NCBI GenBank assembly: GCA_036825195.1
Contig: DAISYQ010000013.1
Coordinates: 4,286 to 68,285, forward strand
Length of the DNA: 64,000 nt
Reading direction: 5' to 3'
From: Syntrophales bacterium
Lineage (GTDB): Bacteria; Desulfobacterota; Syntrophia; Syntrophales; UBA2210
Shown here: positions 1 through 64,000 of the stretch, one piece after another
How positions within the stretch are numbered: position 1 is the stretch's first letter
Layout of the letters: each line of letters opens with the position of its first letter
Made by a program: the position numbers and the translations under genes
Notes under the pieces: generated by a model
Database searches by the model: none
What the model saw: only the letters and a program-made list of their open reading frames with translations
What the model was told of the DNA's origin: nothing

Positions 1-894
1 GTTACTGCAATCACTTTCAACATGGCGAGCATGAGTTCACCAGATGATCTTATGCGACCACTGGATGAAGCAAGAAACGCCAAGGTCGAGGACGAGTTGC
101 CGTTGCTATTTTTTGATGAGTTCGACTCATCAGTTGAGAACTACGGACTTCTGCTTCCTCTTCTATGGGATGGCTCGCTCAGTTTAGGCGAACGAGATCT
201 AAAGTTAGGCAAGACCGTCGTTGTCCTCGCTGGCAGCAATCCAGCCCTTGAAGAGACCCTTACACATGCGAAGAGCATGGCAACAGATGTCCCCCTCCCG
301 CAGGGCATGACGTCCAAGGCTGTTGATCTCTTCTCTCGGATTAATGGCGCGGTTATCAGTATACCACCATTCTTCGAGCCGGCGAAGGGTATTGACCGAC
401 GCGCCGACAAAGTTGCCATCGGATGCCAGCTCCTAAAAAAAAGGTTCGGGAGCGACTTAGAGATGGTTCCGATAGCTTTGTTGCGAATGATCGCTGCTAC
501 GCGCTTTCGATACGGGGTTCGAAGCATCGCACACCTGATCGATCTTATCCCAAGCAGGAAGATTAAGAAAAAAGTCTTATCTCTTAATCAGTTGGGGCTT
601 CCCTTGGGTACACCAGCGGCGCTGAGGAAGAGCAGCTTAGCCTATCATGTCATAGACGATGAGAACCATGCTCACGGTATTGTCGACGCGTGGCAGAGCG
701 CCTCAAAGCACTCAGGTTTGGTGCCCATCCACACTGCATTCAGAGGGAGAGAGTATGAAGGCCGGGGTGATGCCGGCGACTTCTTCCTGAAAATGCGGCT
801 GGCATTTGAATTGGAGCGCCTATCCGATGACACTCCCAGACCAATAAGAAAGAGTGGTACCACCAAGAAGACCCATAGCAAGAAGAAAGCCTAA
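1..894 (+). CDS. AAA+ ATPase family protein, 3' part (5' end upstream of window)
   Basis: Frame 1 is open from nt 1. Walker-B-like LLFFDEFD is followed by VVVLAGSNP. The TAA stop (892-894) lies inside the R'' box of the following attC-like site. Confidence 0.6.
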   Translation, partial: VTAITFNMASMSSPDDLMRPLDEARNAKVEDELPLLFFDEFDSSVENYGLLLPLLWDGSLSLGERDLKLGKTVVVLAGSNPALEETLTHAKSMATDVPLPQGMTSKAVDLFSRINGAVISIPPFFEPAKGIDRRADKVAIGCQLLKKRFGSDLEMVPIALLRMIAATRFRYGVRSIAHLIDLIPSRKIKKKVLSLNQLGLPLGTPAALRKSSLAYHVIDDENHAHGIVDAWQSASKHSGLVPIHTAFRGREYEGRGDAGDFFLKMRLAFELERLSDDTPRPIRKSGTTKKTHSKKKA

Positions 895-948
895 CAAGGC
901 TAATACAACCGACGCAAAAAGCCGTGCGGCTGATTAGCAACGTTCGGC
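889..948 (+). repeat. attC-like integron recombination site (60 nt)
   Basis: GCCTAAC-aag-GCTAAT ... ATTAGC-aac-GTTCGGC. RYYYAAC-type and GTT-type outer boxes, paired inner boxes and an imperfect central stem. It overlaps the stop codon of the upstream gene. Confidence 0.75.
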
Positions 949-961
949 AAAAGGAGAAGAG

Positions 962-1438
962 ATGATGAAGATTTTTCTGATCACCGCCCTCGCGATGTTT
1001 ACTGCGATACTACCCTTGCAAGCAGCGGGCAACATGAAAGCATTTCCGCCGGCCGAGGCGGGCATTGTTCGCCATGTCTTGCAGTTGCCGCAGCAGAAGG
1101 AAGAAGCTGGATTCAAAATGGAACTGATCGTGGGCAAGACGGTTGAGGTCGACAAGGGCAACAGGTACTTCTTTGGCGGCAAGATCAAGGCAGAAACGAT
1201 CAAGGTATGGGGCTTTACTCGGTACATTGTCTCCAAACTTGGGCCCATGGCGGGTACGCTGGTGGCAATCGATCCGAACGCGCCAAAAGAGAGACGCTTC
1301 GTCCCGCTGGGGGGCGAACCCTACCTCATCCGCTATAACAGCCGCTTGCCCATCGTGATCTACGCACGAGAAGGTGTTGAGGCCCGCTATCGGATATGGG
1401 CAGCTGATACTGAGGCAACCCCGATTCCTGAAGGCTGA
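962..1438 (+). CDS. eco: ecotin-family serine protease inhibitor (secreted)
   Basis: Signal peptide plus blocks matching E. coli ecotin by eye: FPPAEAGIVRHVLQL, KMELIVGKTVEVD, IRYNSRLPIVIY, ARYRIW. AGGAG RBS upstream. Confidence 0.9.
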   Translation: MMKIFLITALAMFTAILPLQAAGNMKAFPPAEAGIVRHVLQLPQQKEEAGFKMELIVGKTVEVDKGNRYFFGGKIKAETIKVWGFTRYIVSKLGPMAGTLVAIDPNAPKERRFVPLGGEPYLIRYNSRLPIVIYAREGVEARYRIWAADTEATPIPEG

Positions 1439-1450
1439 GATCAAGCGTGG

Positions 1451-1730
1451 GGGAAATCGGGGGATACCATACTTATTCTCTTGACTTAACGTAACTTCAG
1501 CAAGAAGAAATTACAGAGATGCAAAGGCGCGAACATACAGGGCGACCACGTGGCCGCGTAAGTTTTGTCGAAAGTCTGGAGAGTTCGCTTGGTCGCTCTT
1601 TGAAACCAAAGAAGACGGGAAGAAAACCTAAGGATACAAACTAATAGGTAACAGTGTCCCCGGAATTTCCTAAAGGGAACGAAGAGTCCCGCAGATACAT
1701 TGTAAAGTGTAAGGGATGGTGTATTACGGA
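1451..1730 (+). repeat. Repeat family B, copy 1 (transposase-tail / integrase-tail remnant)
   Basis: Aligns by eye with 2808-3020 and 5201-5492 (GGGAAATCGGGGGANACCATACTT...TTGACTTAACGTAACTTCAGCAAGAAGAAATTA...). It ends in ...KSPADTL* when translated. Confidence 0.8.
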
Positions 1731-1807
1731 GTTCTGTATAACACCCCCTCATAAATAATGAATAATTTGATTATCAATATATGATTAGATACTTAAGAAC
1801 TGTTTTT

Positions 1808-1887
1808 TTGTAACAGCATAGGCGGTTTATACAGTTTCATTAACTGTATTTCGGTTTTATAAGAAAACTGTCTATTTAATGTTAGGC
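1808..1887 (+). repeat. possible degenerate attC-like site
   Basis: TTGTAAC ... GTTAGGC outer boxes. Short TAACA/TGTTA and ATAG/CTAT pairings only, so the structure is weak. Confidence 0.3.
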
Positions 1888-1926
1888 TAATATTAGGAAG
1901 TCGAATGGCGGGAGAAATTTAAAAAA

Positions 1927-2685
1927 ATGATAGAGGAACCTGCTTTTAGGTTTTCGCTGATTATCCCGGCTCATAATGAGCAGGACTATCTTCCCGCGTT
2001 GCTTGACACAGTGGATATCGCTCGACGTAATTATAATTGTGGCAGAAATGCAATTGAAGTAATTGTTACTGATAATGACTCTACCGACAAAACTTCAGAG
2101 ATAGCCAGAACTCGTGGGTGTGTGCTTGTTCACGAAGAAAAACGCGTCATAGCGGCTGTACGCAATGCCGGTGCAACTGTCGCCCGGGGAGATATCCTAA
2201 TGTTTGTAGACGCCGACAGCCAAATCCATCCCAATACATTTAACGCAATTGATCATGCGATGTTAAACAATAGAATCATAGCTGGTTCAACCGGTGTCCG
2301 TATGGAGCGTATGTCCTTTGGTATCGCGATGGCATATATGTTCATGGTACCTATGATATGGGTAACAGGCATGGACACGGGAGTTGTTTTTTGTTGGCGG
2401 AATGATTTTGAGGCCATAGGCGGGTACAATGAGCAAAAGCTGTTCGCTGAAGATGTTGATTTCCTTTGGCGATTAAAAAGGTTGGGCAACACCCGTGGAC
2501 AAAGATTGACAAGAGTAACTTCTACCAAGGCAGTAACATCCATGCGAAAATTTGATCAGTATGGAGACTGGCATTATTTTACCCTGATCGCATATGCACT
2601 ATATGCAATGTGTTTCTCATTCAAGCGCGTTGAGAACTTCGCAAAAAAATATTGGTATGATGATCTGAATAGAGATAAAGATTAA
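1927..2685 (+). CDS. glycosyltransferase family 2 protein
   Basis: FSLIIPAHNE, VIVTDNDSTDKT and FVDADS (DxD) motifs. AT-rich relative to the neighbouring genes. Confidence 0.85.
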   Translation: MIEEPAFRFSLIIPAHNEQDYLPALLDTVDIARRNYNCGRNAIEVIVTDNDSTDKTSEIARTRGCVLVHEEKRVIAAVRNAGATVARGDILMFVDADSQIHPNTFNAIDHAMLNNRIIAGSTGVRMERMSFGIAMAYMFMVPMIWVTGMDTGVVFCWRNDFEAIGGYNEQKLFAEDVDFLWRLKRLGNTRGQRLTRVTSTKAVTSMRKFDQYGDWHYFTLIAYALYAMCFSFKRVENFAKKYWYDDLNRDKD

Positions 2686-2708
2686 AAAGATCATGAATAA
2701 GTTCTATT

Positions 2709-2775
2709 GTCCAACCTTTGCATCAAGTCGGATTTGGCTAAAAAACAGCCAAACCGCTTATGCAACCCGTTATAA
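2709..2775 (+). repeat. attC-like integron recombination site (67 nt)
   Basis: GTCCAAC ... GTTATAA. The arms TGCAT(C)AAG(T)CGG(A)TTTGGCT / AGCCAAACCGCTTATGCA pair, with three unpaired bases on the 5' arm as in canonical attC. Confidence 0.75.
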
Positions 2776-3020
2776 AACCTATATCAATCTAGGGATTGAA
2801 GAAAATGTAATCGGGGGACACCATACTTGTTTTCTTGACTTAACGTAACTTCAGCAAGAAGAAATTACAGAGATGCAAAGGCGTGAACATACAGGGCGAC
2901 CACTTGGCAACGTAAGTTTTGTCGAAAGTCTGGAGAGTTCGTTTGTGTTTAATCAGGGTCCAAAGAAATTTAAGAACCCTGCAGATACATTGTAAAGTGT
3001 AAGGGGATGGTGTAGTACGT
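2770..3020 (+). repeat. Repeat A (truncated) + repeat B (internally deleted), copy 2
   Basis: TTATAAAACCTATATCAATC... begins at the G|TT of the attC-like site. The B part joins ...LESSF directly to VFNQGPKKFKNPADTL*. Confidence 0.8.
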
Positions 3021-3091
3021 AGTTGTTTCAGCTATGTTTGGCTTTTATACAGAAACTATATAAACACTGTTATAACCTCAGGAAACTAATC

Positions 3092-3541
3092 ATGATTATC
3101 CGAAAAATCAAAGAAAGTGAACTAAATCAACTTATTGAACTATACTTTCATTATACCCATGAAGATAATTTACCAACTTTAGCGCCTGATAAAATCCGAG
3201 AAATATGGAAGCAGATTGAATCAAATCCTTTGATAAATTACTTTGTCCTGGAAACTGAAAACAAGATAGTAGCATCCTGTATTCTCTCAATTACTCCATC
3301 ATTCATAAGAGGTGGCGATGGTTATGGGTTAATTGAACATGTTGTAACGCATACTGATTATCGACAAAGAGGATTTGGGAAAGCAATTGTTAAATTTTCT
3401 TTGGATTATGCGTGGAATAATGGATGTACGGAGGTTATGCTGTTATCGGGATCTCATCTCAAGAGAGCACATGCTATGTATGAAAAATTAGGGTTTGATA
3501 AATTTCGAAAAACTGGGTTTATTATGTATAAGCCCAGATAA
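3092..3541 (+). CDS. GNAT family N-acetyltransferase
   Basis: YRQRGFGKAIV acetyl-CoA motif. ATG at 3092 is preceded by AGGA. The ORF-track start at 3023 lies inside repeat B. Confidence 0.85.
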   Translation: MIIRKIKESELNQLIELYFHYTHEDNLPTLAPDKIREIWKQIESNPLINYFVLETENKIVASCILSITPSFIRGGDGYGLIEHVVTHTDYRQRGFGKAIVKFSLDYAWNNGCTEVMLLSGSHLKRAHAMYEKLGFDKFRKTGFIMYKPR

Positions 3542-3578
3542 TTGTATATGTGAATTAATTAAAAATGTTATAAAAAAA

Positions 3579-3632
3579 GCCTCCACCCGGGCGCAATCGC
3601 CACTCGATGAGTGGAAGTACAATGTTTACGGC
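3579..3632 (+). repeat. possible degenerate attC-like site
   Basis: It starts GCCTCCAC and ends GTTTACGGC (compare GCCTAAC...GTTCGGC at 889-948). There is a central CCACTC-gat-GAGTGG hairpin, and the outer pairing is poor. Confidence 0.3.
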
Positions 3633-3705
3633 AAATTCATCATTTTACAAAAATCATCGTAGCGCCTGATGCCGGTATTAAGCACGCGATCACATGGACT
3701 GATAC

Positions 3706-4446
3706 ATGCTTCGAAGGAATGGTATGGTATCGAAACCAGATAATCAAAAGGCAGCTCAAACAGCGTCTCCTCGCCATTGGATCGGTGTAGTTGTGGTGTA
3801 TCTTTCCATCCCACTGGTTCTATTGGTATGCGGAGGGGATTTCGGTTGGTGGCAGGCGTGGGTCTATTCTCTGCTGATCGTTGCCGCCGGCATAGGGGGG
3901 CGCATTTTGGCGGAACGGCGGCATCCGGGGTTGATGGCCGAACGACAAAACATTGAGAAGATCCAACAAAGTGCGAAAGCTTGGGACAAAGTGCTTGCTC
4001 CGCTGATGGCGCTGGGTTTAGTGTTCCCATTGGTTATTGTGGCAGGGCTCGATCACCGCCGTGGCTGGTCCCCCGTATTTCCGCTATGGCTCATTGTGCT
4101 CGGCTTCATCTTGATCACGCTAGGATACGCTTTCTCTTCGTGGGCATTGGCAGAGAACCGCTTTTTTTCCAGCGTGGTGCGTATTCAGACGGATCGAGGG
4201 CATGTGGTGTGTGACAGTGGCCCATATCGGATTGTTCGGCATCCGGGCTATGCTGGAAATATTCTGCCACTGCTGGGTATTGTGCTGGCCTTAGACTCGG
4301 TGTGGACACTCATTCCGGCGACCGTGGCGTTGATCATCACGGTGATCAGAACCGCGCTGGAAGACCAGACTCTACAGGAAGAGTTGCCAGGGTATCAGGA
4401 ATATACGCGGCGCGTGCACTATCGGTTGATTCCGGGGATTTACTGA
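3706..4446 (+). CDS. isoprenylcysteine carboxyl methyltransferase (ICMT/PEMT) family membrane protein
   Basis: Multi-TM protein with the C-terminal RIVRHPGYAGNIL motif typical of ICMT-like methyltransferases. Confidence 0.8.
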   Translation: MLRRNGMVSKPDNQKAAQTASPRHWIGVVVVYLSIPLVLLVCGGDFGWWQAWVYSLLIVAAGIGGRILAERRHPGLMAERQNIEKIQQSAKAWDKVLAPLMALGLVFPLVIVAGLDHRRGWSPVFPLWLIVLGFILITLGYAFSSWALAENRFFSSVVRIQTDRGHVVCDSGPYRIVRHPGYAGNILPLLGIVLALDSVWTLIPATVALIITVIRTALEDQTLQEELPGYQEYTRRVHYRLIPGIY

Positions 4447-4523
4447 AGGGGCTCATCTGTGCGATTTGATGGGGCGGGTAGGAAGGGTTCGTTTTCAGAA
4501 TGTGCAAGAGAGCGTGTAAGAGC

Positions 4524-4582
4524 GCCCGACAATTCGCTCAAGCACAAAGCTCAAACTTGGGCTTTGCTTAATCGGCTTCGGC
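4524..4582 (+). repeat. degenerate attC-like site (59 nt)
   Basis: GCCCGAC ... AAGCA(C)AAAGC-loop-GCTTTGCTT ... GCTTCGGC. Same length and end sequence (TTCGGC) as the site at 889-948. Confidence 0.45.
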
Positions 4583-4590
4583 CATCTCAA

Positions 4591-4648
4591 TTATAACCCG
4601 AATTTACTTTAACCTCGGCTAGGCGCGCGTCTTAGCTTTACGTTCTGC
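4591..4648 (+). repeat. possible attC-like site (58 nt)
   Basis: TTATAAC is the exact complement of the GTTATAA boxes at 2769 and 5115, and the site ends in GTTCTGC. Internal pairing is weak. Confidence 0.3.
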
Positions 4649-4663
4649 TCATAAATGGTGAAT

Positions 4664-5083
4664 ATGGAAATTAGACCATTTGATCCAAATGATGAGGAAT
4701 CTGTGATCCGACTGTGGACCGCTTGTGGTCTGGTCGTTCCCTGGAATAATCCTCATCGTGATATTCAGCGCAAGCTTAAAATTCAACCGGATATGTTCCT
4801 TGTCGCATGTTCCGACGGCCAGGTCATTGCCACGGTCATGGCTGGGTACGATGGCCATCGCGGTTGGATCAATTATCTTGCTGTTCATCCACAACACCGG
4901 CACTCTGGGATTGGCAAACTGATGATGGACGAAGCCGAAAGTCGGCTTCGATCTGCTGGCTGCCCAAAGATTAACCTGCAGGTGCGCGGCACAAATGCTT
5001 CGGCGATCCGGTTTTACGAGAGAATTGGTTTCAAGAAAGACGATGTCGTGAGCCTCGGAAAACGTCTGGAACCGGATAATTGA
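4664..5083 (+). CDS. ypeA: GNAT acetyltransferase, YpeA-like
   Basis: MEIRPF..LW..C.L..PWNDP..DI.RK...Q...FLVA..G.V..TVM.GYDGHRG..YLAVHP......GI...L....E..L...GCPKI.L.V collinear with E. coli YpeA by eye. Confidence 0.85.
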   Translation: MEIRPFDPNDEESVIRLWTACGLVVPWNNPHRDIQRKLKIQPDMFLVACSDGQVIATVMAGYDGHRGWINYLAVHPQHRHSGIGKLMMDEAESRLRSAGCPKINLQVRGTNASAIRFYERIGFKKDDVVSLGKRLEPDN

Positions 5084-5121
5084 GCAGAACATGCGTGTGT
5101 AAGAGACACGCGGCGTTATAA
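5084..5121 (+). repeat. short attC-like site
   Basis: GCAGAAC-atGCGTG...CACGC-ggc-GTTATAA. The R'' side forms a perfect 9-nt inverted pair with GTTCTGCTC at 4642-4650, bracketing the ypeA-like gene. It is unusually short for an attC. Confidence 0.4.
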
Positions 5122-5492
5122 AACCTATATCAATCCAGGATTGAAGAAATTAAAGAATGAAATCGAAAATCCAAAACCGGTTATCGCATCCCATAGTTTC
5201 TGGGAAATCGGGGGAAACCATACTTATTTTCTTGACTTAACGTAACTTCAGCAAGAAGAAATTATAGAGATGCAAAGGTACGAACATACAGGACGACCAC
5301 TTGGCAGCGTAGGTTTTGTCGAAAATCTTGAGAGTTCACTCGGTCGCCCTTTGAAACCGAAAAAGGCGGTAAGGAAACCTAATGTGGGTACGATATCAGA
5401 ACGATTCAAGAACTGCTCGGGCATAAAGACATAAAAACCACGATGATCGACACCCATGTGCTTAATCAGGGTCCAAAGGGATTTAAGAGCCT
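5116..5492 (+). repeat. Repeat A + repeat B, copy 3 (most complete)
   Basis: It begins at the G|TT of the preceding attC-like site and aligns with copies at 1451-1730, 2770-3020 and 6427-6512. Confidence 0.85.
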
Positions 5493-5496
5493 TTAA
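5386..5496 (+). pseudogene. tyrosine recombinase (IntI-like) C-terminal remnant
   Basis: Translates to [36 protein letters not shown]. This is box II of tyrosine recombinases with the catalytic Tyr replaced by Asp (GAC 5449-5451). A stop lies immediately upstream. Confidence 0.7.
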
Positions 5497-5599
5497 TAAT
5501 TTTAGTCAATGGACTATCCCTGGTTTAAAACCTGAACATACAAAAGCAATAGATATAGTTAGACGAAAAGTTGTAGGATAGTATCTTGTTTATTATTAC

Positions 5600-5658
5600 T
5601 CACAACATCAGTTTCAACAAGGACGGGCTGCGCCCGCCTGTTAAACTGCGCGTTAGAT
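5600..5658 (+). repeat. attC-like site (59 nt)
   Basis: TCACAAC-atca-GTTT(C)AACA(A)GG(A)CGGGC-tgc-GCCCGCCTGTTAAAC-tgcgc-GTTAGAT. Central stem with unpaired bases on the 5' arm and a perfect GTTRRRY box. Confidence 0.45.
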
Positions 5659-5730
5659 TTCTTCGTACGGCAAAGGATCATCTTTTATATTCATGTTTCA
5701 AAAATATTAAAAACAATCTATTGTGAACCT

Positions 5731-5830
5731 TTATTGTCAAATTATGCTTCAGTATATCATTTTACAGAAAGAGGTTTCGCTTATTGTCAAATTATGCTTC
5801 AGTATATCATTTTACAGAAAGAGGTTTCGC
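5731..5830 (+). repeat. perfect 2 x 50-bp tandem duplication
   Basis: TTATTGTCAAATTATGCTTCAGTATATCATTTTACAGAAAGAGGTTTCGC occurs twice, head to tail. It contains a TTGTCA/TATCAT promoter-like pair and a GAAAGAGG RBS. Confidence 0.95.
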
Positions 5831-5831
5831 T

Positions 5832-6293
5832 ATGTTGAATCTAAAAAAAATTGCTCTTTTCGCCTTTATTATCTTAGGTATAAATATTAGTGCATATTGT
5901 GCAGATTTAGAATCAGCTGCGTATAATGGCGATAAGCAGAAAGTAATCCAAATATTAAAAACAAAGCCAGATATAAATCATCGAGATAGTTTTGGTGGAA
6001 CTGCGTTGCATGGCGCGATGTTCCAAAAAGACTTATCGATAATTGAGATGTTGCTAGATTATGGTTTTGATCCAAATGCTAAAGGTATAAGGAATGGTTA
6101 TACACCTCTGCATGATGCAGTATGGGCAACAAATATAGACGCTGTAAAACTCCTCTTAAGACGAGGAGCAAAACCAGACATAAAAAATAATGATGGATTA
6201 ACGGCTTATAGCTTTGCTAAAAATAATGGGAAAAACGAAATAGCCAAATATATAAAAGAATATTCGGAAAAAAAGAATTTGAGCTATGAATAA
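5832..6293 (+). CDS. secreted ankyrin-repeat protein
   Basis: MLNLKKIALFAFIILG signal peptide, then GGTALHGA...LL..G.DPN and GYTPLHDA...LLL..GA.PD ankyrin repeats. About one-third G+C by eye. Confidence 0.85.
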   Translation: MLNLKKIALFAFIILGINISAYCADLESAAYNGDKQKVIQILKTKPDINHRDSFGGTALHGAMFQKDLSIIEMLLDYGFDPNAKGIRNGYTPLHDAVWATNIDAVKLLLRRGAKPDIKNNDGLTAYSFAKNNGKNEIAKYIKEYSEKKNLSYE

Positions 6294-6307
6294 GGTCAAA
6301 GGTTGAA

Positions 6308-6432
6308 ATCCAACATCTCATCAAGTGGGATGCTTCCCGTCCTTTGCGGTAGATTGTTTGTGCGATTGAGGTTTAATTGATTTGCTAATAGAGTCTGTAT
6401 CGCGGGTTGTGCGGTTGAACGTATCATTAAAA
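6308..6432 (+). repeat. possible long degenerate attC-like site
   Basis: It starts ATCCAAC, a 6/7 complement of the GTTAGAT that opens this unit. It ends at ATTAAAA where repeat A restarts. Pairing is only partial. Confidence 0.25.
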
Positions 6433-6512
6433 AACCTATATCAATCCGGGATTGAAGAAATTGAAGAATGAAATCGAAAATTCAAAACCGGTTGTCGCTT
6501 CTCGTAGCTTCC
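6427..6512 (+). repeat. Repeat A, copy 4 (no B part)
   Basis: TTAAAAAACCTATATCAATCCGGGATTGAAGAAATTGAAGAATGAAATCGAAAATTCAAAACCGGTTGTCGC aligns with 5116-5205. Confidence 0.75.
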
Positions 6513-6593
6513 AGCCGGCAGGAACGGCAGCCGGTTCACGCCTCTGTAACCTGTCCGAACAGAAAAAATATAGATCATATAAAAGACAATCTT

Positions 6594-6708
6594 TGAACTG
6601 AACAGTGAGCGCATTCCCCGCTGCTTGCGGCGGGGTTAGCGAGTGAATAAAGATACATTTTCCTTAACAGTCGGAGATCCCCCGTAACTTGTTGCGGGGA
6701 GCTTCAAT
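6594..6708 (+). repeat. 115-nt double-hairpin element, left copy
   Basis: 9 substitutions and no indels against 61373-61487 by manual alignment. Two 8-bp GC stems, each capped by a CTTG loop. Confidence 0.9.
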
Positions 6709-6721
6709 ACGAGGATTTTGC

Positions 6722-16119: not shown

Positions 16120-16246
16120 CAAGCAACACAGGTGGTTGGGACTTATTGACGGTTGTGTTGCTCCTCGCTCCGAATTCAAAAGGGTTTTCTTTAACGATCG
16201 ATGGTTCTGGTCTGAGGAGCACAATTGCAAGCCATTTATCTCTGGA

Positions 16247-16915
16247 TTATATTCTCGAGTAGGGGCATTCTTTTCTGCACACGTTGCAGGCGAGCAGCCA
16301 CCCGCCGCCCTCCGTCGAAGTGGCACTGATCTCCCTGCACCTCTTTTGATTGATGCTTACCCCATCCAGCGCCGTCTGAGGGCATGATTCGAGACAGATC
16401 CGACAATTCTCAGGACAACTCGTTTCCGTTACGTCATCAGGTATCAGTTCGAGGTTTGATATGACGGCCCCCAGCCAGAGTCGATTTCCGTATGTGCGGT
16501 TTAGCAGCAAGGTGTTTTTCCCTATAAACCCCAATCCGGCCAGGTGAGCAGAATGTTTAAGGGAGAGTATCCCTCTTCCGTACCGTTCTTGTTCGTTCCA
16601 GTATTCATATGGTTCGGATGAGGGGATCGGTACCGCTGTGTATCCTTCCTCTTCGATCTTCACAGACAGTCTTACCGAAATATCGTCTATCCGTTCGATG
16701 AGAATATCTCTTACCAGGGTATAGGGCGCATTTGAGTTTGCCTCAAAAACGCTCTTGGTAAATTGCTTTCCAAACACGATTACCGATTGTGTATCAGGCA
16801 GTATGTCATGAGGGTGAAAACCTCGCGGTGCATCGGTGAAGCGGTCGACACTGGCGATTCCGCAGATATCGGCACCCAGATGATAGACGGTATCTTTTAT
16901 ACAATCAGTATCCAA
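16247..16915 (-). CDS. QueG-like / reductive-dehalogenase-like 4Fe-4S protein (short form)
   Basis: HSAHLAGLGFIGKN motif plus C-terminal CPENCRICLESCP ... C..C..ECP clusters. At 222 aa it is too short for bona fide QueG. Confidence 0.7.
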   Translation of the reverse strand: MDTDCIKDTVYHLGADICGIASVDRFTDAPRGFHPHDILPDTQSVIVFGKQFTKSVFEANSNAPYTLVRDILIERIDDISVRLSVKIEEEGYTAVPIPSSEPYEYWNEQERYGRGILSLKHSAHLAGLGFIGKNTLLLNRTYGNRLWLGAVISNLELIPDDVTETSCPENCRICLESCPQTALDGVSINQKRCREISATSTEGGGWLLACNVCRKECPYSRI

Positions 16916-17131
16916 GGTATGATTCTCTTCCTTTCGCGTAGTAGGTTCTTTACGGCGGTATGTACAACTGTGCCGCCTGAACGTTGTTTCATACTTTTAA
17001 GTTAAATCCCGGACCGATTTCACTGGCAGGGATACCGCCGCTCACTCCCTGGTTGTTCAGATCGGGTTCGTACATAACAACAACGATGTCGTTGTCCCAT
17101 TCGTCACACTTTACTATGATTGCCGTATGCT

Positions 17132-17449
17132 TTACAGGTAATCTTCACGTGGAGGAGTGAAGTAATCCAACACCTCTCCTGCTTCGATGATTTCGATGCT
17201 GTGTTCGACATTGGCCGGTATGGAATATGAATCTCCCGGACCGATTTCCGTATTATTCTCGGAAAATTTGATCCTGTATCGCCCGCTCAGTACATAGCCG
17301 CTTTGTTCATTGGCGTGGCTGTGAAAGAGAACACGATCTTCCGGTTTGTACAGCATCTTTGTCACCATGGACTCCGGTCCGTGGGACAGCACCAAGAAAT
17401 CAACGCCATGAAAACTTTTTCTTTTTCCTTCTCGTGATGTGACGATCAT
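17132..17449 (-). CDS. cupin domain protein
   Basis: HSHANEQSGYVLSGR ... GDSYSIPANVEHS two-motif cupin signature. Confidence 0.8.
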   Translation of the reverse strand: MIVTSREGKRKSFHGVDFLVLSHGPESMVTKMLYKPEDRVLFHSHANEQSGYVLSGRYRIKFSENNTEIGPGDSYSIPANVEHSIEIIEAGEVLDYFTPPREDYL

Positions 17450-17553
17450 TTTACCTCCTCTTGCGAATACTGTCTTTCATGCTCCTATACCCCTTGTGAG
17501 AAAATAGATTACATCATGTCTGATTCACCTCTTCACTCTTCCAATCTTCCCGT

Positions 17554-18234
17554 TCACCGAGTGGCCAATATCCCTTCCAGATAAGCTGTCACGGCATGTA
17601 GATCGGGGAATATCCGGTCAGCCACCGTATCAATGCCCTGCGCAGGGGGCTCGATATCGGGGATCATGAACGGGCGCATCTTTGCCTTCGCCGCGGAGAG
17701 TATCCCGCTGTTCGAATCTTCGAGGACGATACATTGTTGTGGCTTGACCCGCAATCGATCTGCCGCCAGAAGAAAGATATCGGGCGCCGGTTTCCCATGT
17801 GGAACCTCGTCCCCATAGACAACGGCATCGAATCGAACCGACAGTCGGGCTTTTTCGAGCAAGACTTCCGCACGTGAGCGCTCTGTTGATGTGGCGACGG
17901 CCGTCAGAACTACGTGGTTTTCCAGCAGATCGAGGAGTTCCAGCAGTCCTTTTTTCAGAGGAATTCCCCGCTGTTCAATGATGTCATCGGTATACCGAAT
18001 GCGTAGTGCACGGGCACAGTCAAAGTCGAAGGTCGAACCTAGGGCCTGTTCATACAACATGCGTGTGTCGTGAACGTCTCGCCCGATACTCTGAATAATG
18101 AGTGCTTCCGGAATCTCACAGTGATATGTTCGTCCTGCCCGCTGCCACGCCTCAATGGCGATGCGTTCGGTGTCGAACATGAGACCGTCCATATCGAAAA
18201 TCACGGCGGAAATATCAGATCTCGTTCTCAACAT
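17554..18234 (-). CDS. HAD-IA family hydrolase (beta-phosphoglucomutase-like)
   Basis: VIFDMDGLMFDTE motif I, ATS motif II and LEDSNSG motif IV. Confidence 0.9.
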   Translation of the reverse strand: MLRTRSDISAVIFDMDGLMFDTERIAIEAWQRAGRTYHCEIPEALIIQSIGRDVHDTRMLYEQALGSTFDFDCARALRIRYTDDIIEQRGIPLKKGLLELLDLLENHVVLTAVATSTERSRAEVLLEKARLSVRFDAVVYGDEVPHGKPAPDIFLLAADRLRVKPQQCIVLEDSNSGILSAAKAKMRPFMIPDIEPPAQGIDTVADRIFPDLHAVTAYLEGILATR

Positions 18235-18284
18235 GATACATGCAGTTCTCCGGGTGGGGGTCGATGTTACCGTAGGTCATTATG

Positions 18285-19112
18285 TTATATTCCAGCGCAT
18301 GCCTTAAAGAATGTGTAACAGAAGACGCCGTCGGCTTCGGTTGTTCGATACAGGGCTTTGATGCCGTTGTCGAAGACGCTTTCTTCTATGAGACCATTGT
18401 TCAAAGCCTTTTCCCTGACACCTTCAATCATTGCCGTAAAGGTATTTCGTGTAAATCCTTCGACCAGCTCCGGTTTGCTTGCATCTACATAGACCATGCG
18501 CGGAGAAACACGGCATTCTTTGAAACCTGCCTGAATGAGCAATGGAAAGAGCTCCCGTCCTATCAGGGCATTTCCCCCAGCCTGTCTCTGAAGCTCAATC
18601 TGACAATTGATCGCCTTGTTTGCGTCTTCGCTGTCAGGATAAAAGTATGTCGACCCGTGATCTCCTTCGATGACGGTGATCGTCCCTCCCCGTTTGATGA
18701 GACTCTTCAGGCAGATCAAGGCCGCGACCGGATTGTTCAGGTGCTCGAGGACAAAGCATACAAAGACATGATCGAAGGAGTGTTCTGCAAAGGGGAGGTG
18801 AAAGATATCTCCCTGCTGCAGTGTGACATTGGTAATCCCCTCGGCATGAATATTGTCCTTCGCCTGAGCGATCGATTCATCCGATATGTCGACAGAAATG
18901 AATCGGGCACCGGGACTGTTCTTGGCAAGCGTGACGGTTTGCGAGCCAACGCCGCAACCCGCTTCCAGGACGAGGCTTCTATCGGGGTATGATGTGTCGG
19001 AGTGAAGCAATTCGGTCAGTGTCTGTGCCTGGTCCTGCAGGCGCCGGTTCTCTCTATAGTTATATCCGTGAACGTATGTATGATTCATAGCTAGTACCTG
19101 TCCATATATCAA
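18285..19112 (-). CDS. class I SAM-dependent methyltransferase
   Basis: VLEAGCGVGSQT motif I and a FDHVFVCFVLEH post-I region. Confidence 0.85.
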   Translation of the reverse strand: MIYGQVLAMNHTYVHGYNYRENRRLQDQAQTLTELLHSDTSYPDRSLVLEAGCGVGSQTVTLAKNSPGARFISVDISDESIAQAKDNIHAEGITNVTLQQGDIFHLPFAEHSFDHVFVCFVLEHLNNPVAALICLKSLIKRGGTITVIEGDHGSTYFYPDSEDANKAINCQIELQRQAGGNALIGRELFPLLIQAGFKECRVSPRMVYVDASKPELVEGFTRNTFTAMIEGVREKALNNGLIEESVFDNGIKALYRTTEADGVFCYTFFKACAGI

Positions 19113-19312
19113 AGCCCGGGAGACACCTCGTATGCGTTATACCCATAGGGTACCCTCCTGCTGAGAGACTCGTTCAATCGGAGCACCAGAGGAGATAGGG
19201 GAAGGAAAACTCGTACCGCTCAAAATACCGCTCTCAACGAAATGGTTTTAATTTCATTTAATGGAATCCTTATTATTCAGTTACCGCTGTATGGCGTGAT
19301 TCTGGTGAAGGC

Positions 19313-19708
19313 TTACTTTCGCTCCTTCAGTAAATCCCGTATTTCCGTAAGCAGTACTTCCTGAGCAGGGGGAAGCTTGGGCGCTTCTTCCTCTTTTTTC
19401 TTGAAAGAATTAATCGCCTTGACAGCGATAAAAATCGCAAATGCGATGATTATGAAATCGACAATCGTTTGTATGAACTTTCCATAACTGATAACCACCG
19501 CCGGGATTTCACCCGAAGCTGCTTTTATGGTCAATGCAAGGTTGGTGAAAGCGACTCCACCCAAAAGCACGCCTATGGGGGGCATAATTACATCGCCTAC
19601 AAAGGAAGAAACGATTTTACCAAATGCGGCGCCAATGATGATACCGACCGCCATATCAACGACATTTCCTCTTACTGCAAATTCCTTAAATTCTTTCATC
19701 ATCCCCAT
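19313..19708 (-). CDS. mscL: large-conductance mechanosensitive channel
   Basis: [40 protein letters not shown] is the canonical MscL N-terminus. Confidence 0.95.
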
Positions 19709-19966
19709 AATAAAACCCTCCTTGCTAAAATAGTGACCGGTTATGGTGCAACCCTAATAACCTCTCGACGAAACCTCCCACTGCTTAGCATCGATTAATC
19801 CGTATTACGACGAAGTTTACCTGCCCACGGATTGGGCAGGACACAATACTTTATTAGTGTTTAGATCCTCAATATTTCAAACAACCATTTTTGACTAATA
19901 GTTATGTCTATATCCGGGATTGGACCACACTTGTATTCTGATCATTAATATCACCAAAACAGGTTG

Positions 19967-20185
19967 TTAAGAAATGCTTTTTTTGAATCGTGAAGGATTG
20001 TCGATAAAGGCCTCTATGCAAGAAAGACATATGCAAGATGTGCCTTTTTGTGTATCAGGGACCAGATCCAGCAGTTCTTGAGGAATGGTGATTTTGGTGC
20101 ACCAGCACGGTTCGTCACTATGAGCCATGCATTCATTGTTGGCATGGCAAAAAGGGCATATGGTTTCATCTACGATTTTATTCAT
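19967..20185 (-). CDS. cysteine-rich CWC-type small protein
   Basis: CPFC....C.........CWC ... C.C..C pattern. The start overlaps the stop of the upstream gene (TAATG). Confidence 0.7.
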   Translation of the reverse strand: MNKIVDETICPFCHANNECMAHSDEPCWCTKITIPQELLDLVPDTQKGTSCICLSCIEAFIDNPSRFKKSIS

Positions 20186-22239
20186 TATTTTTTACCCAAA
20201 ACTAATCTTTGTTGAAGAATTTGTGCTAATGCTTCTTTTACTTCAGTCACAGGATATGTGCACACTTTATTTTTGCAGATATATATGGTGGTTTGTCCCT
20301 CTATCAGTTTATTCTCAAGCAGGGATACCGTTCCTTCATTCTTTCCGCCTGATAAGAACACATCGGGCAGGTACTGCGTATCGAATTCTTTTCGTTTTGC
20401 CTCAAATTCTTTTCCTACGATAGCTACTTCATAGGACCCTCCGGCAAGCCAGGCCATCAGAATATCCCAATTTGCGTAATATGCACCGCCGGTTAAAGCG
20501 TTTTGCTTTATATTGCTCAGCATTCTTTCTGATTTCCGGATATAATCGTCATTGTAAAAATACTGTCCGAGTACAAACAGGTTTTTTGCCATTTGTGAAT
20601 TTGCGGCTGGAATAACATTGTCGGTTGTTTCTATCTTACGGGCTATTAATGCCGGATCGATATCGGATGTGTAATAAAACATCTCCCTCTCTTTGTCATA
20701 AAAATGATCAATAGCGTAGGCAGTTAATTGACGCGCCTCCTGTACCCATCTTTCATCGAATGTGGCCTGATATAGAGAAATAAAAGCCTCGATCGTGAAG
20801 GCATAATCATCCAGAAACGCGTTGATGGACACCGTACCGTTTTTATAATTTCTATGTAATCTGCAATCGAGGGTCTTGATTTCCGCGTCGATAAGATAGG
20901 CATTTTTCAGGGCTATATCTAAATATTGCTTGTTGTTAAAAACTCTATACGCATCAATATAAGCCTTGAGCATAAGGGCATTCCATGAGGTGAGAATCTT
21001 ATCATCAAGACCCGGTCGAACTCGCCTCGCCCTTTCTTTCAATAGGATCTCTTTTGCCTCCAGTACCCGTTCAGCTAGTTCGTTTTCCGTGATCTTATAG
21101 GTATCCGCTATCTCTTTATCGCTTGCGGATCTGAATAAGATATTCCGTCCGCCTTCCCAGTTTCCTTTTTCCGTGACGCTGTAATAGTCAATAATTACAT
21201 CGGCCCTATTGCCCAATGCTCTCTGCAATTCATCCTTTGTCCATACATAAAACTTCCCTTCTTCCCCTTCACTGTCGGCGTCATACGAAGAATAGAAACC
21301 GCCTTCGTTCGATGTCATCTCTCTTTGAATGAAGTCCAGGGTTTCCCGTACAATGAGTTTGTATCGGGGGTCTTTGGTCAGTTGATAAGCGGCAGCATAT
21401 AAACTGACGAGTTGCGCGTTATCATACAGCATCTTCTCAAAATGGGGCACTTTCCAGTAGGGATCGGTAGAATAGCGAGCGAAACCACCACCAATCTGGT
21501 CGTAGATTCCGCCATCGGCCATCTTGTGCAAGGTTGTTGTAATGGCCTCCAGCGCGTCCGCATTTCGGGTCAGATGATGATAGTGAAGCAGGAATTGATA
21601 GCCCACGGGCAGGGGAAATTTGGGGGCACCCTTATGTCCCCCGTTGGTGTAATCTATATCGCTTTTCCAGGCACCAAAAATACGGTCCAAGTCGCCGATG
21701 GTGAAATCCGCTTTTCCAGTATTCCCATACAACATTTCGCCGGATCGCACTCCCTGGGTGAGCGCCTCTGCCTGCTCCTGTGCCTTATCGGGATTTTGTT
21801 TCACGAACCGCAATACCTGGGTGAGCATATCAACCCATTGTGCTTGTGGTAAATACGTTACGCCATACACAGGCCGACCATCGGGCAGGGCAATGCAATT
21901 CAGCGGCCAGCCTCCGCTACCGGTAATCAATTGTACGGCATGCATATACACCTGATCGATGTCGGGCCGCTCTTCTCTGTCAACTTTAATAGAGACGAAA
22001 TTATCGTTCATGAATGTTGCTACTTTTTCGTCATCAAAACTTTCGTGCTCCATAACGTGGCACCAGTGACAAGCCGCATAACCGATACTTACGATGATCA
22101 TTTTATTTTCTTTCCGGGCCTTATCCAGGGCTTCTTTCCCCCAGGGATACCAATTGACAGGATTGTGAGCGTGTTGCAGCAGATAGGGACTGCTCTCGTG
22201 AATAAGGTGATTTGTGTGTTTATATTCCGGAGACTTCAT
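20185..22239 (-). CDS. thioredoxin-domain protein (DUF255 / YyaL family)
   Basis: N-terminal [18 protein letters not shown]...[11 protein letters not shown] followed by a long alpha-toroid (N-acylglucosamine-epimerase-like) region. 684 aa. Confidence 0.9.
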
Positions 22240-22424
22240 GACGTTGCTTTCCTTTTATGGTTGCCGGTAAGAAGTTTTAAAAAATAACCATACAGTATGA
22301 ATACTGCCTCGAATGATAATACCGTGCCAGTAGCTGATGGAATTTGTAACGGTCGTATGTATGTTCGCAAAGCAAAACACCGGACCGAAGTAGCAGTCGG
22401 GTTGCCTCGCTTCTTCGATGCCTA

Positions 22425-23168
22425 TCACAATGTACCGAGTAAATATTGCTGCCTCTCTTCTTCGTTAAACTTTTCGATGGCGTACCTGAGCATCGTTCTT
22501 GGCATTTTTCGATAATGAGCTTTCAGAAATGCTACTTCTTGAGCTTTGTCTCGCTTCCCAACTTCTCTCAACATCCATCCCACAGCCTTATGAATCAAGT
22601 CTTCCTGATCGCCGAGCAATTGTTCTGAGATGTGCAAGGTGTCGCCAAATCGGTTTTTTTTGATGAAGTAAAAGGTGGACATAATCGCTATTCGTCGTTC
22701 CCAGAGTGAATCCGATCTTGATAGGTCATCCAATATCGATGTGTCCCGGTCTTCCAGATAGGGGCCGATAATGTAATGGGCAGAACAATCAACCAAGTCC
22801 CAGTTATTTACGTACTGAGTGTTCCTCAAATACAGACAATAGATCTTCTCTTGCTCATCGGCACGGGAGGTGGAGAAGCGGGCAACTAACAGGATCAAGG
22901 CAAAGAACCGAACCTCGTGATACTCGGACCTCAAGAGTTTTTCTGCCACACTCAATGGTGTGGTCTTATACCGTGTAACTGCCTGACGGATTACCGGAAC
23001 TCGGATGCCGAGGAACATATCTCCAAAGCCATATTCACCCTCCGCTGTCTTGAAAAAATGCTGAGAGTGCCTGGCTATTTCCGGATCAGCCAGACTGCAC
23101 AAATGATCTACTATCTCCTGATATTCCATATGGTAGTCCTTGTCTTCTTCCCGCATGCTGATCGACAT
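22425..23168 (-). CDS. DNA alkylation repair protein (AlkD/AlkC-like HEAT repeat)
   Basis: NNWDLVD, WERRIAI and KAVGWMLREVGK blocks. Confidence 0.7.
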   Translation of the reverse strand: MSISMREEDKDYHMEYQEIVDHLCSLADPEIARHSQHFFKTAEGEYGFGDMFLGIRVPVIRQAVTRYKTTPLSVAEKLLRSEYHEVRFFALILLVARFSTSRADEQEKIYCLYLRNTQYVNNWDLVDCSAHYIIGPYLEDRDTSILDDLSRSDSLWERRIAIMSTFYFIKKNRFGDTLHISEQLLGDQEDLIHKAVGWMLREVGKRDKAQEVAFLKAHYRKMPRTMLRYAIEKFNEEERQQYLLGTL

Positions 23169-23224
23169 GTCTCTATTAAACCGCGCAGCTCCAACGTGAA
23201 CGGTAAGGTTATACTAGGGACGTA

Positions 23225-23281
23225 GATTTGAACAAAAAGCTAAAGGAGTGGGAGGGCTTCTATAATTTCCATCAGCCGTAG
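23225..23281 (+). pseudogene. remnant of an rve-type (IS481/IS3-like) transposase C-terminus
   Basis: Translates to DLNKKLKEWEGFYNFHQP*, matching the L..W...YN..RPH tail of DDE integrase-core transposases. Only about 18 codons remain. Confidence 0.35.
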
Positions 23282-23344
23282 GCGTAGCCATCACAGTTTT
23301 ATCTTGATCAGTATGCTCCCGTATTTTGTTTCCGATTCAATGTA

Positions 23345-23857
23345 CTATGTCTGAATACGGGAGCCCTGAATTGGCGCATCAAGACGTTGCTCGATTACCG
23401 TTGATCCCCATTGTGTGCCTGATTGTTCTTCAGCTAACCGGAATCCGTATTTTTCATAGAGATGTCGTGCCGAATCCAGCCCCTGAAATGTCCAGAGGTA
23501 AACGCTATCATATTCTTTGCGTTTACAGAAAGACATTGCTTGCTTCATCAGGTAATTCCCGGCCCCTTTCCCCCTGAGACTGTCCGACACGATAAACCAG
23601 CGAAGATGTCCAATATTGCGGTTCTCTGATGATCCATTGATGGTAATCGAACCTTCAATCTTTCCATCGACGGATAGTGACCAGACGCAATCCTTAGTCT
23701 CATTGTAGTTTCTGATGAAATCGGAAAATTCCGTCGCAACCTTTGCCTCAAAGAAATATCCAAAGTTCCAGCACTCGGCATAATACTCTGCATGAAGTTC
23801 AGCCACACGCCCGATTAGGCCGGGGATATATCCGGTTACTGTTTCAAAAATGCTCAT
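23345..23857 (-). CDS. GNAT family N-acetyltransferase
   Basis: WFIVSDSLRGKGAGNYLM acetyl-CoA motif and YEKYGF tail. Confidence 0.85.
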   Translation of the reverse strand: MSIFETVTGYIPGLIGRVAELHAEYYAECWNFGYFFEAKVATEFSDFIRNYNETKDCVWSLSVDGKIEGSITINGSSENRNIGHLRWFIVSDSLRGKGAGNYLMKQAMSFCKRKEYDSVYLWTFQGLDSARHLYEKYGFRLAEEQSGTQWGSTVIEQRLDAPIQGSRIQT

Positions 23858-24116
23858 GGGTTGGTCCTGATGATGTTGTCAGTTGTCGACCCTTATGGGA
23901 TTACATTTTTGCCGGCACTCATTATAGCAAACCGGCGACGATATTGAGATGTTTTTTATATGGAATTACAGTTTTTGGATGTATAATTGAATAGAGGGGT
24001 TGGGATAACCCTGTTCAACCTGTGGGTGTGTGAAAAAAGAAAATAGGAAAGGATACGGTTCTCAAGCATCGGGATATACCCTCTTGACCCCAAAAAAATC
24101 AGGAGGTGAAACGATC

Positions 24117-24860
24117 ATGAAAAAGGTAATAACAAAACAAACTGCCTGTATTTTCCTCTGTATGATCCTTGCCTTCTCTTTCACTCCTCAGTCAGGCGCA
24201 GAAGATGCTCCTCAAGACGTTATTCGAGCCGCACAGGATGGATTGCCGCACTATTTGTCTCTTATCAGCAATGACATGGAAGACTTCGGTTTTGATGAAG
24301 ACGACAATCTGGACGATGTCGTTCTCGGCCACCCGTACCGTGAAAATTACATAGATGTGGATAATTATACGGAAGGGGATACCATTTACGACGTGTTGAC
24401 AGAGGGTTTGACATGGTATTTTCCGGTTATGATCGGAGATGAAACCAAGTGTTTGCTGGGTGTGTCCATGAAGGAGGGCCCCTGGGAAGCGATGATGTTT
24501 GGCAGAGCAACTGTTGCCCAAAGGATCGGGTTGGTGAGGAACGTATGGCCCCTGTCCGAAGGCTATGACCCGCTTTTCTTCACTCGTTATCCGACGAACC
24601 TTTATTTTTCTGTCCCTCAGGTGGACGAATACAACCTGACACGGCTTTTTTATGAGGATCGGGTTGAAAGTGAAGAAGAACTGATTTCACTATATGCGAA
24701 TCTCCGGCCCCTTTCAGAGACAATGGCATACATAGCCTCACAGATGTCCGATCCCGGTGACGGAGATGACGAGGGAGGCGCTGGTGGTGGTGAAGTGAAC
24801 GTTAGCAGTCACGGCGTTGATGCTTCTTGGACGGGATGCTTTATTGCCACGGTTCATTGA
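24117..24860 (+). CDS. secreted hypothetical protein, possibly truncated at C-terminal anchor motif
   Basis: Strong AGGAGG RBS before ATG 24117, a signal peptide and an acidic/Gly-rich tail that ends abruptly at GCFIATVH*. Confidence 0.6.
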   Translation: MKKVITKQTACIFLCMILAFSFTPQSGAEDAPQDVIRAAQDGLPHYLSLISNDMEDFGFDEDDNLDDVVLGHPYRENYIDVDNYTEGDTIYDVLTEGLTWYFPVMIGDETKCLLGVSMKEGPWEAMMFGRATVAQRIGLVRNVWPLSEGYDPLFFTRYPTNLYFSVPQVDEYNLTRLFYEDRVESEEELISLYANLRPLSETMAYIASQMSDPGDGDDEGGAGGGEVNVSSHGVDASWTGCFIATVH

Positions 24861-25133
24861 ATAGAGCGGTGAGCGCCTTTCCCGTAACTCGTAACGTGGG
24901 TGGCGAACATGAGGGATTACAAGGGTTCTCCTCAGAGGTCAGTTATTACCGCAGTTACGCTCAAGCGATATTCGATAGATATAATTGCTTTCAATCCCTT
25001 CCATGCCTTATTCCATTTTCAAAGGCGGGGGAATGCAATTGCCATTGCACAAACTGCTTTTGAAATGATATGCCAAGAGCGGTATCGGATACAAGCCAGT
25101 CTCAATGCGTAGAAGCCACAGGACATTTGCTCA

Positions 25134-26216
25134 GTGAGATCAACCTCAAAAAACATATCGAATCTTCTTTTGATTGTGGTGTGCTGTTATGTAATCCTTC
25201 TGATTGTCGTGGGATTATGGCCGATGAATTTCAGGCAACACAATATGGCCGTCTTGGATGACCATAACGGTATTTCTTTTGCACTACCGTCTACCGCCTA
25301 TTCGCAGGTACCTCCTCAGAAGCTCCTCAATGTGCGGGAATTTACCATACTCATCGATATGGTCTCTGATTTCTCCGTATCCGAAGGATTTGGAAGTATT
25401 CTGACGTATGGTCTGGATTATCATAAGATGAATTTTATCGTGGGGCAGTGGAAAGATGGTATTGAGCTCAGAATCCAATCCGATGGCACTGCCAGCACCA
25501 TCAGCTTCGGGAAGAAGCATGTTTTCACAAAGGGGAAACCGACTCGATTTGCGATCGTGTACGATCAGAACAGATTTGACCTCTATCAAAACGGGAAAAA
25601 GATCGCCACGCGGAAAACGGGTCCCATGACGTTCTCCCGCTGGGATAATTCATACCCTCTCGTCGTCGGAAGCAACGCCCACGGGACGGGTCCTTGGAAG
25701 GGAACGATACATTCGATAGCGATTTTTGACCGATCACTATCGAAGAGTAAGGTCCAAGCAGAGACTGATAGCATACGAACGTTGGCACCCCTGATCTGGT
25801 ATGCCTTTGACGGCGATAACGGTACGGCAGTTCCCGATTATGGCTCCGGAACTCCTGCCCCTCTGATTGTCCCTGATCGTTTCATTCCCTATGCGAGAAC
25901 GGTTCTGGAATTCCCATTGAACAGACATAATAAATTCACAAATAATATCCTGGACATCACGATCAATCTGCTCGGGTTTATACCGCTTGGATTTTTTCTT
26001 TTCATGTATATGACCCACCGGCACGTGTCGGTCGCAAAAGCACTTCTGCTCTCGATAGCTGCCGGATTCGCCGTCAGTCTTTGTATAGAAATATCCCAGG
26101 GCTTTCTCTCGGGTCGATCCTCGAGTATGCTTGATCTGATTAATAACACGCTCGGGAGCGCTTTGGGGGCCTTTCTGTATCGCTATAAAAGGTATTTCTT
26201 CAGATACTCCTCATGA
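25134..26216 (+). CDS. LamG-like (concanavalin A-like) domain fused to VanZ-like membrane domain
   Basis: WKGTIHSIAIFDRSLS (LamG-type strand) and a C-terminal NLLGFIPLGFF...EISQ....R.....D...N.LG VanZ pattern. GTG start. Confidence 0.7.
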   Translation: MRSTSKNISNLLLIVVCCYVILLIVVGLWPMNFRQHNMAVLDDHNGISFALPSTAYSQVPPQKLLNVREFTILIDMVSDFSVSEGFGSILTYGLDYHKMNFIVGQWKDGIELRIQSDGTASTISFGKKHVFTKGKPTRFAIVYDQNRFDLYQNGKKIATRKTGPMTFSRWDNSYPLVVGSNAHGTGPWKGTIHSIAIFDRSLSKSKVQAETDSIRTLAPLIWYAFDGDNGTAVPDYGSGTPAPLIVPDRFIPYARTVLEFPLNRHNKFTNNILDITINLLGFIPLGFFLFMYMTHRHVSVAKALLLSIAAGFAVSLCIEISQGFLSGRSSSMLDLINNTLGSALGAFLYRYKRYFFRYSS

Positions 26217-26596
26217 ATACGATCGAAATAATCCCTTTTTGAAAAGAATGCCTTGTGAAGCATATTCAGTTCCTCCCGTGTACAGACCTCGGCGGCATGA
26301 GATCTCAACTGTTCAGATTTTACGAATACGCTGTTAATGATCGTACACGGATAGTCATCACACAGACCGCAGTTTTCCAGTGCTTTTAGACTGATGCAAG
26401 CGCACAGTTCCGAATAAGCGCACTCCTTTTCCAGCGCGCAACCGTGACAGGCCATATTTTCGACAGGAATATGGGGATCTCTCAATCCAAGGCGAACCCA
26501 TAATGCCTTCACCTGTTCCAGCTCGATCTTTCCGCCGTCTTGTGTCGCTCTATAGCGGGGACAGCATGTGCATTGATCGCCGCAGAATCCGATCAT
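26183..26596 (-). CDS. DUF3795-like Cys-rich protein
   Basis: MIGFCGDQCTCCPRY ... CHGC ... CGLCDDYPC. The internal ATG at 26596 has an AGGAGG upstream and the longer start has none. Confidence 0.7.
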   Translation of the reverse strand: MIGFCGDQCTCCPRYRATQDGGKIELEQVKALWVRLGLRDPHIPVENMACHGCALEKECAYSELCACISLKALENCGLCDDYPCTIINSVFVKSEQLRSHAAEVCTREELNMLHKAFFSKRDYFDRIHEEYLKKYLL

Positions 26597-26639
26597 CTTT
26601 ATGTGTATTCCTCCTGCCGAATCTTCCATCCCCGAGCCG

Positions 26640-27575
26640 CTACGTTGAGCTGTCCTCTGAATTGATTCCTTGGGCCTTGCCGTCTTGTAACGGTTGTGAA
26701 TGATGCACCAGTACCGGGATGTTCGTGTGAAAAAGGGCGCTGGCGGTTTTTACAAGAAACCAGAATGCCAGCAACGGTAAAACGATAACCTGAATCAGAA
26801 AGATGCCAACGTACAGGAATGTCAGCTTGAGAAGATTTTCTATGATATCTCCCGCATTGGTAACGATAGCCACGAGGGCATTGTTGAACTCTGTTGATTT
26901 TCGTTTAAGAAACGACGCGCTATTCTCGATGGTCCCCACAACTCCATCAATTTCCGGGAGTGACAAATCCGTTAATTTTTCAAGTTCACCGGAACCAATA
27001 GCCAGTTCCTGATTTGCGTTTGCTATTTGTTCGGCGAAGAACTGTCTATGGAGATATTCGTCCGCAACGGACGATAGGGGAAGAAAGAAGCGGGCGATAA
27101 CAACAAGTACTATTACCCTCGTGAGAGTTTTCTGCAAGGACGTTATCCGTTCATTATCGAACCATACCAGCAAGGAGAGGATAAACAGAAATACGGCGAG
27201 TATAGGCGGTGCAAGCGATACGCTGATTTCATATACCAGCTTCTGGACCCCCAATGACGTAATCGCCGTCACGAGCACGTCGGAAAGGCGTTCCGTCATA
27301 TCATCGATCGGATCCAGGGCCTGACCGACGGCCAACGATACGCCCACCCCTGCGGGTTCCAACTGAAGGCTTGAGTCCTTTATAATTGAAACAGAGGCAT
27401 TGATAACCCTGCAGGTCGCATAGGCTACTCCGGCTTTCGTTATTGCTTCGCGAAAGTAATCGTCAGTGGTGGTGTCCAAAACCGGAACCTTGAGACCGGA
27501 GGAGAACAGCAGCAGTATCGCCAGTATCACTCCAATAGAGGATCGTATTATCTTTTGTTTTTTTGTAGTTTTCAT
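26640..27575 (-). CDS. hypothetical membrane protein
   Basis: N-terminal TM, central and C-terminal TM helices and a coiled middle. No family recognised. Confidence 0.5.
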   Translation of the reverse strand: MKTTKKQKIIRSSIGVILAILLLFSSGLKVPVLDTTTDDYFREAITKAGVAYATCRVINASVSIIKDSSLQLEPAGVGVSLAVGQALDPIDDMTERLSDVLVTAITSLGVQKLVYEISVSLAPPILAVFLFILSLLVWFDNERITSLQKTLTRVIVLVVIARFFLPLSSVADEYLHRQFFAEQIANANQELAIGSGELEKLTDLSLPEIDGVVGTIENSASFLKRKSTEFNNALVAIVTNAGDIIENLLKLTFLYVGIFLIQVIVLPLLAFWFLVKTASALFHTNIPVLVHHSQPLQDGKAQGINSEDSST

Positions 27576-27644
27576 TGGGTGTAATGTCCTTCGTTGCTGA
27601 TACGTCGTGCTTTTTAGTCGGCCCTATGATTCGTGTTCGAGCTG

Positions 27645-28298
27645 TTATCGTACGACTGGTTTTCTCGCGAACACGTACGCCCTTCGACTTTCGTATTCTA
27701 TGTTCGGATAGGGCTCTCTTTCGATTATTTCTATCCGTTCAAATCCACTCTCCTTCAGACAGCCGGAAATAAAATCCGTAGTGAAGAACATGAAATCTAT
27801 ATCGATCTTCGCGCCGAGAAATTCATCTATATGGATTGTTTTATCACCGATGTGGTAGGTGAAAAGAAATAATCCTCCCGGCTGTAATACACGAAATACT
27901 TCTCGAAAAGCGATCCCTACCTGTTCATCTGTAAAGTGAACAATGGCATAGAACGCCACAACGCCGCCTATTGAGTCGTCATCGCACTCGAGCCCGAGTA
28001 TATTGCCCTTTCGGAAGGGTATTCCGGGATGGAGTATTCGTGCCTGCTTCAGCAGTACTTCGGACAGATCCAGCCCGGAGATTTCAATTCCAAGATTGCG
28101 CAGGTATTGTGTGGTGTTGCCGGAACCGCAGCCGAGATCCCAGACCGGCTTTATCTTTCCGATTTCTTTCGAAAATCTGTGGAGGATTTCTTGATCTTTC
28201 GGTTTCTTCTCGTGATCATAAGAAAATGCTTTGGCATATTCTTTTGCTACCGTATCGTACACTCTTTCTATGCTATCTAATTCCTGTCCCATAGCCAT
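27645..28298 (-). CDS. class I SAM-dependent methyltransferase
   Basis: VWDLGCGSGNTT motif I and VVAFYAIVHF. Confidence 0.85.
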   Translation of the reverse strand: MAMGQELDSIERVYDTVAKEYAKAFSYDHEKKPKDQEILHRFSKEIGKIKPVWDLGCGSGNTTQYLRNLGIEISGLDLSEVLLKQARILHPGIPFRKGNILGLECDDDSIGGVVAFYAIVHFTDEQVGIAFREVFRVLQPGGLFLFTYHIGDKTIHIDEFLGAKIDIDFMFFTTDFISGCLKESGFERIEIIEREPYPNIEYESRRAYVFARKPVVR

Positions 28299-28473
28299 AG
28301 CCCCTCATCGGCACGAGGTATGAGTGTTCGCCTGTGTGAGGATTGTGAGCCGATGTAATGTGCTCTATCCGGTACTGGTCCTATTATTGACCTTCATAAA
28401 TCCTGCGTCACCGGTTATTGTGTATAGTGCTTCCATAAACATCTTGACGGTCAGCCTTGATATGTATCTGTCG

Positions 28474-28803
28474 TTAATCGACAATAAAGAGCTTGGCACC
28501 CCCCGCTGTTGAGGAGCGATGCGGCTCTGCATTGTCAGCAACCTGATAGCTCATACCCGGCTTGAGAATAAATGTGCGGCCATCTTCCAGTTCCGTGTGT
28601 AATTCACCCTCAAGGCAGAATAGAATATGTCCCTTACTGCACCAATGATCCGCTAGATAGCCTGGAGAATACTCAACCATCCGGACTCGAATATCTCCAA
28701 AATTCCGGCTTCTCCAATAGGCAACGCCGGTATCACCTTTGTGCTCTGTTCGTTCGATTTCGGACCAATTCGTAATACCGAAAGGCGTATCAGTTATGTG
28801 CAT
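28474..28803 (-). CDS. DHCW-motif cupin fold protein
   Basis: YLADHWCSKGHILFCLEGEL contains the DHWC/DHCW-type signature. Confidence 0.7.
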   Translation of the reverse strand: MHITDTPFGITNWSEIERTEHKGDTGVAYWRSRNFGDIRVRMVEYSPGYLADHWCSKGHILFCLEGELHTELEDGRTFILKPGMSYQVADNAEPHRSSTAGGAKLFIVD

Positions 28804-28946
28804 GTATTGTTCTCCTGAGACTCGTACCGGCGGTCATCTGCGGTGCGCGCCAGTCCGTTCGAACTCCGCCCCGGTTGGGCAACAGGCCGTAAAGAATGCA
28901 CTTCAATCCTCCCGCTGCCCTTTCCCCCTAGTGTAATACGTCGTGT

Positions 28947-29444
28947 TCAATCCACCCTGAAAAAAGCCTTTTGCTTCGCGCCGCAGACAGGACAGGTCTC
29001 CGGGGCCTCGCTTTCATGGGTATAGCCACAGATCGAGCAGACATAATAGCAGTCAACAGCAGACGGGTTATCAAGTTCTTTGATCATCTTCTGATATAAT
29101 CCCGCGTGGATCTCCTCAACCGCATTGGCGAAAACAAAACTTCTTTCCGCCGCCTTGTCGCCCTCTTCCCTGGCCGCTTCGATCATGGCGGGGTACATCG
29201 ACTTGAATTCGTGGATCTCGCCCGCTTCCGCCTCTTTTAAATTTTCGAGGGTGCTGTGTATCCCGCCCATGGCCTTCAGATGGGCGTGGGCATGCACGGT
29301 CTCAGCCTCTGCCGCGGCCCTGAACAGTTTCGCAGCCTGGGGATGGCCCTCCTTGTCTGCCTGTTTTGCAAAGGCCAGATATTTTCTGTTTGCCTGAGAC
29401 TCGCCCGCAAATGCTTCCTGAAGGTTCAACTTTGTTTTACCCAT
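28947..29444 (-). CDS. rbr: rubrerythrin
   Basis: ESQA.RKY.FA...EGH ... E..H diiron helices plus a C-terminal CSICGY...CPVCG rubredoxin domain. Confidence 0.95.
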   Translation of the reverse strand: MGKTKLNLQEAFAGESQANRKYLAFAKQADKEGHPQAAKLFRAAAEAETVHAHAHLKAMGGIHSTLENLKEAEAGEIHEFKSMYPAMIEAAREEGDKAAERSFVFANAVEEIHAGLYQKMIKELDNPSAVDCYYVCSICGYTHESEAPETCPVCGAKQKAFFRVD

Positions 29445-29531
29445 CTTTCATTCCTTTCAAAGGTTTATTCTTATACTGCATGTTACTGTCTTTAAGGCAG
29501 AGGCTCTGCCGATTATTCCGGTATGCAATTA

Positions 29532-29548
29532 ATATGTACGGTACATAT
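29532..29548. promoter_or_regulatory. 17-bp perfect palindrome upstream of rubrerythrin (candidate operator)
   Basis: ATATGTAC-G-GTACATAT, about 90-100 nt upstream of the rbr start, in a 450-bp divergent intergenic region. Confidence 0.3.
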
Positions 29549-29897
29549 ATATCGGCCGACCCGTTGGATCACCATGCGATTACTCACCGCTTCACGGTTA
29601 TGCTCCCTGATCTTTTGCAGGGCTATCCTTGATGCGGGGTATATAAAAAAGATTATACTTGCTCCATTCTTATGTCAATATATAACTGTGATATGCCCGA
29701 ATTATAAGGGTTTCTGGAAACGCTGTATCTGAAGTTGATACCATGTGTAGCATCGGTCTGTCCGTTGATGATGCAACGTTCTGATTTTATATTGACAAAG
29801 AAAACGGTTTTTGAAATGAATGTGCCAATACGGGTAGTAAGCGCAATCGCGCAACCTGGCGTGTTGAATACCACAGGATTCAGAAAGGGGACCGAGG

Positions 29898-30482
29898 ATG
29901 AAAAGGATATGTGGAGGAGTCGTGTTGGCTTGTCTGTTCTTTGCAGCCAACCTTTTTGCTACGGACTTTGATACGGCAGAAAAGTTCCGTAAACTCGATG
30001 ATAAAATCAACAGGGCATTACAGAACAATGAGTGGCATTATGTCGGTAAGACCTTTGTTCGTGCCTTGTGGGATGATTTCAAGATAGCTCACGAGAACAC
30101 AAAGCCGGAACTCTCTTCCGCCAAGATTTATGGAAAAGTTCCGAATATCGAAGACTACAGCCAATACGCAGGCGTATACAGACGCGAAAACAAAGAGGAC
30201 GCTAAGGCCTTCGTTGAGATCAAGAAATCAGAGAAGGGGGTCTTTTTTGTAGAACTTGCGGGCTATCACTATCCGGCGGTGGCTACCGGGAAGAGTATCG
30301 TGTTTACGACCGGAACGATTAAATCCACCCCAGCCCTCCCTCGGTTGGCTGCGAAACCCTATTGTATGCTTGCAATGTACATGATTGTTCGGATAGATGG
30401 AGCATACTTCTTCCTTGCTGCGGATGCGTCGCCAAACGAGTGGGTCGAGCTGTTCAAGGACGTGGAGAAGGGGAAAGAGTGA
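29898..30482 (+). CDS. hypothetical secreted protein
   Basis: Signal peptide VVLACLFFAANLFA. No recognisable domain. Confidence 0.5.
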   Translation: MKRICGGVVLACLFFAANLFATDFDTAEKFRKLDDKINRALQNNEWHYVGKTFVRALWDDFKIAHENTKPELSSAKIYGKVPNIEDYSQYAGVYRRENKEDAKAFVEIKKSEKGVFFVELAGYHYPAVATGKSIVFTTGTIKSTPALPRLAAKPYCMLAMYMIVRIDGAYFFLAADASPNEWVELFKDVEKGKE

Positions 30483-30615
30483 TCATTTCATGGGATGAGA
30501 TGGAACCCATTTGGTCGATCATCACACGGTGAAAGCGTGTCTCTTGCCTCAAAGCCTGCATGTAATCGGTTTCATTTCTCTAAGTATACGTCTTGGCCCA
30601 TTGTTGCCGTCGAAC

Positions 30616-31317
30616 TCAACGTTCTTGAGATATTGCGTAGGCAACCGCCTGTTTCGCATGTATCGCAGTGGTATCGTAGAGGGGTATCTCGGTATCGCTT
30701 TGATTGACCAGCATGCCGATCTCCGTGCAACCGAGAATTACCCCTTCGGCGCCTTCATTGGCCAGGTTCTCGATAATACGGAGGTATTCCACCCTGGATT
30801 CGGCGGTAATCCGGCCCAGACAAAGTTCCTGATAAATGATATCGTGAACAATCCTCCTGTCTGAGGTATGGGGAACCAGCACATCTAACCCATATTTCCG
30901 GTGTAACCGTCCTTTATAAAAGTCATGCTCCATGGTAAAGCCGGTGCCCAGGAGGCCGACTTTCTTCACGCCATTCTCTATGAGAACTTCGGCAGTCGCA
31001 TCGGCTATGTGCAGCACCGGAATATGAACGGCTTGTTCTATCTGCGGCGCTACCTTATGCATGGTGTTCGTGCATATGAGTAAAAAATCGGCCCCGGCCG
31101 TCTGGACGCTCAGGGCGGCGGCTGAAAGGATTTCTGCCGTACCGTCCCAATCGCCTTCATGTTGCAGCTTCTCGATGGGATCAAAATCCACGCTGTAGAG
31201 AACGACCTTTGCGGAATGAAGACCGCCTAGGGCATCTTTTACGCCCTCGTTTATCGCACGGTAGTATCCGACCGTGCTTTCCCAACTCATCCCTCCTATT
31301 AGGCCTATCGTTTTCAT
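30616..31317 (-). CDS. aspartate/glutamate racemase family protein
   Basis: MKTIGLIGGMSWEST...YY, CTNTMH and GCTE motifs. I chose the internal start at MKTIG. Confidence 0.85.
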   Translation of the reverse strand: MKTIGLIGGMSWESTVGYYRAINEGVKDALGGLHSAKVVLYSVDFDPIEKLQHEGDWDGTAEILSAAALSVQTAGADFLLICTNTMHKVAPQIEQAVHIPVLHIADATAEVLIENGVKKVGLLGTGFTMEHDFYKGRLHRKYGLDVLVPHTSDRRIVHDIIYQELCLGRITAESRVEYLRIIENLANEGAEGVILGCTEIGMLVNQSDTEIPLYDTTAIHAKQAVAYAISQER

Positions 31318-31375
31318 GTCGATGCTCCAACTGTCCATCTGCAAGGTATGTAAGGGATCATCAATAATGACCGAC

Positions 31376-31876
31376 TTACTGGAAGGGGTCTTTCCCGATA
31401 TGGAGCGAATCCCACTTTCTGTCGTCTCCCAGAAATTCCCCCGAATAACTGAAGCAAAAGGCAGCGGCTTCACCGGGAAGCGATACGCTTGCATTGAAGG
31501 GTATCTTTTCGGGGGCGGTTGAATTCACCGAATAGAGAGGGCTGATATGGTGGGTGCTTATCACCCTTCCATCGGTATATAGAAAGCTGACAAGAAGACT
31601 CAGACTTCTGATTTTCGGATAACTATTGGTTATGGATTCTGATATCGATATATTACCTTCCAGACTCAAACGATCGGGCAGCGACGTATAGGTATAATGA
31701 ACCGCTAATTCGTTGGTATTCCATATCCCTGATTCGGTGCCGCCTGAGACGATATGAATCCGGTCGGCCTGCTTTGCCGTTTCCCCCCGGTATAGCTCGT
31801 GGGTGCTGGCACATGCCAGCAGTGAAAACAGTGACAAAGATATGAATATAATGACCCGGGTATTTTTTTGTACCAT
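31376..31876 (-). CDS. hypothetical lipoprotein
   Basis: LFSLLAC lipobox. Confidence 0.55.
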   Translation of the reverse strand: MVQKNTRVIIFISLSLFSLLACASTHELYRGETAKQADRIHIVSGGTESGIWNTNELAVHYTYTSLPDRLSLEGNISISESITNSYPKIRSLSLLVSFLYTDGRVISTHHISPLYSVNSTAPEKIPFNASVSLPGEAAAFCFSYSGEFLGDDRKWDSLHIGKDPFQ

Positions 31877-32040
31877 AATTCACTCCTTTCTCGCTTGTGT
31901 GTTCTGTGGCATCTCCGTCTAAAGTCCCGGGATTCCGATAGGGCCGGGAAGATCAGGGATGCAGCATCCTGAAAGCGAGATCATAATTAACAAGATAAAT
32001 GCTAACAGTGCCAGTTGTTTCATTCGGATTCCTTCTCAAG

Positions 32041-32104
32041 GTATAACAAAAAGCTGAATCGGAGCGACCCTAGAGACTCGATCAGTTCTATTGATTTGTT
32101 AGAA
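32041..32104. repeat. attC-like site adjacent to the DUF4238 gene (orientation ambiguous)
   Basis: GTATAACAAA...CTGA(A)TCG(G)AG-loop-CTCGATCAG...TTTGTTAGAA. Outer 9-bp stem, asymmetric internal loop and an inner stem with two unpaired bases. It lies 8 nt from the gene stop. Confidence 0.6.
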
Positions 32105-32111
32105 TTTTATA

Positions 32112-33131
32112 CTACGTCTCTTTCGCAAACTTAGCTTCCATAAGTATATTTTTTTCGTGCCATTTTCCCCACATTTCTTGTTCTTGCCTGAATAGTTTGT
32201 GATCTACTATCCGAGGTGCGTATTTCTCTATTTCAGGATCTGGTTCGTTTGAAAAGATCATCCTATATGAATTTTCAGCGATTATCTTTCTGATAAATAA
32301 AGTTTTCTCCTTATTGAACCGAGTTCCCTTTATCGGTGGTTTACATCCAATTTCAGTAAACAAAAGATGCTCTGAGTCTAATGGAAAAATAATATTACCT
32401 CTCTTAACACCCCAACCACCTTTTAAATCATACTGATTTTGACTGATAAAATTTAGTCTAACGACGGGATTATCACTCGTGAACCATTTCATGCCATTGT
32501 ATGGACGTATTATAGTCCATTTGTGTTTATTTAGAATATTGATAGTGTTGTTTAGTATGTGTTTCAAGCTAAATAACCAAGACGAACGTCCTGTATATGA
32601 TTCTATATTGACGATCATTGTTGGTTCGCTGCCTTCCTCATAAGTAGTCGTTATTTTTAAAGGAAGATGATTCTTGTGTTTTGTCGGATTAGAATATTCT
32701 TGTCTCTGCTCCAAAAGTCTTTTGGGAAGGTTTTTTTGCAATTTTTTTAAAGTTTGAGAAAAAATTATTTGAGCTCTTTCGAGATGTTCATGAAGCCTTG
32801 CTGGTGTTCTTACGTCATGTAGTGCCACAAATTTTATCAGTTTATTCCAATCATCTGAAGATAAATGTAAATCACTAATTGCTCGGTTTAGTGCACTTTG
32901 AACCGGGGTCTCAAACTCTTTATCAAACCACTGCTCTACCTCATCATCTAGTTCTTGATCTTTTAATTGAGAATATAGGTGTAAATGATAGGCTACAGCT
33001 TTAGGCGGAGATTTCTTCCACATATTAATATTATCATGGGATACTAAGGTACGGTAACACCAAAGATAGTTTTCAGAATCACACCAATTTCTGAGATAAC
33101 TCTGCGAGACAAAATGATTTTTGTTACGCAA
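32112..33131 (-). CDS. DUF4238 domain protein
   Basis: The N-terminal NHFVSQSYLRNW resembles the HYVPQFYLRNF signature of DUF4238. The gene is about one-third G+C by eye, against about 50% in the flanks. Confidence 0.7.
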   Translation of the reverse strand: MRNKNHFVSQSYLRNWCDSENYLWCYRTLVSHDNINMWKKSPPKAVAYHLHLYSQLKDQELDDEVEQWFDKEFETPVQSALNRAISDLHLSSDDWNKLIKFVALHDVRTPARLHEHLERAQIIFSQTLKKLQKNLPKRLLEQRQEYSNPTKHKNHLPLKITTTYEEGSEPTMIVNIESYTGRSSWLFSLKHILNNTINILNKHKWTIIRPYNGMKWFTSDNPVVRLNFISQNQYDLKGGWGVKRGNIIFPLDSEHLLFTEIGCKPPIKGTRFNKEKTLFIRKIIAENSYRMIFSNEPDPEIEKYAPRIVDHKLFRQEQEMWGKWHEKNILMEAKFAKET

Positions 33132-33596
33132 CCTATCTTCCTTTCATAATGCATTTTAATCGAATTCTAACAAGTTATTAAACGGGAAAGTATCCGTATC
33201 TACCAAGTATTCCGATATTGAGTAACAGGGTCTTTATTGACGATCTCCGCTTCCGTCCTATCAGCATATTTAACATCCACGGTTTATGTATTGAAAAAGC
33301 CGGGGGAAATTATGGAAAATAAAGGATACTATGTCAAGGATAATTCAGGGCATAAGCAATAGGAATTATTGGGCGTTGCAAGAATGGAAGAGGAGTATTC
33401 AGGCCTTGAGATTTCATTTTATACCATAAGGTATAACGGGTTACCTGGTCGGAAAACGCAGGAGTCGAGGTGGTTTTGTTTAAATAGGTTGCAATTTTTG
33501 CATATTAGGTATAGAAACGGCCGCAATCGTCTGACACTTGAGCAGACCGATGATTGAATGGTGCTGTTTTACGTGTCATGTATTGTGCGTGGAAGA

Positions 33597-33627
33597 GCTG
33601 TCCAGATCGCTTTGGGCAGCTTTTTTT
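33597..33627 (+). terminator. intrinsic terminator with no annotated upstream gene
   Basis: GCTGTCC-agatcgcttt-GGGCAGC followed by TTTTTTT. Confidence 0.65.
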
Positions 33628-33638
33628 GTGGTTCGGAA

Positions 33639-33670
33639 AGCCGGCATGCGTCGCATCCGGCTGTTTCTTT
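33639..33670 (+). terminator. second terminator-like hairpin
   Basis: AGCCGGCATG-cgtcg-CATCCGGCT followed by GTTTCTTT. Confidence 0.45.
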
Positions 33671-33847
33671 AGAAGAAGAGTGCCGGCAACGGCGTTCGTC
33701 CAATGGGATTTCAACTTCGATGTGCGCGATGATTTCAAAAACCGGAGATGTGAAGCATTTCTGGCAGCTCGCAGTCTTACATAACTAGCCGGCATGCCGT
33801 AGACGATTACCGTTTGCATGAACGTGCCCGGCAGATGAATGGTGATT

Positions 33848-35644
33848 ATGGATTTTCAAGAATTGGGATTAAATGAGGAACTGGTCCGCGCGGTGAAGGC
33901 GTTGGGCTTTGTAAACCCAATGCCGATACAGGAGCAGGCCATCCCCGTACTGCTCGACGGCAGTCGGGATGTTGTGGGATCGGCGCAAACCGGTACCGGG
34001 AAAACGGGGGCTTTTGGTCTGCCGCTGCTTCAGCTTATCGACAGGTCGGTGCCGCACCCGCAGGCGCTTGTCCTGTGCCCTACCCGTGAGCTTTGCATTC
34101 AGATAACGAATGACATAAAGCAGTTTTCACTCTGCATGGAAGGAGTCCGCACGGCTGCCGTATACGGCGGTGCCAGCATCGAAGTCCAGATAAGGCAGAT
34201 AAAACGCGGTGCCCAGATAATTGTGGCGACACCGGGGCGGCTGAATGATCTGCTTCGGCGAAAAGCGGTGAAGATGGAACATATCTCTGTGGCGGTTTTG
34301 GATGAAGCCGATGAAATGCTGAATATGGGATTTAAGGAAGATATCGATTTAATCCTGGCAACACTGCCGCCGCATCGGCGTATATGGCTGTTTTCTGCGA
34401 CCATGCCTTCGGGCGTTGCGGCGATTGCAACGAAGTATCTTACTGATCCGGTGAAGATAACCGTGAACAGCAAACAAAAAAGCCCGGAGAAGATCGAGCA
34501 TACCTGCTACACGATACAGGAAAAAGACCGGTATGAGGCCCTGAAACGGATTCTGGATTTTTCTCCCGGAATTTTCGGTCTGGTATTCTGCCGGACCCGA
34601 AAGGAAACACAGGATGTGGCCGCCAGGCTGATACAGGACGGCTATGACTCGGGTGCCCTTCATGGAGAATTATCTCAGGCGCAACGGGACAGCGTGATGC
34701 AGAGATTCCGACAGGCATCGATCCGTATTCTTGTGGCAACTGATGTTGCCGCACGAGGGCTTGACGTCAATGATATCACCCACGTGATTCATTACAATCT
34801 GCCGAATGAGCCGGAGATGTATATTCACCGCAGCGGGAGGACAGCGCGCGCCGGAAAGCATGGATCGTCGATTGCACTGATCAATGTGAAAGAAAAATAC
34901 CGACTCCAGGCCATTGAGAAGCGATTGAAAATCCAGTTTGATTTCGAGAAAGTCCCTGATGGACCGGGAATTTGCAAAAAACAGCTCCTCAGTCAAATTG
35001 AAAAAATTGTTGATACAAAGGTCAACGATGCCGATATCGCCGAATACCTGCCTGTCGCATACGAAGCCCTGCGCGGAATAGATAAAAATGAACTGATAAA
35101 ACGATTGGTTTCTTCCGAGTTTACTCATTTTATTGACTATTACCGCCATTCCAGCGATATCAATGTGAAACCCCTGAAAAAGGCCGTCACTGGTACCGGA
35201 ACGACGAACCCGAAGACCCGCGTGAAAGACAGCCGCACAAACAGCGTGAAGGATGGCATAAAAGATAGCCGGAAGGACACTCGGAAAGATAGAAAAGCCC
35301 AGCGGTTTTTTATCAACATCGGGCGGCTGGATAAAATGAATGAAGGCTCTATCGTAAAGCTGATATGCGACCACTCTGACATCCGGGCAAGCATGATCGG
35401 ACAGGTCAATCTGAAACGTTCTTACTCCTTTTTCGAGGTGGAGAACAGGGTGGCTGGAATGATGCTCCAGTCAATAAGGAACGCCAAGTTCTATGGCAGA
35501 GAGGTCATGATCCGGGAAGTTTTCGATAAAAAAATTCCGCCATCAATACGAGCGGAAGCCATAAGAAACCTAATAAACGGCGTCAGCATTACGCTGCCGC
35601 CATGTGACAACAGGCTTTTCCACGGCACTTTTATGGATAGATGA
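33848..35644 (+). CDS. deaD: DEAD-box ATP-dependent RNA helicase (DeaD/CsdA-like, with DbpA-type C-terminal domain)
   Basis: Q motif F.ELGL, AQTGTGKT, PTRELC, DEAD (VLDEADEM), SAT and HRSGRTARAG. The start could also be at 33839. Confidence 0.9.
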   Translation: MDFQELGLNEELVRAVKALGFVNPMPIQEQAIPVLLDGSRDVVGSAQTGTGKTGAFGLPLLQLIDRSVPHPQALVLCPTRELCIQITNDIKQFSLCMEGVRTAAVYGGASIEVQIRQIKRGAQIIVATPGRLNDLLRRKAVKMEHISVAVLDEADEMLNMGFKEDIDLILATLPPHRRIWLFSATMPSGVAAIATKYLTDPVKITVNSKQKSPEKIEHTCYTIQEKDRYEALKRILDFSPGIFGLVFCRTRKETQDVAARLIQDGYDSGALHGELSQAQRDSVMQRFRQASIRILVATDVAARGLDVNDITHVIHYNLPNEPEMYIHRSGRTARAGKHGSSIALINVKEKYRLQAIEKRLKIQFDFEKVPDGPGICKKQLLSQIEKIVDTKVNDADIAEYLPVAYEALRGIDKNELIKRLVSSEFTHFIDYYRHSSDINVKPLKKAVTGTGTTNPKTRVKDSRTNSVKDGIKDSRKDTRKDRKAQRFFINIGRLDKMNEGSIVKLICDHSDIRASMIGQVNLKRSYSFFEVENRVAGMMLQSIRNAKFYGREVMIREVFDKKIPPSIRAEAIRNLINGVSITLPPCDNRLFHGTFMDR

Positions 35645-35751
35645 GTGTCAGTCAGTCTTGCCCTGTCCCCTCCTCTGTCCGAATATGTGCCGTGCGGCGC
35701 TCAAGGGTTAGAATGATAGATCCGTTATCCTGACTGTGACTCATGAGAATA

Positions 35752-36645
35752 TTACGGTAATAAATATTTCCCATCAATCCTTACGATGGCCCCTCCGCCG
35801 AAGAAAACGCGGGTCTTGGCTTCTGGGGTACTGTGTACCATTAATTTTACGTTGTTTGGCTTCTCGAAACTTCCGTTTTGTTCCAGTGACATGAAGGTGC
35901 CGTCCCACATCTTGTTGTTCAGGAGATAATAGCCGAATGCGGAATTCCCCGATCCGGTTGCCGGATCTTCAAGGTACCCGAACGTCGGCGCAAAGACCCT
36001 TGTCCGGTATGTATTTGCTGTGTGAGCAACCTCGTCGGTATACACGGTTATGATGTCGATAGTATTCCGGACACAGAATTCTTTCAGCTCGTCTAACAGT
36101 GGGGATATCGAAAGGATTCCTTGCAGCGTTTTTATCGGTACGATGAGTGTTTCCAGACCGGCATTCACGATAGATATGGGATTGCCAGTATCGATTTCAT
36201 CAACCTTGATTCGTAACGCTTCAGCAATACGAGCAGGATCAATCTCCTGTGTTGAAAAAACGGGATCCGGCGCAGAGATAAATACGGCATCTTCATGGGC
36301 GATCCGGTTTTCGACTGTCAGGTTCCCCTTCTTTGTCGTGATAGGTATCTCACTCATGTTGATTAGTTTGTCGCTGTTTTGTATCAGGTCGTACATGATG
36401 GCTATGGTGGCGTGGCCGCAGAAATCGACTTCTCGTTCGGAAGAATAATACTTCAATACAAACGTGTTGTCTGTCTGACAGACATATCCGACCTCACTGA
36501 CAAACCCCTTGAGTTCTTGAGCGATTCTGAGCAGTTCATCGGTTGTTGTGTCGTTAAACGAGTCCACGCAGACCATGCCGGCCGGATTTCCGTCGGACTG
36601 TTGCGTTGCAAAGGCATCAATTTTTTTGAATTTAAATTTCTTCAT
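35752..36645 (-). CDS. PhzF family isomerase
   Basis: The KKIDAFATQQSDGNPAGMV N-terminus and ATGSGNSAF are typical of PhzF-like proteins. Confidence 0.85.
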   Translation of the reverse strand: MKKFKFKKIDAFATQQSDGNPAGMVCVDSFNDTTTDELLRIAQELKGFVSEVGYVCQTDNTFVLKYYSSEREVDFCGHATIAIMYDLIQNSDKLINMSEIPITTKKGNLTVENRIAHEDAVFISAPDPVFSTQEIDPARIAEALRIKVDEIDTGNPISIVNAGLETLIVPIKTLQGILSISPLLDELKEFCVRNTIDIITVYTDEVAHTANTYRTRVFAPTFGYLEDPATGSGNSAFGYYLLNNKMWDGTFMSLEQNGSFEKPNNVKLMVHSTPEAKTRVFFGGGAIVRIDGKYLLP

Positions 36646-36767
36646 ATTTCAACTCCTCCGTATATACACACCTTGCGTTCTTGAATGAATACGGTTATCG
36701 TGGTGTCTGGACAGGTGTATCTGCCCATGATGTTTCCATCTCTTCGCCGTTTCTCACAACGCTTTTA

Positions 36768-37727
36768 TCAGCTCTCTTCCTTGCTCAGCCACCCCATGAT
36801 AAGCTTGTAAGCGATTGATGCCGAAGAGGGAAGAATATGCGGATTTGATCTGACTTCTTCTCTCGTAAACCAGCGGGCATCCTCAAGCTCATTCTCGTCG
36901 ATAATGATTTTTTCTTCCTTCGCCGATGCCGTGAACCCCAGCATCAGTGACTTCGGGAAGAGCCATGGTTGGGATTGTTGATATTCAATGGTATCGATGT
37001 CTATGCCTACCTCTTCCTTGATTTCCCGAGCCACCGCATCTTCAATGGCTTCACCCGGTTCCACAAATCCGGCAAGCGTTGAATATATTCCCTTCCGAAA
37101 CCCTTTACTGCGTCCAAGCAGACAACGTTCCCCGTGTGAGACGAGAACGATAATGGCCGGATCCATACTTGGGAAATGATTCTCCCCGCATGCCTCATTC
37201 TGACAGATACGGACATGGCCGGCTTCCGAGCTTTTTGTTTCATGGCCGCATTTCCCGCAATAGCGGTTTCTTGCATGCCAATAGGTCATGAAACACGCCA
37301 GCGACAATAATTCCCAGTCCCGGCTATGGAGCAAGGAAATCATTGATCTGAGATCCCGAAAAACGGTGTTTGTTTGTCGGCATATCATCGAAGCCACATC
37401 ATGTGAGCCGACATCTGCCGCAAAATAAGGGATCCCATCATACATGCCCAGGAATATCGACGAATCGGCCGATACTAACGATTCGGGAAGATCTTTGTGC
37501 GTCAGGTATAGCGTGTTGCACTCTTGTGAATTGTCGCACAAGACGGTCATATCGTGTACGGGAATAATGCGAGCCCGTTCGTCGTTAAATGTCTTATTGA
37601 TCCAGCTTTGATCGCTTCTGTGTAGCGAAGAACGATCCAAACCATGTACTTCCATGCTGCCTCTTTTCATGGTGGAGAGACCGATCCTCCGGTATGACCC
37701 GTATCGGGTCGACATTCCCCACATCAT
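36768..37727 (-). CDS. nudC: NAD(+) diphosphatase (NudC-like Nudix hydrolase)
   Basis: Zinc ribbon CGKCG...C....C plus Nudix box GFVEPGEAIEDAVAREIKEEVG. The true start may be the internal Met (about 37655). Confidence 0.8.
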   Translation of the reverse strand: MMWGMSTRYGSYRRIGLSTMKRGSMEVHGLDRSSLHRSDQSWINKTFNDERARIIPVHDMTVLCDNSQECNTLYLTHKDLPESLVSADSSIFLGMYDGIPYFAADVGSHDVASMICRQTNTVFRDLRSMISLLHSRDWELLSLACFMTYWHARNRYCGKCGHETKSSEAGHVRICQNEACGENHFPSMDPAIIVLVSHGERCLLGRSKGFRKGIYSTLAGFVEPGEAIEDAVAREIKEEVGIDIDTIEYQQSQPWLFPKSLMLGFTASAKEEKIIIDENELEDARWFTREEVRSNPHILPSSASIAYKLIMGWLSKEES

Positions 37728-37780
37728 ATAATCCTTCAGTATGTTCTCCGGGTGTTTTGTTGCGCTCCGTTAGATGTATA

Positions 37781-38767
37781 TTAATCATGCCCGGGTGCAG
37801 GGTATGATAGAGCGGTGGAGATTTCTTCCGCCGAAGCGTTGCATCCGCTCATCTGCAATGCGACCTTCTTTCCCTTCAAGTGATCCTTGAGCTTGATTGC
37901 CGCCATTAAGGTCGACGCGCCGGCGCCTTCTGCCAGATTATGGGTGTAATGCAATGCCATGCCGATGGATTCGTAAATTTCGTCTTCCGTCAGCAGGACA
38001 AAATCACTGAGGCCCTTGCTGTAGATGGCAAAGGGTGTCTCATAGGCCTTGCCGGTCGCAAATCCTCCCGCAAACGTATCGTTTTCAGCCGATACAATCT
38101 TTTTCTCTCTCCAGGAATGATACGCGGCAGGTGAACTCTTTGCCTGGACGGCGATGACTTCCACGTGTGGACGAAAAACCCGCAGGGTAGTAATCGCCGC
38201 GGCCGCTTCACTGCCGGCGCCAATGGGCACGATCATGACATCTATATCAGGAAGATCTTCGATGATTTCGAGAAACTCCGTACCGACACCGTTGATCAGA
38301 TGCGGCTCATCGGCGGGATGGGCGTAATAGAGACCGCGTTCAGCGCATATGGTATCTACGATCTGTGCCGCCTCTTCGAAGGTCCGGCCGGCCTCTATGA
38401 GTTCGGCGCCGGTTTCCATGATGGCGCGGTTCTTTGCGGGGTTGTTGTTCTCGGGAACGACGACAACCGCCCCGATCCCCGACCATGCCGCAGCCGTCGC
38501 TATGGACAGGCCGTGATTCCCGGTGGAAAAGGTTATCACGCCGTTGATATCTTTTTGACCGAGATGGTGCAGCAGATTGACGCCCCCGCGTATCTTGAAG
38601 CTGCCCGTGGGATTGTGATTTTCATGTTTTACGTAGACCTCGGCCCGAACGGCCCGTGAGAGACCTTCGTACCGGATCAACTGCGTCGGCTTAATGAAAC
38701 GTCTGACGACGGATCGGGCGCGTACGACTTCCGCAATTGTTATCGGATACTCCTTCAGATCTTTCAT
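37781..38767 (-). CDS. PLP-dependent threonine/serine dehydratase
   Basis: NPTGSFKIRG lysine motif and the GAGSEAAA glycine loop. Confidence 0.85.
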   Translation of the reverse strand: MKDLKEYPITIAEVVRARSVVRRFIKPTQLIRYEGLSRAVRAEVYVKHENHNPTGSFKIRGGVNLLHHLGQKDINGVITFSTGNHGLSIATAAAWSGIGAVVVVPENNNPAKNRAIMETGAELIEAGRTFEEAAQIVDTICAERGLYYAHPADEPHLINGVGTEFLEIIEDLPDIDVMIVPIGAGSEAAAAITTLRVFRPHVEVIAVQAKSSPAAYHSWREKKIVSAENDTFAGGFATGKAYETPFAIYSKGLSDFVLLTEDEIYESIGMALHYTHNLAEGAGASTLMAAIKLKDHLKGKKVALQMSGCNASAEEISTALSYPAPGHD

Positions 38768-38838
38768 CGTAACTCCTTTGTACCGGGTGAGTTCAACCGT
38801 ATCTCACCGCATTTCTCACCTGCATGTGTGAAAAAAGG

Positions 38839-39399
38839 TTATGCTCTTTTCAATCTCTCGCCTGTTTTCAGAAAATAATTCATCGATCTCTCCCAAAAGG
38901 TGACTGCCTCAAGAAATGAATCTTCCGTGAAGTCATCAATAAAGTCATTCCCTTCGGGAGTGATGCCCGTATAGGTATAGGATATCTCCACGTATGAGCT
39001 GTCACTGTCTTTGGGGGAAACGGCAATTTTCAAGACGCATGTTCTGGAGTTATTCGTGAAACGGGTAAAATCAACCTCGAGGGTACGAGGATTATGTTTT
39101 GTAATGATCCAGATCGTATCGTCTTCGCCTTCATGTGAGGTACGAAAGACAGCCCCTTCTTCAACCAAGCCGGATTCGGAATAGATCATGTCATACTGCC
39201 AGCCGTCGAGCCACTCAGCTTCACGAACCGGACACAGTAGAGGGAACACTATGTCGGGATTTGCATTGATCGTTTGACGATATGCTCTGGTTATTCTTCT
39301 GGATTGAAATTCTGAATTTTTCAAGAAGATTCTCCTCCCATCATTCTCTGGCATAATGCCGAAATCGGCGGCGGCAGTAAGACATCCGCTCACGGACAA
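38839..39399 (-). CDS. hypothetical protein (possibly SRPBCC/START-like)
   Basis: About 185 aa, TTG start with AAGGAA upstream. The fold assignment is a guess from length and pattern only. Confidence 0.4.
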   Translation of the reverse strand: MSVSGCLTAAADFGIMPENDGRRIFLKNSEFQSRRITRAYRQTINANPDIVFPLLCPVREAEWLDGWQYDMIYSESGLVEEGAVFRTSHEGEDDTIWIITKHNPRTLEVDFTRFTNNSRTCVLKIAVSPKDSDSSYVEISYTYTGITPEGNDFIDDFTEDSFLEAVTFWERSMNYFLKTGERLKRA

Positions 39400-39452
39400 T
39401 CAAATTCCTTTTTTCCTCAGTCTCACGTGTGCATGGTGATCACATCCGATAT

Positions 39453-40118
39453 CTACAGCCAGATCACCGATTTTGACGGTACGGGATATTCGACGGGAGG
39501 CGGCTCATAGGTATCTGCCGGGTATCCCAGGGCGCATCCGTCAAGCGCGTATTCCCCTGCGGGGATGCCGAGAAGTCCGCAAAAATCCGGGTCGCTGTCC
39601 ATCTGGGACGTCGCACTGATAAGTTGCAGTCCAATCCCCAGGGATGTCGCTTTCAACCACATATTCTGCAGGCAGTAGCAGAGTGACTGGGCAGCAACGG
39701 CAGGCACTCCCTTTCTTTCTCCGACAACGATGAAATATGGCGCACTGCCGACACCGGGCACGCCGTGCCGTCCGATTCGCCTGAGATTCTGAACAAACGG
39801 AACCGATCCCGCCTTTGTTTCGAGTTCATCGGCCAGCCGTGCCATCCGGTTTTTCATGCTCTTCGATACGGCCTCCATTGATGCTGTTGCGTTCCGAATC
39901 ACGAACACCTTTCGAAAATCAGGTTTTCCCGCAACGGCCAGCGCCCCGAAGGGAGCCAGCAGACCTGCCTGGATGATCGCCTCAACGGCCTCCTTGGTGG
40001 ACGGGGTGGCGCTGAATGCCCGTACCGAGCGCCGCGCCCGTATGATTACATCGAGAGCCGCACTGTGTTCGGATGTGATGTTTTCAAACATGCCGTCCTC
40101 CATGTCTCTGTTGCCCAT
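39453..40118 (-). CDS. nitroreductase family protein
   Basis: IIRARRSVRAF motif. Only a 2-nt gap from the upstream QueG-like gene. Confidence 0.7.
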   Translation of the reverse strand: MGNRDMEDGMFENITSEHSAALDVIIRARRSVRAFSATPSTKEAVEAIIQAGLLAPFGALAVAGKPDFRKVFVIRNATASMEAVSKSMKNRMARLADELETKAGSVPFVQNLRRIGRHGVPGVGSAPYFIVVGERKGVPAVAAQSLCYCLQNMWLKATSLGIGLQLISATSQMDSDPDFCGLLGIPAGEYALDGCALGYPADTYEPPPVEYPVPSKSVIWL

Positions 40119-40120
40119 AA

Positions 40121-41041
40121 TCAGGCTAAAGGGGGAGGCGGTGGCGGCAGCTCACCCCGTTCCAGTGCCTCCCGTGCGGCCTTGACCGGAATCGTGCTTT
40201 CACACGGTACGCCTACCTGACACAGGCCGCATCCATAGCCTTCATATGCATAGGTATCCTTGACGTATTCTCTGGTTCTGGTCAGATGGATCCGGCATTT
40301 TTCCTTGTCATGGCCCTGTACCGTAATCGCACCAACCGGACATCGATCGATGCACTTCCCGCAGGTCCCGTCGGCAAAGAAAAGACAATAGGCGTGATGA
40401 TTTGCGTAAGGCCGGGGGTCCGGTTCGACGGATATATGCGCGACGACGGACCCTGTTCTCATCGCTTTCCCGTGGGCTGTGATCAGACCGTCGCACAGGC
40501 CGAAGGTTCCGAGACCAGCAGCATGGGCCGCATGGCGTTCGGACCATGAAGACGCGTAGGAGAAACGTTCCGATTGTACGATCGTCCAGTTGGGAACGAG
40601 CATGGGGGCTACTGCCGCATATCCGGCCAGTTCCAGTCTTTCTACGACATGGAGCCTCAGGGCCGCGTTACATTCCTCTCCCAGGACCCTTGTCCGCGCC
40701 CATTCTTCGGACGGATACTCTTTGTTGGAGCGGTTGCTTTTACGGACCGATTCCCGTTGGGGTAAAATCCACGAGATAACGGTCAACTGGTCCGCGCTGA
40801 CCTGTTCACCGGAATGATGCTGATTAAAAACTTCCCAGGGTGTCCAGTGAAACGCTCCGATATATTCCTTGTATTGCTGCCAGATCGCATCCGCCCCGGA
40901 AGCGAAACCGACCAAAACCTGATCCCATGCCGGCTCACCGGTCCCGTTGTCCATGGTATTGAGTGGTGAGGTGGAAATGAAATCCTGAATGATACCCCTG
41001 ATCCGATCCTTGGTAAGGTTACAACCTTCTCCCATTAACAA
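40121..41041 (-). CDS. QueG-like / reductive-dehalogenase-like 4Fe-4S protein
   Basis: HAAHAAGLGTFG motif plus CGKCIDRCP ... CGLCQVGVPC clusters. Confidence 0.7.
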   Translation of the reverse strand: MLMGEGCNLTKDRIRGIIQDFISTSPLNTMDNGTGEPAWDQVLVGFASGADAIWQQYKEYIGAFHWTPWEVFNQHHSGEQVSADQLTVISWILPQRESVRKSNRSNKEYPSEEWARTRVLGEECNAALRLHVVERLELAGYAAVAPMLVPNWTIVQSERFSYASSWSERHAAHAAGLGTFGLCDGLITAHGKAMRTGSVVAHISVEPDPRPYANHHAYCLFFADGTCGKCIDRCPVGAITVQGHDKEKCRIHLTRTREYVKDTYAYEGYGCGLCQVGVPCESTIPVKAAREALERGELPPPPPPLA

Positions 41042-41167
41042 AATCCTTTCACTCTATGAATCACAAAAAGCGTCATTACATATCACATAAAAACTTACAA
41101 CACACTAACCATCGAAATCGGCAGCCACTTCCTGAAGTCGGATGGATTGCTCTGACGGGCAATGTTT

Positions 41168-41701
41168 TCAGACAAACTCGTATGACATAAAGGTAACACG
41201 GAAGGGTAGGTGGGGGAAGTCTTTACTCTCTCCTTCAACAAATCCAATACGCCTGTACCAATCCTTGAGTTCGGTCTGTTCCGCAATAATCCCTATGTTT
41301 ACAGAACGAGCCTTGCGGATTCGTGCTTCTGACAGTATATGATCGACCAGTGTCTTACCAAAGCCCTGCTTTCTGTGTTCAGGAAGCACCGCAAGACGTT
41401 CGAGGTAGCATATGTCCGAACCTGCCGCTTCGAGAGCGGCACATCCCACCACCCGGCCCGAATCTTTCAGCACGAAATAGACCACTCCGCGATTCATGTC
41501 CTTAAGGACCCAGTCCACCGTGCAGTTCGATGGATGGCGCGAGGCATTCTCCCGGGTGAGCCCAAAACGGTCCGCCACATCCTGAAATGACCGTTGAATT
41601 GTCCCTGCCAGGACGGAAGCATCTTCTTCTGTACAGGTGTGTATGCTCTGATTATTCACTGCCTTGTAACTTCTGACCATAGCTCTCACGGTTCCACTCA
41701 A
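41168..41701 (-). CDS. GNAT family N-acetyltransferase
   Basis: LAVLPEHRKQGFGKTLV acetyl-CoA motif. Confidence 0.85.
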   Translation of the reverse strand: MSGTVRAMVRSYKAVNNQSIHTCTEEDASVLAGTIQRSFQDVADRFGLTRENASRHPSNCTVDWVLKDMNRGVVYFVLKDSGRVVGCAALEAAGSDICYLERLAVLPEHRKQGFGKTLVDHILSEARIRKARSVNIGIIAEQTELKDWYRRIGFVEGESKDFPHLPFRVTFMSYEFV

Positions 41702-41735
41702 TCAAATGATCTCGCACGTCGTCCATTTGACGGAC

Positions 41736-42350
41736 TTATTGGATGACGAAACGGGCCGGGATAATACCGTGTTTGAACATCTCGTACAACTCCTGAATTT
41801 CATCCCCGGTATAGATATTCAGCAGCCGGACGATCTCACAGGCGAACTCTACGCTGCCCAGTCCACTGGCCGTTATAAGGTTCTTGTCGGCGGTTGCCAA
41901 TGCATCCACATACAAGTCGTCATCCCTGTAGTCGGGTATCATTGCCTTCAGGTATCCTCTGGAGTTGCTCGTGTGGTAAAGATCATGGGTCAATCCGGCC
42001 CGTACAACCTCCAGTGTCGCCCCGCAGATTGCGGCTATGGCGGTGCCTCTATCATGGAACCGGTGAAGGAGTCTGATTATCTCTTCGCACGGTCCTCGTT
42101 CCCACATATCTCCGCCGGGCATGATGAAAATGGTGGCTTCGTCGGGATTGATCGCATCAAGGGTAATAGCAGGGATGATTGTACAGCCGCCCATTGTGAT
42201 GACGGGTCTGTCGGAAAAACCGACCGTTACCACCGTATATTTCTCCGATTTGTTGATCTCGCACAGCGCAAGGGCCGTTTCCCAATCGGCGAGACCATCG
42301 AAAACCAGCAGGTACGCTTTAGATTGCACTGGTATTTTCCTCCTTTGCAT
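41736..42350 (-). CDS. DJ-1/PfpI family (class I glutamine amidotransferase-like) protein
   Basis: AAICGATL nucleophile-elbow region. About 200 aa. Confidence 0.75.
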   Translation of the reverse strand: MQRRKIPVQSKAYLLVFDGLADWETALALCEINKSEKYTVVTVGFSDRPVITMGGCTIIPAITLDAINPDEATIFIMPGGDMWERGPCEEIIRLLHRFHDRGTAIAAICGATLEVVRAGLTHDLYHTSNSRGYLKAMIPDYRDDDLYVDALATADKNLITASGLGSVEFACEIVRLLNIYTGDEIQELYEMFKHGIIPARFVIQ

Positions 42351-42421
42351 ATTCGAGTCGTCAGACGACCCGGCTGTCCGGTCGATCTTCCCGTTGCAGG
42401 CTTGAGCCGATTAATCGGCTT

Positions 42422-43780
42422 TCAGGAGAGCAGATCGATAGTCAAACTCTTGAATGCCTGCACGCCAAACAGCATGGACCGTTCATCAACGTCAAAAGCC
42501 GGGTGATGCAAAAAGACCGTTTTGTCGGAAAGTCTTTCAGGCACCGTGCCCCCCAGCAGAAAAAGAACACCGGGAGCTTTATTTGCCATGAATGAAAAGT
42601 CTTCACCGCCCAATGTGGGCTCAAACTCGGTAAATAAATTATTTTTCTCTATAAACGTAGATAATACCTCTGCAACCTTTGTTGACAAAGGGGGATCATT
42701 TACCGTCAGCGGATAAATATGCTCGTAATCGATATCGACCTTACATTCGGGATGTACCGACAGCGCGCTGTGATTACATACAGTTGTAAATTCCTTTTCA
42801 ATGGTCTCCTGGGTTGCAGGGTTAAATGTCCGAACGCTTCCCTTGAATTGAGCTGTTGCAGGGATAACGGTTCGAGACGTGGGCGAACCCGCCTCGACGT
42901 AACCGATCGACAGAACGGCTGGCTCGAAACCGCTGATTCTTCTCGTTATGACCGATTGGAGGTCGTTAATGATCCGGCTCATGGCAAGTATCTGATCGCT
43001 TGCCCGTTCAGGGGCGGCACCGTGACCGCCGATGCCATGTATGGTTACCGAAAAATAGTCAAGCGCCGCAAAGATGGGACCCTTCCGAAAGCCTATCTGG
43101 CCGACGGAGAGATTCGGCCAGCAATGGAGGGCGAACACATTGAGGACATCATCGAGATACCCGGCTTCGACCATACGTTTCCCCCCGCCATGCCCCTCTT
43201 CACCCGGCTGGAATAACAGCCGTATTTTCCCCTTCAGGTTGCCGCGATGTCCGTGAATGATTTTGCCAAAACCCGCAAGTATGGCCGTATGCACATCGTG
43301 ACCGCATGCATGCATCCTGTTTTCATACTTTGAACGAAAATTCATCCGATTCGGGACGTGGTCATCTGACGGTGTCTCCGAAACTTCGAGCGCGTCCATA
43401 TCGGCTCTGAATGCGATTGTCGGACCCGGGGCATTGCAGCCGATATCGACAACGAGTCCGGCTTTCGGATCGCCCTCGATAAAGGTCACATCCGCCATGC
43501 CGGTGAAGATATTTCTTATATACGTTATGGTTTCGGGCTGTTCAGGGCCAATCTCCGGGTAGGAATGGATGTGTCTCCGTATGTGTACCATTTCTTCAAA
43601 ATAATCCCGAATGTCCTGATCAATGGCGCTAATGTCTATGGTGTTCACTGTGTTACCTGTTATCCCTTCCTGGCTTATTGACGATCTGTAATCAGTTCTT
43701 AGATCCTCTGAACGATTTTTATAATCAAGAAAATTCAAAAGGTTATCCCGGGCAATACCGAAAAGTTTCCCTCCTGCCAT
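42422..43780 (-). CDS. M20 family amidohydrolase (peptidase M20D-like)
   Basis: RR.IH..PE, ACGHD.H and QPGEEG motifs. About 55 aa of N-terminal extension, so the start is uncertain. Confidence 0.85.
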   Translation of the reverse strand: MAGGKLFGIARDNLLNFLDYKNRSEDLRTDYRSSISQEGITGNTVNTIDISAIDQDIRDYFEEMVHIRRHIHSYPEIGPEQPETITYIRNIFTGMADVTFIEGDPKAGLVVDIGCNAPGPTIAFRADMDALEVSETPSDDHVPNRMNFRSKYENRMHACGHDVHTAILAGFGKIIHGHRGNLKGKIRLLFQPGEEGHGGGKRMVEAGYLDDVLNVFALHCWPNLSVGQIGFRKGPIFAALDYFSVTIHGIGGHGAAPERASDQILAMSRIINDLQSVITRRISGFEPAVLSIGYVEAGSPTSRTVIPATAQFKGSVRTFNPATQETIEKEFTTVCNHSALSVHPECKVDIDYEHIYPLTVNDPPLSTKVAEVLSTFIEKNNLFTEFEPTLGGEDFSFMANKAPGVLFLLGGTVPERLSDKTVFLHHPAFDVDERSMLFGVQAFKSLTIDLLS

Positions 43781-43822
43781 CGCTGCCGATAGCCCCTTTT
43801 TTAAGCGATTTGTCGGATAAAT

Positions 43823-44083
43823 TCATCTTTTCCCCCAGCGCCATTTCGGTGGTTCACCTTTGAGCCAGCAGATAGCGATCAGAAAAGCGGTTGATAATAG
43901 TACTGAAAGTAAAAAGAATGTCAACTCGTCTTCCGGAGGAAAACAATATACACTGAAGGTGATGAAACCGAGATACAGAACAAGTACCACCCACCCCTGC
44001 CAGGAGGAAGGAAGTCCCCATCCCCAGCCGTATCTCTGGGCCGGAAACCAGTACGTTTTTTCTTTTTCAACGTTATTTGACAT
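43823..44083 (-). CDS. small membrane protein
   Basis: YGWGWGLPSSWQGW followed by two TM helices. Confidence 0.55.
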   Translation of the reverse strand: MSNNVEKEKTYWFPAQRYGWGWGLPSSWQGWVVLVLYLGFITFSVYCFPPEDELTFFLLSVLLSTAFLIAICWLKGEPPKWRWGKR

Positions 44084-44351
44084 CGTTTATTCTCTTTGCA
44101 TGTGATTTCAATTTGTGTTTCCCCTATTCATCCAAAAAATCCAGAAGGTTATCTAGGATGACCACGAACGACTATGTTTCGCAGTGTTGTGATTTTATTC
44201 GTGCCGCGTCAAAAATAAATCAAGTGTGCAGATTGTTGTCAATCATTTCGTAGAATGTCACGGTCCTGATTTATTGATCTCATCTATATGTTCCCCGTAA
44301 CACAGATAATGAAGATGACCTTCTTCATACTCGGTGATCCAGGGTCGCGTG

Positions 44352-45125
44352 TCATACCGACTGAGACCGTTTCTTTTTCGTCGGGTCTGTCATGGAGCAG
44401 GGCAAGCCGACGCAGCATTTGCCGCACACATCAGCCAGACCGATATCACGGTAATAATCAGCGTTTTCCAGACATGTTTCATAACACGATGCCCGGTTGA
44501 ACGTTCCGTTCTTATATACTTCTTTCTCACAGCGGTTCTGACAGATGCCGCAACTTCCATCCCGTTTGAACAGGCACCTTTCCTCTCGGTCTACGAATGC
44601 GGGATATTCAAATTCATAATCGGTTACGATGCTTCCCAGGCGTCCGCAACAACCCCTGTCCGTAATGAACATGTTGTTTATCCCGAAGGTGCCCAGTCCG
44701 GCAATATAGGCCACATGCCGATGGGACCAGTTGCTGATTAAGGCGGCTTTGTCAAAGTTGTGGGTCGCGGGTATTTTGCCGACCTGGAATCCGTCCTTCC
44801 CCATGAGCGACTCTATCACATCGCCGATATGGGCTATAAGCTCATTTGTTGCTATGTAGGCCCGTGCCCATTCCATAGACGCTTTGTCGCCATCTCTATT
44901 GCTTTCCACGACGCTCGAATGAAAGGGAATAAAGTAGCAGATGACGCTCTTCGCACCTGGTAGTATGTCTCGCGGTACCAGGTGGTTTTCCGAGACGATC
45001 TTTTTTAAATCGTTAAACTCAGGTCGCGCAGCCGAAACAAAACCGATAAGGGGTATTTCCCAATATGAAAAAGCATTATTGGAAGTGACCGCCTCGACTA
45101 TTGTTTCTATTATCGTGTCTTGCAA
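44352..45125 (-). CDS. QueG-like / reductive-dehalogenase-like 4Fe-4S protein
   Basis: HRHVAYIAGLGTFG motif plus CGICQNRC ... CGKCCVGLPC clusters. Confidence 0.7.
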   Translation of the reverse strand: MQDTIIETIVEAVTSNNAFSYWEIPLIGFVSAARPEFNDLKKIVSENHLVPRDILPGAKSVICYFIPFHSSVVESNRDGDKASMEWARAYIATNELIAHIGDVIESLMGKDGFQVGKIPATHNFDKAALISNWSHRHVAYIAGLGTFGINNMFITDRGCCGRLGSIVTDYEFEYPAFVDREERCLFKRDGSCGICQNRCEKEVYKNGTFNRASCYETCLENADYYRDIGLADVCGKCCVGLPCSMTDPTKKKRSQSV

Positions 45126-45173
45126 TTGAAGAAACCTCCCGCCGCTCTCATGGTACTTGCATTCTCCTGCTTC

Positions 45174-45587
45174 CTATATGTTCTCTTCCGTTCTAACCTT
45201 AATTCCGTTCCTGATCAACAAGTCGGCTGTAATGCCGTTCCCGCTTACTGTTTTCCCGGAGAACGTTCCGTCGTAAATTGTTCCCTTTCCGCATGACGGT
45301 GAGCGGCTCTTCAATATCGCTTCTTCGCATCCATATTCTTGTGCTATTGCGAGGACGATCTCGGCTCCCCTCCTGAATTCATGGGAGACGTCTCTTCCCT
45401 CCGTGTTTACCACCTTCCCGCTTTGTATCTCTGAAGCCGGTCTCGGGGTGGGCAGACCTCCGAGTTGTTCGGGGCAGACGGGGATTGCCTTCCCTTCTCT
45501 TACAAGTTCCTGGATCTTCTTGCGGGTGTTCCGCTTCCCGTCGTAACGGCAGGGTATCCCTGCCAGGCAGGCGCTCACGATAATCAT
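45174..45587 (-). CDS. DUF523 domain protein
   Basis: IIVSACLAGIPCRYDG ... CPE..GGLPTPR pattern. Confidence 0.8.
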   Translation of the reverse strand: MIIVSACLAGIPCRYDGKRNTRKKIQELVREGKAIPVCPEQLGGLPTPRPASEIQSGKVVNTEGRDVSHEFRRGAEIVLAIAQEYGCEEAILKSRSPSCGKGTIYDGTFSGKTVSGNGITADLLIRNGIKVRTEENI

Positions 45588-45679
45588 CGTACGATCTCCA
45601 TGTGGTTAAGCTTGTGTCAATGCCGCTGCGTACACCCCACGACTACATTCGGACATAGTGCTTTAATTCCGTGACACCG

Positions 45680-46597
45680 TTATGCGTACTCTACTGAGGC
45701 AAAGGTTCTGCGTATCCCCTTCGCGTACTTCACGTCCGGATATCCGAATATCACAAACAGGCCTTCACGGCTCGCATATCGTATCCCCTGTTCCTTTCTG
45801 AACTTCTCCGCCTTTTTTCCCTTCTGGATCAGCGGGTGTATTCCCCCTATCATGCATGATCCCAGACCGAGGGTTTCGGCGGCGATCATGGCATAGGTGG
45901 CCGCAACGATCGGATCGGCCGGATCGGCGTAGGGCGATCCGTAGAAGTACAGTGCCAGAGGGGCATCATAGGTTACCAGATTTATCCCCTTTTTCATATG
46001 TTCCGTATAAGTGTGGAAGAGGGGTCTTACAAAATTTCTGAACAGTTCATCATTGGCCCTGCCCCAGAAGGGCCGCATGAGAAACAGAAACCAGCCGGAC
46101 ACAAGCCATTTCATTCCTTCCAGATAGGTACAGAATTGCTCGGCGAAGGCCCGTCCTTTTTCTTTCGTGTCAAAAACCAGGACATGCACGTCGGAAGGGG
46201 GCACACCCATGGGGGCCATCTGCGATGCACGCAATATGGCTGTCACGAGATCGTTCCCAACCGGAGTGTCCTTGAATTCCCGTATGCTTCTTCTGCGGCT
46301 GAGGAGGCCGTTCACCTGATCGTACGTTGCGGACTTCTTGCTATCCGGCAGATCGAAGAGATCGTCGGGGGATATTGTCCTGCCGGTAATTTGAATCGCA
46401 CCTGACGGGCAGATTGCCATACAATGACCGCAGCCTATGCATCCGAACAGCGTATTATCCGATTCCCTGACTTTCCCATCTTCCATCTTCAGGCTGAAAT
46501 CCTTGCAGACGGTCACGCACAGGCCGCAACCGGTGCATTTTTCATCATCGATCCTTATCTCGGCTTTACTGCTTGTTCTCGAAGTCGGAATTGCCAT
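45680..46597 (-). CDS. ferredoxin-domain / nitroreductase fusion protein
   Basis: N-terminal CTGCGLCVTVC and CIGCGHCMAICP 2x[4Fe-4S], followed by an RRSIREF nitroreductase fold. Confidence 0.8.
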   Translation of the reverse strand: MAIPTSRTSSKAEIRIDDEKCTGCGLCVTVCKDFSLKMEDGKVRESDNTLFGCIGCGHCMAICPSGAIQITGRTISPDDLFDLPDSKKSATYDQVNGLLSRRRSIREFKDTPVGNDLVTAILRASQMAPMGVPPSDVHVLVFDTKEKGRAFAEQFCTYLEGMKWLVSGWFLFLMRPFWGRANDELFRNFVRPLFHTYTEHMKKGINLVTYDAPLALYFYGSPYADPADPIVAATYAMIAAETLGLGSCMIGGIHPLIQKGKKAEKFRKEQGIRYASREGLFVIFGYPDVKYAKGIRRTFASVEYA

Positions 46598-46685
46598 GTG
46601 TCCACCTTGTTGAATATTTTTGCCCGAACGCCTGCCATCCGTCAGGACTTACCGGAGTGATTGCCGTGTGATTCCCCGCTAATGT

Positions 46686-47429
46686 TCAATATAGTATGGT
46701 GCAGGGAATTCCCGATTCTTCACTCTGACGCAGCATGATCCTTTTTACATCGGAGAAGAATTCATTCCTTTCGTACTTTTCCAATCCCTTGGTTGTATAA
46801 ACAGGATGAGCGTATCCATAATTCATGCGGTCGACGTACAGATAGTCAACCATTCCGTCGAGTAAGGGGATGAGTTCTTCAGCCCCCGGTAATACCGGCG
46901 CAATCATTGCGTATGTCTGGATTCCGGCTGCATGTAGCTCCTTCAGGGCGTCGATGCGTTCTTCGATCTTCGTCGCCTTTGGTTCGAATAGCCGTCGAAT
47001 ACCGTCGTCGGCCGTTCCGATCGATAACCCGACATCGCAATCCTTTCCCTTCTTCAGTATGTCCAAATCCCGAACAACCAGGTCTGATTTGGTCTGTATC
47101 CGAACCGGCCAGTTGCTATCGACCAATATTTCCATGCATCCCCTGGTTACTTTGTACTTCCTTTCGATGGGCTGATAGGGATCGCAGACACCGCTTATCC
47201 AAACGCAATCCGGTTTCTTTTTCGTTATTTCTTTTCTCAGCAGCTCCACTGCGTTCGCTTTGATGTCCACGAAATCGCCCCAGGGCTCACGGTGCCCCGT
47301 GAATCGCTTCATGTACCGGGCGTAACAGTACGTGCAGCCGTAGTGGCAGCCCACATACGGATTGATGACGTACGTATATATCTTCGACGGCGATACTATT
47401 GACTTTGCATGAATCTCTTTGATGATCAT
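46686..47429 (-). CDS. radical SAM protein (SplB/COG1533-like)
   Basis: CHYGCTYCYAR CxxxCxxC motif near the N-terminus. Confidence 0.85.
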   Translation of the reverse strand: MIIKEIHAKSIVSPSKIYTYVINPYVGCHYGCTYCYARYMKRFTGHREPWGDFVDIKANAVELLRKEITKKKPDCVWISGVCDPYQPIERKYKVTRGCMEILVDSNWPVRIQTKSDLVVRDLDILKKGKDCDVGLSIGTADDGIRRLFEPKATKIEERIDALKELHAAGIQTYAMIAPVLPGAEELIPLLDGMVDYLYVDRMNYGYAHPVYTTKGLEKYERNEFFSDVKRIMLRQSEESGIPCTILY

Positions 47430-47614
47430 GGGAACACCATGAGCGAGCCTGAAATGTCGTCTCTTGCCACGGCCTTGTCGGCCCGTATCGCTTGTTCATA
47501 CGCATCCTCTCCTCTCCGGCTCAGGTATGCGGACATAGCCTCTTCGGACGAAAGTTCCCTGTTCCGTATGGCTCCGGCGAGTGTCGTAACAGAACTATAC
47601 GTATTCAAATCCAT
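47426..47614 (-). pseudogene. possible N-terminal remnant of an amidase-signature enzyme
   Basis: ...TLAGAIRNRELSSEEAMSAYLSRR... resembles the LA.AIR.RE.S..E....L.RI start of amidases. Only 62 codons, overlapping the radical SAM start. Confidence 0.4.
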
Positions 47615-47723
47615 CTATCTTTCCTCATACTGTCCCGTCTGCATCCGATCCACAGGCAGCCCTGCCCGGTCCGTTGCCGTCAAGCTTGTTGTCACTATGC
47701 ATCTTCATGATCGTTCAGGTCCT

Positions 47724-48770
47724 TTATCGTTGTGATCTAATCAGTCTCAGCCAGACCAGGTAGCCGAAGACAAATGAAACGATACACCCGATCGTTGTAG
47801 CGATCAACCGGTCGAGCATTGCCTGATAAGACAGTTCCTTTCCAAAATCCAGAAGGATCACGACAAGGGCCGTCATGACAATTGCGTAAAAGAGGTAATT
47901 ACCTTCTCTCAGATATACACGAACTCCGGCAAGCGCGGCAATTACGGCAATGGTCAGCCAGGAAGGAAGATGATAACTTGTCAAGAGTCCCAAGATCATA
48001 ACTCCGATGAATGTTCCGATTCCGCGTTGGAGCATCCGTTTGGTGAGATGATCGCTGTTACGTTGCACAACTATAACGATGGTCAACAGAATCCAGAGGG
48101 CGTGTCGCATCGGGAACAGATACATAATCGACACGGCGACGATCGCGCACAGGGTGATTCTCAGGGAATACTGCCAGCCGCTGAAACGACGGAGACCTCT
48201 GCGCCAGTGACCCAATAACTGGTGGATGGTGTATTTCTGCTGAGTATTGCCGTTGACTGTGCCTGCCTGCATCATGCCGATCGGCCGGAAAACGATAAAA
48301 AGAACCAATGCCCAGACCGCACCCATCAGAAAGAGGGCGGTGCGCGTTACGACGGTAGCTTCTATGGAGCCAAAGCTGGCCGCGATGATCAGAAACAGCA
48401 GGAAGATCGTCGTCGATCTTGCCATGAGTCTGCTGATACCGCCCACAAGCGAGACCGCGAAGATGATAACCGGCAGTAGAAACAGGGTTGCCGCATTACT
48501 GTGTGAGATGTAACTTCCCATCAGAAACGCCAATCCGCCCGCAAGCAGAGCATATACCAGATTCTTCAGGTCCGCTGTGAACTCTCCCGTGTCTGTCGCG
48601 CTACTTAACGCCAGCCCTCCAAAGGAGGCAAAGATTCCCGACTGGGGATGTCCCATGCATTCTCCCAGGGCGATCGGCACGGTCATCCCGATAATCACCG
48701 CCAAGATCTGACCGATATTGGGCGAGGCGCTTCCATGCCAGCGGAACAATTCACGTATTGATTTCCTCAT
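47724..48770 (-). CDS. FUSC-like (aromatic acid exporter family) membrane protein
   Basis: About 10 TM segments in two halves. The family call is tentative. Confidence 0.5.
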   Translation of the reverse strand: MRKSIRELFRWHGSASPNIGQILAVIIGMTVPIALGECMGHPQSGIFASFGGLALSSATDTGEFTADLKNLVYALLAGGLAFLMGSYISHSNAATLFLLPVIIFAVSLVGGISRLMARSTTIFLLFLIIAASFGSIEATVVTRTALFLMGAVWALVLFIVFRPIGMMQAGTVNGNTQQKYTIHQLLGHWRRGLRRFSGWQYSLRITLCAIVAVSIMYLFPMRHALWILLTIVIVVQRNSDHLTKRMLQRGIGTFIGVMILGLLTSYHLPSWLTIAVIAALAGVRVYLREGNYLFYAIVMTALVVILLDFGKELSYQAMLDRLIATTIGCIVSFVFGYLVWLRLIRSQR

Positions 48771-49609
48771 TGTTTATGTCCCCGGAATGCTTTGTCGACA
48801 ATCGGATTTACATAAAAAGGAGGCAGTTCCAGTCTCGATACAACGTTCCGGCACCATTCGAGCGCTTCGGATTCTTTCCCGGTGTAGATTTCCCTTACAG
48901 CCTCATCCAATGCTTTCAGATACCTTTCGGCATCGTCCAGCAGACTTTCAATTTCTCCTCTGTCGATAAGCGGCGGAGTCCAGGAAGTCAGCAGAACGGA
49001 ATAGTCCCGATTCGTTTTTATGGATTGCAGAGAATTCATCAGATCATGGAAGTCATCATAAGTGGGGATATCATTCTTTACGGGGATCGAATCGGCGGTG
49101 AATAAGATCCTGTCTTCCGGGAACAGAATATTTATGGAGCCCTTTGAATGGCCGGGCGAGTGAATGATGGAAAGGCTTACATCCTCATCAACTGCGAGCA
49201 TCTGGCCGTGTTCCAGAAACCCGTCTATCGTGACGGATTCGTCCACCAGATCGAAAAAGGCGGGAACCGGGCGGGCCTTCACCTGGGCTTCAATATCTTC
49301 GATCCAGTCTCTTTCACCCTCATGAGCCAGAATCGTGCATCCGGTTCTTCTTTTGATTTCAGCCGCTGAACCTATGTGATCGGGGTGTGAGTGAGAGAGT
49401 ATCACAGTATCCAGATCGGAAATATCCCGACCGTTACCCTGTATATAGCTGAATATATGGTCGGCATTTCCTTTCGTTCCCGTGTCGATCAGGAGTATCT
49501 TATCTCCGAAGACAATGACGGAGTTTACAAACCGTTCGATCTTCATCTGCGGATTCAATTGTATTGTAAAATCAGACCGTACCAGGTGAATCTTTCCCGT
49601 AATCTTCAT
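48767..49609 (-). CDS. MBL-fold metallo-hydrolase
   Basis: LSHSHPDHIG motif. 4-nt overlap with the downstream gene. Confidence 0.85.
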   Translation of the reverse strand: MKITGKIHLVRSDFTIQLNPQMKIERFVNSVIVFGDKILLIDTGTKGNADHIFSYIQGNGRDISDLDTVILSHSHPDHIGSAAEIKRRTGCTILAHEGERDWIEDIEAQVKARPVPAFFDLVDESVTIDGFLEHGQMLAVDEDVSLSIIHSPGHSKGSINILFPEDRILFTADSIPVKNDIPTYDDFHDLMNSLQSIKTNRDYSVLLTSWTPPLIDRGEIESLLDDAERYLKALDEAVREIYTGKESEALEWCRNVVSRLELPPFYVNPIVDKAFRGHKQ

Positions 49610-49666
49610 ATGTTCAATTTCCGTTACTCTTTAAATTCATCTCTTTTGGCGATAGCTGTTTAAAGC

Positions 49667-50965
49667 CTACGGTTTGGTCTTGATCAGCCTCCTTTTGCTG
49701 AAAACAAATTCCGCCAGGAGAATAACAGCATAGGCACCGAAGATCCATGCCAGGTCGTGAGCCGCCGTTTTGTAAAGGTAGCCAATCAACACGACCAGAG
49801 AGGCAAGGCAGAGCACCAGCGCAATCAGCGGCGGAATCGGATGGAGACCGATTCGCCGGCGCAGTCTGAAGGCCGCAAGGTTGATGGATGCGAATACCAG
49901 CAGAAAAATGGAGCTGGCAAACGACGATATGACGGTGAGATTCATGGTGTTCACGAAAACAATCGCCACGGCCGTGATCGCGATCAGGCTCACGAAGGGG
50001 ATATCTTTTGTGCGCTCCTTATGGCAAAAGAGCTGTGGCACCGCTTTTTCGCTTGCCATGACGAAACCCAGCCGTGCCGTGCTGAACAGAGTTGCATTAA
50101 TGGCGGACGCTGTGGACAGAATCGCTCCCAGACCGATCAGCAAGAATCCGGCGTGTCCCAGGAAGGGTTTCGCCGCCACGGCCAGGGCGTATTCCTTGTA
50201 TTGATTGATCTCGGCAGGCAGCAGATTGCCCACGGCGACGAGGGAGACCAGAATATATATGATGGTTGTGACAAGGATTGATATCAGGATGGCCGGTTTC
50301 AGATCGTGGGGGGCATCTCTCATTTCGTTGGTGGCATTCGGGATCAGCTCAAATCCCTCGTATGCGACGAAGATCAGAGCCGCCCCCATCACCATGCCGG
50401 CTCCGCTGGTGTTGAAGACCGGCAACAGGTGATCGGACCGTACATAAAAAAGTCCGACAATGGCGAACAGCGAGAGGATCAGGACTTTTACCAGAACCAA
50501 GACGTCCTCGGCCTCTCCCGAGGCATGGACTCCGTAAAGGTTCACTCCGAGAAATGCCAGCAGCACACCGGATGACAGTACGTGGGACATGGCCGAATTG
50601 ACTCCGGAGTTTCCCAGTATGGCGCTTCCGTAAACGCCGAAGGTGTATGCGTAGAGCCCGAGGGTGCCGATATATCCTGCCAGTAAGAGCCATCCGCCGA
50701 TGCCCGCAATGTTGGGATGGGAGAAGGCATGCTCCAGATAGGTGAAGCTTCCCCCGTCCGAATGATAGGACAGTCCCAGACGGATGTAACTCCATCCGGT
50801 CAGCAGTGCGACGATGCCACCCAGAGCGAAGGCAAGAGGGGCCGCGTGACCGGCAACGCTAACCGAAAGGCCGAGGACGGAAAAGATGCCGCCGCCTACC
50901 ATCCCGCCTATGCCCATGGCAATCAGTTCTTTCAGACTCAGTTTTTCCTGATGTTGCTTCGCCAT
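49667..50965 (-). CDS. APC family amino acid permease
   Basis: 12-TM protein with GIGGMVGGGIF and a FVAYEGFE signature. Confidence 0.85.
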   Translation of the reverse strand: MAKQHQEKLSLKELIAMGIGGMVGGGIFSVLGLSVSVAGHAAPLAFALGGIVALLTGWSYIRLGLSYHSDGGSFTYLEHAFSHPNIAGIGGWLLLAGYIGTLGLYAYTFGVYGSAILGNSGVNSAMSHVLSSGVLLAFLGVNLYGVHASGEAEDVLVLVKVLILSLFAIVGLFYVRSDHLLPVFNTSGAGMVMGAALIFVAYEGFELIPNATNEMRDAPHDLKPAILISILVTTIIYILVSLVAVGNLLPAEINQYKEYALAVAAKPFLGHAGFLLIGLGAILSTASAINATLFSTARLGFVMASEKAVPQLFCHKERTKDIPFVSLIAITAVAIVFVNTMNLTVISSFASSIFLLVFASINLAAFRLRRRIGLHPIPPLIALVLCLASLVVLIGYLYKTAAHDLAWIFGAYAVILLAEFVFSKRRLIKTKP

Positions 50966-51048
50966 TATGATTATCCCTTTGAGTTAAGTCTGTTGTGCCG
51001 CCTGCATGAAATCCTGACCCCGCTAATCAACGGTTGCTGTATTGTATA

Positions 51049-51696
51049 CTATCTTTGGCCCTGAATGGCGAGCCTGATACCGAGACCCATGAACAGCAAC
51101 CCCGTCGCACGCTTTGCCATATGCAGAGATCTGGATTTCCTGCGGAGTCCCTTTGAAACCATAGCAGCCACGGCAACCAGGAAGAGACACCACACCGTTC
51201 CCGTAAAGATAAATACGCTGCCCAGAAAAAGAAAGGGTAACGGATTCGAGGCGTACTCCGGGGTGACAAACTGGGGCAGGAAGGCCATGAAAAACATCGC
51301 CACCTTGGGATTCAAGAGGTTAGTCAATAATCCCTGTTTATAAATCACCCAGTGGTCGACTGATGGTGTTGTAAGCATGTCCGTCTTTTCCTGCGGCTCC
51401 TGATTCTTACTCAGGAACATCTGTAACCCGAGATACACGAGATATATGGCACCCGCCCATTTGACCGCGTTGAACGCAACGGACGAAGCAAAGAGAATCG
51501 CGGAAAGCCCGAAGGCCGCGGCCGTTGTGTGAATGAAAATGCCCGAACAAATGCCGAGCACGGACAGAAAACCGGCTCGCCGTCCCTGTGCGACACTTCG
51601 GCCGACGATGTACATCGTATCGGGGCCCGGCAGGAGATTGAGTGAAATACCTGCAATGAGAAAGATGATAAAATCATGAGTTCCAAACATGTCCAC
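51049..51696 (-). CDS. LysE family translocator
   Basis: PGPD..Y...R....GRRAG N-terminal signature. About 215 aa with 6 TM segments. Confidence 0.85.
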   Translation of the reverse strand: MDMFGTHDFIIFLIAGISLNLLPGPDTMYIVGRSVAQGRRAGFLSVLGICSGIFIHTTAAAFGLSAILFASSVAFNAVKWAGAIYLVYLGLQMFLSKNQEPQEKTDMLTTPSVDHWVIYKQGLLTNLLNPKVAMFFMAFLPQFVTPEYASNPLPFLFLGSVFIFTGTVWCLFLVAVAAMVSKGLRRKSRSLHMAKRATGLLFMGLGIRLAIQGQR

Positions 51697-51759
51697 TGTC
51701 CTGTTTCATATCATAACGTCGGGCATCACCGGCGGATGCGATTATCCGGTGTGAGGTCC

Positions 51760-52815
51760 TCAGCCTTTCATTTGCTTCTTTACCGATTTGATAAATTTCC
51801 CGAAGGCCTTGTCCTTTTTCCGCCTGTCCAGATATGACATCTCGTAATGGTCCGACTCCTTCTTGAGTTTGATATAGCTGGAATACCGATCTTCAGACAG
51901 CTCTCCGTTTTCAACCGCGGCTCGGACGGCGCAGCCGGGCTCGTGCTCGTGGCTGCAATTCGTATATCGGCACTGTGCGGCGAGGGCGATAAATTCCTCG
52001 AAACCCGTATCGATTCCATCGCCGGCGCCGACGATGCCCAGTTCACGCATGCCGGGTGTGTCGATCAGCATCGCACCCTGGTCGAGAACGACGAGCTGCC
52101 GGCGCGAGGTCGTATGGGTGCCTTCTCCCGTGCCGCTGACGGCCTTTGTCGCGAAGGCTTCATTGCCGATGAGACGGTTGATGAGGGTCGTCTTTCCTAC
52201 GCCCGATGAACCGAGAAGGCAGTATGTCTTTCCCGGAGACAGGGTCTGTTGAAACTCGTCCAACCCGATCCCGGTGACATTGCTCAGTGCGATCACTCTG
52301 GCCTTGGTGGCGGAACCGATGATCGCACGCTTCTGATCCAGTTCATCCTGGGTGATCAGGTCCGTCTTCGTGAGGATGATGATCGGTTCGACATGCCCGT
52401 CCGCTGCCATTACCAGGTACCGATCCAGACGATGGGGATTGAAGTCAAAATGGCAGGATTGAACGATAAAGGCGGTATCTATATTGGCCGCGATCATCTG
52501 ATAATCGACGTTTTCACCCGCGGCCTTGCGCCGCAGGAAGGTCTTTCGCGGGAAAATCCGGTGGATGATCGCCTCGGTATCATCGTTGTAGTACTGTGCC
52601 GTCACCCAGTCTCCAACGCAGGGCAGGCCGACGGGACTTTCGATGTGATAGGAAAGCTTCCCCGTCAACTCGGCCGGAACTTCCCGGTATTCGTTTTTTA
52701 TACGGTATGAGCCGCGGTCAACTGCGGATATGCGGGCGAAGCCGCATCCCTCCTGACCGAACTCAGGGGCCTGTGCCTCAAACCATTGATCGAAACCCAG
52801 ATCTCTTAATTTCAT
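51760..52815 (-). CDS. rsgA: ribosome small subunit-dependent GTPase A
   Basis: Circularly permuted GTPase: TKTDL, GSSGVGKTTLIN, DTPG and a C-terminal C..C.H..EPGCAV zinc motif. Confidence 0.9.
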   Translation of the reverse strand: MKLRDLGFDQWFEAQAPEFGQEGCGFARISAVDRGSYRIKNEYREVPAELTGKLSYHIESPVGLPCVGDWVTAQYYNDDTEAIIHRIFPRKTFLRRKAAGENVDYQMIAANIDTAFIVQSCHFDFNPHRLDRYLVMAADGHVEPIIILTKTDLITQDELDQKRAIIGSATKARVIALSNVTGIGLDEFQQTLSPGKTYCLLGSSGVGKTTLINRLIGNEAFATKAVSGTGEGTHTTSRRQLVVLDQGAMLIDTPGMRELGIVGAGDGIDTGFEEFIALAAQCRYTNCSHEHEPGCAVRAAVENGELSEDRYSSYIKLKKESDHYEMSYLDRRKKDKAFGKFIKSVKKQMKG

Positions 52816-52830
52816 ATCGTCGTTAGTCCG

Positions 52831-53706
52831 TTACGTGTTCTTTTTTCTGGCTACAATAGCGATATCGTTGGACTCGGGTGAGAAAGGAGTGCCCGCGACA
52901 TCGGAGTAAAACTCTTCTACCTCGAATCCGCTTTTTTCTAACTCTTCCCTCAACGTGTCCCTGCTGAAGTATTGGAGCCAGTTATATATAACACGGGTTC
53001 TCGTTTGTTCAATGATCGTATATTTATCGAGCGTTACTTTTTCCCTGTCATATTTGAATATGTTCAGGAAGCTATAATACTCTTCGGGCGACCAGAAATG
53101 GTCGAGCCAGTTACGCTCGTATGTTGCGACCTCCTCCCTGCCGTCGAAGACGTTGAAAGAATGGACATCCAGGAGAACCGCTCCTCCGGGTTTCAGGAAT
53201 GCGTGGAAGCTGGCAAGGAGCGTTGTTCTCTGGGCCTGGCTCAAGGCGCAGAAATCACAGAAAATCATCGTAATGAGGTCGAATCGCTTCTCGGTCTGAA
53301 ACTCCAGATAGTTTTGCCGGTGATAATCGATCTTCAATCCTTCCCGGTCGGCAACCTCTTGGGCGTATTTGATAGACCGTGCCGAGAAATCGATCCCGGT
53401 AACATCGGCGTCGTGTCCGGCAAATGGGGTCGTGTAGAGCCCCGGTCCGCACCCGAAATCGGCAACACGGGTATGCGCGCCTATTCCGAAATGCGACACG
53501 ATCCACTTGACGGAACGGTCGACGAATGCCTTGTTGCGGGAAGAAAGGTCGATCTCTTCATCCAGATGAAACGCAAGCATCTTCTGTGACGTATGGTCGT
53601 CCGTCCAGAGCTGATCCGCGGTGTAAAATTCAAACGGCGCGGGACGCGAGTTGATTTCTTCCAGGGCTCCGAATAGTGTCGTCTTCATTGTATTATTTAA
53701 CTCCAT
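52831..53706 (-). CDS. class I SAM-dependent methyltransferase
   Basis: VADFGCGPGLYT motif I. Confidence 0.85.
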   Translation of the reverse strand: MELNNTMKTTLFGALEEINSRPAPFEFYTADQLWTDDHTSQKMLAFHLDEEIDLSSRNKAFVDRSVKWIVSHFGIGAHTRVADFGCGPGLYTTPFAGHDADVTGIDFSARSIKYAQEVADREGLKIDYHRQNYLEFQTEKRFDLITMIFCDFCALSQAQRTTLLASFHAFLKPGGAVLLDVHSFNVFDGREEVATYERNWLDHFWSPEEYYSFLNIFKYDREKVTLDKYTIIEQTRTRVIYNWLQYFSRDTLREELEKSGFEVEEFYSDVAGTPFSPESNDIAIVARKKNT

Positions 53707-53870
53707 AAGGTGGATGACCTGTTCAATAAGGATGTCATCAATTCGCTACGTTGGGAGGTTCTACATGTTGACCGAACCAAGGTATGCGTGTAACCGAAAT
53801 ACTTGCCCCAAAATTGTTGCTTGAGATGGGGAAGTTCGAATAATGATATCCACAAACTTACTTCCCTTAT

Positions 53871-54182
53871 TCATTGAGTGGTATGTATAAATCTTTCTTC
53901 ATCCAAAGGCGAGGGATTTCGACCATCAGTATTTGAGTTTTCGACTAAGTGGAGTAAACGAATCGGATAAGCAGAGTAGGAGATCTGTTGAAAGAGGAGG
54001 TTGAAACGGACTTGCAGTTTAAGGCGATCAAGTTTGTCAACCTCAATTAAATACAGGGAAAAGAATTCAAATGGAACTAGTGAGATGTTTGCTTTTCTAT
54101 CCGCCCATTCTATTCTTATGTGATATTTTATCCAGTGATGACTGATAGAGATATCCTCCTGTTCAACGTAAATACATTTCAA
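53871..54182 (-). CDS. hypothetical protein in AT-rich islet
   Basis: This is the only ORF in a 540-bp AT-rich gap. No motif and no clear RBS checked. Confidence 0.3.
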   Translation of the reverse strand: MKCIYVEQEDISISHHWIKYHIRIEWADRKANISLVPFEFFSLYLIEVDKLDRLKLQVRFNLLFQQISYSAYPIRLLHLVENSNTDGRNPSPLDEERFIHTTQ

Positions 54183-54248
54183 TGGCTCTTAGTGTTTTTT
54201 AGAGCTGAGTTTGATCTGGTCGAAAAGAATGAGAAGGAAAATTGGGAA

Positions 54249-55355
54249 TTATTCTTGCATGCTTCTCGATGTTCGAAAGATAAATCCGGCAGTTTCCTTC
54301 ATTGTCATCTGAAATTCTGATGCGCAACACTGACTGTCAAGATATGCGTGTGTAACTCCTCGTAGGCAGATATACCTTACACGGTTCCCCTTGGCAGAAA
54401 GTTTCTCGGCGAACTTTTTTGCATCATCACGAAGAATATCGAACTGACCTGTCATGATAAGAACAGGGGGCATATCCCGTGCGTCGGCATTGATAGGAGA
54501 GATTCCCCATACAGCACGCTTACAGGAATCAGGAATATAGCAGCGAATTAGTTTTTCTAAAACAATCGAGTCGAGTCCATAACCCGTCGCAAAAGATTTC
54601 ATTGATTTGGTACCGGATTCGCTGAGATTCACCGCCGGGTAATACAGAATAGCCCCTTTTATACTCCGGTGATTCATTAATTCGCACACAGCCGACGATG
54701 CAGCAATGTTCCCCCCAGCGCTGTCCCCGGCAAGGTAAATCAGGTTTGGGTCCCCGTTATACCTGAATGCATTGAGCCGAACCCATTGTATCGCCTCGGT
54801 ACAATCATCGAGCCCGGCAGGATAAGGATTTTCCGGTGAAAGCCTGTAATCGACGGATATGACAATGGAGCAGGATGTACGACAGATACCGGTTGCGATG
54901 TGATCCGACCCGGACGGGGACCCGAAAGTCCATCCGCCCCCGTGCATATAAATAACAACAGGAACCCTCTCTGCAGCGGAAAGATCCGACGGAGTGTATA
55001 TCCGGAGTGAAAGACTTCCCGCCTGGCTTTTGATGGAAAGGTCGACAATCGTTATCCCTTCTCTTGAAAAAGGGATCAGGGTTTTTTGGGTTTCATTTCG
55101 TAGTTGCATCAATAGTGAATAATCGCCGGCGGATGCCTTATCGACCGCACTCGTCATATAAGCTGAAAACTGTGGAGCATATTGCTTCAACTCGGCAGCT
55201 ACTTCCGGTTTAAGTTCCTTGCCAGGTGAATTTCCCTCGCATGGCGAAATTGTCCAGTATTCCTGTTGTCCGCATCCAAGACAACAGGGCGACACCATTA
55301 TGGTCGCAACAATCCATAACAACAGAACAAAATTTTTGCCCCGGTTTTTCATCAT
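54249..55355 (-). CDS. alpha/beta hydrolase (HSL-type esterase/lipase), exported
   Basis: MHGGGW oxyanion motif, GDSAGG nucleophile elbow and an N-terminal signal with Cys. Confidence 0.85.
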   Translation of the reverse strand: MMKNRGKNFVLLLWIVATIMVSPCCLGCGQQEYWTISPCEGNSPGKELKPEVAAELKQYAPQFSAYMTSAVDKASAGDYSLLMQLRNETQKTLIPFSREGITIVDLSIKSQAGSLSLRIYTPSDLSAAERVPVVIYMHGGGWTFGSPSGSDHIATGICRTSCSIVISVDYRLSPENPYPAGLDDCTEAIQWVRLNAFRYNGDPNLIYLAGDSAGGNIAASSAVCELMNHRSIKGAILYYPAVNLSESGTKSMKSFATGYGLDSIVLEKLIRCYIPDSCKRAVWGISPINADARDMPPVLIMTGQFDILRDDAKKFAEKLSAKGNRVRYICLRGVTHAYLDSQCCASEFQMTMKETAGFIFRTSRSMQE

Positions 55356-55489
55356 ATTTTGATTCCTTTACACAATTTTTAAATCCATGCCGGGAAACAG
55401 ACATCAGCCTAATATTTGAATCCTTGCGTTTTGCCGTCAGTCAACATGGTCCGGAGTGTTGTTTTAATAATATTTTTTGACACACCGTA

Positions 55490-56836
55490 TTATACATAAC
55501 AATACCGTATCCGGTTTCTTAGGAGTACCCATACAGCCAGACAAAGACTTATAAGTTCGGCGAGGGGGACAGATAACCACACACCGTTCACTCCGAGGAA
55601 TCCGGGAAGGCCGATGATGCCGAGCGCGATCAGGAGGCTCCGGGAAAACGAAAGTATGGCGGAAAGCGTACCGTTCGACAATGCGGTGAACAAAGCCGAC
55701 ATAAAGATGTTCAAGCCGGTAAATAGAAACGCGAACGGAAAAATGAAAAACCCGGCGCGTGCGATACGGTATACCGGCGAACCTTCCGGTGAAAAAATCT
55801 TGACAATCATGTCTCCGAACAAAAATGCTAAGACAAAGACTGCAATAGACACAACGAGTGTTATGCTTAAAGAGATCTTGGTAACACTTTTGAGATGCAA
55901 ATGGTTGCCGCTGCCATAATTGAAACTTATCACCGGTGCGACACCCATCGAAAACCCGATGAAGAATGTCGTTAAGAGGAACTGGGAGTAGATCATGATT
56001 GTGATCGCGGCTACGCCATCCTCTCCCGCGAGCACCATCATCGCAGTGTTGAAAAGGAATGTGGTTATAGCGGTCGAAAGCTGTCCGACCATTTCCGAAG
56101 AACCATTGAAGGCACTTTCGCCTAACACCTGCAGATCGAATTTTGGTGAACTGAAGAAGATTGTGCCTCGCCTGTTACAAATGAAAAAAATGGTCCCTGC
56201 AATAGCAGGTACCGAATAGCCGATACCGGTTGCAAGTGCTGCCCCTTGAATTCCCATGTCAAGTACGACAATTAAGAGATAGTCGAAGAACGCATTTGTC
56301 AATCCCGCCGTGATGCCGATCAACATGCCAAGTCGGGGCTTTCCGGCTGTTACGAAGAGTACGGAGAAGAGTATCTGCAGCATGTTTGACGGTGCAAATA
56401 CAAGGAGCACTCCGAGATAATCATTGCAGTACGGGAGTAGGTCGTCACTTGCCCCGAGTGCGCGGACCAGTGGATTGAGGGAGATGAGTCCTGTAACCGT
56501 AAAAAGAACTCCAATCACCGTGCATGACGCGGTAATCAGTGTGAAATTCTTGCGGGCTTCTCTATCGTTTCCGTTGCCCATTTTTCGTGCGATGATGGCG
56601 CTTCCACCGGTCGCGAGCATCGTGGCGAGCCCTACGATGAGGTTCACGACAGGGGTCACGATGTTGATGGCGGAAAGCGCATTGGTATTCACGTAACGTG
56701 CTACAAAGATCATATCGACGATCGTATAGAGACCGAAAAAGATCATCATGAATATCGTGGGTGCTGCGAAGCGTAAGAGTGAGCGTAGGGTGAAATCTTT
56801 GGCGAGTCCATTTCCCTCAATCGAAGTATCCGTCAT
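55490..56836 (-). CDS. MATE family efflux transporter
   Basis: 12 TM segments, 448 aa, N-terminal LLRFA.P typical of MATE. Confidence 0.9.
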   Translation of the reverse strand: MTDTSIEGNGLAKDFTLRSLLRFAAPTIFMMIFFGLYTIVDMIFVARYVNTNALSAINIVTPVVNLIVGLATMLATGGSAIIARKMGNGNDREARKNFTLITASCTVIGVLFTVTGLISLNPLVRALGASDDLLPYCNDYLGVLLVFAPSNMLQILFSVLFVTAGKPRLGMLIGITAGLTNAFFDYLLIVVLDMGIQGAALATGIGYSVPAIAGTIFFICNRRGTIFFSSPKFDLQVLGESAFNGSSEMVGQLSTAITTFLFNTAMMVLAGEDGVAAITIMIYSQFLLTTFFIGFSMGVAPVISFNYGSGNHLHLKSVTKISLSITLVVSIAVFVLAFLFGDMIVKIFSPEGSPVYRIARAGFFIFPFAFLFTGLNIFMSALFTALSNGTLSAILSFSRSLLIALGIIGLPGFLGVNGVWLSVPLAELISLCLAVWVLLRNRIRYCYV

Positions 56837-56842
56837 TATTCA

Positions 56843-57724
56843 TCAAGTATTATGGATATTCTTGAGGAGTGTGTCCGTCACGATCGTCATTTTCTGTGTC
56901 GGATAGCCGAACTCAACAAGGAGTTCACCTTCCGCAAACCCGAACTCCTGAAGAGAATTCCGGTATCCGGTGTCCGCCTTGTCTCCTTCGCGATAAGTTG
57001 TGATGCTCATCTTATTGTGTGAAATCAGCTCGTTCATTGCCTTAACAAACAGTGCATTCGCTATGTTCCGGTTGCGATAGAGCGGATGTACTCCTAAAAA
57101 ATCAATGTTTCCCGCTTCGCGGGAAATCATCATGATGCCAACCGTGACACCGCTGTCATTCATAATAAACGCTCGATTTTGCGCTATGTACCGTTTCAGT
57201 GTTTCTATGTGCTCATTTTCGTTTAAGCACGGGAACCCGTCGATAACGAGTTGCACCAAGCGCATCCATTCCGGAATGTTCTCCTCGCGGGCGAGAGTTA
57301 TTGTTTGTTTTGAGTGCCGTTTTTCTGGATTTTTTCTAACCATTGCCTCTTCGAATTTGAAAGGCATCTGAAGGGGGTAGAATTCCTTGTGATCACGGAA
57401 CCTTTTGGGTGGGAGTTTGTACATCGATTTAAAAATCGACGAAAAGGCCTGTTGACTGTCGTAACCGGCCTGTAAGGCAATATCGACGATCGGAGTATTC
57501 GTGAAAACGAGCAATCGTGCCGCTTCAGTAAGCTGCCTCCGTCGGATATACGTGTGTATTGGAATTCCGACCGTTTTTGTAAACATGTGATGAATATGAT
57601 AGAGCGAATAACCAAGCTTACCCGCAATCGTCCCAAGTGTAAGAGGTTCGTCAAGATGGGCTTCGATATGGTCGATTGTCGCGACAATGTTTTCTATGTT
57701 TCTCATAGTACTATCCTTTGTCAC
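56843..57724 (-). CDS. AraC-family HTH regulator fused to GNAT domain
   Basis: N-terminal LTLGTIAGKLGYS..H..H.F....G...H.Y....R...A..LL HTH pair. C-terminal LGVHPLYRNRNIANALF GNAT motif. Confidence 0.8.
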   Translation of the reverse strand: MTKDSTMRNIENIVATIDHIEAHLDEPLTLGTIAGKLGYSLYHIHHMFTKTVGIPIHTYIRRRQLTEAARLLVFTNTPIVDIALQAGYDSQQAFSSIFKSMYKLPPKRFRDHKEFYPLQMPFKFEEAMVRKNPEKRHSKQTITLAREENIPEWMRLVQLVIDGFPCLNENEHIETLKRYIAQNRAFIMNDSGVTVGIMMISREAGNIDFLGVHPLYRNRNIANALFVKAMNELISHNKMSITTYREGDKADTGYRNSLQEFGFAEGELLVEFGYPTQKMTIVTDTLLKNIHNT

Positions 57725-57839
57725 AAAGATATATCAGGCATTGTGACGAGCGTCTTCATCATTCTTGCGCTTTTGGATAAGTTTCTTACAGAAAAAGTCA
57801 GACAGAGGGTAGACAAAAGGAATCAAGTTTCCTTTTGGT

Positions 57840-58409
57840 TCATTCGGTCCATACTACTTTGTCTTCTAATTCAGTTCTCGGCCTTTTGGGGATTTTCTTT
57901 TGCTTTCCACTCCCGAACGCCACACCGGCCACTAATTCATCATTCGTTTTTAAAAGTTTATTTATCTCGTCTTCTGCGTATAAGATATCGCATATCCACA
58001 GCGTCTGGACATCTTTGCCGTGGGCTGCAAGGATCATGTTCTGGATACAGGCTCCGATGGACAGCATGTCGGCCTTCCATCGGTTTTTGGTATAATCCGG
58101 TTCTCTGCCTGAATACGGGTTATATACCAGAAGGAATTCGGAGCACTCCTCGATGGATGTTATACTGATCAGAAGACTGCCGAAATTCTTTGATTCGGCC
58201 TTCATCTCTTTTATCTTTTTTTTCAACACCCCGATAATCAGATTCTTGTATTCCGGCCCGCAGGCGACAAAACGCCAGGGCTGTCGGTTTTTGGGAGAAG
58301 GGGCCCATAGCCCCGATTCAAGGATTTCTTGCATATCGGTCGGAGGGATCTCCCGGCCCGTGAATCGCCTGTGACTTCTTCGTTCGGAAATTGCCTGTCC
58401 TATATTCAT
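57840..58409 (-). CDS. nitroreductase family protein
   Basis: ISERRSHRRF and APSPKNRQPWRF motifs. I chose the internal start at MNIGQAI. Confidence 0.75.
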   Translation of the reverse strand: MNIGQAISERRSHRRFTGREIPPTDMQEILESGLWAPSPKNRQPWRFVACGPEYKNLIIGVLKKKIKEMKAESKNFGSLLISITSIEECSEFLLVYNPYSGREPDYTKNRWKADMLSIGACIQNMILAAHGKDVQTLWICDILYAEDEINKLLKTNDELVAGVAFGSGKQKKIPKRPRTELEDKVVWTE

Positions 58410-58596
58410 TGCTTCGCATAACCTTTGTTGTTTTGGCCTGTTCATATCATAAAACGGCAAATTATGCCCGGATGGATGGTAAGTCAAGAAAAGAGGTATA
58501 CATGGCTCATGGCGCAGACCTGTGACCTTGCAATATGCGTAAGAATGATTAAGTTGAATGGAGCATGGATACTGCGGGAAGGAGACGGAGATTGGC

Positions 58597-59169
58597 ATGC
58601 TGAAGATGATGGTGGTCGGGCCGATTCAGGCCAACTGTTATATACTGGGATGCAAGAAGACTATGGAGGGCATTGTCATCGACCCCGGGGACGAGGCGCT
58701 TCGCATCGCGAAGGTGATAACCGATGCCGGCCTCAGAATCAAATATATTCTCATTACACACGGCCACTCGGATCATACGGGGGCGGCAGGGGAGCTGAAA
58801 AGTATCGTAAAGGCACCGGTATGGATACACAAGCTGGATACTTACGGCCTGGGCTTCCCGCCCGACGGGGAACTCTTTGACGGTCAGGAAATCGAGGTCG
58901 GAACCTATCGGATCAAGGTGATCCATACCCCCGGACATTCTCCCGGCGGCGTGTGTCTGCACGCTCCCGGCGCCGTCTTTACGGGGGATACTCTCTTTTG
59001 CGGCTCCATAGGACGCACCGACCTGTGGGGCGGCGACTACAACCAGCTGATCAGGGGTGTCAGGGAAAAGATATTTCCCCTGGGAGACGACCTGCGGGTC
59101 TATCCCGGGCACGGACCTGCCACCACCATAGGACGGGAGCGGTTGACGAATCCATTCTTCAGACAGTAA
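58597..59169 (+). CDS. MBL-fold hydrolase (glyoxalase II-like)
   Basis: ITHGHSDHTGA, HTPGHSPG and GDTLF motifs. Confidence 0.85.
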   Translation: MLKMMVVGPIQANCYILGCKKTMEGIVIDPGDEALRIAKVITDAGLRIKYILITHGHSDHTGAAGELKSIVKAPVWIHKLDTYGLGFPPDGELFDGQEIEVGTYRIKVIHTPGHSPGGVCLHAPGAVFTGDTLFCGSIGRTDLWGGDYNQLIRGVREKIFPLGDDLRVYPGHGPATTIGRERLTNPFFRQ

Positions 59170-59189
59170 AGGGAAGGGGGACCCTGTTT

Positions 59190-59732
59190 TTAGATACCTT
59201 CCGGAAGTTTGGACGCCATTAATTTTTTTCGATCCAACCTCCGCCCGTCTACTATGAACGTGCCGTCGCCGACGGCGTGCAGGGTCCGCTTCTCTTTGCG
59301 GGATGTGTCAACGTATGCCACGACGGCATCGAGGACGACGATGTTGTGTTCTTTGACGATGTCGACGATTCTGCATTCGATATTGGCGAGGCACTCCCTG
59401 ATCAGCGGTGCCTGGACCGCTTTGCCTTTAACGGGCGTCAGGTTGAACTTCTCGAATTTGTCCGTATCGGCACCGGAGCATGTCCCTATCCCCACGACCG
59501 TATCGAGCATATCGACGGTCGGTATGGCGATAACACATTCCTTCGTTTCACGAAGGGCTGTAAAGGAGTAATTCCACTCCCCGGTGGTGATGGCGAACGT
59601 GGGCGTGAAATCCAACACCATGGTCCATGATATGGTCATGATATTATTCTTCCTGCCGTCATACGTCGTGATGAGGACCACCGGTCCCGGTTCCAGTAAG
59701 GTGAAGGCTTTTTCAATTTGGAATTCGTTCAT
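59190..59732 (-). CDS. flavin reductase family protein
   Basis: PVVLITT....NIMT.SW pattern of the flavin-reductase-like FMN-binding domain. Confidence 0.8.
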   Translation of the reverse strand: MNEFQIEKAFTLLEPGPVVLITTYDGRKNNIMTISWTMVLDFTPTFAITTGEWNYSFTALRETKECVIAIPTVDMLDTVVGIGTCSGADTDKFEKFNLTPVKGKAVQAPLIRECLANIECRIVDIVKEHNIVVLDAVVAYVDTSRKEKRTLHAVGDGTFIVDGRRLDRKKLMASKLPEGI

Positions 59733-59816
59733 AAGGTGACATCCCTATAAATATAGGTAAGTTAGAAACAGTACGCTGTTACTATTCCCCGCTTGGTAAT
59801 GACTGGCTAGGTTTTT

Positions 59817-60560
59817 CTATCGTTTTCCTTTGAGATAATCGTCAATATCTTTTCTTAAAACCTCAGTGGAGGGATTAAGCCAACCAAATCGTTCAAAAAA
59901 CCATACTACAACATCAAGCGAATACTGAGCGCTGTTTGCTATAAGAGCCCCACTATCAATAGCCCAAGTTTTCCCAAGAGAATCTTCGTTAGCAGCATAG
60001 TATGCGGACCAAGCCCGATTCCAGTCAGTTGTCAGTACAAAACCTTTGATTTTATTCAGTTGAATACTTATATTTACTTCCCCTTTATATACCTCTGCTT
60101 GGCATAATCTTGCTGCAAACTCAATTATCTCAGTTGCACAGAAAATGAAGTTCATTATAGATATGAATCCTGGGACTTCGTCCCAATTAATGTGGCCAAT
60201 ATGGGACAGATGAACAGCGGTTTGTTGCTGTAATTTTTCTCTCCATCTCTCTTCAGTAGCTTCTCTGACGCTGGACAAATGGAGGAACTGTGTGCTTTGA
60301 TAAAATCTCCAATACTCGAGATGGCTCATGAAACTCGACCATGAAGCAACCCATTTAGCGCCATGACCTCTCTCTTCATCACGGTTGCTTAGATGTGGAA
60401 AGTCCCACCCTCGTAGCCGAACTCTATTCTTCTCGACAATTTGAAAGCACTCACTCAATGTAGGGATGGCTTCCTCTGAATAGTTCTCCGGGCGAAAATT
60501 GACTCGCCAGTGAGGGTAGGCCAAAACATTGACAGGAAGTTCGGTTTGGGGAGTCGTCAT
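59817..60560 (-). CDS. hypothetical protein, partner of the AlbA_2-like gene
   Basis: The ATG overlaps the upstream stop (ATGA). 247 aa with no family recognised. Lower G+C than the flanks by eye. Confidence 0.6.
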   Translation of the reverse strand: MTTPQTELPVNVLAYPHWRVNFRPENYSEEAIPTLSECFQIVEKNRVRLRGWDFPHLSNRDEERGHGAKWVASWSSFMSHLEYWRFYQSTQFLHLSSVREATEERWREKLQQQTAVHLSHIGHINWDEVPGFISIMNFIFCATEIIEFAARLCQAEVYKGEVNISIQLNKIKGFVLTTDWNRAWSAYYAANEDSLGKTWAIDSGALIANSAQYSLDVVVWFFERFGWLNPSTEVLRKDIDDYLKGKR

Positions 60561-61189
60561 AATCCCTCCAATTCATCATCAAATGCTTGAGTGCTACTTT
60601 GCGATGGGACGAAACCAATACGACGAGATGTTTCAACCATTCTTCGTGCTCGCTTTTCTGCGGCGAGTTCTAAGAGATCATCTATCTCCTGCGCATTTGT
60701 TACCTTTTTTGTTTGTGGCTTACCAGGTGGTCTAATGTAGACTTCCCCTACACATAACAGGTTTATTTTCTCTGGACCGTTCTTCTTACAGATATAGGGA
60801 GTATTAGCAAATTCAAGTACTTGAAATGCAAGAAACTCTTTTTCGTTCCGATATTTGATGCGTACTATTTCAATCTGCATTGGGGGAGACGAGTATTTGT
60901 TAATCGCATCGATGATATTGTCAATGTCATAAGTGCCCAAATGATCTGGTTCAATACCACTCAACTCCCAGTCGTCATCATTTTCGGAAGCTCCGATGAT
61001 AATGACACCACCGTCACGAAGATTACCCATCGCCATCACAGTCCGAATTAATTGCCACTTGAGGGTATCCCACACAGCTGATTGCTTGAAATCAATTGCT
61101 TGGGATTCTTGACAACGATCGAGTGCGCTATACACTCTGTCGTGCAATTGCTGATATCCAGGCATGTCTGATGTTGGAATTGTGCCCAC
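60557..61189 (-). CDS. AlbA_2 / Schlafen-like putative nucleic-acid-binding domain protein
   Basis: ESQAIDFKQS ... VMAMGNLRDGGVIIIGASEND ... GEVYIRPPG fits the AlbA_2 pattern E...EFK...AfaNt.GG.liiGv...vyiR. GTG start with an AAGGAGA RBS. Confidence 0.7.
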   Translation of the reverse strand: MGTIPTSDMPGYQQLHDRVYSALDRCQESQAIDFKQSAVWDTLKWQLIRTVMAMGNLRDGGVIIIGASENDDDWELSGIEPDHLGTYDIDNIIDAINKYSSPPMQIEIVRIKYRNEKEFLAFQVLEFANTPYICKKNGPEKINLLCVGEVYIRPPGKPQTKKVTNAQEIDDLLELAAEKRARRMVETSRRIGFVPSQSSTQAFDDELEGL

Positions 61190-61372
61190 TATTAACTTCT
61201 CCTTTGCTTGCTAAGGAAGATTAGAGAAACTAGAAGGCATTTCCTGTATTTTTAATACAAAAAATGTCACTCTATAGCAAAATGAGAAAATCCCGCCACG
61301 GTTAGTGAAGCGGGGTATGTTGTCGGATCATAGGGGCCCTCTTTTTTGCTGTCAAAAAGTACAACCCGGTTA

Positions 61373-61487
61373 TGAACTGAACAGCGCGCGCATTTCCCGC
61401 TGCTTGCGGCGGGGTTAGCGAGTGAATAAAAATAAATTTTCCTTAACAGTCAGAGATTCCCCGCAACTTGTTGCGGGGAGCCTCAAT
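61373..61487 (+). repeat. 115-nt double-hairpin element, right copy
   Basis: Direct-orientation copy of 6594-6708 with 9 substitutions and no indels. Stem substitutions keep pairing. Confidence 0.9.
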
Positions 61488-61615
61488 TATGTCTGAAAGA
61501 ATATAACGCTGAGATACTACCCGTGTTATGATATTTGTCAAGGATTTTCACCCGTACCAATCACTCCAAATCGACTTTCATACGTGCGGCCGACACATAT
61601 CAGCATGAAGAGCAT

Positions 61616-62800
61616 CTAATCTTTCGATTGAATAATCTGTATCGCCGATCCCATGAGTCGGAAGGGCTGTATCTTCGATTTGGTCTGGTTGATGGTTCCT
61701 GCCAGGTACAGATCGTAGTCGACTGAATAGTAGAGGAACGAGCCGGAGGAACCTGAGTGGCCCCATAGCGGCGGTATCTTTATTACCATACGTATAAGCC
61801 GGGGAAGCTTGAAGTACATGGTCCCGTACCCGTATTCAAGCGGAAACTGCAATGTGTGCCAGTTGTGCATCAACCGCAGCGTCTCGGGACGGATCAGTTT
61901 CCCCCCATTGAGGGCTTTGAGGAAGGTGATACACTCCTGCGCCGTGGAGATAATGCCGCCATCGGCCCAGTACGATCCGTTCGTGCGGATCTCGGAGATG
62001 TTCCTGTCGCCATAAAACACGTCCGCCGGAGCGGCCGTCGCCTTTGACCGGGGCTGAGAAAGTCCGACCAGCCAGGTATGATCAAGGCTCAGCGGACGGA
62101 AAAAGAACTCTTCGAATACGACATGAAGCGGTTTGCCGGTTATCTTCTCGATGATCTTCCCCAGTAACTGAAAATTGGTGTCCGAATAGGAGGCATCCGT
62201 CCCCGGCGGAAAATTCGGCTTCAGTTTGGTGCGCGCCCACTCGATCGTATCATCGACGGACCACTTTCGCGCCGGGTCTTCCAGGAACATTTCGAAGAGG
62301 CTCTTTCCCCCCTCGGGTTTTTCGATGTAGTAGTCGGCTATCCCCGACGTGTGCGACAGCAGTTGCCGGATGGTAATTTCCCGCGAATAATCCTTTCCCT
62401 TATAGATATGGATACCGTCGATCAAATCATCGGATAGATATTGTGCCATAGGATCATTCAGGGAAAGCTTCCCCTCTTCGTACAGGCGCATGACGGCCGT
62501 GGCGGTAAAGAGCTTGGTGATGCTGGCGGTAGAGAACGGGGTATCCGCGGTCATCGGCACCCCGCCGTCCTGCCGGGCGACACCGGCCGCGCCCGTCCAT
62601 GAAAACGATCCGTCACCCTTCATTACGGAGAGGACGCAGTTGTGTATTGACGTGTCTTCCGCCACGAAATCGGAAACCAGAGAGGCCAACTCGTGATTCG
62701 GGTCACCAAGGGGTGAGGCTGTCCGTCTCGATTCCATTATCTGCAGCACCGCAATGACAAGCAATATCAGCATGCAGACCGCTATGATTATCCGTCTCAT
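61616..62800 (-). CDS. serine hydrolase (beta-lactamase class C / esterase family)
   Basis: N-terminal TM/signal, STASITKLF (SxxK) motif and a YSDTN (YxN) motif. Confidence 0.85.
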   Translation of the reverse strand: MRRIIIAVCMLILLVIAVLQIMESRRTASPLGDPNHELASLVSDFVAEDTSIHNCVLSVMKGDGSFSWTGAAGVARQDGGVPMTADTPFSTASITKLFTATAVMRLYEEGKLSLNDPMAQYLSDDLIDGIHIYKGKDYSREITIRQLLSHTSGIADYYIEKPEGGKSLFEMFLEDPARKWSVDDTIEWARTKLKPNFPPGTDASYSDTNFQLLGKIIEKITGKPLHVVFEEFFFRPLSLDHTWLVGLSQPRSKATAAPADVFYGDRNISEIRTNGSYWADGGIISTAQECITFLKALNGGKLIRPETLRLMHNWHTLQFPLEYGYGTMYFKLPRLIRMVIKIPPLWGHSGSSGSFLYYSVDYDLYLAGTINQTKSKIQPFRLMGSAIQIIQSKD

Positions 62801-63075
62801 CGTTTACATCCCTCTCCGTTCTTACCTGCATACTGTTCCGAAAGCCTCGTATGAGCAATGCAATCATCCCTCAATCCGGTTGCTGCCATTTTCCACCATT
62901 CTTCCTGCTGCATTTTCCCTTTACTGATCAGTTTCGGATAGTAGACATAGATGACGACTCTGAAATGCCATATCAATGCAGTACGTTTGGGCAGTCATAT
63001 GGTTCCGAGAAGAGTATCTCTCGCTCTCGTGAACTTCCGTTGTTGAATAAATTCCGTATGGTTATCCTCTTGTTA

Positions 63076-63750
63076 TTATGAGAAAAACTTCGCGTACACC
63101 GGGTCCCGTGCCCAGGCGCGAATGGCATCCCAGTCACGGAAATCTCCTTCGGGTGTTTTCTTGGACTTCAGGATTTTCTTGTAGATCCAGGAAAGGTTGC
63201 TGTAATCCATCGCTCCGGCGAATGTTCCGATACCGGTGGGCTTTATTTCCGGCACGTCCTTGAGAATTGGGTCCAGGTAGGCCAGTACTTCGGCCCGGTT
63301 CTCTTCCGTCGGCTGAGACAGGGTCATGCACACGAGAAAATAGGCGACCGGCACCCGGCTCAGGATGCCCCGGTTCTTCTTCACGAAATCCGTCGCCTCC
63401 GACATCCATTTGCCCATATAGATGGCGCTACCGATGATCACCCCTTGATATGATTCGATGTTACGCGCGTTCTTGATCAGGGCAACGTCTACGCTCACGC
63501 CTTTGCCGCACAGTTCCTTTCCGATGGCGTCGGCGACTCCTCCCGTGGAGCCGTACTTGCTGGCATAGGCGACCAGTACTCTCTTTTCCATGTTACCTCC
63601 ACACCTTCCTTCGGCGAATGTGATGTCAGCGGCATGGCCGATCCCCGTGCCTGGCACACCTCCGAACGACATTGCGGCAATCAGACCGCCGGACAGAGCC
63701 AGGAAATCCCGGCGGCTGACGTTCCCAAGATCACGTTCATCTATTTTCAT
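63076..63750 (-). CDS. Tat-exported flavodoxin-domain protein
   Basis: SRRDFL twin-arginine signal, then VLVAYASKYGSTGGVA flavodoxin FMN loop. I chose the internal start at MKIDERD. Confidence 0.7.
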   Translation of the reverse strand: MKIDERDLGNVSRRDFLALSGGLIAAMSFGGVPGTGIGHAADITFAEGRCGGNMEKRVLVAYASKYGSTGGVADAIGKELCGKGVSVDVALIKNARNIESYQGVIIGSAIYMGKWMSEATDFVKKNRGILSRVPVAYFLVCMTLSQPTEENRAEVLAYLDPILKDVPEIKPTGIGTFAGAMDYSNLSWIYKKILKSKKTPEGDFRDWDAIRAWARDPVYAKFFS

Positions 63751-63797
63751 GGCCCCCCCTTCCATTCCTCGATCTCCATCCCATTCAACTCCAATGG

Positions 63798-64000
63798 TCA
63801 TGCATTGTTGGGTTGTTTGGGTCTGCGTTTGATTTCCAGGAGCTTTGATATGTCTTCTATCACCTGTTCGCTGTCGATTGCAAGGAGCAGCCATTTCCCG
63901 TCGTGGTATGTCGTGGCCGCGTCATATGCTTTTATGATGTGCTGTGACAGACTGTCCCGTATGACCTCAACCCGTGTCCGCTCTTCCGCACCGAACACGA
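63798..64000 (-). CDS. hypothetical protein, 3' part (may extend beyond window end)
   Basis: The ORF reaches the window edge. No family recognised. Confidence 0.35.
   Translation of the reverse strand, partial: VFGAEERTRVEVIRDSLSQHIIKAYDAATTYHDGKWLLLAIDSEQVIEDISKLLEIKRRPKQPNNA

Follow-up and report, generated by a model that had tools for sequence, protein, structure and literature searches.

The window, i.e., the whole stretch of 64,000 nucleotides analysed here, contains two full-length copies of a short intergenic element, which are listed in Table 1 together with their parts and neighbours. The left copy is part of the 5′ leader of a TPM-domain gene (Pfam PF04536), to which it is sense; it ends 13 nt upstream of this gene, as was stated in an earlier note on this DNA, with the ATG at position 6722. 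The right copy is antisense to both of its neighbours. The earlier note had described two copies of 115 nt with nine substitutions and no indels, each carrying two GC-rich hairpins capped by CTTG. This description was confirmed, as alignment of the two copies gives 9 differences over 115 nt with zero gaps and the CTTG loop is present in four of the four hairpins. The likeness is bounded by TGAAC on the left and by CTTCAAT on the right. Substitutions in the stems do preserve pairing, the two copies differing there by C-G versus T.G pairs. Neither hairpin is followed by a T-run, in agreement with the previous statement that they are not terminators.

Table 1. Position of the two copies of the element, of their structural parts and of neighbouring genes in the window.
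Feature	Position	Strand	Remark
Left copy, full length, 115 nt	6594-6708	+	Boundaries based on the 35-copy alignment with flanks and on empty-site comparisons
P1, 5′ strand ACTG	6597-6600	+	Pairs with CAGT 6668-6671; covariation
Hairpin 1	6610-6641	+	Covariation (helix 2)
Hairpin 1, lower stem CGC/GCG	6610-6612 / 6639-6641	+	Followed by internal loop ATT/TTA
Hairpin 1, upper stem CCCCGCTG/CGGCGGGG	6616-6623 / 6628-6635	+	CTTG loop 6624-6627
P1, 3′ strand CAGT	6668-6671	+	Separated by one base from the lower stem of hairpin 2, on its 5′ side
Hairpin 2	6673-6705	+	Covariation (helices 3-6)
Hairpin 2, lower stem GGAG/CTTC	6673-6676 / 6702-6705	+	Followed by internal loop
Hairpin 2, upper stem CCCCGTAA/TTGCGGGG	6680-6687 / 6692-6699	+	One T.G pair; CTTG loop 6688-6691
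Right terminus AAT	6706-6708	+	Last bases of the conserved ...TTCAAT end; element/target boundary good to 1-2 nt (A/AT)
AlbA_2/Schlafen-domain gene	60557-61189	-	Neighbour of the right copy
Right copy, full length, 115 nt	61373-61487	+	Antisense between two minus-strand genes
Right copy, P1	61376-61379 / 61447-61450	+	The two strands of the helix
Right copy, hairpin 1	61395-61402 / 61407-61414	+	CTTG loop
Right copy, hairpin 2	61459-61466 / 61471-61478	+	CTTG loop
Beta-lactamase-family gene	61616-62800	-	Neighbour of the right copy

A decayed cassette array is located 80 bp from the left copy, which prompted a comparison with integron attC sites. In attC arrays, the cassettes are bounded by the core sites RYYYAAC and GTTRRRY. 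The left copy has the ends TGAAC.../...CTTCAAT instead, and copies of the element occur singly, scattered among housekeeping genes throughout the genome. An identity as attC site was therefore rejected.

Read along the + strand, the element consists of (T)TGAA, a variable stretch of 4-7 nt, CAGCGAGCGCATT, hairpin 1, TTAGCGAGCGAAT and an A-rich linker, followed by CCTTAA-CAGT-C, by GGAG-ATT-hairpin 2-AG-CTTC and finally by AA(T). Both hairpins are built alike, with a short lower stem, an internal loop that has ATT on its 5′ side, a GC upper stem of 8 bp and the CTTG loop. They are directly oriented on the same strand, hairpin 1 at a distance of 17-19 nt from the left end, hairpin 2 at 7-9 nt from the right one. 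In the left copy, the direct repeat AGCGAG(C/T)G flanks hairpin 1.

From the substitutions, the earlier note had deduced selection on a folded single strand and had proposed an analysis of covariation. In 40 diverse copies, 16 of the 24 pairs vary on both sides, and 89.9% of the paired cells are able to pair, against 81.4% after shuffling, a value that was reached by none of 500 shuffles; controls in which the partner was slid along the alignment gave 38-60%. Helix 2, in hairpin 1, has 93.8% of its cells paired and both-sided changes in five of its eight pairs. For helices 3-6, in hairpin 2, these values are 86-97% and seven of twelve. A third covarying helix, P1, is formed between the left terminus, from the last A of TGAA into the first element bases, and the segment that immediately precedes the lower stem of hairpin 2 on its 5′ side. 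Across the subfamilies, it occurs in a fixed register as ACTG/CAGT, ATTG/CAAT, ACCG/CGGT, ATCTG/CAGAT, ATCC(C)/(G)GGAT and ACATG/CATGT. Among its 60 variable cells, 46 pair, compared to 32.9 ± 2.9 in shuffles, none of 10000 reaching the observed number. Selection on a folded single strand is thus borne out, with covarying pairs in both hairpins as well as in P1. On the linker strand, P1 and the lower stem of hairpin 2 are separated by a single base, from which it may be inferred that the 5′ and 3′ termini are brought side by side.

Uncompensated changes in the stems are unevenly distributed, G.T being found 92 times and A.C 24 times, while the ratio of C>T to G>A in unpaired columns is only 1.29. 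This points to the + strand as the strand that is kept foldable, although the copies are interrelated and the asymmetry seems supportive rather than decisive. The folding energy of the single sequences is only modestly better than that of shuffles for the two window copies (z -1.3 and -2.3, + strand) and lacks significance when taken alone; the evidence for structure is comparative, not thermodynamic.

An alignment of 35 copies with their flanks breaks sharply at both ends. The left-flank motif (T)TGAA is present in 88-100% of the copies, GAA having served as the alignment anchor; directly before this anchor T is found in 53% and T in 88% at the two successive positions, farther upstream the sequence is random, and after GAA the variable bases of the element follow. 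At the right end, TTCA is followed by A (93%), T (79%) and then random sequence. The termini form an inverted complement of 5 nt, TTGAA...TTCAA. No target-site duplication was detected: in 77 copies, direct repeats of 2-6 nt were absent whatever boundary offset was chosen. In the genome from which the window originates (G000), orthologous empty sites opposite filled sites in relatives read TGAA|AT (L031 compared with contig C1), TGAAT|AA (L125 with C42) and TGCAT (L035 with C39), the filled sites showing TGAA followed by the element at this place. These sequences suggest that TGAA is the pre-existing target and that the variable bases belong to the element. In the left copy, TGAA at 6594-6597, preceded by T at 6593, is accordingly probably pre-existing target sequence. 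As the genomes compared for empty sites are 15-30% diverged, the junctions are good only to 1-2 nt. Within these limits, insertion is directly 3′ of (T)TGAA and the element ends in TTCAA(T).

While the earlier note reported the element as present twice, the two window copies are two of about 29 in their own genome, and hundreds exist in relatives. Searches with BLAST, nhmmer and a covariance model identified 12 full-length and approximately 17 partial copies in the assembly of 3.49 Mb (24 matches by BLAST, 29 non-overlapping ones by nhmmer), nearly all of which lie between ORFs. Within the genus, none of the 13 genomes lacks the element, and within the family it was detected in 18 of 24. Covariance model R1 detected the family in 58 of 151 genomes, representing 30 of the 62 genera sampled from the order. 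Among close relatives, the number of copies ranges from 0 to more than 128, the highest number being that of G014 with at least 128 copies (128 matches to a left-end 23-mer). In G011, 24 right ends are exact 25-mers, i.e., these copies are near-identical. The search for further copies that had been recommended thus yielded dozens to more than 128 of them in relatives. According to the earlier note, dozens of scattered copies lacking covariation would indicate a plain repeat; the copies are indeed dispersed by the dozen, but covariation is present.

The exact 19-nt core of the element, with 18 specified bases, was found in public metagenome-assembled genomes (MAGs) titled Syntrophales, Syntrophaceae, Desulfobacterales, Desulfobacteraceae, Desulfobulbaceae, Desulfosarcina and others. 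Copies are also present on contigs binned to Bacteroidales or Bacteroidota MAGs (L175:6751-6866, L220:1341-1409), due to either mis-binning or horizontal spread beyond the Desulfobacterota. Viral contigs contain no exact match to the left-end core. The family is not described in the papers that were searched.

The orientation of the copies was compared with replication in G011, a complete Syntrophales MAG chromosome of 2,586,994 bp (OY761459.1), in which 41 right-end and 6 additional left-end matches define 47 copies. In this chromosome, dnaA is located at 1,008,020 and its antipode at about 2.30 Mb. Positive GC skew was found at 1.3-2.2 Mb, and the stretch that runs from 2.34 Mb across 0 to 0.52 Mb has negative skew. 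Between 1.217 and 2.202 Mb, all copies are in '+' orientation except for one at 1,607,093; from 2.31 Mb through 0 to 0.98 Mb, all are in '-' orientation. The + strand of the element is therefore the leading-strand sequence, i.e., the lagging-strand template, in 46 of the 47 copies. With respect to genes, copies between co-directional genes are sense in 17 cases and antisense in 9, and all 9 antisense copies obey the replichore rule. This indicates that the copies are oriented by replication and not by transcription. A weaker bias in the same direction is observed in G000, where 22 of 29 copies (76%) follow it as judged by local skew, with five of five copies '+' on contig C2 and three of three '-' on contig C1. 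It is also weaker on contig 1 of G036, a member of another family, with 25 '+' and 12 '-' copies (68%); of the 20 windows sampled from this contig, 18 have positive skew and the other two a skew near zero. The pattern fits single-stranded DNA at the replication fork and not a transcript. From the two possibilities left by the earlier note, folded RNA or single-stranded DNA, the latter is thus supported, while the former is disfavoured by the antisense position of the right copy and by a sense-to-antisense ratio of 17:9 next to a replichore rule followed by 46 of 47 copies.

Several groups of small mobile elements resemble this family. Members of the IS200/IS605 family have subterminal hairpins with guide sequences 5′ of the hairpin foot, insert 3′ of a target of 4-5 nt without duplication, and are oriented according to the lagging-strand template (PMC5027513, PMC3201880, PMC3333891). 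Palindrome-associated transposable elements (PATEs) are ORF-less derivatives of IS200/IS605 (PMC3119063, PMC10055086) and are mobilised in trans (PMC10055086). Like PATEs, the present element is gene-less, falls within 50-250 bp, has a subterminal hairpin near each end with both hairpins on the same strand, inserts beside a fixed motif of 4-5 nt without target duplication, and requires mobilisation in trans. It also shares with PATEs and IS200/IS605 the location of its top strand on the lagging-strand template (PMC5027513). Unlike for PATEs, however, an IS200/IS605 element with matching ends is lacking from every genome examined, neither TnpB nor omega-RNA was found, and the genome with the highest copy number, G014, has no detectable Y1 gene. 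The internal pairing is different as well. In IS608, each guide pairs with its own end, whereas here a Watson-Crick helix connects a segment next to the right-end hairpin with the left terminus. The left terminus covaries with this segment 5′ of the foot of hairpin 2, and the right terminus provides CTTC for pairing with GGAG, a geometry unlike that of IS608.

A second likeness is to REPs, BIMEs and REPINs, which are high-copy intergenic GC hairpins with compensatory changes as well (PMC3333891, PMC6006769). For REPs, processing in single-stranded form by a Y1 HUH protein has been proposed (PMC3333891, PMC6006769), and RAYT-like genes occur in G000 and in most relatives. Three features set the family apart: the foot of the hairpin lacks GTAG/GTGG and has ATT, preceded by GCGC or GGAG; the hairpins are direct, with the polarity ATT-stem-loop-stem, and do not form an inverted REP/iREP doublet; and the unit is delimited by defined outer ends and inserts at a target motif. 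Moreover, no REPtron carries the family, as the RAYT-like gene of G000 is flanked by a different repeat, GGGACAGCGCCC. The element hence fails one defining test of each group, having no ends in common with a parent IS on the one hand, and no GTAG foot, inverted doublet or REPtron on the other.

Taken together, one-strand subterminal hairpins, a fixed 5′ target, the absence of duplication, the pairing of the termini and the lagging-strand-template polarity suggest a non-autonomous single-strand DNA transposon. We consider it probable, at roughly 0.6, that the family consists of mobile, non-autonomous DNA repeats about 115 bp long, which transpose in single-stranded form and are widespread in Syntrophales and other Desulfobacterota. 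It is best filed among the small hairpin-bearing single-strand mobile repeats, as REP/PATE-like. The element would move at the replication fork by 'peel and paste', like IS200/IS605 and PATEs. It would be mobilised in trans by a putative HUH-type single-strand endonuclease that binds the two hairpins, which is the weak point of the model. The sequence CAGT-C-GGAG may act as a splint, the first half of which pairs with the 5′ terminus and the second half with the 3′ terminus. Such a splint would set the two cleavage sites side by side, analogous to the guides 5′ of the hairpin foot in IS608. Effects on neighbouring genes, such as the supply of a TGA stop codon or a contribution to the 5′ leader at the TPM gene, would be a by-product. 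Counting against this reading are the lack of a cognate enzyme or autonomous parent, the weaker strand bias in G036 and G000, the placement of P1 that differs from IS608, the short inverted repeat TTGAA...TTCAA and the uncertainty of 1-2 nt at the junctions.

The search for the mobilising enzyme and a parent element covered several types. No Y1 locus (PF01797) in G000, G003, G009, G011 or G023 has family ends within 1.5 kb, and G014, which has the most copies and is 97% complete, has zero PF01797 matches. Y1 genes are present in 35 of 41 relatives, whether the element is present or absent, and co-occurrence is uninformative because these genes are nearly ubiquitous. TnpB was not detected in five genomes, nor was an IS91-type Y2 transposase in a search that had no positive control. 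At the left-end-only sites of G011 and at 80 public loci, a long form was sought and only ordinary, truncated or diverged copies were encountered. A gapped pattern of left end and right end gave no match in 301 genomes, although this was a very narrow test with an allowed gap of 400-430 nt only. The search for an autonomous parent is generally limited by the incompleteness of MAGs.

The sole intact Y1 gene of G000 is RAYT-like (G000:C11:48974-49636). Its orthologues are flanked by GGGACAGCGCCC-type repeats too, and no RAYT-like locus has a family copy within 1.5 kb. Four intact RAYT-like proteins are encoded in G011, by genes near 61.8, 120.0, 1675.1 and 1693.5 kb. The encoded protein has 220 aa with an HVH motif and RYVENNP (L053:1342-2150, corresponding to G000:C11:48845-49653). 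Three direct copies of ATAGGGACAGCGCCCTTT precede the gene and one inverted copy is located 2 nt past its stop codon; the 12-mer core of ATAGGGACAGCGCCCTTT has about 250 matches in G000 (up to 2 mismatches). This gene with its ATAGGGACAGCGCCCTTT copies is the REPtron of a different repeat family. In addition, G000 contains a broken classical IS200 tnpA with internal stop codons, whose own flanking hairpins are unrelated to the family (L054/L055, G000:C16:15030-15385).

IS200-like sequences adjoin copies of the family in two cases. An intact IS200-type element with a TnpA of 147 aa and its own hairpins abuts the TTCAAT end of a family copy (L058:1382-2000, G009:C7), and a second IS200-like tnpA is situated 300 bp from a family copy in L059. 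Both were rejected as parent since their hairpins are unrelated; their adjacency reflects either chance or an attraction of IS200 insertions by hairpin repeats. Another candidate transposase, the gene inside the sole inverted copy pair of G011, was discarded as well, as its N-terminal sequence appears to resemble a ROK-type glucokinase.

The presence of at least 128 young copies in the 97%-complete G014 along with the absence of a PF01797 match has suggested a further possibility, namely a separate type of single-strand DNA transposon, in which the internal Watson-Crick splint CAGT-C-GGAG would serve to align the termini. Its enzyme would not be a recognisable IS200/IS605 TnpA, RAYT, TnpB or IS91 transposase. 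This is an unlikely reading, but the family would be of greater interest if the mobilising enzyme is indeed not a known Y1 protein.

Polarity with respect to replication can also be explained without a preferred mode of insertion. The family may be a chromosome-architecture repeat selected by the host, i.e., a polar site for a DNA-binding or DNA-processing protein of the fork, gyrase or FtsK type, or a hairpin target of small nucleases such as Ssn, in which case the orientation would be kept by selection. The near-perfect replichore polarity in G011 and the failure to find a transposase are compatible with this, and the unpaired blocks AGCGAGCG are conserved more than the stems, as expected for protein recognition. 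REPs are indeed known to bind IHF, Pol I and gyrase (PMC6006769). Architectural selection should, however, maintain polarity, which is weak in G036 and G000, and even spacing of the copies or conservation of their positions between species is largely absent. The distribution is patchy, with the family present in 58 of 151 genomes and copy numbers of close relatives ranging from 0 to more than 128. In addition, near-identical copies occur in single-genome bursts such as the 24 exact 25-mer right ends of G011, and orthologous sites in relatives are empty. Even under architectural selection, spread to new sites still implies mobility. As the primary explanation, architecture is therefore improbable.

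A role as structured RNA has a low probability too. The copies would then be a multi-copy small RNA or a cis-acting mRNA element (a leader, stabiliser or processing site) that was multiplied by duplication and retained on account of its RNA fold. In line with such a role, the loops would be CUUG, which is known as a stable tetraloop in RNA, three helices covary strongly and G.U-type pairs are tolerated on one strand only. The left window copy is part of a 5′ leader, and in G000 copies between co-directional genes are sense in 12 cases and antisense in 4. On the other hand, both neighbours of the right window copy are encoded on the opposite strand. Of the 26 copies that co-directional genes flank in G011, 9 are antisense, and yet 46 of 47 copies follow replication; copies are, moreover, found at every kind of gene junction. 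The unit has neither promoter nor terminator, the hairpins being followed by no T-run. The Rfam scan that had been suggested matched no family: nothing reached the gathering score in the whole window, and with E values up to 10 the best sub-threshold matches (E 2.5-7) were unrelated. At individual loci, the single-strand mobile repeat may have a secondary role as RNA.

Classical MITEs, such as Correia/NEMIS, ERIC, RUP and Nezha, are bounded by long terminal inverted repeats, show target-site duplications and form a single long hairpin. The family shares with them that it is small, non-coding, intergenic and structured, and that it can give stop codons or join leaders. A cut-and-paste MITE moved in double-stranded form by a DDE transposase, with TTGAA...TTCAA as short terminal inverted repeats and with hairpins that are only incidental, would suit the typical size and intergenic dispersal and the 5-nt inverted complementarity of the termini, but is very unlikely, as there is no target-site duplication (no 2-6 nt repeat at any offset in 77 copies), the inverted termini are limited to 5 nt, the two hairpins are direct instead of inverted and covary, and replichore polarity and one-strand G.T tolerance are unexpected for a double-strand mechanism with symmetric ends.

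What the present analysis adds is the polarity with respect to the replichores and the helix proposed as a terminal splint. With 46 of 47 copies in one orientation relative to replication, the family offers a clean natural case of replichore-polar insertion, and its copies can be used as markers of replication direction in fragmented genomes. Since P1 at the left terminus and the lower stem at the right terminus are tied to one internal segment, they provide a testable model for the presentation of cleavage sites to a single-strand endonuclease. The family further explains many of the 'structured intergenic elements' flagged in genomes of Syntrophales and Desulfobacterales, and its recognition prevents copies from being mistaken for riboswitches or small RNAs. 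Moreover, the repeats break MAG assemblies. In G014, many left-end matches are located within the first 220 bases of contigs, and the repeat evidently breaks short-read assemblies of MAGs such as this one.

Some copies extend into genes. Overlap with the 3′ ends of genes was observed at L117:1592-2682 (G011:1607091-1608181) and L059:626-925, where the element encodes the protein tails ...ELNSERIPRCLRRD on a glucokinase-like ORF (L117) and ...ELNSERIPRCLKRG on a membrane protein (L059). In other copies, the TGA of TGAAC is the stop codon of the upstream gene. Lastly, single-hairpin mini-forms about 51 nt long were seen at L125:1587-1637, in L139 (reverse strand) and at L043:1501-1542, in which both termini are kept and the linker is absent. 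Their junctions are of two kinds, a hairpin-1 type and a hairpin-2 type, suggesting that deletions between the repeated arms of the hairpins have recurred.

What the first reader, a model, noticed from the sequence alone, without database searches (positions are those of the whole stretch)
32041..33171. AT-rich DUF4238 gene flanked like a solo integron cassette: candidate single-gene defence cassette
The 339-aa DUF4238-like gene is about one-third G+C by eye, embedded in flanks of about 50%. Eight nt beyond its stop lies a 64-nt attC-like structure with four parts:
- an outer stem (G)TATAACAAA / TTTGTTAGA;
- an asymmetric internal loop;
- an inner stem CTGA(A)TCG(G)AG / CTCGATCAG with two unpaired bases;
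- an apical loop.

The outer box GTTAGAA (32098-32104) has an exact 7/7 inverse partner, TTCTAAC (33165-33171), 34 nt upstream of the gene start. So the gene plus one attC is delimited just as a cassette inserted outside an array would be.

As far as I recall, a DUF4238 protein is listed as a single-gene anti-phage system (Rst_DUF4238 in DefenseFinder). Integron cassettes have also recently been reported to carry compact defence genes. The orientation of the attC relative to the gene is ambiguous: the unpaired bases favour the + strand as top strand, while gene proximity favours the minus strand.
Basis: partly seen in the sequence, partly recalled or inferred. Interest (0 to 1): 0.8.

Follow-up and report, generated by a model that had tools for sequence, protein, structure and literature searches.

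The report
Solo integron cassette carrying DUF4238 gene
A 1.1-kb AT-rich mobile gene cassette carrying a probable anti-phage gene sits alone in a chromosomal "slot" of a Syntrophales bacterium, and related species hold different cassettes in that same slot, so this is a clear natural example of a known process rather than a new kind of system.

Summary
Window 32047-33170 (minus strand, 1,124 bp, GC 0.347 against 0.487 for the window) behaves as an integron-type gene cassette.

- **Contents:** leader with ribosome-binding site, an intact 339-aa DUF4238 gene, then a short hairpin element.
- **Boundaries:** three related Syntrophales contigs keep the same flanking genes. Their homology to the window stops at the predicted crossover points, G|TTAGAA (33171|33170) and G|TTATAC (32047|32046).
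- **Same slot, other cassettes:** the relatives carry an AbiV abortive-infection gene, a nitroreductase-like gene, or a GNAT gene that ends a cassette array.
- **Same cassette elsewhere:** copies with 77-88% protein identity sit in unrelated, defence-rich contexts. One is a decayed integron; several lie beside clear attC sites. Homology always starts at GTTAGAA.

The weak point is the attC itself. It folds no better than shuffled sequence, scores marginally with a home-made attC model, and has its single-base bulges on the non-canonical arm, so it looks degenerate.

No integrase lies nearby; an integron-integrase remnant lies 26.6 kb away. A defence role is inferred from family membership, neighbours and the AbiV slot-mate, and was not tested.

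This is a new member of known kinds (a SALIN-type solo cassette; a defence cassette). The recurrent slot without an integrase is the interesting twist.

The parts
33309..33337 (-). Resident sigma-70-like promoter TTGACA-17-CATAAT. It points into the cassette and lies in the conserved chromosomal flank.
   Evidence: 11 of 12 consensus matches. Both hexamers and the spacing are conserved in relative L102 (alignment A5). Function is inferred from the pattern only.
33171..33180 (-). Left chromosomal junction ...TAATAACTTG|. The G at 33171 is the crossover base supplied by the chromosome.
   Evidence: Homology to L102 runs from 35610 down to 33168 (A5). L106 has the same flank, TTAATAAATTG|TTCGAGC.
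32047..33170 (-). The gene cassette, 1,124 bp, from the first T of TTAGAA to the G of the R' core.
   Evidence: It lies between the two homology breaks with L102 and L103. DNA homology to L091, L092 and L093 covers 33171/33174 to 32089/32092. GC is 0.347, the window minimum.
33132..33170 (-). Cassette leader. It holds TTAGAATTCGAT..., a 4-codon mini-ORF ATGAAAGGAAGATAG (33147-33133) and the Shine-Dalgarno GGAAG for the TTG start.
   Evidence: Conserved in most of the cassette copies compared.
32112..33131 (-). DUF4238 gene, 339 aa, intact.
   Evidence: Pfam PF14022 at E=1.5e-30. dN/dS is 0.18-0.30 against four homologues. The AF2 model has pLDDT 88.
32098..32104 (-). R'' inverse core TTCTAAC, the exact complement of the cassette's own GTTAGAA.
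   Evidence: Sequence. Conserved as TTCTAAC or TTATAAC after the stop codon in most homologous cassettes.
32041..32104 (-). Degenerate attC-like element. Order on the gene strand: R'' TTCTAAC, AAA, asymmetric loop, a 10-bp stem with two bulges, 10-nt loop, TTTTT, R' GTTATAC. Only G32047 of R' belongs to the cassette.
   Evidence: Folds: -5 to -6 kcal/mol in situ, -11 when re-closed on its own TTAGAA. CM scores are 13.8 and 16.9 bits, the only hits in the window. Partly homologous to the 3' elements of L091 and L094.
32041..32046 (-). Right chromosomal junction |TTATAC, the start of the conserved flank TTATACCTTGAGAAGGAAT.
   Evidence: Homology to L102 starts at 32046 and to L103 at 32047 (A6).
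31919..32023 (-). Conserved 34-aa lipoprotein ORF (MKQLALLAFILLIMISLSGCC...). Its ribosome-binding site lies 10 nt after the cassette end.
   Evidence: Conserved in L102, L103 and L106.
31376..31876 (-). 166-aa lineage-specific protein gene, used as the marker for synteny.
   Evidence: Orthologues of 62-80% identity exist only in related Syntrophales or Deltaproteobacteria MAGs.
33839..35644 (+). DEAD-box helicase gene. It is divergent and marks the other side of the slot; no integrase is here.
   Evidence: Pfam domains. Syntenic in L102.
5383..5500 (+). C-terminal remnant of an integron integrase, 26.6 kb from the cassette (context only).
   Evidence: tblastn with IntI1 gives 64% identity over aa 290-325, E=2e-9. 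NCBIfam integron integrase TIGR02249 scores 56 bits against 30 for XerC.

Best explanation
Window 32047-33170 is an integron-type gene cassette: a leader with ribosome-binding site, a DUF4238 gene, and a now-degenerate attC. It sits alone in a conserved chromosomal slot of a Syntrophales bacterium. The slot lies between a resident promoter in the helicase-side intergenic region and a small-lipoprotein operon.

**Mechanism**
- Inferred: an integron integrase acting in trans recombined the folded attC of a circular cassette with the chromosomal site ...TAATAACTTG|TTATACC..., which fits the published attG/GWT type or a simple attI-like site. That leaves G|TTAGAA at the left end and ...TTTTTG|TTATAC at the right end.
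- Shown: the junctions are exactly there. The same slot holds AbiV, nitroreductase-like and GNAT cassettes in relatives. The same DUF4238 cassette occurs in integron or attC contexts elsewhere.
- Inferred: the cassette is transcribed from the resident TTGACA-17-CATAAT promoter about 140 nt upstream. Transcription reads through into the lipoprotein genes.

**The protein**
- It is under purifying selection.
- It most likely acts as a single-gene, abortive-infection-type anti-phage effector, like the DUF4238 protein of P2-like prophage hotspots.
- Its biochemistry is unknown. The fold has no solved relative.

My confidence is about 0.85 for the cassette and its site-specific insertion, and about 0.55-0.6 for the defence role.
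For: **Junctions**
- Window 35610-33168 matches L102 1528-3978 at 88% identity.
- Window 32046-30566 matches L102 4761-6250 at 82%.
- L103 homology starts at 32047 (A5 and A6).

**Different cassettes in the same slot**
- L102 carries an AbiV gene (TIGR04498, 48 bits). The insert starts GTTATGG and has the inverse CCATAAC after the stop codon.
- L106 carries a nitroreductase-like gene starting G|TTCGAGC.
- L103 carries a GNAT cassette from G|TTAGGC to GCCTAAC, with a canonical attC (dG -19 to -21) at the end of a row of same-strand ORFs. The attC before it is interrupted by an IS110 element.

**Same cassette elsewhere**
- L091, L092, L094, L096 and L097 carry copies at 77-88% protein identity. 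Homology begins at GTTAGAA.
- L092 has seven model-detected attCs on one strand and an intI N-terminal remnant.
- L096 and L091 have attC-like sites directly upstream.

**Foreign composition**
- GC is 0.347, the minimum of the window. The cassette stays at 0.35-0.37 in hosts of 0.36-0.47.

**Integrase history**
- An integron-integrase remnant lies at 5383-5500.

**Defence role**
- The protein belongs to the Pfam DUF4238 family.
- A single DUF4238 protein protects against T7 (PMC9122126).
- The only structural match is a protein of the P2-like phage Smp131, E=2e-8.
- Homologues sit beside IetA-like, ZorD/DpdE-like, MTase, HamB, Mrr and CHAT-TPR genes.
- The slot-mate in L102 is AbiV.
- dN/dS is 0.18-0.30.

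**Published framework**
- SALIN, attG (GWT) and expression from resident promoters: 10.1101/2022.09.11.507474.
- Defence cassettes in integrons: 10.1101/2024.07.02.601719.
Against: - The attC is weak. Its folding energy is not above shuffles.
- The home-made CM gives only 13.8-16.9 bits, with E of 0.27-1.5 over 142 kb. The wrong strand of real attCs gives 10-12.5 bits.
- The two bulged bases are on the gene-distal arm, opposite to canonical attCs.
- The R''-to-L'' spacer is about 12 nt instead of 5-6.
- No empty site was found.
- No intact integrase was found in the window or beside any copy of the slot.
- The window and L091 both end in TTATAC after the hairpin. That is unexpected if those bases come from independent targets.
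- PADLOC's DUF4238 model matches at only 24 bits, and there is no tblastn hit in GenBank phages.
- The promoter is a pattern match only.
- No phage assay was done.
Confidence: 0.75

Rival explanations
1. The slot is the shrunken tail of an old sedentary chromosomal integron or CALIN inherited vertically in this Syntrophales lineage. Cassettes were lost or swapped and the integrase was lost or moved. It is not a fresh single attC x attG insertion (a true SALIN). The DUF4238 cassette is then the last survivor, or the latest arrival by attC x attC exchange.
For: - L103 has a multi-ORF, same-strand array with canonical attC and GTTAGGC/GTTAGGA cores. It ends at the identical right junction.
- Four different cassettes share one slot.
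- An intI remnant exists in the window.
- The attCs of the two single-cassette states (window, L102) look decayed.
Against: - In the window, L102 and L106 the left junction abuts conserved core sequence (promoter and helicase). There is no intI, attI repeats or pseudogene there.
- The left end of the L103 array is not on the contig, so adjacency to the helicase is unknown.
- The two scenarios are not mutually exclusive.
Confidence: 0.4
2. The 64-nt element is simply the intrinsic terminator of a horizontally acquired gene, and the GTTAGAA/TTCTAAC boxes are coincidental. The gene arrived by another route, such as homologous recombination of flanks or a transposon.
For: - On the gene strand the inner stem is followed by CTTTTTGTT, and the scan lists a terminator-like site at 32070-32056.
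- The hairpin energy is not above shuffles.
- Transposases are near some homologues.
Against: - The boundaries coincide with the boxes to within 0-3 nt in five independent comparisons.
- Each slot-mate cassette has its own matching pair of inverse cores (GTTATGG/CCATAAC, GTTAGGC/GCCTAAC).
- Homologues have canonical attCs.
- There are no IS ends or target duplications at the junctions.
- A terminator role is compatible with, and not an alternative to, an attC origin.
Confidence: 0.04
3. The unit is moved by a recombinase other than an integron integrase, for example a Xer-type or other tyrosine recombinase acting on short inverted cores, like dif modules.
For: - No intact IntI lies near any copy of the slot.
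- The rebuilt target ATAAC-TT-GTTAT is a short inverted repeat.
- The window's attC fails canonical criteria.
Against: - The cores follow RYYYAAC/GTTRRRY with the crossover at G|TT.
- Slot-mates and homologues carry typical attC hairpins with bulges on the R''/L'' arm.
- intI remnants occur in L092 and in the window.
- No 28-bp XerC/D-like site with a 6-8 nt spacer is present at the junctions.
Confidence: 0.06
4. The DUF4238 protein here is not an anti-phage effector. It serves another accessory role or is a selfish, addictive gene, and the defence link is only family-level guilt by association.
For: - The PADLOC DUF4238 model matches at only 24 bits, E=4.5e-6.
- There is no NCBIfam hit and no solved structural relative.
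- Two of the four slot cassettes (nitroreductase-like, GNAT) are not defence genes.
Against: - The match covers the full length of Pfam DUF4238.
- The fold matches a protein of a P2-like phage.
- Defence-rich neighbourhoods occur in four independent contexts.
- Homologues occur in viral contigs.
- An experimental precedent exists (PMC9122126).
Confidence: 0.35

Closest known systems
[quoted passage not shown]
   Same: - One ORF with one attC-like site.
- No integrase nearby.
- Crossover at a G|TT (GWT) chromosomal site.
- Lies downstream of a resident promoter.
- The left hybrid site could allow excision.
   Different: - The same site holds different cassettes in related species, and an array in one, so it behaves like a reusable slot (proto-attI).
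- The attC here is degenerate and might not pass IntegronFinder.
- No empty site has been seen.
Sedentary chromosomal integron or CALIN cassette arrays
   Same: - Cassette cores RYYYAAC/GTTRRRY.
- Cassette content varies at an orthologous locus.
- Cassette functions include GNAT, toxin-antitoxin and defence genes.
- An IS110 element sits in an attC (L103).
   Different: - No adjacent intI, attI or Pc platform; a DEAD-box helicase gene sits where intI would be.
- There is only one cassette in this genome.
Integron cassettes that encode phage defence (Kieffer et al., bioRxiv 10.1101/2024.07.02.601719)
   Same: - A compact single-gene candidate defence carried as a cassette.
- A slot-mate is AbiV.
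   Different: - The host is an uncultured anaerobic Syntrophales bacterium.
- The cassette lies outside any integron.
- Activity is untested.
Rst_DUF4238, the DUF4238 single-gene system of P2-like prophage hotspots (Rousset et al. 2022, PMC9122126)
   Same: - Same Pfam family over its full length.
- Single-gene architecture.
- The predicted fold matches a protein of a P2-like phage (Smp131).
   Different: - Only a 24-bit match to PADLOC's model.
- 27-36% identity to the viral homologues found.
- Carried on a cassette rather than in a prophage hotspot.

Membership tests
Integron gene cassette | The unit is bounded by the core site G|TTRRRY at the 5' end, with the inverse core RYYYAAC just after the ORF. 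| tested here: met
   GTTAGAA, TTCTAAC and the in-situ R' GTTATAC each match the consensus at 6 of 7 positions. R'' is the exact complement of the cassette's own start.
Integron gene cassette | The unit is discrete and mobile: the same unit in different contexts, and different units at the same site, with junctions at the crossover point. | tested here: met
   (same cassette in L091, L092, L094, L096, L097). (AbiV, nitroreductase-like and GNAT cassettes at the same junctions).
Integron gene cassette | The attC is recognised by an attC covariance model. | tested here: inconclusive
   The home-made model R1 uses 12 attCs, of which 6 are close variants of the aadA-type attC, and its E-values are rough. 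It scores 13.8 bits (+) and 16.9 bits (-, with a different R'). These are the only hits in the window. Unseen real attCs score 17-32 bits and the wrong strands of real attCs score 10-12.5 bits. IntegronFinder's own model was not available.
Integron gene cassette | The attC folds as a stable imperfect hairpin with extrahelical bases on the R''/L'' arm and spacers of 5-6 nt. | tested here: not met
   dG is -5 to -6 kcal/mol with z of -0.3 to -0.7. The two single-base bulges are on the gene-distal arm, and the 5' spacer is about 12 nt. Canonical comparators fold at -11 to -21 with bulges on the 5' arm.
Integron gene cassette | Recombination is carried out by IntI. | not testable with these tools
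   Only intI remnants were seen: window 5383-5500 and L092.
SALIN / attG insertion | A single attC with no integrase or other attC nearby. | tested here: met
   There are no other CM hits in the 64 kb. The only tyrosine-recombinase signal is a 39-aa remnant 26.6 kb away.
SALIN / attG insertion | The target is a GWT site and the cassette can be expressed from a resident promoter. | tested here: met
   The rebuilt target is ...AACTTG|TTATACC (GTT). A conserved TTGACA-17-CATAAT promoter lies about 140 nt upstream and points in. Promoter activity was not tested.
SALIN / attG insertion | An empty site exists in relatives. | tested here: not met
   All three syntenic relatives carry another cassette, not an empty site. 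Five metagenome contigs of the same organism that cover the cassette are 100% identical.
Complete integron | An intI gene adjacent and divergent, with attI and Pc. | tested here: not met
   The divergent neighbour is a DEAD-box helicase gene. tblastn with IntI1 finds nothing in 33171-33838.
DUF4238 anti-phage system (Rst_DUF4238 / PADLOC DUF4238-Pers) | A single protein with the PF14022 domain. | tested here: met
   E=1.5e-30, covering profile positions 1-279 of 281.
DUF4238 anti-phage system (Rst_DUF4238 / PADLOC DUF4238-Pers) | A match to the defence-clade HMM. | tested here: inconclusive
   PADLOC PDLC03000 matches at E=4.5e-6 and 24.3 bits, though over its full length. DefenseFinder was not available.
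DUF4238 anti-phage system (Rst_DUF4238 / PADLOC DUF4238-Pers) | Protection against phage. | not testable with these tools
   The precedent applies only to an E. coli P2-hotspot protein (PMC9122126).

The most novel reading that the evidence does not exclude
The conserved sequence ...TAATAA(C/A)TTG|TTAT(A/G)C..., together with its upstream promoter, is a natural integrase-less cassette slot. In effect it is an orphan proto-attI with a Pc. It has been reused over speciation time in Syntrophales to swap single cassettes (DUF4238, AbiV, nitroreductase-like, GNAT) through an integrase acting in trans. It would be a living example of the proposed attG-hotspot-to-attI transition.
Probability: 0.35. 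Interest if true: 0.65.

Novelty: new member of a known kind. Interest (0 to 1): 0.45.

Why it matters
- It gives a clean natural example, with base-pair junctions, of an integron cassette living outside an integron. The host is an uncultured anaerobe and the cassette sits just behind a host promoter.
- Four related genomes hold four different cassettes at the same two junctions. Two of these are abortive-infection or defence-type genes. This suggests that a plain chromosomal site can act as a reusable cassette slot without its own integrase, which bears on how attI sites arise and how defence genes circulate.
- It adds a distinct, cassette-borne DUF4238 clade as a compact candidate for phage-defence screening. 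This clade has about 400 detectable relatives and is under purifying selection.

Tried and rejected
**Searches that gave little or nothing**
- The metagenome-contig scan with the protein returned only 3 short loci.
- Exact-protein look-ups for the window's own genes found only 100%-identical contigs, so there is no strain lacking the cassette.
- tblastn against GenBank phages found no hit.
- Foldseek against the PDB and a profile search of PDB sequences found nothing significant.
- NCBIfam has no family for the protein.
- L107, the most distant lipoprotein relative, has no recognisable slot.

**Methods abandoned or limited**
- A simple AAC...GTT plus MFE heuristic for attC was far too permissive, with dozens of hits in coding DNA.
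- The home-made CM missed the other probable attCs in L103 and the AbiV element of L102. Its sensitivity is limited and a low score is not a rejection.

**Readings rejected**
- The + strand as top strand: the chromosomal homology break is at 32046/47, not at 32098/99.
- A transposon or IS origin: there are no element ends or target duplications at the junctions.
- A Xer/dif module: there is no 28-bp site.
Full report
**1. The observation**

The minus-strand ORF 32112..33131 encodes 339 aa. It starts at a TTG preceded by GGAAG. It matches Pfam DUF4238 at E=1.5e-30 over almost the whole profile.

GC is 0.348 for the gene and 0.347 for 32047-33170. That is the lowest 1,124-nt stretch of the whole 64 kb, where the mean is 0.486 and sd 0.044. 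The left flank is 0.489 and the helicase gene 0.501.

GTTAGAA (32098-32104) and TTCTAAC (33165-33171) are exact inverse 7-mers.

Taken alone these features are weak.
- The hairpin folds at -5.8 and -5.1 kcal/mol as DNA, with z of -0.7 and -0.3 against shuffles. As RNA it is no better than shuffles.
- From base composition, the chance of the partner 7-mer falling within 100 nt of the start is about 0.012.

**2. The same cassette in other genomes**

About 400 homologues were detected. The closest ones lie in unrelated contexts.

| Locus | Protein identity | Neighbouring genes |
|---|---|---|
| L091 | 87% | IS elements, IetA-like ATPase, WYL regulator, type II MTase, NOV_C protein, ZorD/DpdE-like SNF2 helicase |
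| L092 | 80% | BrnT/BrnA, CHAT-NACHT-TPR protein, Mrr |
| L098 | 73% | HamB-like helicase |
| L094 | 78% | DNA methyltransferase (my reading of the translated sequence) |

DNA homology between the window and L091, L092 and L093 covers only window 33171/33174 to 32089/32092.

In L091, L092, L094, L096 and L097, homology starts exactly at GTTAGAA, after unrelated sequence. After the stop codon most copies have TTCTAAC or TTATAAC.

- In L092 the 3' element looks like a textbook attC: TTCTAAC...TCAAGCGTTAGGC, with bulges on the gene-proximal arm.
- In L099 it is TTCTAACAAAGAAAAA...TTTTTCTTTGTTGAGG.
- L096 and L094 have GC-rich attC-like palindromes directly upstream of G|TTAGAA.

**3. Relatives of the host: the slot**

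The flanking 166-aa protein names the host as a Syntrophales MAG. It has orthologues only in related MAGs.

- **L102** (GCA_016929755.1, orthologue 80% identical) keeps the order helicase - X - 166-aa gene - Asp racemase - PhzF. Here X is an AbiV abortive-infection gene (TIGR04498, 48 bits).
  - Window 35610-33168 aligns to L102 1528-3978 (88% identity).
  - Window 32046-30566 aligns to L102 4761-6250 (82% identity).
- **L103** aligns from window 32047 (alignments A5 and A6).

Chromosomal homology therefore breaks exactly at the predicted crossover points, G|TTAGAA (33171|33170) and G|TTATAC (32047|32046).

Each insert in the slot has its own matching pair of cores.

| Locus | Cassette gene | Start core | Inverse core after the ORF |
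|---|---|---|---|
| Window | DUF4238 | GTTAGAA | TTCTAAC |
| L102 | AbiV | GTTATGG | CCATAAC |
| L103 | GNAT | GTTAGGC | GCCTAAC |
| L106 | nitroreductase-like | G\|TTCGAGC | not seen (N gap in the scaffold) |

- The L103 GNAT cassette has a canonical attC (dG -19 to -21). It ends a row of same-strand small ORFs. The attC before the GNAT cassette is interrupted by an IS110 element.
- L106 (orthologue 75% identical) has the same left flank, TTAATAAATTG.

So four genomes hold four cassettes at one pair of junctions.

The hairpin is inside the insert, so the gene strand is the top strand and the crossover is in R'.

**4. The attC test**

IntegronFinder's model was not available, so I built a covariance model myself.

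- I confirmed the aadA1 attC that I recalled from memory. It is 100% identical in 1,962 plasmids.

| Sequence class | Score (bits) |
|---|---|
| Training attCs | 33-67 |
| Unseen attCs in L092 (with the training sites, seven sites on one strand) | 17-32 |
| L096, upstream of the cassette | 19.4 |
| L091, upstream of the cassette | 17.4 |
| Wrong strand of real attCs | 10-12.5 |
| Window 32041-32104, + strand | 13.8 |
| Window 31985-32104, - strand (uses another R') | 16.9 |

- The two window hits are the only ones in the whole 64 kb. Their E-values are 0.27 and 1.5 over 142 kb.
- The AbiV element of L102 is not detected at all.
- The two single-base bulges of the window hairpin lie on the gene-distal arm. 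The spacer on the R'' side is about 12 nt instead of 5-6.
- Re-closing the element on its own TTAGAA improves the fold to about -11 kcal/mol.

I read the element as a degenerate attC that keeps its R boxes. It is partly homologous to the 3' elements of L091 and L094. It may also act as a weak terminator, because the stem is followed by CTTTTTGTT.

**5. Integrase and expression**

No integrase lies next to the slot. The divergent neighbour is a DEAD-box helicase gene.

The window does hold a C-terminal integron-integrase remnant at 5383-5500.
- It is 64% identical to IntI1 residues 290-325.
- TIGR02249 (integron integrase) scores 56 bits, against 30 for XerC.

L092 holds an intI N-terminal remnant next to its array.

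A near-consensus promoter, TTGACA-17-CATAAT, lies at 33337-33309 on the minus strand. It is in the conserved flank about 140 nt upstream of the cassette, and it is conserved in L102.

A conserved 34-aa lipoprotein ORF (31919-32023) starts 23 nt after the cassette. The cassettes therefore sit in the leader of a host operon. This is the arrangement under which genome-inserted cassettes are expressed (10.1101/2022.09.11.507474).

**6. The protein**

- dN/dS against four homologues is 0.18-0.30.
- An alignment of 50 homologues shows 31 invariant residues, including H6, Y12, D63, E66, E74, D106, R108, D220, H255 and R307.
- The AF2 model is confident (pLDDT 88, pTM 0.86). It has no PDB match by fold or by profile.
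- Its one significant match is an uncharacterised protein of Stenotrophomonas phage Smp131, which I recall is P2-like (E=2e-8, TM 0.54/0.61).
- Eight IMG/VR contigs carry homologues of 27-36% identity.
- A single DUF4238 protein from a P2 hotspot protects E. coli against T7 (PMC9122126).
- PADLOC's DUF4238 model matches over its full length but weakly (24 bits).

A defence role is therefore likely but inferred, and the biochemistry is unknown.

**7. Comparison and verdict**

The element meets the structural and comparative criteria of an integron gene cassette and of a SALIN-type solo insertion. It fails the criteria for a canonical attC hairpin and for a complete integron.

Solo cassettes and attG insertion, and defence cassettes in integrons, are already published (10.1101/2022.09.11.507474; 10.1101/2024.07.02.601719). 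This is therefore a new member of known kinds.

The part that goes beyond a routine case is the reusable slot without an integrase, shared by related species. I cannot tell whether it arose from repeated attG-type insertion or is the stub of an old chromosomal integron.

Noticed in passing
window 5383-5500 (+), with 5270-5380: A C-terminal remnant of an integron integrase ([37 protein letters not shown]). What looks like the C-terminus of a Y1/IS200-type transposase lies just before it. A short AAC...GTT hairpin lies at 5612-5646, just downstream.
   Followed up: partly
window 962-6293 (+): A row of small same-strand genes with low-GC patches (about 0.35 at 2.4-3.6 kb and 5.1-6.5 kb): ecotin, GT2 glycosyltransferase, GNAT, PEMT/ICMT methyltransferase, GNAT and an ankyrin-repeat protein. 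The attC model gives only weak hits, for example 889-948 at 13.4 bits. This may be a decayed cassette array.
   Followed up: partly
window 5732-5831: A perfect tandem duplication of a 50-nt unit (ttattgtcaaattatgcttcagtatatcattttacagaaagaggtttcgc), directly upstream of the ATG at 5833 within the ankyrin-repeat ORF.
   Followed up: no
window 31919-32023 (-): A conserved 34-aa lipoprotein ORF (MKQLALLAFILLIMISLSGCCIPDLPGPIGIPGL) that gene callers missed. It is present in L102, L103 and L106, right after the cassette slot.
   Followed up: partly
window 33133-33147 (-): A four-codon mini-ORF, ATGAAAGGAAGATAG, that contains the Shine-Dalgarno sequence and ends 1 nt before the TTG start. It is conserved in nearly all copies of the cassette and may provide translational coupling.
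   Followed up: no
L103 1890-3070: An IS110-family element is inserted inside an attC, immediately before the GNAT cassette. As far as I recall, some IS110/IS1111-family elements target attC sites.
   Followed up: no
L092 3690-18260: A decayed integron with an intI N-terminal remnant and seven model-detected attCs on one strand. A 1,320-aa CHAT-NACHT-TPR gene lies between the intI remnant and an attC hit at 8248-8319, which would be an unusually large cassette.
   Followed up: partly
window 31033, 31885 and 34276: Contigs from different metagenome assemblies of this organism start or end at the same positions (L001/L010 at 31033, L009/L002 at 31885-31886, L001/L002 at 34276). This hints at strain-level variation around the slot.
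   Followed up: no
window 32041-32046 and L091 11077-11082: The window and L091 both read TTATAC just after the 3' hairpin, although their downstream contexts differ. That is unexpected if these six bases come from independent targets.
   Followed up: no
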